Part shown: one piece after another, positions 1-30,939 of the stretch
Layout of the letters: each line of letters starts with the position of its first letter
Numbering within the stretch: the first letter of the stretch is position 1
IMG/VR virus record: IMGVR_UViG_3300032225_000617
Location: 1 to 30,939 of that record
Length of the DNA: 30,939 nt
Source: a virus
Taxonomy: Duplodnaviria; Caudoviricetes
Reading direction: 5' to 3' (one strand)
Position numbers and translations under genes: made by a program
Notes under the pieces: model-generated
Told to the model about the DNA's origin: nothing
The model's database searches: none
What the model saw: only the letters and a program-made list of their open reading frames with translations

Positions 1-3000
1 ATAGTTACGAACTCTATTGTTTAACAGGTACTGATTGAATTCGTAATTGTATCTATATTCATCTAAATTAAGAGATAGGTTGAAGAAAATAGCAGGTTTA
101 ATCAATGCAAATATACGCATCAAGTCAAAAGGCCATGTACTACTTTTACGATAGCTATATTCTGAAGGGCTTAAATCACCTGCTTCCCATGAGTTTTCAA
201 AGTTATTAGAATTATATGTACTAACTACACTTTCAAAAGGTGATAGTAATTTACCTATAGAGTCAACTGGTAAAATATTCAACAGTCCAGGTCTAATACG
301 TTTTGCGTTAATTATTGGATTACCGTTATTCCAAATATAACCGTTACTAATGTCAGTCCAAAGTAGTGTATTATCACTTGTATATGGGGCAACACCATAA
401 TGAGATTCCCACCAAGTTGGTTTACTTGTTAAGCCTAACATTTCCCAAGGAGTTAGATTTGGTGTGGCAGTATCGTACAACCACATGTAAATACCTCTCC
501 AGTAACCTTGAGTTATCTTAGAGTTATCTAATTTGTTTGTAGTATTTTTATAATTCCAAGTATATTCATTTGTACTTTGGAATAATTGAGTGCGATAATC
601 AATACGATTCAATCCTGTCCAATTAAGGAAATGTGTTGTATATATTTCATTAACTTCACTTAGTAAATGCTCAGTTTTTCTAAAGTATCCGGGAAAAACG
701 TCATCATACTCTAATGGAATCTTAGCATATACTTTTAAGTTGTTGTAAACTCTTTTTTCAAATTCAAGTAATGCTCTATCTCTAAAATCTTCCAAATACC
801 CATCATTGTATTCACCAAACAATCTGTTCAGTGAACCATCATGTCCTTTGATGAAATAAGCAGGAATCAAGTACGTATCATCTAATATGACTTCAGGGAA
901 GAACGCAGGATACAATCCTAACTTAGTAGGAGTATTAGGAACAAAACTTCCATAAGTTTGTGAATACTCTTTAATTGTTATTTGGTCGTTTGGTAGTAGA
1001 TATTTGTTTACAGTTAATATTTTTTCAATATCACTAACAACATAGTCAATATCTCTCATTAGCTGTATTGTTCTAATCGTTCCATTAATTTTTCTAGTCA
1101 AGTAAACCAAAACACTATCATAATTTGCTTTTTTGAAATCATAAATTTTACGTAACGGGTATATAGATGCATCTATTCCACTCTTAAACATATACACTTT
1201 TTCAGTGTGTGTTCCTTTTGACGGGAGCATATCACTCCAAAAGAAACTATTTGTTTCTATCTTATTGATAGACATTTCATCAATTGCATTATCTAATATA
1301 TCTGCGTCTTTTTGTGTTGCAAAATATTCAGTTTGATTTACTTTGTCTAATAATCTGGTTTTGAATTGTATATATTCAGTTGAATTAAACACCAATGCAT
1401 CAAAGAAATTATTTTTTGAAGCCTTAACAAACAAACTAGGTGCAATTAATGATGCACTATTTTGAATAATACGTGTACCATATGGAATAAGATTACCTAA
1501 ATCTCTGAAATTATTTGACCCAAACGCATTACCTTTTAAGCCTTTGATGTTGTTACAAATACTTTTATAATGTCCTCTAATGTCACCTAAGTTAATCTGT
1601 GTGATTTCCCCGTTAAACGGATTTTGAGCAAAATTATTTGGAATTTGATAGTATGCAATTTTACTGACTTGGTCGCTATATATCAAAACTTCTACGGGTG
1701 ATCCAACAGCAGGTGGAGTCAATAATGTTATTGTAGTTAGATTATCAGCAGAAACATAGGTATAATCAGTTATTCGTTGATTATCTTCATACACTGAAAT
1801 AACTGGCCAAGCAGTATCAGTTATGTTTTTAGTTGATATGTCACATACAATATCTTTACCCTCATACACTAAATTAAACACTTGATATTGGATACTGGGT
1901 TCAATAGCTGTCTGCCATCCTAGAAGTCTAGTATAATTAATATTAGTATCATATGAATGAACATAACCGTTATTAATACCCTTGTTAACCAAGGCACTGT
2001 CAATTGCATAGTTAAATGTTTGTACATTTAATGTGACTTCAAAAACAATGTCACCGATATTTGTGATTGAACTATAACTAATTGGGAAAGGCAATATAGA
2101 ATCTACTTTCCCTGATCCAATAGCATATTGAAATAAAGTACATCCGTCAAAATCACTTGAAGGATAATACTCTGTATCTCCAAAACTTATACCATTGCTA
2201 TCAAATATATCAAATTTTGGAGCTTGATTTGTATTTTTTTTAAATTGTGCTTCTTTCCAAATTGTACCATCAAAATGATAACTATGTCCTCTATGTGTCT
2301 CACCCTTTAATACTATTAATTGAGTATTATATTCAATATCTCCGTTAGGGGCTTTTGATAATGTAATTACTGGTTTATCTCTTGAACCATTAGTATAAGA
2401 ATACGATGCAACAAATACTTTATTTCTAACAGACACATCAGCATCTCCAGCAAACACAATTCTTGCTCCGTCGAACAAATCGGTATTGTTACCATCGGGA
2501 TGAAAAATAGTCAAGCCGGCAACTTGTGTAAATGCATCGGTAATATTGAAGTTAATAAAATCAATAGGTTCTCTACCAACTGAGCCTGAGTTAAACAGTT
2601 TTAGATTAGGATAGAATTCTAAGATAGGTCTTTTTGCTCTTGCATTAGTGTTTGCAAATGCGTTTAAAACTAAGGCACTATTAGAGTTTTGTGCTAATGT
2701 TTGATTTAAAACATCAATGTGAAACCATCGATTACTACGACTCCAAGCATTTTTACTATTACTATTACGATTGATGGTTAAATAATCAGGTGTTGTAGCA
2801 ATAAGTGATGCACCACCATAAGGGCCTGTATCAAATGCAAGACTATCCAACGGAGAAGTTTCTACTTCACTAAATGGTTCAGGAATAATTTGCTGACTTA
2901 CTGGTAGTAGTACAATACCAGTACCCACGCCCTCAACATAATATGAGTCTTTCAAATAGTCTTTGGGTGTTATATTACCAAAAAACTTAACTTTTAACCC

Positions 3001-4599
3001 ATTTGTAAATTTTATGCCTGTGGGACTTGTATAAGTTTTCTTTCCTAATATATCATTGATATCAATTGTGAGTTCATTTATCTTATCAACCAATACTATT
3101 TTTCCAAATTGAGTTTCGTTTTCTTGGTCTTGATAATAAAGTATATTGGATCTAGCTGTTAGTAACGGAACTATTAATATTTCTCCGTAAGCATTTCTTA
3201 CAAAAGTACGTGACAAATATTGATTACCATAACCAACAATGATAGCTTGGTCATTGGGTAATTTATTTGCTTCCTCTAGATAAATTACCGGATCATTTAT
3301 GTCTCCAACCAACGTTATAGTATATAATTGATTGTTTGGTATTGTGGGTATTCCTTCTTCAAGTCCACCGTCATTTATAGTTCCAATCAATGGACCATTT
3401 TGATTAGTAGTTCCGTCTACTAATATAACTGACGGACCGGTAATAGTTTCACTGATAGTAAATGTAGTAGGGCTGGTAACTGTTTTTATAAAATAAACTT
3501 GATCTCTAACAATGTTTCCAAAAGATACACCTGAAAAAGTTATTACATCATTTTCTTTTAGATCGGCTGTCGAGCTAGTATGTAAAAAATATGTTGATCC
3601 TGAGTGACTTACTTGAGATATTGTTATATTTTTTAAATTTACAATACCAGGTGCATTCGCATCAAAGCCAAACTCATCGTAAAAAGTTCCTTTAAATTCA
3701 ACTTTGTTTGGTTGTGTGCCGTAAAATAAAAGTGTTTTTCCTTTAATTTCTTCAATGCCATCAATATCTTTAATCTCATGTAATCGTTTACCATGCACTT
3801 TAGTAAACGGTAAATTGGTAACTAAGTCAACTGGAATATTTCCGGGATACAAATCAAAGTCTTGTGCAGTTGCTAAAGGAACATTAAATGTAATTGTACC
3901 GGAACTAGTACCGTTATTCGTCACACCTAAAACTTCTCTGGTGGTAACATTATTTCTAAGTTTTTCTACACCTGAAGTTCCTGGTTCTGTTTGTATCCAA
4001 AAGTTAGTTGCTTGTTCTACGTTAAATTTATACTGTCCACCTCTAACTAAGGTAAGAGTAGGGTTTAATGTTTCTAATTTAGTAATGTTAGATGAAAATT
4101 TGTATTCTAAGTTATTAGACGTTACATTATATTCTGCATTTTTGTAGATTATGTCAGTTGATACAACAACTTCATCAGGTCCTTCGGGCAACCAATAGTA
4201 TTGGCTATAGTTCATTACTTTATCTAAATCAACAAAGCTATCCCAAGCATAGAATTCATTTGTGAACAACTTATTATGGTCAGTAGTAATACCACCTTCT
4301 AAATTTAATGCGTCAATCAATTCAGGATATGTAATTGCATCTATTGCAGTTGCAGTATCTGTTTTTGTAAAAATTACAGCAGGTTCAAGTTGATAATCAG
4401 TTCTTGTTTTTGTAGGTTCAACCACATATGAGTCTGCGGCTTTTACTCCATAACCAAATTTACTACCCACAAATCCTTGAACTCTACTAAATTTTGGGGG
4501 TTGAACCAAATGGTCAAGTGTTGCTGCCAAAAATTGTTCATTAATTTCTGTTCTAAAAATCTCGGGTAAGAAATCTATTGTTCTAACTGTTGTCGCCAT
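1..4599 (-). CDS. Very large virion structural protein, probable baseplate wedge subunit (3'-partial, >1533 aa)
   Basis: Missing from the ORF track because it runs off the left edge. ATG at 4599-4597 reads MATTVRTIDFLPEIFRTEINEQFLAATLDHLVQPPKF. The same frame is open at the window edge (...EYRYNYEFNQYLLNNRVRNY). I checked the two ends, not every codon. It lies directly downstream of the gp6-like gene; the function is inferred from synteny. Confidence 0.8.
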   Translation of the reverse strand, partial: MATTVRTIDFLPEIFRTEINEQFLAATLDHLVQPPKFSRVQGFVGSKFGYGVKAADSYVVEPTKTRTDYQLEPAVIFTKTDTATAIDAITYPELIDALNLEGGITTDHNKLFTNEFYAWDSFVDLDKVMNYSQYYWLPEGPDEVVVSTDIIYKNAEYNVTSNNLEYKFSSNITKLETLNPTLTLVRGGQYKFNVEQATNFWIQTEPGTSGVEKLRNNVTTREVLGVTNNGTSSGTITFNVPLATAQDFDLYPGNIPVDLVTNLPFTKVHGKRLHEIKDIDGIEEIKGKTLLFYGTQPNKVEFKGTFYDEFGFDANAPGIVNLKNITISQVSHSGSTYFLHTSSTADLKENDVITFSGVSFGNIVRDQVYFIKTVTSPTTFTISETITGPSVILVDGTTNQNGPLIGTINDGGLEEGIPTIPNNQLYTITLVGDINDPVIYLEEANKLPNDQAIIVGYGNQYLSRTFVRNAYGEILIVPLLTARSNILYYQDQENETQFGKIVLVDKINELTIDINDILGKKTYTSPTGIKFTNGLKVKFFGNITPKDYLKDSYYVEGVGTGIVLLPVSQQIIPEPFSEVETSPLDSLAFDTGPYGGASLIATTPDYLTINRNSNSKNAWSRSNRWFHIDVLNQTLAQNSNSALVLNAFANTNARAKRPILEFYPNLKLFNSGSVGREPIDFINFNITDAFTQVAGLTIFHPDGNNTDLFDGARIVFAGDADVSVRNKVFVASYSYTNGSRDKPVITLSKAPNGDIEYNTQLIVLKGETHRGHSYHFDGTIWKEAQFKKNTNQAPKFDIFDSNGISFGDTEYYPSSDFDGCTLFQYAIGSGKVDSILPFPISYSSITNIGDIVFEVTLNVQTFNYAIDSALVNKGINNGYVHSYDTNINYTRLLGWQTAIEPSIQYQVFNLVYEGKDIVCDISTKNITDTAWPVISVYEDNQRITDYTYVSADNLTTITLLTPPAVGSPVEVLIYSDQVSKIAYYQIPNNFAQNPFNGEITQINLGDIRGHYKSICNNIKGLKGNAFGSNNFRDLGNLIPYGTRIIQNSASLIAPSLFVKASKNNFFDALVFNSTEYIQFKTRLLDKVNQTEYFATQKDADILDNAIDEMSINKIETNSFFWSDMLPSKGTHTEKVYMFKSGIDASIYPLRKIYDFKKANYDSVLVYLTRKINGTIRTIQLMRDIDYVVSDIEKILTVNKYLLPNDQITIKEYSQTYGSFVPNTPTKLGLYPAFFPEVILDDTYLIPAYFIKGHDGSLNRLFGEYNDGYLEDFRDRALLEFEKRVYNNLKVYAKIPLEYDDVFPGYFRKTEHLLSEVNEIYTTHFLNWTGLNRIDYRTQLFQSTNEYTWNYKNTTNKLDNSKITQGYWRGIYMWLYDTATPNLTPWEMLGLTSKPTWWESHYGVAPYTSDNTLLWTDISNGYIWNNGNPIINAKRIRPGLLNILPVDSIGKLLSPFESVVSTYNSNNFENSWEAGDLSPSEYSYRKSSTWPFDLMRIFALIKPAIFFNLSLNLDEYRYNYEFNQYLLNNRVRNY

Positions 4600-4615
4600 T
4601 ATGTTTGCCTAAATT

Positions 4616-7600
4616 TTAACTTGTTTGTAACTCTGCTGGGGTCAGTGCTGATATCACCATTATATCAGTTGCTTGAGCCGCACTTAAAAATATTTCATAT
4701 GGAGCACTATGTATCTCATACAAATCACCAAATGACATTGACGGGTCCTTTGGTACTAAAACAATTGAGTTGATTAAATCACCTATCAATGTATGCACAT
4801 ATGCACTAAGTTCTGTGAAATAGAACGTGTCTCCAAAATTCCAATTTTGAATATCAAAGTAAGCATTAATGGATGAAAGTACAACAGAACGAATTTCACT
4901 GTCGCTGGCTGTTGTATTACTAGATTTGATTACCTTGATAGTTGCTCTTAGTTTAGGATCAGCTTTTGATCCAAACAATGCTTTAAACTTAACACTATTT
5001 AAGATGATACTATCAGTTAACATTTTATAATCATTGATTTTACTATAAGCTAGATTCAATTCATTAATTGTTGGTGAGGTTGGTTCAGTAAGTTTATTAG
5101 TAGTATCTTTGATCCAATTGTAATATTGCGTATAGTAACTTTGAGTTACGATATACATATCAATAATATTAGTTGTAGCTGGATCTATTCTAGTTGTATT
5201 ATCTGAGTTATGTCTATATTGGAAGGATAGTCCCTGACGACCTGTCTTAGCAACATAGTTATTAACTTGAACTAAGTTGATAACATTTTTAACTGTTTGA
5301 CTAGAGACTGCTTGATAAAAAACATTTTCTTTATATGCATAGAAAAGTTGTCCGGGTGCATATTCGTATCTTACTAATGATATTTCTGCTTTGTTAGCAT
5401 AGTTATAGTTAACTACTCTATCTTCAATTAATTGATATCTGGATAACAAATTGCTGTCTGTAATTAATTCAAAGAAAACAAAGTATTGAGTATTAGCAGT
5501 TTTTGTTTTATAGCCTGTAATATGATAGAAAAAGTCTGGATTCTTAACTAGCCCAGACACGTTGGGATCAGTATTAGCAACCTCAACACTATAGTCATCA
5601 ACATAACCGTCAGCCTCAGTTAGTTGTCCTACTACACTTAGTTTTGTATCTGTTGGAAATGGATAATTACTATCAGGGTAACTATTGACTTTTAAAATAT
5701 TTACAAAATCCTGTAACAACTTACCAGTCGCAGGATCATAAATTACCTTATTCTTATTGAACGCAAATCTAACGCTTGAAGAACTACCAAAATAATAAGC
5801 AATAGATTTATATGTTGTCAAGTATTGATTGTTACCTAAACTTTGAAATTTAACAAAATAATTAGTATTATCAAATGTGCTAACACTCCATCGTGTTTGG
5901 TTTGCCAATAAGGTATTATCAAATACTAAACTAAAACTTTGACCCAATGAAATTTGAGTGATACAATCTTTAATAGTATCGTTAGGTAACAAATTAGTAA
6001 AAGATGGAATCACCGTAGTAAGAACTACTCCAGATTGAATTGGGTTATTTAATATTACCGGACCAAAGCCACTAGCTAAATTACCTTCTCCATTATTATT
6101 ACCATCTCCTCGAACTGAACTTACAGTAGTCCAAAGATAATAACTATCTGCTGTGCTAGGCAAACCCTCAACCAATTTATTATGTTGATTAAAATAATAT
6201 CCGCCGGGTGCTTTGAACTGTAGTAACGCGCCTTCAGTTACATATTTTAAATTTCCAGTGACATACACTCCAATAGGTATAGATCCACTATTGTCATAAA
6301 AATATCCAGTAGATTCTAAATCATTAAAAGAACTTTGATGCCAATTAATTTTACCATTCTGTCCATCATCTAATGTATATCTCTTATAGTACTGAGTATA
6401 ATATTGTAGTGAGCGATGGTTAGATAATTGAGAGTTGAGTGTTTCTGTTAGGAACGCAACAACATCATTACTTGAGTTAGCAGTAAAGGTTAAGTAGCCA
6501 TCATTGCTGTCTAAGTATAATCCACCATCGGCGGCAAAATCATTTGTACTTGAATATTTTGCACTTGGGTCTAATAAGTCAAAACTTCTACTCACACCAA
6601 CACTGCTTCGGTTAAGTGCTTTGCTTTTAATAATACTGCTGTATAGAGTAAAAGGAAAATTATTATAATCTTCTCCGTTTACCATGCGATTCTGTGAATA
6701 ATAACGTTGCGGGGCACGTTCTTTAATGTCTTGTAGTGTTTCCCTAGCTTGTGCTGTGGTTACAGGTAAAGTTAGTTCTAATGAAATATTTAAAGTTTCA
6801 ACACGGCCAACACGACTTACATAATTGATTGATATAGTTGTACCCTGTAACTCATCTGGATTAATCGAATAAGTTAATGCGTTACCGGTTCTTACATATG
6901 CTTTAAAATTACCAATTGGTATCTCACCAAAGATACCATCACCAAACGTATAGCTTACTTGGTCGTTGAACCTAGATATTACGCTGAACAATTTTTTATT
7001 AGTAGCAAGCATCTGTGTATTATTGATATTCTTATAGATACTTTCAACTTGCGTCCAAAGTGATACATTGTTGGAATTTATTTGGTATAACCATGTATCA
7101 TCATTGTTAATACCTTGAATATTAATATCAATAACTTGGTTACTTATTTGCTCACTAATGGTAAAATCATATGGTTGTAAATTACCTTGTTTAAAATAAA
7201 AATAAAACCCAGTGTTAACGCTACCATACCCTAATCTATCATTACGATACAAAATATTAAATTTTCCATTAGGTCCCGGTGGTATTTCATATACATTTTT
7301 TGCATTCAAGCTAGTAACACTTACACATTCAAAATTCATAGTAGAACCATTAACTGTTGCAGTAAAAGGTGCTGTTGGAGTTACCCCATTTGGAATTTGC
7401 ATACTGTATTCATCAGTCTTGATACCAAGAATTTCTTGACTGTTTCCGGGTCGACCGATTCGCTGTGCATCTACTAGTGCGGCATTAATGACACTGTTAA
7501 ATTGTTCTTGCCAGTTTGGGTTTGCAGGATCATTCCAAAGAATTGTTAGGTTGCTTAGATTTAACCCAGTAATATCTTTAACTTGTTCTGTAGTTTGAAT

Positions 7601-7966
7601 TGCAGTAACTTTTAAATATCCCTGTCCGGTTATATTTCGTTTTGGGTTGTACCCAACTAAGTTGGCTAATTTAATTACACTGTCTCGGCGTTCAGCAGTA
7701 TCGATAAAATTTTCACGTGCATTTAAATCATCTCTAAAGGCTAGAGATTGACCCATGAATGCCATAACATCTAACAATGCTACATATTCACTTGATTCAA
7801 CATAGTCATTAAAGGTCTCGGGGTAATTTGTCTGTAAGTAATCCACAAAGGATTTACGCAAGGTTTCATAGTCATAGCTTTGAAAGTCGGCTTGGCTATA
7901 CGTTTTGTAGATTGATTTCCAATCATTTACCCCAAAGATTGATGATTGTCGTGAACTTGTGGCCAT
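4616..7966 (-). CDS. gp6: Baseplate wedge subunit, T4 gp6-like (extended, 1116 aa)
   Basis: Motifs include DF.SYDYETLRKSFVDYL...YPETFNDYVESSEYVALLD..AF, ENFIDTAERRDSVIKLANLVGYNPKR, FGDGIFGEIP and AP..YYSQNRMVNGEDY. These are typical of the gp6/baseplate J family. The gene follows gp25. Confidence 0.85.
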   Translation of the reverse strand: MATSSRQSSIFGVNDWKSIYKTYSQADFQSYDYETLRKSFVDYLQTNYPETFNDYVESSEYVALLDVMAFMGQSLAFRDDLNARENFIDTAERRDSVIKLANLVGYNPKRNITGQGYLKVTAIQTTEQVKDITGLNLSNLTILWNDPANPNWQEQFNSVINAALVDAQRIGRPGNSQEILGIKTDEYSMQIPNGVTPTAPFTATVNGSTMNFECVSVTSLNAKNVYEIPPGPNGKFNILYRNDRLGYGSVNTGFYFYFKQGNLQPYDFTISEQISNQVIDINIQGINNDDTWLYQINSNNVSLWTQVESIYKNINNTQMLATNKKLFSVISRFNDQVSYTFGDGIFGEIPIGNFKAYVRTGNALTYSINPDELQGTTISINYVSRVGRVETLNISLELTLPVTTAQARETLQDIKERAPQRYYSQNRMVNGEDYNNFPFTLYSSIIKSKALNRSSVGVSRSFDLLDPSAKYSSTNDFAADGGLYLDSNDGYLTFTANSSNDVVAFLTETLNSQLSNHRSLQYYTQYYKRYTLDDGQNGKINWHQSSFNDLESTGYFYDNSGSIPIGVYVTGNLKYVTEGALLQFKAPGGYYFNQHNKLVEGLPSTADSYYLWTTVSSVRGDGNNNGEGNLASGFGPVILNNPIQSGVVLTTVIPSFTNLLPNDTIKDCITQISLGQSFSLVFDNTLLANQTRWSVSTFDNTNYFVKFQSLGNNQYLTTYKSIAYYFGSSSSVRFAFNKNKVIYDPATGKLLQDFVNILKVNSYPDSNYPFPTDTKLSVVGQLTEADGYVDDYSVEVANTDPNVSGLVKNPDFFYHITGYKTKTANTQYFVFFELITDSNLLSRYQLIEDRVVNYNYANKAEISLVRYEYAPGQLFYAYKENVFYQAVSSQTVKNVINLVQVNNYVAKTGRQGLSFQYRHNSDNTTRIDPATTNIIDMYIVTQSYYTQYYNWIKDTTNKLTEPTSPTINELNLAYSKINDYKMLTDSIILNSVKFKALFGSKADPKLRATIKVIKSSNTTASDSEIRSVVLSSINAYFDIQNWNFGDTFYFTELSAYVHTLIGDLINSIVLVPKDPSMSFGDLYEIHSAPYEIFLSAAQATDIMVISALTPAELQTS

Positions 7967-7986
7967 ATAATTTAATCTCTTTTATA

Positions 7987-7994
7987 TATTTATC
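7987..7994 (-). promoter_or_regulatory. Candidate gp55-dependent late promoter (GATAAATA)
   Basis: GATAAATA on the - strand in the gp25-gp6 spacer, 20 nt upstream of the gp6 ATG. It resembles the T4 late -10 element TATAAATA. Confidence 0.6.
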
Positions 7995-8012
7995 ATACAA
8001 AAAAACACCAAA

Positions 8013-8456
8013 TTAAGACATGTATGCTTTTTTAGTAGTTTGATCTAACAGTATAGAAAGAGATATGGGATTGTTGAACGGGTTAATATACATTTCTAGC
8101 TCTAAGCTGATGCCGTTTTCGTATGGAGTGGCCTGAACAGAAGCCAGCGTAAGTCTAGGGTCATAGGCCGCAACTCTAGTAACTTCTTTTTGAAGTTCCA
8201 GTTGAACATCTATTGTATTTGGTTCAAATACAAAACTCCAAAGTGTGGTACCAAAGTCTGGCTTTCCGGGCTTCTCACCTTGATTGATATTAAATGAATT
8301 AATCAAATCTCGTATAACTAATTCTTCATCCAACGTTCTAAATTTATTTTTAGATTTTGCCGGTGGGTTAAATGACGGTGCGCCGTCAGGACTATAATTA
8401 AGTGCTTTTCGCACTTGTGCTGTATGTAGAGTACTAAATCCAATATAAGTTGCCAT
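8013..8456 (-). CDS. gp25: Baseplate wedge / sheath initiator, gp25/GPW family
   Basis: LVIRDLINSFNINQGEKPGKPDFGTTLWSFVFEP...YDPRL matches the gp25 signature (GE....P.FG..l..llFE...yePR). Size is 147 aa. Confidence 0.88.
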   Translation of the reverse strand: MATYIGFSTLHTAQVRKALNYSPDGAPSFNPPAKSKNKFRTLDEELVIRDLINSFNINQGEKPGKPDFGTTLWSFVFEPNTIDVQLELQKEVTRVAAYDPRLTLASVQATPYENGISLELEMYINPFNNPISLSILLDQTTKKAYMS

Positions 8457-8471
8457 AATTTTTCCTATCTT

Positions 8472-11400
8472 TTAAGAGCCAAATGATTTTTTAAATGCTG
8501 CCCCTATTTCTTCTGCCGCTACCTGAGTTGAGCCACCCTTTTGCACTCCAAATGCATTCATTAAGTTTTGATTTACATCTACTGGTGCTGAAGGATTAGT
8601 ACCCGGGGTAGGGGGCGGGCTTCCGGTTACATTTGTATATAGTTGACCTTTGATTTCATCTATTTTCTTAACACAGCCTTGCCAAGCAGTTTGTGCCGCA
8701 ACTGTTTCTGGTGCTTCTGCCCCTTTTTTAGTTTTTGCGTCAAAATACTTTTTACGCAAATCCCATTGTAAATCTTCTTGGGTTTTTAATTCTGCTTTTA
8801 ATGTATCATATTGTTTTGCTTGTGCGGCTGTGGGTGTTTTAAACGCACTAGGAGGTATAGCACCAAAATTTATACTTGGAATTTTAACATCACCTAATAA
8901 TGAACCAGCCTGTGCTAACATGGGAGCAAAATCAAATGTATCTTCAGCTACTGTTGGTAGCTTAACTTCAGTAGCACCACTTATACTATTAATTGCTCCG
9001 GCTAATTTAGCATTATCTGCGGCGCTCAACTCGCTAGATGCAAGAGTTTTTATACTGTCAGTCCCACCTTGTAATTCGCTTTTTAATGAATTAAATCCAC
9101 CGTTTATATCTTGTTTCATAGAATTTATGGCTCCGGTTATTCCTTCAATTCCCGGAATATTTGGTTTTCCTGGAATATTGACACCGGTAGCCAATGAGTT
9201 GGCTGAGGTTGACAAAGAACCCATAACATCCTTAGCACTATCCCCTAAATTAACTAGATTAGATACTGACGGCATTCCACCTTCTAAACCACCCAAACCA
9301 CTAGCATCACTACCAAAAAGTTGTGTGCTTGCTTTTGCAAGCGCCGCAGGGGCGGCAGCCATTAATGCATTAGGGTCTGTGGTATTAGACAAAGAACCTT
9401 TTAATTGATTACCCACAGTCTCTATTGTTGTTCGTAATGGACCACCTGCTTGAAGGCCTAAATTATTAGTTAATGTTTGATTCAAATCAAAAGGAGCATT
9501 AGATGAAGCTACTTTTGCAGTATCTGCTTTAAGTTTTTCTTCATTTGCTTGTGCTTTGATAGCAGTTAGATTTTGAGGTACCCCCGGTGTTAAGGGCTTA
9601 AATGCTTTAGTAATTGATGCAAACGCTGTTGCGGCAGCACTTTTTAACTTATCAGTTATTTGAACTGCACTTAATGGTCCGGTTGTTTGGTCAGCCATTT
9701 GCGTTGCTTTGTTTCCACCGGCTACTAAATCTTTTACTTGGTTAACATCTGCTGAACTCAATGCTTGTACGTTTGGCAACTGCCCAAGACCTGAAAGAGG
9801 GTTTTGAACAGAAGCTCCTACTGGTGCATCGGGTAATATACCAGTTGCTTTAATTAATGATTTTGCAAACAATGTTGTTTTTTCCACTCCAACAGTTATT
9901 GCACTTAATATCAATCCACCTGTTTGAGTTGGGCTTTCTGTTCCACTTAGTACACCACCTTTTACTAATTCATTTTGTGCCTTGTCGATTGATTCAGAAA
10001 CCACATTTAGTTGTGCAGTTACATTATTAACTAAATTATCAACTGAATTTATACCATCTTTACCTGTAAAGAAATTCTTAGGTAATGCCTCGGGAATTGA
10101 TTTTCCGGCAGCTATAGCGGCGGCAACAACATCTGCGGTTCCGGGTTTAATTGTACCATTATTTTCCATTTGTTTCGGAGTTAATCCCGTTGGACCCACA
10201 GCAAGTGTTTTAGTACCATTATCTGTAGTAACTGCGGCTCCGGCAGCAACTGCATCTTTTGCAGGACCAGTAGATGCATTAACTGCCGCTTGTGAAATAA
10301 TAGCCGCTTTTGAATTATTATCAATTGCATTATTATTTTTTGTTGACGGAACTGTAGAGGCTACTGATGGGTTAGTTGAGGCTTTTGGTTCTGGACTGGC
10401 TGCATTGTTTGCTGCCTGTACTACAGGACTCGGGGCTGTTGGTAAATTAGCAGAAGCACTTGCTGTAGTTTTTACATTTACCCCTCGGTTAGCACTTGCC
10501 CAAGGGCTATGTGCCGGTGCTCGACTGGTTATACTAGAAAGTGTTGCAGGTGCAGCCGCATATCCCTTATTATCATCAAACAATGTATCGGTATGTGCAA
10601 TTTTTGGTATAGCTTTAACATCACCGGGTACTAGTGAACTAGAACCAGTATTCAGTTTAATATTTGGTCCACCGTTAAGATAATTAGTGCCGCCACTTTT
10701 AATACTACTATCACCTTTACTTGCAAAACTCATGCCACCTTCAACTTTTACAGTATGATTACCTTTAGTTTGTTGTGTAAAGGTAGTTCCTGAAAACTGT
10801 GTAGTTTCATTGAAACTTTCCATTCTAATATTTTCAGCAGAGATGTTTAAATCTTTTTTAGCGTTGATATTAATATTATTGTCAGCATGTAGATTCAAAT
10901 CTCCCTGAGTTCTAATATTAACACTATTAGTAGAGTACATATCGATTGTACCCTCTTTGCCTAACTCAATATAGCTTTGTCCATTAGCATGAATGATAAA
11001 CAATGATTGTATAGTATCATTCATCATAATCATATGACCCTGAGCAGTTCGTAATCTGAATAACTGGTCTTTGCCTTGCAAATCTCCGTCATCCATAACA
11101 ATCGAGTGTCCACCTAAGCGACCAACAACCTTGAAGTTTTTATCCGGTATAGCAGGATCCTTTACTGCTTCACTTATAGTTTTTTGTCCTTTACCACCAT
11201 AGCCACCTTCATATATAGCTCTACCGGGAGTGCTTATACCAAATACTTTACTTGGACTTTCACGACTACTGCTACTACTAATAGTTCCTCTATCAGGATC
11301 ACGAATTAATCCTTGCTTATTTAATATTGCCGCTTGATAACTATGTATAGGTCTTGGTTGGTCAATAAGTACTGAGTTGTTATCTTGTGCTTTATTTACA

Positions 11401-11900
11401 TTATTAATCTCACCAACTGGTACTCTGGTTGCACCACCGTAACTAGCTGCTTCAGCGGTATTAGGAATAATATTATCACTTGATCCTATTGCAGGAACCA
11501 TGTGCATCAATCCTATTTTAGGAATACTTCCAATATAATACGTACTATTGATATCACCATTCAAACAAATACAAACAACCTCTGTTTGTAGATCCGGGGG
11601 AGTAAACCACATTCCATAACTATGCGGATTGCCTTTAAAACTACCAATGTCAGACGGACTACTTGTATTTGGTGTAGTGCCAAAGAATGGACTAAGATAT
11701 CTTGCATGTGTCCAGTTGTCAGGATTATTTTCGTCACCTGCATTTAATCGTTTTAGATATACTTTTATCATACCTGAACGCTTGTCATCAATGTTATGTT
11801 TTACAATACCAATAACTGCACTAGGAATTAAAACCGCGCCCCCTCTATCATCCTTATATTCTTTGGTAGTACTTGATGGTTTTACTATATTTTCACTCAT
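8472..11900 (-). CDS. gp5: Baseplate central spike, gp5/VgrG-like, with long C-terminal extension
   Basis: N-terminal OB-fold-like region (GIVKHNIDDKRSGMIKVYL...SYGMWFTPPDLQTEVVC), then GGHSIVMDDGD, RLRTAQGHMIMMND and SYIELGKEGTIDMYS. Beta-helix-like repeats follow (SVNIRTQGDLNLHADNNININA). The gene lies upstream of gp25. Confidence 0.75.
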   Translation of the reverse strand: MSENIVKPSSTTKEYKDDRGGAVLIPSAVIGIVKHNIDDKRSGMIKVYLKRLNAGDENNPDNWTHARYLSPFFGTTPNTSSPSDIGSFKGNPHSYGMWFTPPDLQTEVVCICLNGDINSTYYIGSIPKIGLMHMVPAIGSSDNIIPNTAEAASYGGATRVPVGEINNVNKAQDNNSVLIDQPRPIHSYQAAILNKQGLIRDPDRGTISSSSSRESPSKVFGISTPGRAIYEGGYGGKGQKTISEAVKDPAIPDKNFKVVGRLGGHSIVMDDGDLQGKDQLFRLRTAQGHMIMMNDTIQSLFIIHANGQSYIELGKEGTIDMYSTNSVNIRTQGDLNLHADNNININAKKDLNISAENIRMESFNETTQFSGTTFTQQTKGNHTVKVEGGMSFASKGDSSIKSGGTNYLNGGPNIKLNTGSSSLVPGDVKAIPKIAHTDTLFDDNKGYAAAPATLSSITSRAPAHSPWASANRGVNVKTTASASANLPTAPSPVVQAANNAASPEPKASTNPSVASTVPSTKNNNAIDNNSKAAIISQAAVNASTGPAKDAVAAGAAVTTDNGTKTLAVGPTGLTPKQMENNGTIKPGTADVVAAAIAAGKSIPEALPKNFFTGKDGINSVDNLVNNVTAQLNVVSESIDKAQNELVKGGVLSGTESPTQTGGLILSAITVGVEKTTLFAKSLIKATGILPDAPVGASVQNPLSGLGQLPNVQALSSADVNQVKDLVAGGNKATQMADQTTGPLSAVQITDKLKSAAATAFASITKAFKPLTPGVPQNLTAIKAQANEEKLKADTAKVASSNAPFDLNQTLTNNLGLQAGGPLRTTIETVGNQLKGSLSNTTDPNALMAAAPAALAKASTQLFGSDASGLGGLEGGMPSVSNLVNLGDSAKDVMGSLSTSANSLATGVNIPGKPNIPGIEGITGAINSMKQDINGGFNSLKSELQGGTDSIKTLASSELSAADNAKLAGAINSISGATEVKLPTVAEDTFDFAPMLAQAGSLLGDVKIPSINFGAIPPSAFKTPTAAQAKQYDTLKAELKTQEDLQWDLRKKYFDAKTKKGAEAPETVAAQTAWQGCVKKIDEIKGQLYTNVTGSPPPTPGTNPSAPVDVNQNLMNAFGVQKGGSTQVAAEEIGAAFKKSFGS

Positions 11901-11935
11901 AATTTAAAATGTCTTTTATGTATTTGATGTATTGT

Positions 11936-14671
11936 TTATCTACGATTAAGTAATCTATATTGTTCAGTTAAGCTAATTCCCGGCTTTGCTTTTGCTGCCT
12001 TTTCCATTGGGGTACTACCGTCATCATCTGCTATATGTGTTACTGGATTGATTTTAGGTGCTACTGCCGGAACTGACTGCGACCCTTCTGTTGTTATTGT
12101 TTTTCCACCACCATTGGCTGCTGTTGTATTTGGATTAACTTTTGATGCTCTATATGCGGCTGCATTTTTCCTAGATGCATTAGCAAGAGAATCCGTTATC
12201 TGTCCATTAGAATTATTTTTAGTTGTATTACCCTGTCTTAACAATCTATTGGTTTCTGCATCGGATTGATTGCTGTCTTGGCTCCCGTCCTTTCCTCTTT
12301 TATTGCTATCACCAATAGTAGCGAATTCAGGAAGAGCTCCAGTAATAGTTTGTTCAAATTTACCTTTACTAAAGATACTAGTGACTTCAGTTATATAATA
12401 CACTATTCCCTTTATGTTTAAATCACTAGGGTAATTTGCAAAAAATATATCGTGATTAGGTTTTAATAATCCTGTTGCATTATCATAATCTTCTACTTGA
12501 TTAAAATCAATTTCAATAAAAACTTGACCTTGACTGGGATCTATTGTGAAGTCGGGACCATAAAAATTTCTTGCTGTTTCAATATCTTGTATTGAATAAG
12601 TTGGTATTAGATAATCCGGGTCACCTAAAATTTTTAATTGAAATTTCTGTAAATCACCACTTGAATATAGCCATGATTTAATTGTAGCAGGGATATCACT
12701 TGAACCAGCCATAGTTCCTGTTGTGTCTGCATTAATACCTGATTTAATAGCACTGCTAGTATCTTGTGAGTTACTATTATCAATTTTACCATCACTAGTT
12801 TTTGCAACATCATTTTGATATAAATGATTGAACGTGACTTCATAACTTAATATTTCAGAATTTTGACCTGTATACCAATACTTATATCTTTTATGAGGAC
12901 CATAGTAACGAATTGACTTGCTCGCATATACTGACCTAATATAAGGGATCTCATATTTGTTAATTATGTATGTAATACTGTGAGCAAAGTTTTTTGTTAT
13001 AGCATCTTTACCATTTGGTCCTGATCCTGTGGCTAGAACTTTGACAAAGGGAACCACATTATACCAACTTATATTTTTTGGATTTGGATTAGGGATATTA
13101 GTATCATCTCCTCTTTCGATTGCCGGAGATTCTTGTTCTTTGTCTATTGAGGTTAATGCATCTTTGATATAAGTACTTTGTGATATAGCCAAATCTATTA
13201 CTTTAAGTATATGTTGACCACTGGTAATACCAAGCGTTCTGATTTTTTTCTGTATAGAGCCTAATTTATTTCTGAATGCAGTACGTTCATTTACGTTGTC
13301 AGTTGAAGTTATTGGGATAAAAGGAGTCTTTTCTTTATTAACTGAGTCTCCGGGAATCATCAATGATTTTTTTATTTCATCGCTGTTGATAATAATTTTA
13401 TACTCATTTTTTACTTCAATTTTTGGATTTTTTTCTGTCCGTTGTGCTTCTTGATCGTTGTTCAATATATCAACTAATCCTTTATCTGATTTATTTGCCG
13501 CATTACCTAATAATATTTCTTCAACTGTTGTTCCGGCAATCTCTTTATTGCCTGCTATTGTTGCTTTAGCTACGCCCAAGCCAACATTTACTACTTGGTC
13601 TTGTGCAACTATATCATATACTACTAATTTATTTTCTAATTTAAAATTCAAACTTTTGAATGCTATTGCAAATCCTCTTTCAAATATAGATTGCGGATCA
13701 GAGTTATTGTTAGATGTACCCGGTATATCTTTTCCGTAAATTATTTGACCGTTTGCATCATAACCATAAAACTTAATTAATAGAAAAAATATACCTTTAG
13801 TTTTAGTTATGTCAAGCCCTGGATCGTTTAATGCAGTTGCTAATTTATGAGTAAAACTAAATCCATATGGTTCATATATCTTGAATTTATACTCTTTATT
13901 AGAAGTTGTTGGTGACCCTAATGCCTTAGCTGTTATCTGTGATTTAATTTGTAAATCATCAATATACAAGTCTAACTCAAATCCTTTTGCTCTAGTATTA
14001 GTAGTTTGGTTAGATCCACCACTTCTTACTAGTAATTTAAAATCCTTAATTGCACTTCTATCTCCATCCATATATCTATTATAAGCATCAGGTTCAAGAA
14101 CGTATAAACTAATATTATAAGTATAACTGCTAAATTTTGAAAGGGGGTTATAATCTCTTAGTCCAAGTTTAGCAGTATTACTTGATTTTTCATTACTCCC
14201 TGCCTTACCGGCTATTGTTGTACCTGAATTAGGTGCTTCACTTGTTGTTGTAGTTTTGGTTGCAGGAGCCGGTTTACTGTCGCCTAGTTTGTCACTGTCT
14301 GCAATCGTAGGTGATGCTTTTGTGGGTTCTGCGGAATTTGCAGGAGGAGGTGGAGTGTTTTTTGCAGCCTCTGTTTTTTCTTTTTCTTCGGCTGCTTTAT
14401 TTGTTCCATTCCAATAATCATTGACAATTGCTTGTGCGGTGGATAATTCACTGTTAGCTGTATCTAAATTACCCTGAGCAGTTGCCAATGCTTTTTGTGC
14501 GTTTGCTAAAGTTTTTTCAGTATATTTTGGATTGGGACTTGCTAAATCAGCCTGTAGTGTTTGTATGTCTCTTTGAATTTCTAAAACTTTAATTTGGTAC
14601 CCTGTTACTCTACCCTGCAAGAGATTTACATCAGCTTGTGCTTGTGTATATTGGTCGTATGAGACAGCCAT
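11936..14671 (-). CDS. Putative baseplate hub protein
   Basis: 911-aa ORF between the gp53-like and gp5-like genes, the usual hub position. The core runs NPLSKFSSYTYNISLY ... YWYTGQNSEIL ... LKILGDPDYL ... YYITEVTSIFSKGKFEQTI; the last part resembles hub C-termini. It has an N-terminal coiled coil and a low-complexity linker. Confidence 0.55.
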   Translation of the reverse strand: MAVSYDQYTQAQADVNLLQGRVTGYQIKVLEIQRDIQTLQADLASPNPKYTEKTLANAQKALATAQGNLDTANSELSTAQAIVNDYWNGTNKAAEEKEKTEAAKNTPPPPANSAEPTKASPTIADSDKLGDSKPAPATKTTTTSEAPNSGTTIAGKAGSNEKSSNTAKLGLRDYNPLSKFSSYTYNISLYVLEPDAYNRYMDGDRSAIKDFKLLVRSGGSNQTTNTRAKGFELDLYIDDLQIKSQITAKALGSPTTSNKEYKFKIYEPYGFSFTHKLATALNDPGLDITKTKGIFFLLIKFYGYDANGQIIYGKDIPGTSNNNSDPQSIFERGFAIAFKSLNFKLENKLVVYDIVAQDQVVNVGLGVAKATIAGNKEIAGTTVEEILLGNAANKSDKGLVDILNNDQEAQRTEKNPKIEVKNEYKIIINSDEIKKSLMIPGDSVNKEKTPFIPITSTDNVNERTAFRNKLGSIQKKIRTLGITSGQHILKVIDLAISQSTYIKDALTSIDKEQESPAIERGDDTNIPNPNPKNISWYNVVPFVKVLATGSGPNGKDAITKNFAHSITYIINKYEIPYIRSVYASKSIRYYGPHKRYKYWYTGQNSEILSYEVTFNHLYQNDVAKTSDGKIDNSNSQDTSSAIKSGINADTTGTMAGSSDIPATIKSWLYSSGDLQKFQLKILGDPDYLIPTYSIQDIETARNFYGPDFTIDPSQGQVFIEIDFNQVEDYDNATGLLKPNHDIFFANYPSDLNIKGIVYYITEVTSIFSKGKFEQTITGALPEFATIGDSNKRGKDGSQDSNQSDAETNRLLRQGNTTKNNSNGQITDSLANASRKNAAAYRASKVNPNTTAANGGGKTITTEGSQSVPAVAPKINPVTHIADDDGSTPMEKAAKAKPGISLTEQYRLLNRR

Positions 14672-14672
14672 C

Positions 14673-14972
14673 TTATAATCCCAACACTTCTTTTAATACT
14701 GTAAACTGAGGGATGTAAATTCCAGTTCCAACAACAAAATCAAATACAGGATCTCTTAATCTGTTAGGATTTCTTTGAGCAAATACCCACCACAATTTAC
14801 TATCTTCATATAAGTCATACGCTAATAAATCAGGACGCATATTATATGTTTGTGTAATTTCCCAGTATGAATCGTCCGGATTCATTGGAATTGGTCTATT
14901 CATCATTACATCTAAAAATTCATTATTATATGTTCTAGTTAAGTAGTATGGACTTGTTTGCGGATAATTCAT
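14673..14972 (-). CDS. gp53: Baseplate wedge protein gp53-like (LysM-like)
   Basis: RPDLLAYDLYEDSKLWWVFAQRN...DP is the gp53 signature (RPD.lA..lYg...lWWv....N). Confidence 0.85.
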   Translation of the reverse strand: MNYPQTSPYYLTRTYNNEFLDVMMNRPIPMNPDDSYWEITQTYNMRPDLLAYDLYEDSKLWWVFAQRNPNRLRDPVFDFVVGTGIYIPQFTVLKEVLGL

Positions 14973-16255
14973 TACCAGATACCTCCACCTTGACGGGTTG
15001 AACCTTGTAACAACTCACCAGTTGCATATTTTTGTAAGCTAAAGTTTTGACTAATATCTCTACGTGTAACCATTGGGTGTAATGTTAGTGAAATTTGTAA
15101 CTTAGATGGTATATATGTTGCTTGGTTGTTAGACAATGTTTTATTAAATGTTGGTGCAGGTTTTTGTCCTCCGGGTTGCAAGCCATTACCTTTAATTCTG
15201 AAAATCCTATTGATAAATCCTGTTACAGGATTAGTTGGTGCTTTACCATCTGTACTTCCTGATAACGTAGAAATTGATGATCCTGCCCATGTCTCCGATA
15301 CACCTGCCCTGATATAATCAACATCATTAGGTAATGTGTACGAAAAGCTAGTTAACACCAATGGATGATTGTCGTATTGATATGCTCCAAATCCACTTAA
15401 ATATAACAACGGCGGGGGAGTTCCGGGTTTAGGTTCAACATCTTGACCATAAAACATTTTTGTAGCAGTCTTAAAGAAATGCATCACGGCTAATAAATAA
15501 TTTGCCTCTACGGTATCCTGAGCAGTAAATTCTGCTGTGATAGTAATATCTTCTACACTGCTATTTTTATAAAAATGTAGTTTATAATTACTATGTGTTA
15601 CTTCAGTTGTCTCATAATTAGCTTTATACCCCATTTGAATAGTAGGTGAGTAGGGAAATATAACACCATTTGTTGCAATCAGTGGTTCTAAAATACCAGG
15701 CTTTTCAGCATTATAAAAGTATTTTGATCCAGGTGCTAATGTTAATCTTACTCTCCAATCTTCGGCTTTACTAAATTTAATTTCAGGTGGTAAATTTACC
15801 GTAGATGGTGGTGCCGTTACACCTGTATTACCTGCTCTCGCTAATCTAGCTGACTCAGCCGCACTTTCATTTTGGCTTGCTGGTGCAATTGCGCTAAGTA
15901 TACCTTGATTAGTTGCAGAATTAAAGTTTGCGGCGGCAACAGCGGGATCAACTGCTTCAGGTTGTTTCTGTGCTTTGGCAATAGATTCCGCCGGCGTTAA
16001 TAAGGCTTCAGTAGAAGTAGGTGCAGTTGCGGCTGCACCCGCTCCAGCGTATGGATTTTTTGTTAGATTTGCATTTGCAGAGGTAGTAGCTGTTTCATCT
16101 ATTGCTGGTTGTGTTGGTGCAGCCGCACCTGCTCCTGCGTATGGATTTTTTGTTAGATTTGTGCTTGTAGTTGTCTGCTCTACTACTGGTTGTTCAGGTG
16201 CGGCTGCACCTGCTCCTGCGTATGGATTTGTTGCTGTTGGTGAACCTGTAGCCAT
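14972..16255 (-). CDS. Putative baseplate tail-tube initiator/cap (gp48/gp54-like)
   Basis: Tube-fold-like core: GVIFPYSPTI...HSNY...YKNSSVEDITITAEFTAQ...GTPPPLLYLSGFG...PLVLTSFSYTLPNDVDYI. I moved the start from 16291 to the ATG at 16255 (MATGSP) because an AAAGGT SD and the late promoter at 16276-16283 lie between the two. Confidence 0.6.
   Translation of the reverse strand: MATGSPTATNPYAGAGAAAPEQPVVEQTTTSTNLTKNPYAGAGAAAPTQPAIDETATTSANANLTKNPYAGAGAAATAPTSTEALLTPAESIAKAQKQPEAVDPAVAAANFNSATNQGILSAIAPASQNESAAESARLARAGNTGVTAPPSTVNLPPEIKFSKAEDWRVRLTLAPGSKYFYNAEKPGILEPLIATNGVIFPYSPTIQMGYKANYETTEVTHSNYKLHFYKNSSVEDITITAEFTAQDTVEANYLLAVMHFFKTATKMFYGQDVEPKPGTPPPLLYLSGFGAYQYDNHPLVLTSFSYTLPNDVDYIRAGVSETWAGSSISTLSGSTDGKAPTNPVTGFINRIFRIKGNGLQPGGQKPAPTFNKTLSNNQATYIPSKLQISLTLHPMVTRRDISQNFSLQKYATGELLQGSTRQGGGIW
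16031..16230 (-). repeat. Three copies of a coding repeat, NPYAGAGAAA
   Basis: Near-identical DNA units (gc.gcacc.gctcc.gcgtatggattt on +) at ~16031, ~16122 and ~16201, spaced 90 and 81 nt. Two copies extend to NLTKNPYAGAGAAA. Confidence 0.9.
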
Positions 16256-16267
16256 ATATGTACCTTT

Positions 16268-16283
16268 ACTAAATATATTTATC
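16268..16283. promoter_or_regulatory. Abutting late promoter candidates: ACTAAATA (+, 16268-16275) and GATAAATA (-, 16283-16276)
   Basis: Sequence actaaata-tatttatc in the divergent spacer between the baseplate operon and gp55. Confidence 0.55.
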
Positions 16284-16326
16284 GCTATCAAAAAGTGGTA
16301 TTTTTACCTTTTCCACTCTCAAACTG

Positions 16327-16355
16327 TTGCATTTCTGCAACTAATGTGTTACAAT
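16327..16355 (+). promoter_or_regulatory. Sigma70-type promoter for gp55
   Basis: TTGCAT (16327-32), a 17-nt spacer, then TACAAT (16350-55), with an extended -10 TG at 16347-48. A GGAG SD precedes the ATG at 16381. Confidence 0.7.
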
Positions 16356-16380
16356 AAGTACATCATAACAACGGAGATTT

Positions 16381-17280
16381 ATGTCTATAGCTGTCAAAAA
16401 ACCTGTAAACTATCTTAATAATAAGGATATTTTAAAAGAGATTCATTCAAGTAAAAACTCATACTGTTCATTTCTAGCCCCCGAGGATCATAGATACGAC
16501 TTCATCGTAGACATGCCCACAGAGTCTATTGAAAAAAGTTTAGAGTATGCGTTAAAACCAGAGAATATTCAACTAGCCCGAGAAACTAGGGCAATACGAA
16601 TTGACTTAGAACAAGAACTAGGGAAAGGAACTACCGATCCAACAAGTATTCCGATCACTGATTTAGTATTTCGTGTGATGACTTGGGATCATGTTCCAGT
16701 TGCACCCAAGCAACCCAGAAAATCAGACAAAAAGAAATCAGCCAAAGATATCTTTGAGTTTGAGGACGAAACTGATGAGTTGTTTGCTGAACTAGAAGAT
16801 ATTGTTACCAAAGCAGAAATTGACGATATGGTACATGTTAAAGTTAACTTCCCTCCCTTCCAGCACTTCCGTGTTGATAAGACAAATACTTTCAAATGTA
16901 TCGGAAAAAGTCATTGGAAAGGTGATTTAGTGAATGGTGAGTTTGGTAAAGATCAAGGTAACATTACAAATAAACTCGCCCGCATGTACATTATGATGTG
17001 TGAAAAATACGCTATGAAGTTCAATTGGCGTGGTTATACATACAATGATGAAATGCGTAACTCAGCCATTCTTCAACTTACATATGTTGGACTAAGATTC
17101 AATGAAGCCAAAAGTGCAAACCCATTCGCTTACTACACAGCCGCTATTACTAATAGTTTTTGCCGTGTACTGAACACAGAAAAGCGCAATCAAAACATAC
17201 GGGATGACATTTTAGAAATCAATGGTCTGAATCCATCGTGGTCTAGACAAAGTTCTAGTTCCACAATGTACGAAGAATAA
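16381..17280 (+). CDS. gp55: Late-transcription sigma factor, T4 gp55-like
   Basis: NYLNNKDILKEI, KFNWRGYTYNDEM...LQL and FNEAKSANPFAYYT..ITNSF.R.LNTEKR are gp55 motifs. The gene is adjacent to gp47/gp46. Confidence 0.88.
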   Translation: MSIAVKKPVNYLNNKDILKEIHSSKNSYCSFLAPEDHRYDFIVDMPTESIEKSLEYALKPENIQLARETRAIRIDLEQELGKGTTDPTSIPITDLVFRVMTWDHVPVAPKQPRKSDKKKSAKDIFEFEDETDELFAELEDIVTKAEIDDMVHVKVNFPPFQHFRVDKTNTFKCIGKSHWKGDLVNGEFGKDQGNITNKLARMYIMMCEKYAMKFNWRGYTYNDEMRNSAILQLTYVGLRFNEAKSANPFAYYTAAITNSFCRVLNTEKRNQNIRDDILEINGLNPSWSRQSSSSTMYEE

Positions 17281-17294
17281 TTTAACCGTTGGTG

Positions 17295-17323
17295 TTGCTT
17301 TGCAACACTAACTTCTATATAAT
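17295..17323 (+). promoter_or_regulatory. Sigma70-type promoter for gp47-gp46, probably giving a leaderless mRNA
   Basis: TTGCTT (17295-300), 17 nt, then TATAAT (17318-23). The ATG starts at 17330 and no SD is present. Confidence 0.7.
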
Positions 17324-17329
17324 CAACAG

Positions 17330-18343
17330 ATGACTAACCTTTTTAAGAAAGCCGCGACCTTTACCGATATTCATTTCGGTCTCAAAAGTAACAGCTTACA
17401 ACACAATCAAGACTGTTCCAATTTTGTAGATTGGTTCATTGCTGAGGCAAAGAAAGAAAACTGTGAGACTTGTTTTTTCTTGGGCGATTATAATCATCAT
17501 CGTGCAAGCATTAACATTCATACATTACAGTTTGGGTTGCAAGCATTAGAAAAACTCAACAAAGCATTTGACCAGGTATATTTCATACCCGGCAATCATG
17601 ACCTTTATTACAGAGACAAGCGAGATATTCATAGTGTAGAGTGGGCTAGACATTTACCCAACGTCACTATTGTCAATGATTGGTTCAATCAAGGTGACGT
17701 AGTTATTGCACCCTGGCTTGTACAAGATGATTATAAAAAGATTCAAAAATTAAGTGGCAAATATATGTTTGGTCATTTTGAACTACCAAACTTCTACATG
17801 AATGCCATGGTGGCTATGCCCGATCACGGTGAGATTAGTGCTGACCATATGACAGGATTTGATACCGTGTTCAGTGGTCACTTTCACAAACGACAAGCAA
17901 AGAAAAATGTTTGGTATACTGGAAATGCTTTCCCACATAACTACGCAGACGCAGGTGATGATGCACGTGGTATGATGATATTGGAATGGGGCAAAGATCC
18001 AGAGTTTCGTAGTTGGCCTGGACAACCTATGTATAGAGTTTATAAACTCAGTGACATACTAGAAAATCCTAAAGGATTGCTATTACCTGACAGTCATGTT
18101 AGAGTACATCTTGACATTGACATTAGCTATGAAGAAGCAAACTTTATTCGTGAAACTATGATACCAGAATATAAACTACGTGAAATGGCATTGATACCTA
18201 TGAAGGTCGAACAAGTAGAACAACAAGCTAATGGTGGCTTGAAGTTTGAAAGTGTAGACCAGATTGTCATTGACCAAATTAACAGTATTGAGTCAAACAC
18301 ATTTGATAAACGAATTTTGTTAGAGATTTACAACAACTTATGA
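17330..18343 (+). CDS. gp47: Recombination nuclease subunit (Mre11/SbcD-like)
   Basis: Metallophosphoesterase motifs TDIHFG, LGDYNH, PGNHD, FGHFE and SGHFH. Confidence 0.93.
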   Translation: MTNLFKKAATFTDIHFGLKSNSLQHNQDCSNFVDWFIAEAKKENCETCFFLGDYNHHRASINIHTLQFGLQALEKLNKAFDQVYFIPGNHDLYYRDKRDIHSVEWARHLPNVTIVNDWFNQGDVVIAPWLVQDDYKKIQKLSGKYMFGHFELPNFYMNAMVAMPDHGEISADHMTGFDTVFSGHFHKRQAKKNVWYTGNAFPHNYADAGDDARGMMILEWGKDPEFRSWPGQPMYRVYKLSDILENPKGLLLPDSHVRVHLDIDISYEEANFIRETMIPEYKLREMALIPMKVEQVEQQANGGLKFESVDQIVIDQINSIESNTFDKRILLEIYNNL

Positions 18344-18918
18344 TGCAGTACGAAACTAATCCAAAGTGGTTATATAAGCCCATAGAAGTTGAGAATTTAA
18401 AAGAAATACAAAAAGAAATTATTCCAATTATTTATAAAAAGATACCTAACTTTTCTACGTCTCTTCCACAATTTCTTCATATTATGCGAGATGAAATAGA
18501 ACCATTTGCACCATTATATACAGAATTTATTAGAAAGTTTGGGATGATTGAAAGATGGGGATGGTGTGCAATTATCACAACTAATCTAGGTCTTGATTTC
18601 AACATACATGTTGATAGTACTGATTGGGAAAAAAGATGTTATGGATTAAACTTACCAATTATAAACTGTGACGGTACAAGTACAGTATGGTACAATGCTG
18701 AGATAGAAGAACCTATGTATGATGAAAATGATTTTAGAAGTGTTGCACGTATTCAAAAATCTAATACAATTGCAACCGAGATAGGTAGATGGGATATGAG
18801 CAATCCTGCTTGGATTAACACTAGTATTCCACATAGACCCGAAAGTACACACAAAAGACCTAGAGCAATTATAAGTGCTAGATTTGACCCAGAATTACAT
18901 GAGATGTTATACCTATGA
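18340..18918 (+). CDS. Hypothetical protein, possible 2OG-Fe(II) dioxygenase/cupin fold
   Basis: HxD (IHVD), LNLPI, a distal His (NTSIPH) and R...S.RF (RAIISARF). It overlaps both neighbours by ATGA. Confidence 0.55.
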   Translation: MMQYETNPKWLYKPIEVENLKEIQKEIIPIIYKKIPNFSTSLPQFLHIMRDEIEPFAPLYTEFIRKFGMIERWGWCAIITTNLGLDFNIHVDSTDWEKRCYGLNLPIINCDGTSTVWYNAEIEEPMYDENDFRSVARIQKSNTIATEIGRWDMSNPAWINTSIPHRPESTHKRPRAIISARFDPELHEMLYL

Positions 18919-20987
18919 TTGTACTTAAAAATATCACCCTGCGTAATTTCCTATCAATAGGACAAGTAACACAAGCAGTTGACTTTAACCGACAAGATTT
19001 AACGCTTATTCTAGGTGAGAACTTAGATTTAGGTGGCGATGGTGCTCGTAATGGTACAGGTAAGACTAGTCTTATTCAAGGTCTGAGCTATGCATTGTTT
19101 GGTGTACCCATTAACTCAATTAGAAAAGATAATTTAGTTAATCGTACAAATGGAAAGGGTATGTTAGTTACACTTGAGTTTAGTGTTAACGGCATTGACT
19201 ATAAGATTGAGCGTGGTCGTAAGCCAAATCTATTGAGATTTTATGTAAACAGTGATTTACAAAAAGGCACAGACGATGCACAGGGTGAGAACAAAGAAAC
19301 ACAGATAGCAATTGAAAAAGTTCTGTGTATGTCTAGTAGCATGTTCCGCCATATCGTAGCATTGAATACATACTCAGAACCGTTCTTAGCACTTAAAGCA
19401 AACGAACAACGTGAAATTATCGAACAGTTATTGGGTATTACATTGTTATCTGAAAAAGCAGAGACAATCAAAGTAATGTTGAAGGATACTAAAGATAGTA
19501 TTCAACAAGAAGAATTCAAAGTCAAAGCCGTTGAAGAAGCCAATAAGCGAGTAAAAGAACAAATTGAAAGTTTAAAACGCAGACAGGGGCTTTGGCAAAA
19601 GAAACATGAAAGTGACCTAGCATATCTGGTTGCACAGTATGATGAACTTGGAAAGATTGATATTGATGTTGAGTTGTTGGCACACAAAGACTTAGCCATT
19701 TACAATGTCAAAAAGAAACAACAAGATACATACAACGGACTGTTAGCTAGACAAACCGCTTGGCAACAAAAGCAAGACAAAGATATTCTTGACCTAGAAA
19801 CAAGTGGTATCAAGATGAGTCATATTGATATCGTTGAAGAAATTCTAGCACATAGATCATTAACCGAATACAATATCAAATTAAAAGAACTTACTGACCG
19901 AGACAAAGAAGTTGCTAGATTAACAAAAGATTTAGACAAAGAGAGAAAGTTAGTAGCTAAACTAACCACTGAGGTTGCTACGTTACATGAACACACATGT
20001 TATGCTTGTGGTCAAGAGTTCCATGATGAACAACATTCTACAGTATTAGCTGATAAAGAACAGATGTTGATTGAATCAACTGTTCATGCTAACACATTGG
20101 AAAGACAGTTAAAAGAACAAACTGACAAAATTATTGTATTAGGTGATAAGCCCAAAACACATTATAAGACAGAAGCAGAAGCAATTCGTCATGGCAGTGA
20201 TGCAGAAAACATTCGTACAAAGATACTTGAAAAAGAAAAAGAAGTTGATCCATATAGTGAACAACTAGCAGAACTTACAGTAGTTGAAGTGGGTCCTATG
20301 CCAGTTACACATTATGATACAGAAGTACAAGCAATTGAACATCGTAGTAAGGTATCAGGGTTATTGCAACAAATTGAAAACAAAGCAGTTGAGAGTGATC
20401 CATATGCTGAACAAGTAGTTGAGATGGAGAGTAATGCGTTACAAGCAATTGACTTTGAAGCAATTAATAAATTAACAAAGACTATGGAACATCAAAAGTT
20501 TCTATTAGACATTCTAACTAGCAAAGATAGTTTTGTTCGTAAGAAAATCATTGACCAAAATCTGTCATACTTGAATAGTCGGTTGACGCATTACTTAGAT
20601 AAGATTGGTTTACCGCATCAAGTTATCTTTCAGAATGACTTGAACGTTGAGATTACAGAGTTGGGTCGTGAACTTGATTTTGACAATTTGAGCCGAGGTG
20701 AACGTAACAGATTGATTCTTGGCTTGAGTTTTGCTTTCCGTGATGTATGGGAGAACTTATATGCACCGATCAATACATTATTCATTGACGAATTGATTGA
20801 TAGTGGGCTAGACACAATGGGTGTTGAAAACGCTATTGCTATTCTCAAAGACATGTCACGTAAGAGACAAAAGTCAATTTGGTTAGTATCTCACCGTGAA
20901 GAATTAGCCGGACGAGTTCCTAGCGTATTAAAAGTAGTAAAAGAAAATGGTTTTACTACATACAACACAGCAGTTGATATAGAATAA
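18915..20987 (+). CDS. gp46: Recombination ATPase subunit (Rad50/SbcC-like)
   Basis: Walker A NGTGKTS, zinc hook CYACGQ, signature LSRGE, Walker B LFIDE, D-loop SGLD and H-loop VSH. Confidence 0.95.
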   Translation: MIVLKNITLRNFLSIGQVTQAVDFNRQDLTLILGENLDLGGDGARNGTGKTSLIQGLSYALFGVPINSIRKDNLVNRTNGKGMLVTLEFSVNGIDYKIERGRKPNLLRFYVNSDLQKGTDDAQGENKETQIAIEKVLCMSSSMFRHIVALNTYSEPFLALKANEQREIIEQLLGITLLSEKAETIKVMLKDTKDSIQQEEFKVKAVEEANKRVKEQIESLKRRQGLWQKKHESDLAYLVAQYDELGKIDIDVELLAHKDLAIYNVKKKQQDTYNGLLARQTAWQQKQDKDILDLETSGIKMSHIDIVEEILAHRSLTEYNIKLKELTDRDKEVARLTKDLDKERKLVAKLTTEVATLHEHTCYACGQEFHDEQHSTVLADKEQMLIESTVHANTLERQLKEQTDKIIVLGDKPKTHYKTEAEAIRHGSDAENIRTKILEKEKEVDPYSEQLAELTVVEVGPMPVTHYDTEVQAIEHRSKVSGLLQQIENKAVESDPYAEQVVEMESNALQAIDFEAINKLTKTMEHQKFLLDILTSKDSFVRKKIIDQNLSYLNSRLTHYLDKIGLPHQVIFQNDLNVEITELGRELDFDNLSRGERNRLILGLSFAFRDVWENLYAPINTLFIDELIDSGLDTMGVENAIAILKDMSRKRQKSIWLVSHREELAGRVPSVLKVVKENGFTTYNTAVDIE

Positions 20988-21006
20988 TTCATAGTGAGAA
21001 ATTACA

Positions 21007-21014
21007 GATAAGTA
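21007..21014 (+). promoter_or_regulatory. Candidate late promoter (GATAAGTA)
   Basis: Variant of the recurring NNTAARTA motif, 5 nt before the ATG at 21020. Confidence 0.5.
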
Positions 21015-21019
21015 GTACT

Positions 21020-21592
21020 ATGCCAAGTCCACAGAAAAACAAAGGTTCAGGATACGAAAGAGAAGTTGCAAAATTTCTATCAGAGTTATACGGAGAAAGT
21101 TTCATCCGTGCTCCTGGATCTGGCGCTTATGTGGGTGGCAAGAATCAAGCCAGAACTCAATTCTTACATGAGGGACAGATTCGTTCTTTTAAGGGCGACA
21201 TTGTTCCGGGACAGAGTTTCAGCAAAATGAATGCAGAGTGTAAGTTCTATGCAGACTTTCCTTGGCATCTGTTACTTACAGGTGAATGCAAACAACTTGA
21301 TTCGTGGCTAGAACAGCTACTTGATGTAGAAGAAACTGACGATTTAAATATTCTGTTTATGAAATTTAATCGTAAAGGTCAATATGTCGCTGTACAAGGG
21401 AAACTAACATGGAAGGCAGATAACTGCATTTTCTATAGTAGCCCAACACACGGTGATTGGGTCATCATGGAACATTCTAGCTTTTTTCAAAACAATGCAG
21501 AATTAGTAAAAACATATTCAAGCACAACAATCGACACCACGTCAACTCTTAATACAAATATAAACGAATTTCATAAACAATTAGTCGGCTGA
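21020..21592 (+). CDS. PD-(D/E)XK nuclease, Hjc-like Holliday junction resolvase
   Basis: KNKGSGYEREVA..L, R.PGSGA, GDI and AECK, followed by W.EQ and LFMKFNR. This is the layout of Hjc-like phage resolvases. Confidence 0.75.
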   Translation: MPSPQKNKGSGYEREVAKFLSELYGESFIRAPGSGAYVGGKNQARTQFLHEGQIRSFKGDIVPGQSFSKMNAECKFYADFPWHLLLTGECKQLDSWLEQLLDVEETDDLNILFMKFNRKGQYVAVQGKLTWKADNCIFYSSPTHGDWVIMEHSSFFQNNAELVKTYSSTTIDTTSTLNTNINEFHKQLVG

Positions 21593-22031
21593 GTTGTCAG
21601 TCCTCCTTGAGATTGTACAGATTGTGCTGTGCCGTCAGATTCTGGAGTATGCATGTTAGCAATAACATGGAACACCGAGAAGGCTCTCGTCAAAGCGAAC
21701 CTTCAATGAGTCTATAGCTACTCCATTTTGATGCTATAGAACATGCGTTGCAGAATGAAACACTAGAGTGCGTAATTCAACTACAGACCAACAAACCCTA
21801 CAGGGCAACCGGTGGCGAACAATAACATAAAGACGTTGATTGTTCGGGTAAAAATGGCAAGGATGACGGTCATGGCATGTCACCATTGGTAGTGCTTAAA
21901 TAGCACTACCATGGCTTCTAATCGGCATGATATATCCGATGAGTTATTAGATAAAAACAATACTTAAGAATAGATTACCGTAAAGATAAGAACGAGTGAT
22001 AACGAGTTCTTAGAAGAACGTAAGTTCTTCT
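21587..22031 (+). ncRNA. Candidate large structured ncRNA (or structured ssDNA origin element), family unrecognised
   Basis: About 480 nt with no long ORF. It holds about 10 hairpins, GNRA loops (GCAA, GTAA) and three long-range complementarities; see findings. Confidence 0.6.
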
Positions 22032-22070
22032 CCCCAAAGAAACAACAACTTGATAAATGAACCGTTCCAA

Positions 22071-22259
22071 TTAAAAGAATGGCAATTTCGTATTCTTTGT
22101 AGTTTCTAAGTTACTTTCAATAATAGCGGTTATGGCATTTCTTTCGTCATTGCTCATATTAAGGATATCTTCATAGGATGCTCCTCCCCTCATATACCAT
22201 GACATTTTAAGTGCTCCTTTTCTTATATCAGAGCACTCTTGTTCCATACCATCTATCAT
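22071..22259 (-). CDS. gp51-like baseplate/tail assembly chaperone, possibly expressed as the frameshifted extension of the upstream gene
   Basis: Short ORF (MSWYMRGGASYEDILNMSNDER) immediately downstream of the gp26-like gene. The frame stays open upstream to the slippery site. Confidence 0.6.
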   Translation of the reverse strand: MIDGMEQECSDIRKGALKMSWYMRGGASYEDILNMSNDERNAITAIIESNLETTKNTKLPFF

Positions 22260-22294
22260 TCGCTTAATCCCCTCGGAACCAAGGAGAAGAAGCC

Positions 22295-23122
22295 TTAGTC
22301 GAAAAAATCAGATATATTGATGTTTAGTGATTGTTGATGTGTGTGACTGCAATGACTACATGTAATGTCTAAAGGTTTTAGTTCTGTTGTTTTACGCAAT
22401 TCAATGTTCTTTTCTTTGATAAAGTTATGAGTATTTTTATCACATTGTTGTAGGAATTCATTTATAAATTCTTTATCAAAAACTGTTGCTTCTGGGGTTT
22501 TGATATACTCAATTGTTTCTATCAACAATTCAGTAGTGAGGTCATTAATGCTTGCTATTAATTGACTTGTTTTTGAATTCTTTAAATCAACATCTTCAAT
22601 TCTGTCTATGTCCAATAGAGTACGTTGAATCTCAAATTGCTTTTCATTTGCTTTACTAACTTCTTTATACGTCAAGGGTCTAAATTTAATTTTTAACTCA
22701 CCTATTGTCACTGGAGTGTTATAGTCACCAGGTGTAAAAGTTCCCAACAATCCTGACAGATTAACATCAAACTTACTTTCTTCCTTACATTCTGGACAAG
22801 TAGAATCAATCTCCATTAATTGACCATTAGTAGCAATTTTAATAGCAACTAATATTGGATCTAAATCAATGTTCAGTAATTCCCAGGGTCTTTTGATTGA
22901 TGGAACACAACTTTTGATGATTTCTGTTACTGCTACCCCATTGAAAAGTGCATCAGGAGTTCTGCTTGTTATCTCATCAATAGCAGACATTGGATATATT
23001 GGTAATTCTCCGCTTTCAGGGAATTCAATAGCACCTTCACTATATCCTACACCCCCGCTTGGTAGTTTCAAATATAATGCTGGGCGGCGAAAGAATTGTC
23101 GTAATGGATTATCTTGAGTCAT
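22295..23122 (-). CDS. gp26: Baseplate hub assembly protein, gp26-like
   Basis: P..YLKLPSGG, D.ILVAIKIATNG, two CxxC motifs (CPEC, CSHC), IKFRPLTY and a C-terminal DFF are features of gp26-like proteins. Confidence 0.7.
   Translation of the reverse strand: MTQDNPLRQFFRRPALYLKLPSGGVGYSEGAIEFPESGELPIYPMSAIDEITSRTPDALFNGVAVTEIIKSCVPSIKRPWELLNIDLDPILVAIKIATNGQLMEIDSTCPECKEESKFDVNLSGLLGTFTPGDYNTPVTIGELKIKFRPLTYKEVSKANEKQFEIQRTLLDIDRIEDVDLKNSKTSQLIASINDLTTELLIETIEYIKTPEATVFDKEFINEFLQQCDKNTHNFIKEKNIELRKTTELKPLDITCSHCSHTHQQSLNINISDFFD
22301..22307 (-). promoter_or_regulatory. Candidate -1 ribosomal frameshift heptamer T TTT TTC
   Basis: The sequence GAT TTT TTC GAC TAA ends the gp26-like ORF, and the -1 frame is open into 22259..22071. 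Confidence 0.65.
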
Positions 23123-23155
23123 TTGGGTTCCTAAAAAAATGGTAAGATTATGAAT

Positions 23156-23187
23156 ACTAAATACAATTAGTACCGAAAGTATTTATA
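23156..23187. promoter_or_regulatory. Face-to-face late promoter candidates: ACTAAATA (+, 23156-63) and TATAAATA (-, 23187-80)
   Basis: Located in the 75-nt spacer between the divergent gp26-like and tape-measure genes. The - strand copy is the exact T4 late consensus. Confidence 0.6.
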
Positions 23188-23197
23188 ACATAAAATT

Positions 23198-25960
23198 ATG
23201 GCTGCAAATAATTCAATGACACAAGAGCAAATGGAACAGTTTGCTCAATCGCTAGCAAGATTAGCGTCCCAAGTTGACACTACCCGTCAAGGATTCGGTC
23301 CCTTTGCCGATGCACAGCGTGAGGCAGGTGATGAGTTAAAGAACGGAATGAAGCAGGCTGCACAGCAGTTAGGTAATTCAGTTGTTAGTTTAACTAAAGC
23401 AATGGATCCACTTAGTGGGCAACAGGGTCTAGGAAAGTTTTCAGGAGCAGTTTCAGGCGCTGCCGACGCTGCAGGTACAGCGGCTCAAACAATGCTTGCG
23501 TCATTTGGGCCTTTGGGATTAGTAGTTGGTACAGTCATAAAATTATTTGGCCAGTTAGCAGGAGCTAGCTTAAAGCAAAATGATGTAATGATGAAAGCAT
23601 ACAGGGATCTGGCTGAAACAGGTTCTGTTAGTGGTAGTTTAGAAAAACTTAATACTGATTTACATAGAGTAGGATTAACATCTGGGGAAGCTGAAAAGTT
23701 TGGTCAGATGATTGGAAAAGTAACACCAGACCTTGCGGCTTTTGGTGGTAGTGTTACTGCTGGTAAAGATAAGTTTATCAAAGTATTTGAGGGAATGATT
23801 GGTGTCGGTAGCAAAACCGAAATGCAATTAAATCGTTTAGGGTACAGTACTGACACGATGCGTGAAGCAACTGCCGATTATATTGCAAGACAGTCAAGGT
23901 TAGGATTAACACAGGGTAAATCTACAGAACAACTAAGAGGTGAATCTGTAAACTACATGAAAACTCTACGTGAGTTACAAGAAGTTACAGGTATGAGTCG
24001 TGACGAAGCACAAAAGATACTAGACCAACAGCAGAAAGATGCACGTTGGGCAATGACATTACGTGAGATTGAAGCTACTCAAGGACACGAAGCTGCCGAA
24101 AGAGCAAGAATGGGTATGGCTGCGTTCTCTCAAACTTTCGGTTCAGAAGCTGCCGCTGATTTGATGGAACAAGTTGCTAATAAGGGTGCAATTGTTGGTG
24201 AAGCTAGCGCACGTAGCGAAAGAGCAACATTAGGTCAGGGGTATAAACAACTGCAAGCTGTTATTGATGGTCAAATTACATCAGGTCAAATGGTTGTTGG
24301 TGTAAGTCAAGCAGTATCGAGAAATATGGATGCGCTTGGCCCAGCTTATAAAATTTCAGGCGATGGCCTGAAAGATATGACAGGTTCTATGGGATTGGTT
24401 ACCGGAGCATATGCTAATGCTAACAAGAAGTACGAAGATGTAAACAAAACATTAGGTGATAAGACAAAGATAGCCGGTGATAGACTGCAAGAAAACGTTG
24501 AAATTGAACAAAAACAAAGAGTTATGCGTATAGCGGCTGATAAAGCTATATGGGAAATAGGTAACGTAACTGTTGGTATGTTTCAAAAGTTAAATGACAT
24601 TATGTTCAAGTTTGCTAAAACTTTAGCACAGCTAGTTGATTGGGTAAATGATAAAGTATTTGGTAAGAAAACTAACTTTGCTGACATGTTTAAAGACCAA
24701 GACGATTTTAAAAATGATTTGTCTGCGGCTAAAAATGATAAAATATTAGCCGAAAAAGAAGCCGCAGATACTAAAAAATTATATGCAGAACTTGAAAAAG
24801 ATTCGTCTGGTAAACTTTTACAACAAAAAATAGATGCCGCTAAAAAAGGTGCGGCAGAAAACTTTTACTATAGAAATGCAGATACCGGAGAAGAGGTTGG
24901 TAATCAGCAAGCGGCTGCATTGTATGAAGAAGAAGTCAAAAAATTAGAAGCAATACAAAAACAAATTAAAAAAGAAGATGGTACTATCGATCTTAAGAAA
25001 TTGCAATTAAGTAGAGAAAGTAAATTACAAGACTTAAGAGAAAAAATTGCAAATGACGAAAGAAAAATGCAAGAAGCTGAGAAAAGATTAAAAACTTTTC
25101 AAGCCGAAGGAACCGCAGGTAATGCTACATTGGATGAAGCAAGACAACAAAATGTTGGTGCGTCAAAGGGAACAGCTTTTACAACTGATGCTAAAGGTAA
25201 TCAAGTATCACAAGAAAAATTTGAACAACGTTCGGGAGCACAAGCAAACATAGCCGCACGTGCGGCTTCAGTAGATTCATCTGAAATATTAAACAAACTT
25301 AATTTTAAAAATAAATCTGAAAATACTGCAGGAGGACAAGCAGATCCTAAACTACTTGCATTAGCTGAAATGGTACAAAAAGAATTTCCAGGTGCAACAT
25401 TTACTGCATTGAATGATGCATTCCATAAAAATAATAGACCAAATAGTAAACATACTGTTGGAAAAGCACTAGATTTTGTACCCGGTCAAAGTCAAGTTCC
25501 AAAAAGTGCTGATGAAGCGGCGTTAATAAAAGAAAGATTAAAAGACTTGGGCGCTAATGTAGTTAGAGATGAATTCTTTACTGACAAAGGTGATAGCACT
25601 ACAGGTGGGCATTTTCACTTAGAAGTGGCTAGAGAGGGTGGTTTATTTAACGGTCCATCTTCAGGATACCCTGTAATGTTACACGGTAAAAATGAAAGTG
25701 CATGGCCGGAACAAAAGCTACAAGGACTACTACAAGATGTAGAGAAGTCAAGTGTTGAAAAATATAAACAAGAGTTAATGGACAAAATGGGTTTGTCAGA
25801 ATATAACAAACCTAATCAAACTTCAGCTTTAGCTAGTGGTGACTCTAGTCAATTGGAAGATTTGGTTAGTCGTATGATTAACAAATTTGATACATTGATA
25901 TCACTACAAGACAAATCTAATAATATAACCGACGAATTATTAACCTACACACGGGCTTAA
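23198..25960 (+). CDS. Tape-measure-like protein with C-terminal M15-type peptidoglycan peptidase motif
   Basis: Long Ala/Gln/Gly-rich helical body. SKHTVGKALDF (SxHxxGxAxD) and HFH zinc motifs are followed by AREGGLFNGPSSGYPVMLHGKNE. Confidence 0.7.
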   Translation: MAANNSMTQEQMEQFAQSLARLASQVDTTRQGFGPFADAQREAGDELKNGMKQAAQQLGNSVVSLTKAMDPLSGQQGLGKFSGAVSGAADAAGTAAQTMLASFGPLGLVVGTVIKLFGQLAGASLKQNDVMMKAYRDLAETGSVSGSLEKLNTDLHRVGLTSGEAEKFGQMIGKVTPDLAAFGGSVTAGKDKFIKVFEGMIGVGSKTEMQLNRLGYSTDTMREATADYIARQSRLGLTQGKSTEQLRGESVNYMKTLRELQEVTGMSRDEAQKILDQQQKDARWAMTLREIEATQGHEAAERARMGMAAFSQTFGSEAAADLMEQVANKGAIVGEASARSERATLGQGYKQLQAVIDGQITSGQMVVGVSQAVSRNMDALGPAYKISGDGLKDMTGSMGLVTGAYANANKKYEDVNKTLGDKTKIAGDRLQENVEIEQKQRVMRIAADKAIWEIGNVTVGMFQKLNDIMFKFAKTLAQLVDWVNDKVFGKKTNFADMFKDQDDFKNDLSAAKNDKILAEKEAADTKKLYAELEKDSSGKLLQQKIDAAKKGAAENFYYRNADTGEEVGNQQAAALYEEEVKKLEAIQKQIKKEDGTIDLKKLQLSRESKLQDLREKIANDERKMQEAEKRLKTFQAEGTAGNATLDEARQQNVGASKGTAFTTDAKGNQVSQEKFEQRSGAQANIAARAASVDSSEILNKLNFKNKSENTAGGQADPKLLALAEMVQKEFPGATFTALNDAFHKNNRPNSKHTVGKALDFVPGQSQVPKSADEAALIKERLKDLGANVVRDEFFTDKGDSTTGGHFHLEVAREGGLFNGPSSGYPVMLHGKNESAWPEQKLQGLLQDVEKSSVEKYKQELMDKMGLSEYNKPNQTSALASGDSSQLEDLVSRMINKFDTLISLQDKSNNITDELLTYTRA

Positions 25961-25961
25961 T

Positions 25962-25969
25962 GATAAATA
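25962..25969 (+). promoter_or_regulatory. Candidate late promoter (GATAAATA) for the portal gene
   Basis: Lies in the 16-nt spacer, 7 nt before the portal ATG. Confidence 0.65.
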
Positions 25970-25976
25970 TATAACT

Positions 25977-27737
25977 ATGTCATATAAAAAGCGTTTTCAA
26001 GCCCCAAATTTAACCGGTTCAGTCAGTCCTATCTCAGGTGCAAACAGCAATCGTGGTGCATGGAATAGCCAAGTAGGACCATCAGGTGGCTACAATAATA
26101 CAGACTTTGGTTATAAGAACTATCAAAGTCGTTTACCAGAAGTATATACTGGTCATCCAAATCGTGTAGAACGATATAATCAATATGAAATGATGGATGT
26201 AGATGCTGAAATCAATGCATGTTTAGATATTATTGCTGAGTTCAGCACACAGAAAAACGAACAGAATAACACACCTTTTGAGATAGAATTCTCAGAAGAT
26301 CCAACTCCACATGAAGTTGAATTGATTAAAAAGCAATTACAACAATGGTGTAAACTCAATGAGTTTGATACAAGAACATTTAAAATATTCCGTAATACTA
26401 TCAAATACGGGGATCAGGTTTTTGTTCGTGACCCAGAAAACTTTAAGTTATACTGGGTTGATATGACCAAAGTAACTAAAGTAATTGTTAACGAAAGTGA
26501 AGGTAAGGCACCAGAACAGTATGTTATCAAAGACATTAATGTTAATTTACAAAATCTAAGCATCGCTGAAAAGACTACAACAGACTTTATGACACCACAA
26601 GGTCCTGGTGGATATCAAGGTACTTCAAACTACAGCGTACCAAACGGTGGTAGCGGTAATAGTGGTAGTCGTTTTACATTGGGTATGAATGAAGCAGCCA
26701 TTGATGCTAAACACGTAGTTCATTTGAGTTTAACAGAGGGTCTAGACCGTTATTGGCCTTTTGGACAAAGTATCTTAGAAAACATTTTTAAAGTATACAA
26801 GCAAAAAGAATTGCTTGAGGATGCTATTCTTATCTATCGTGTGCAACGTGCACCAGAGCGTAGAGTGTTTAAGATTGACGTTGGTAACATGCCAAGTCAC
26901 ATGGCTATGGCATTTGTTGACCGTATTAAAAATGAAATTCATCAAAGACGTATTCCTAGTGTACACGGTGGTTCCAGTATAATGGATGCAACATATAATC
27001 CGTTATCTATGAATGAAGATTACTTTTTCCCAGTCACCGCAGACGGTCGTGGTAGTGATGTCACTACATTGCCCGGTGGTGATAACTTAGGTCAAATTGA
27101 TGACTTGCGTTACTTCAATAACAGATTAGCACGTGGTTTGCGGGTTCCAAGTTCATATTTACCACAAGGTCCAGAAGATAGTCCTACTCCATTAGCAGAT
27201 GGTAGAGTTGGAACTGCTATGATACAAGAGTTTCGTTTCAATCAATACTGTGAACGACTACAAAAGTACATCAGTCAAAAGTTAAATGATGAATTCAAAT
27301 TATTCATGCGTTGGAGAGGATTCAACATTGACTCAGGTCTATTTGATATCAAGTTTAATGCTCCGCAAAACTTTGCCGCTTATCGTCAAAGTGAGTTAGA
27401 CACAACACGTGTAACAGTGTTTCAAACAATGGAAGCATTCCCTTATATTAGTAAACGATTTGCTATGACACGATTCTTGGGACTGACTGAGGAAGAAATT
27501 GAAGAAAATCAACGTCTATGGTTTGAAGAACGTGAAGCTCCTGAAGATAACGAAGCTAAAGGTAGTGATCTACGTAGTATCGGTATTAGTACAGGTGACT
27601 TAGAAGCTGATACAGATGTTATGGATGAGATTCCAGATGAAAATCAAGAAATGCCAGTAGACAATATGGCTGGTGGACCGGCAGTAGCCGCTCCTGCAGG
27701 TTTAGGTAACGCCGCAGCACCTCCCCCGCCAGTATAA
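25977..27737 (+). CDS. gp20: Portal vertex protein
   Basis: LLEDAILIYRVQRAPERRVFKIDVGNMP, MNEDYFFP...GRGSDVTTLPGGDNLGQIDDLRYF...L..GLRVPSSYL are T4 gp20 hallmark motifs. Confidence 0.96.
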   Translation: MSYKKRFQAPNLTGSVSPISGANSNRGAWNSQVGPSGGYNNTDFGYKNYQSRLPEVYTGHPNRVERYNQYEMMDVDAEINACLDIIAEFSTQKNEQNNTPFEIEFSEDPTPHEVELIKKQLQQWCKLNEFDTRTFKIFRNTIKYGDQVFVRDPENFKLYWVDMTKVTKVIVNESEGKAPEQYVIKDINVNLQNLSIAEKTTTDFMTPQGPGGYQGTSNYSVPNGGSGNSGSRFTLGMNEAAIDAKHVVHLSLTEGLDRYWPFGQSILENIFKVYKQKELLEDAILIYRVQRAPERRVFKIDVGNMPSHMAMAFVDRIKNEIHQRRIPSVHGGSSIMDATYNPLSMNEDYFFPVTADGRGSDVTTLPGGDNLGQIDDLRYFNNRLARGLRVPSSYLPQGPEDSPTPLADGRVGTAMIQEFRFNQYCERLQKYISQKLNDEFKLFMRWRGFNIDSGLFDIKFNAPQNFAAYRQSELDTTRVTVFQTMEAFPYISKRFAMTRFLGLTEEEIEENQRLWFEEREAPEDNEAKGSDLRSIGISTGDLEADTDVMDEIPDENQEMPVDNMAGGPAVAAPAGLGNAAAPPPPV

Positions 27738-27740
27738 AAA

Positions 27741-27748
27741 GATAAATA
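27741..27748 (+). promoter_or_regulatory. Candidate late promoter (GATAAATA)
   Basis: Lies in the 16-nt spacer after the portal gene, 5 nt before the ATG at 27754. Confidence 0.65.
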
Positions 27749-27753
27749 TTAAC

Positions 27754-27981
27754 ATGAGATTAATGGAAATGTTTGACGCACCCGTGCAAGGGTATCAGGA
27801 TGTTGAGAAAGACGACAGCAAACCTAAGTGGAAACAAACTCGTAAAAGCAAATTAACACTACGTCAAATTCGTAAATTACGCAAAATGAATGATGTACGT
27901 AACTATGAACAATCTCAAAATTTAAAGAAAATTCGTAAACAATATCAACCGGCACCAGCAGAAGGTGCTCCGGCAATGTAA
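27754..27981 (+). CDS. Small basic head-module protein (hypothetical)
   Basis: 75 aa and Lys/Arg rich (TRKSKLTLRQIRKLRKM). It is flanked by its own promoter motif and a terminator. Confidence 0.75.
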   Translation: MRLMEMFDAPVQGYQDVEKDDSKPKWKQTRKSKLTLRQIRKLRKMNDVRNYEQSQNLKKIRKQYQPAPAEGAPAM

Positions 27982-28009
27982 TAGTATCACACACAAGTAC
28001 TAAAAACGC

Positions 28010-28041
28010 AAAAAATAGCACTTTATTGTGCTATTTTTTTT
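28010..28041 (+). terminator. Intrinsic terminator, potentially bidirectional
   Basis: AAAAAATAGCAC-tttatt-GTGCTATTTTTTTT: a hairpin with a T run downstream and an A run upstream. Confidence 0.8.
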
Positions 28042-28048
28042 GATATGC

Positions 28049-28056
28049 ACTAAGTA
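28049..28056 (+). promoter_or_regulatory. Candidate late promoter (ACTAAGTA)
   Basis: Immediately after the terminator and upstream of the AGGAG SD of the gene at 28090. Confidence 0.5.
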
Positions 28057-28089
28057 TATAACAAGCCATTAATCTATAGGAGACCAACA

Positions 28090-28962
28090 ATGGATAATAG
28101 AAAATTTGAACAACTTATTGATTTGATTATCAATGAGAACGAAGAACAAGCTAAAGCATTGTTCCATGATATCGTAGTTGAAAAAAGCCGCGAAATCTAT
28201 GAAACAATGATGGAAGCCGAAGAATTAGAAGAATCTGAAGATGATTCAGATGAAGATAAAAAAGATAAAAAAGACAAAGAACCAGTTGACGAAGGCATGG
28301 AAGGTCACATGGATGATCGCATGGATGAAGTTGGCGGATTGCTAGACGAAATCGATCTTGAAGAACGAGGCATGACGGAAGAAGAAGATGAGTTTGCTGA
28401 TATTGATGTTGATGCAGAAGATGACGGCGAAGCTCCAGAAGGTGATTTAGAAGACCGCGTAGTTGAACTAGAAGATAAACTAGACGAACTAATGGCCGAG
28501 TTTGAAGAACTAATGGCCGGTGAAGAAGGCGAAGACCATGAGTTTGGTGGTGACGAAGAAGGCTCTGAAGAAGGCAATCCATTTGGTGGAGATGACGAAG
28601 GCTCTGATGATGAAGATCCTATGATGGAATCCACAAATCTAATCGCTGTTAAAAACCCAGTTCACGGCGACAATGGGGCACAAATTAGAAGTACAGTAAG
28701 TAGTGGACCAAAAGTTCCAGGTAACGGTGCAAAAGCTGTTAACTTCTCAGGTGAAAGCACTAAGGGCGGCACACAAGGTGGACTATTGAACCCAGCTACT
28801 AAAGATGTTAAGGGTGCAGGATCATTTAAAAATGCTCCAGGCAAAAACAACTTTGCTGAAAAAGGTGAAGCCGCTCCAAAACCAACACACGGTGACAACG
28901 GTGTAAACAAAACGTCTATTGTTGGTGAGTCTAAAAAGACTGTTAAGAAAATTGTTAAGTAA
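28090..28962 (+). CDS. Highly acidic prohead core-like protein (gp67-like by position)
   Basis: AGGAG SD. The N-terminal two thirds are Asp/Glu rich and the tail is Gly/Lys rich. It lies between the portal and protease genes. Confidence 0.7.
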   Translation: MDNRKFEQLIDLIINENEEQAKALFHDIVVEKSREIYETMMEAEELEESEDDSDEDKKDKKDKEPVDEGMEGHMDDRMDEVGGLLDEIDLEERGMTEEEDEFADIDVDAEDDGEAPEGDLEDRVVELEDKLDELMAEFEELMAGEEGEDHEFGGDEEGSEEGNPFGGDDEGSDDEDPMMESTNLIAVKNPVHGDNGAQIRSTVSSGPKVPGNGAKAVNFSGESTKGGTQGGLLNPATKDVKGAGSFKNAPGKNNFAEKGEAAPKPTHGDNGVNKTSIVGESKKTVKKIVK

Positions 28963-28976
28963 GAATACCTAAGATA

Positions 28977-29621
28977 ATGGCTTTGTATCTTAAAGAACAC
29001 CTAACTTTTGACCGTGCTAGCATGGTTGTAGAAAGTTCCGGTGAAGGTAGTTTGAAGTCTCTTTATATGAAAGGGATCTTCATTCAGGGTGGGGTACGCA
29101 ACGCTAATGAGCGTGTATACCCCGTGTCTGAAATTGAAACTGCTGTAGAAACTTTGAACAAACAAATTACTGAAGGGTATTCAGTACTAGGTGAAGTAGA
29201 TCACCCAGACGATTTGAAAATCAATTTAGACCGTGTATCACATATGATTAGTTCTATGTGGATGGATGGCGCAAATGGATTTGGCAAATTAAAGATTCTA
29301 CCAACTCCAATGGGACAGTTAGTGTCTACAATGTTGGAGAGTGGTGTTAAACTAGGCGTAAGTAGCAGAGGTAGCGGCAACGTTAATGATGCTAATGGCC
29401 ATGTTAGTGACTTTGAAATAGTCACTGTCGATATTGTCGCACAACCAAGCGCACCAAATGCGTATCCCAAAGCAATTTATGAAGGCATGATGAACATGAA
29501 GCATGGACATAAAATGTTAGGTATGGCACAGGACGCCCAGAGTGACAAAAAAGTACAGAGATACCTGAAAGATGAAGTGGTTCGTCTTATCAAGGATCTC
29601 AAAATCAATAAAGGGGAATAA
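28977..29621 (+). CDS. gp21: Prohead protease
   Basis: GIFIQGGVRNANERVYP, LGEVDHP, INLDRVSH, TPMG, LGVSSRGSG and DIVAQPSAPNAY are gp21 family motifs. Confidence 0.95.
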   Translation: MALYLKEHLTFDRASMVVESSGEGSLKSLYMKGIFIQGGVRNANERVYPVSEIETAVETLNKQITEGYSVLGEVDHPDDLKINLDRVSHMISSMWMDGANGFGKLKILPTPMGQLVSTMLESGVKLGVSSRGSGNVNDANGHVSDFEIVTVDIVAQPSAPNAYPKAIYEGMMNMKHGHKMLGMAQDAQSDKKVQRYLKDEVVRLIKDLKINKGE

Positions 29622-29623
29622 GC

Positions 29624-30724
29624 ATGTTCGATGCTATCAAACCATTACTTGAAAATGGAATCATCAACGAAGAAACCAGCATCGCTATAAACGAAGCATG
29701 GGAATCTAAATTGAACGAAGCCAAAGAGCAAGTACGTGCCGAGTTAAGAGAAGAATTCGCACAACGTTATGAACACGATAAAAACGTAATGGTCGAAGCC
29801 CTAGATAAAATGGTTACAGATGGTCTATCAGAAGAAATTGAAGAATTTCAACTAGAAAGACAAGCAATGAACGAAGACCGTGTTAACGCAAAACGCAAGC
29901 TACATGAAAATGCAGCCAAGTTCAATAATTTTATGGTAACTAAGTTATCAGAAGAAATCAAAGAACTACGCAGTGAGCGTAAACTACAAATGGAAAGTCA
30001 GCAAAAGCTAGAACAGTTTATCGTTCATGCACTTGCACGTGAAATTAAAGAATTCGCACAAGACAAACAAGCAGTAGTTGAAGCAAAGGTTAAGTTAGTT
30101 GCAGAAGGTCGTAAACAACTTGAAGCATTGAAGGCGAAATTCGTCACAGAAAGTGCTAAGAGAATGAACGAATCTGTAAGCAAGCATCTAAAGGGTGAAA
30201 TGAGCCAATTGAAAGAAGATATTAAGACCGCACGTGAAAACGATTTTGGTCGTAAGATTTTTGAATCTTTCGCAAGTGAATTCAGCACAACCTATCTACA
30301 AGAAAAAGCTGAGACACGTAAGTTGTACAATCAACTAATGCAAAAAGATGAACAATTAGCTGAATCCATTAAAACACTCACCAACGCTAAAAAGTTGATT
30401 GAGTCAAAAGAACGTGAAGTTCGTATTATTAAAGAATCTACAAGTCGTCAAAAAACTTTAGATGAATTGCTATCACCTCTAAATCAGGAAAAAGCAACTA
30501 TAATGCGTGATTTACTAGAAAGCGTCCAGACACCTCGTCTACAGGCCGCATTCGAAAAGTATCTACCAGCAGTTTTGAATAATATCAATGAAAGAAAAGA
30601 AACTAAAAAGTCTATGCTTTCAGAAGGTGTTAAAGAAGTTACTGGTAATAAATCTGCCATAAAACATGTCGAAGTTGAACCACGTGATAACGTGATTGAC
30701 CTAAGACGTTTGGCGGGGATTTAA
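29624..30724 (+). CDS. gp22: Prohead core scaffolding protein
   Basis: Coiled-coil, Glu/Lys-rich protein between the protease and major capsid genes. Confidence 0.8.
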   Translation: MFDAIKPLLENGIINEETSIAINEAWESKLNEAKEQVRAELREEFAQRYEHDKNVMVEALDKMVTDGLSEEIEEFQLERQAMNEDRVNAKRKLHENAAKFNNFMVTKLSEEIKELRSERKLQMESQQKLEQFIVHALAREIKEFAQDKQAVVEAKVKLVAEGRKQLEALKAKFVTESAKRMNESVSKHLKGEMSQLKEDIKTARENDFGRKIFESFASEFSTTYLQEKAETRKLYNQLMQKDEQLAESIKTLTNAKKLIESKEREVRIIKESTSRQKTLDELLSPLNQEKATIMRDLLESVQTPRLQAAFEKYLPAVLNNINERKETKKSMLSEGVKEVTGNKSAIKHVEVEPRDNVIDLRRLAGI

Positions 30725-30755
30725 ATAAAAGACATAAATTTAGGAGAATATAAAA

Positions 30756-30939
30756 ATGTCACAAGTTCTATTAGAAGGTCGTTGGGATGAGACTAAAGAA
30801 GCCCTACTTGAAGGTCTTAAAGGTAATCGCCGCTCAACAATGCAAGTTATTTTAGAAAATACTCGCAAATCACTATTGTCAGAATCAGCATCTGGCACAA
30901 CAATGGCAGGTAACGTTGCTACATTAAACCGTGTGATTC
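30756..30939 (+). CDS. gp23: Major capsid protein (N-terminal part, runs off window)
   Basis: Not in the ORF track. AGGAG SD, then ATG at 30756: MSQVLLEGRWDETKEALLEGLKGNRRSTMQVILENTRKSLLSESASGTTMAGNVATLNRVI, resembling the gp23 propeptide (W...LLEG ... ILEN). Confidence 0.88.
   Translation, partial: MSQVLLEGRWDETKEALLEGLKGNRRSTMQVILENTRKSLLSESASGTTMAGNVATLNRVI

Follow-up and report, generated by a model that had tools for sequence, protein, structure and literature searches.

The window, that is, the whole stretch of 30,939 nucleotides that was analysed, came from a T4-like jumbo phage according to its gene content. Completeness of the record was estimated at 9%, and close relatives of 352-367 kb were 100% complete. 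On the plus strand the genes were arranged in the order late sigma factor, SbcD, SbcC and a PDDEXK_15/RusA-like nuclease, followed by a gap. Baseplate genes were located on the minus strand before this plus block, and the gap was followed by a baseplate hub gene on the minus strand, then by the portal and protease genes. The gap (21593-22070, 478 nt) was the only long gene-free stretch, as a first-pass annotation of the same DNA had reported, with the next longest being 108 nt. The GC values of that annotation were reproduced (0.44 over 21601-21900 and 0.227 over 23123-23197), and every sequence string quoted in it was found in place.

The nuclease gene (21020..21592, plus strand) encoded a PD-(D/E)XK protein of 190 aa, a RusA/Hjc-like Holliday junction resolvase (PF24608, E 1e-24; phrog_244), which had a 42% identical relative in the cultured phage PA5oct. 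A search of solved structures with the nuclease alignment gave nothing below E 0.08. A late-type promoter, ATAAGTA (21008..21014, plus strand), was located 5 nt before the resolvase start codon. Among 84 loci, ATAA[AG]TA was present within 40 nt of the nuclease start in 74, in 61 of them at exactly 5 nt, and a late-type promoter lay 5-7 nt before the start in 73; in all three whole relatives ATAAATA was the top word before genes. From its sequence context the resolvase transcript would be leaderless and would read through into the RNA, and co-transcription with the nuclease, as proposed earlier, is probable given the late-type promoter before the nuclease in most loci. Neither a sigma-70 promoter nor an intrinsic terminator was found above chance in the window. 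A DNA box, GAC-N5-GTC (21533..21545), was observed 48-95 nt before the CTCC anchor and could be a binding site; it existed in 92 of 93 distinct loci, with one to four loose matches per genome. The box was inside or just behind the resolvase frame, and was doubled in some loci.

A structured element of about 340 bases, predicted to be RNA, occupied 21587..21929 of the plus strand, with approximate ends and a 5' end possibly a few bases further upstream. Of 80 close loci found via the protein, all 80 carried the element behind the nuclease gene, and a second, alignment-based scan, which partly overlapped the first set, again placed it after the nuclease in 80 of 80 loci. A search with a 3' pattern gave 119 stretches, the total being estimated at about 230; among the 80 with long flanks the nuclease was directly upstream in 71, and the other 9 were cut off there. 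Only a single copy per genome was present in five of five genomes. As the first-pass annotation had said, no Rfam family could be assigned: no match reached the gathering threshold and nothing real appeared at E up to 10. Models of group I/II introns, RNase P, tmRNA, SRP, GOLLD, ROOL and OLE had no match in the window, and a tRNA/tmRNA search of the window was empty. By DNA no match to the window's element was found in cultured phages, with chance matches only for two distant elements, and one exact 3' pattern was absent from 185,579 cellular genomes. This RNA was not described in the literature searched. In the supplement of PMC10690425 (Fremin et al. 2023) the tried motifs were absent from the files searched, with two large files, which may hold them, lying outside the search. 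Judged from sequence, this is a real, strongly covarying and uncatalogued structured element.

The fold was derived from a structural alignment of 63 sequences less than 93% identical, with helices taken from mutual information and RNAalifold. The resulting model had 87 pairs, of which 61 showed two-sided (compensatory) changes in 855 cells, compared with 43.7 pairs in shuffles; 95.8% of cells were paired vs 81.1% in shuffles, and the slid model was at most 44% paired. The 5' domain (21587..21669, plus strand) contained helices 1-5, which were 92-100% paired, and was composed of a hairpin at 21587-602, a CTCC/GGAG helix (21603-06/21644-47) around 21611-36, and a GNRA hairpin at 21652-69. The core multiloop (21673..21814, plus strand) was closed by helix 21673-77/21810-14 and contained 21679-704, 21706-44, 21747-52/21804-09 and 21753-78; helices 6-9 and 11 were 97-100% paired, and only helix 12 (21753-78), where the alignment was poor, fell to 70.5%. 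Many unpaired bases of the core were invariant. Two pseudoknots were revealed on the plus strand. Pseudoknot 1 (21787-89 with 21847-49), which crosses core helices and the 21817-45 hairpin, was 98.4% paired with all three pairs compensatory (APC z 21.6). Pseudoknot 2, between the loop 21723-28 and 21852-57, was 96.3% paired with five of six pairs compensatory (APC z 20.4, 19.5 and 13.4). A terminal hairpin (21883..21914, plus strand) was located between the two repeat copies described below; it was 97% paired and mostly invariant, a U-tract was absent behind it and no terminator was called.

The earlier proposal of a large, plus-strand, pseudoknotted element thus held in all these respects, except for which pseudoknots form. 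Its long-range pairings TCCTTG/CAAGGA, CCGTCA/TGACGG and TACTCCA/TGGAGTA had to be given up, with a two-sided change in one of 19 pairs and as high a score in 500 of 500 shuffles. Most of its local stems were retained, five of the six tested being 93-100% paired, and only ATCGG/CCGAT (21921-40), paired at 52.7%, was lost. The hairpin it drew at 21816-46 was recovered at 21817-45 (97% paired, 10 of 10 pairs compensatory). For the stem at 21676-704, where two alternatives had been offered, GAAGG/CCTTC was kept (100% paired, four of five pairs compensatory) and CGAGA/TCTCG was replaced. The invariant CCTCCTT was also considered as an anti-Shine-Dalgarno sequence and rejected, since it pairs locally and becomes CTCT/AGAG in 3 of 63 rows. 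Likenesses to group I and group II introns, RNase P and T-loop structures were judged by eye and were unsupported.

The plus strand folded better than shuffles (z -3.11), but so did the minus strand (z -4.84), and energy alone therefore carried no strand information. The strand was given by the alignment, in which many G-U pairs and GNRA loops were found on the plus strand, again in agreement with the first reading. UG was observed at three pairs in 45, 16 and 14 of 63 rows, and the hairpin at 21652-69 had a GNRA loop in 47 of 63 rows, with A-T closing pairs. Since these features belong to the plus strand and point to RNA, we infer that the structured element is RNA.

A short same-sense repeat was identified at the 3' end of the element. 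Copy 1 (21868..21879, plus strand) is predicted to be a single-stranded RNA anchor, and the template strand of copy 2 (21920..21929, plus strand) would be its landing site. Positions 21870 and 21922 covaried as the same base, with GG in 49 and TT in 14 of 63 rows. In a thinned set of 105 rows from the window's family the two positions were equal in 94 (GG 64, TT 19, CC 10, AA 1) and differed in 11. On a tree built from the RNA body without the repeat copies, TT at both positions required 13 changes, at least 8 of them forced by well-supported branches. In divergent members the whole word was altered on both sides, for example to AGCAAT, CTGCATGT or CGGTAA. Among 20 rows of the window's family with an unusual copy 2, 15 matched at five or more bases (8.1 expected), and the other 5 had no 5-nt match.

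The same rule was found in the distant family, where a shared word of at least six bases existed in 100 of 105 rows, vs 29% with swapped partners. Of the in-register rows, 83 of 87 were identical (16.4 expected), a count for which entry required three matches and which left out 18 rows, most of them also sharing a word; without any filter the two words were identical in 58 of 58 rows, with eight word types. A switch with a third strand was considered as the cause of this covariation and rejected because no third column tracks the copies in either family: in the window's family none was found over about 140 nt on the upstream side and 200 nt on the downstream side (132 rows; MI 1.08, next 0.41), and in the distant family none either (MI 0.89, all others 0.33 or less). 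Copies that agree in the same sense, with no third strand involved, are what would be predicted if RNA of copy 1 paired with the template strand of copy 2. At flank mismatches an upstream G over a downstream A, which equals a G-T wobble on the template, was seen 59 times vs 4 for the reverse; at 21868-69 the alternative to G/A was mostly G/G and never A/G. This lean could be an effect of base composition. U/C mismatches showed no lean (18 vs 14), and a conserved CTC/TCT between the matched blocks had no in-register pairing. Besides, iteron-like arrays of short repeats containing AGGC were observed upstream of the element in some lineages (L374:3480-3680, L407:3500-4150).

Behind the element, an AT-rich spacer (21941..21990, 24% GC) is a candidate unwinding element; such a spacer was extreme in three and moderate in five of eight genomes. 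It was followed by a tandem G-A hairpin of the DNA mini-hairpin type (21987..22012, plus strand) and a second hairpin (22012..22031, plus strand), whose loop, C(GTAA)G here, was C(GAA)G in the majority of relatives. On the plus strand, a hairpin with a C(GNA)G or C(GNNA)G loop was present in 126 of 128 rows of the window's family, compared with 1.1 in shuffles, and in 85 of 93 rows of the distant family, compared with about 1. On the minus strand a mini-hairpin was found in 35 of the 93 distant rows, and only in 3 of the 128. The strict twin pattern occurred once, beside the element, in six of eight genomes (on the minus strand in one), and was not found in the other two. Loop type thus changed, being GNRA within the element and C(GNA)G past its end. 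Loops of the C(GNA)G type are far stabler in DNA, and are found at the priming sites of G4 and RSF1010 (PMC13037366). An inverted pair, CCGTAA/TTACGG, flanked the twin hairpins in many relatives. A conserved ATAAATGA motif at 22053-22066 of the window resembled a late promoter and pointed into the end of the hub gene. At that end (22295-22311, minus strand) a T-run slippery site was located before the stop, with a further frame behind it (22071-22294).

The gene upstream of the element was variable. In the distant family (77 loci, 69 with an upstream gene) the nearest upstream gene encoded a SegE-type GIY-YIG protein in 45 loci and the resolvase in 6. RNase HI took this slot in one lineage of nine loci and in L433; in genome G007 the sole RNase HI gene directly preceded the element, RNase HI also lay beside the syntenic gap of phage Phosso, and it was absent from 9 of 10 genomes. 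Resolvase and GIY-YIG genes were mutually exclusive in eight of eight long contigs. In G007 the RNA was about 3 kb from the resolvase, in L424 and L388 it was upstream of the resolvase, and the resolvase of phage SCTP-2 had only 11 nt behind it. Overlap of the element with the nuclease stop codon, noted earlier, was true here, where the stop overlaps the first hairpin, but was seen in only 10 of 59 distinct loci and is incidental. Because the slot swaps between unrelated nucleases and the stop overlap is not conserved, a fixed partnership with the nuclease is unlikely. The bias of the slot toward nucleases is notable. SegE-type GIY-YIG and PD-(D/E)XK genes were alternatives in the slot after SbcC (G006 vs G001-G003 and G007-G010; L417 and 53 other loci), which suggests that the GIY-YIG protein may be a stand-in junction nuclease. 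The PHROGs label of its family, 'NAD synthetase', is probably wrong.

More distant relatives were searched with models, patterns and profiles. The core model R1, run on 79 more distant loci, gave 21 strong matches and none in 56; in many of the unmatched loci the same twin hairpins were preceded by a gap richer in GC. A core pattern derived from distant loci was found in 120 stretches, 40 of them with short flanks only, and about 1,500 stored stretches were estimated to carry it; among 114 distinct ones, twin hairpins were present in 86 and a hub gene nearby in 61. Among 178 distant loci, 12 were matched by the window's 5' domain (best E 1e-6), in every case 170-280 nt ahead of the core, and L494 could be read against the window's element part by part. 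No distant locus was picked up by profiles built from the P6, core and tail of the window's element, and in reverse a whole-length profile of the distant family did not reach the window's element. As profiles missed in both directions, kinship rests on the 5' domain, the shared motifs and their order. On such sequence likeness, the element is a member of a jumbo-phage superfamily.

This superfamily touches a catalogued motif. Polynucleobacter-1 (RF01718; Weinberg et al. 2010, PMC2864571) made up the 5' part of the element in 5 of 20 and 11 of 20 distant loci chosen for the test, and belongs to the superfamily of the window's element by synteny and by downstream parts, since the core motif, 3' repeat module and twin hairpins of these loci are shared with forms that carry the window's 5' domain; its row in the table of PMC2864571 gives no function. 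The window's element has another 5' domain, and the Rfam model of 141 positions lacks the core, knots and repeat. With the RF01718 covariance model (cut-off 37 bits) no match was found in the window, none of five window-family genomes was over the cut-off, and seven tested distant loci with the window's 5' domain had no match; the window shares this 5' domain with loci having the core pattern common to RF01718-bearing loci. Among cultured phages, PA5oct and Phosso had a gene-poor gap at the same place with hairpins similar by eye. The core model R1 had no match in SCTP-2, PA5oct or Phosso and the profiles also missed them, so homology of their syntenic gaps is by eye only. All four published ncRNAs of PA5oct were elsewhere than this gap. 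The PA5oct region L083:2479-3991 (about 75.7-77.2 kb), whose gap lies at about 75.9-77.1 kb of NC_071039, contained four tiny annotated ORFs of 38-50 aa, which may mask a long non-coding element; by eye, a loop resembling P6, a strong hairpin and twin hairpins with G-A pairs could be recognised on its other strand. The gaps of L348, L359, L364, L373 and L379 had further divergent structured elements at the same locus, none of which matched our models; the first four also had no match in Rfam.

Position in the genome was examined in eight long contigs. The element was 4.6-9.9 kb from the main gene-strand divergence in all eight, and the minimum of total GC skew was 0.8-8.1 kb from it in seven. 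Nearness to the strand divergence reflects one inherited gene order and does not amount to eight tests, and skew tracked gene strand in these contigs. Co-oriented genes exceeded opposed genes in GC skew in one of eight genomes and in TA skew in one of eight, with only 25-62 opposed genes in seven genomes. The position data neither show nor exclude an origin. Polymerase B, DnaB helicase and a 5'-3' exonuclease were encoded in five of five genomes. No account of the replication start of T4-like jumbo phages (300-500 kb) was found in the literature searched.

The conserved, doubly pseudoknotted fold is likely a non-coding RNA. In the reading which we prefer, while giving it slightly less than an even chance, this RNA would act in cis at an RNA-primed, ColE1-like replication origin, either priming synthesis or opening the strands. 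Transcription would start at the late-type promoter ahead of the resolvase gene or at one belonging to the element itself. Copy 1 (21868-79) would be held unpaired by the knotted body and the last hairpin, and once the polymerase passed copy 2 (21920-29), it could pair with the template DNA there. This hybrid, of about 9-10 pairs and a bulge of two bases, would be the nucleus of a persistent R-loop, which would grow into the AT-rich stretch. The displaced plus strand might then fold into the G-A/GNA mini-hairpins, by which helicase or primase would be loaded, a nuclease could trim the hybrid or cut the branch, and the phage family B polymerase would extend. Such a role had already been guessed at in the first pass, and the guess gained support. 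Evidence for the whole reading, which we hold at nearly even confidence, comprises the same-sense covariation, the wobble-tolerant lean of mismatches, the DNA-type loops, the single copy, the nearness to the gene-strand divergence, the RNase HI neighbour in some lineages, the replication genes of these phages and the precedents of ColE1 and T4. Against it weigh the late-type promoter, the absence of RNase HI from 9 of 10 genomes, the lack of gene-independent skew in most genomes, the U/C mismatches without a lean, the unpaired CTC/TCT, and the rows in which the copies differ at the key position or have no 5-nt match. The sole promoter found being late-type, it fits a primer less well; moreover, an anchor of 8-10 bases is weak, and many invariant core bases are not obviously needed by a primer.

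In ColE1, a long folded RNA II is transcribed toward the origin, an upstream stretch of it pairs with the downstream template, and the displaced strand loads the helicase (PMC5043065, PMC4412123); for this, pairing between rG residues in the RNA and a run of dC in the template is required (PMC4412123). The element resembles this in being a folded, putative RNA that lies upstream of the putative start site and runs in the same direction, and its same-sense covariation fits RNA-template pairing, which here is a prediction. It differs in that no kinship of sequence or fold was seen, a variable word of 7-10 bases replaces the G run, the phage has its own replisome, priming is putative, and antisense RNA I was not found: no RNAI-family match was present in the window and no minus-strand promoter over the element. 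The T4 origins oriF and oriG, from a phage of the same kind, combine a promoter, a transcript and an AT-rich unwinding element, but their promoters are of the middle type, compared with only a late-type one here, and the account of T4 origins in PMC4412123 describes no large conserved RNA fold. Priming sites of G4, St-1, alpha3 and RSF1010 ssiA and the N4 promoter hairpin have C(GNA)G/C(GNNA)G loops on the would-be single strand (PMC13037366), as here, where they are twin, have tandem G-A pairs and stand behind a large RNA. The element thus lies outside every tested family, and would work like a known kind if the primer reading holds.

Other explanations were weighed against the primer. The copies could instead meet in a symmetric, like-with-like RNA-RNA contact within a free, abundant structural RNA (a scaffold, sponge or RNA-only oligomer, like GOLLD and ROOL), the hairpins being its tail or a separate element. 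Large phage-associated RNAs do form RNA-only complexes (PMC12286853), the two copies occupy equivalent positions within or next to small loops, G-G, U-U, C-C and A-A were all seen at 21870/21922, and the core has many invariant unpaired bases; but identity over at least seven consecutive bases in many word types is more than one symmetric pair explains, and the DNA-type loops and minus-strand hairpins behind the element do not fit, so that we regard this as unlikely. Like GOLLD, ROOL and OLE the element is large, intricate and phage- or environment-derived; it differs by having no Rfam match, being smaller, and standing in single copy at a fixed core-gene locus outside a tRNA cluster. Distinctly less probable is that the copies are binding sites of one phage protein, as initiator-like DNA repeats or for a dimer on RNA, with this protein, or else gene conversion across the hairpin, keeping them alike. 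Direct repeats at fixed spacing around a strong hairpin, the short repeats upstream in several lineages and the upstream box in 92 of 93 loci would suit such a protein, but the paired switch recurred at least eight times among close relatives, too often for a change of protein specificity, and it is difficult to imagine how gene conversion would alter one base where the contexts are offset by two bases.

The element as RNP partner or guide of the adjacent nuclease, with copy 1 as a possible short guide to its own locus, was an early proposal that lost support and is now quite improbable, since the same RNA family was found behind GIY-YIG, PD-(D/E)XK or RNase HI genes, three unrelated folds. 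Pseudoknotted RNAs adjoining a nuclease gene are known in OMEGA systems (omega RNA/HEARO, for TnpB/IscB) and as the bridge RNA of IS110, where same-sense covariation with DNA marks guide pairing to the opposite strand. The link was indeed unbroken in the window's clade (80/80, 71/71 untruncated pattern loci, 80/80), the slot usually held some nuclease, and resolvase and GIY-YIG excluded each other in eight of eight genomes. Yet the RNA stood about 3 kb from the resolvase in G007 and upstream of it in L424 and L388, SCTP-2 left 11 nt behind the resolvase, and neither a variable guide nor transposon ends were seen. Strict linkage of the OMEGA type was absent (of 69 distant loci 6 had the resolvase upstream, and of 59 distinct loci 10 had the overlap), the neighbour is not TnpB, IscB, IsrB or a recombinase and switches from one unrelated fold to another, and the element lacks mobility. 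A new or group I/II-derived catalytic RNA, which would cut or join RNA or DNA at copy 2 with copy 1 as internal guide, would account for the size, two pseudoknots, invariant single-stranded core bases and guide-like repeat, but ribozyme and intron families had no match at E up to 10, no gene is interrupted and no intron-encoded protein is nearby, making it very improbable. Least credible, at a very slight chance, is a fold made entirely by single-stranded DNA, with no functional RNA at any stage. The DNA type of the hairpins behind the element would suit this, but its body has two pseudoknots, numerous G-U pairs and, in 47 of 63 rows, GNRA loops closed by A-T pairs, and sister forms contain a catalogued RNA motif.

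If the primer reading is extended to the superfamily, a widespread jumbo-phage RNA class may exist in which a built-in guide of 7-10 bases to its own template strand, on a double-pseudoknot scaffold, opens the origin, while the nuclease slot (resolvase, GIY-YIG or RNase HI) supplies the cut. This would be a third, independent kind of RNA-primed origin, with Polynucleobacter-1 as its orphan fragment, and we hold it tentatively, somewhat short of an even chance. If true, it would give context and a candidate job to the orphan RNA motif of 2010. A single-copy RNA at a core locus with a two-site compensation rule makes the question of replication start directly testable. Even without the origin reading, the RNA family is large and covaries strongly, and its two knots and unusual rule of same-sense repeats make it well suited to structure determination.

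Another structured RNA was observed in these phages. A permuted tmRNA, separate from the element, was present in two of three whole relatives, and permuted (two-piece) tmRNA genes were found in five of eight jumbo-phage contigs (G002:146402-146878, G003:83288-83696, also G006, G007 and G010), with a tRNA call with a CTA anticodon adjoining that of G003.
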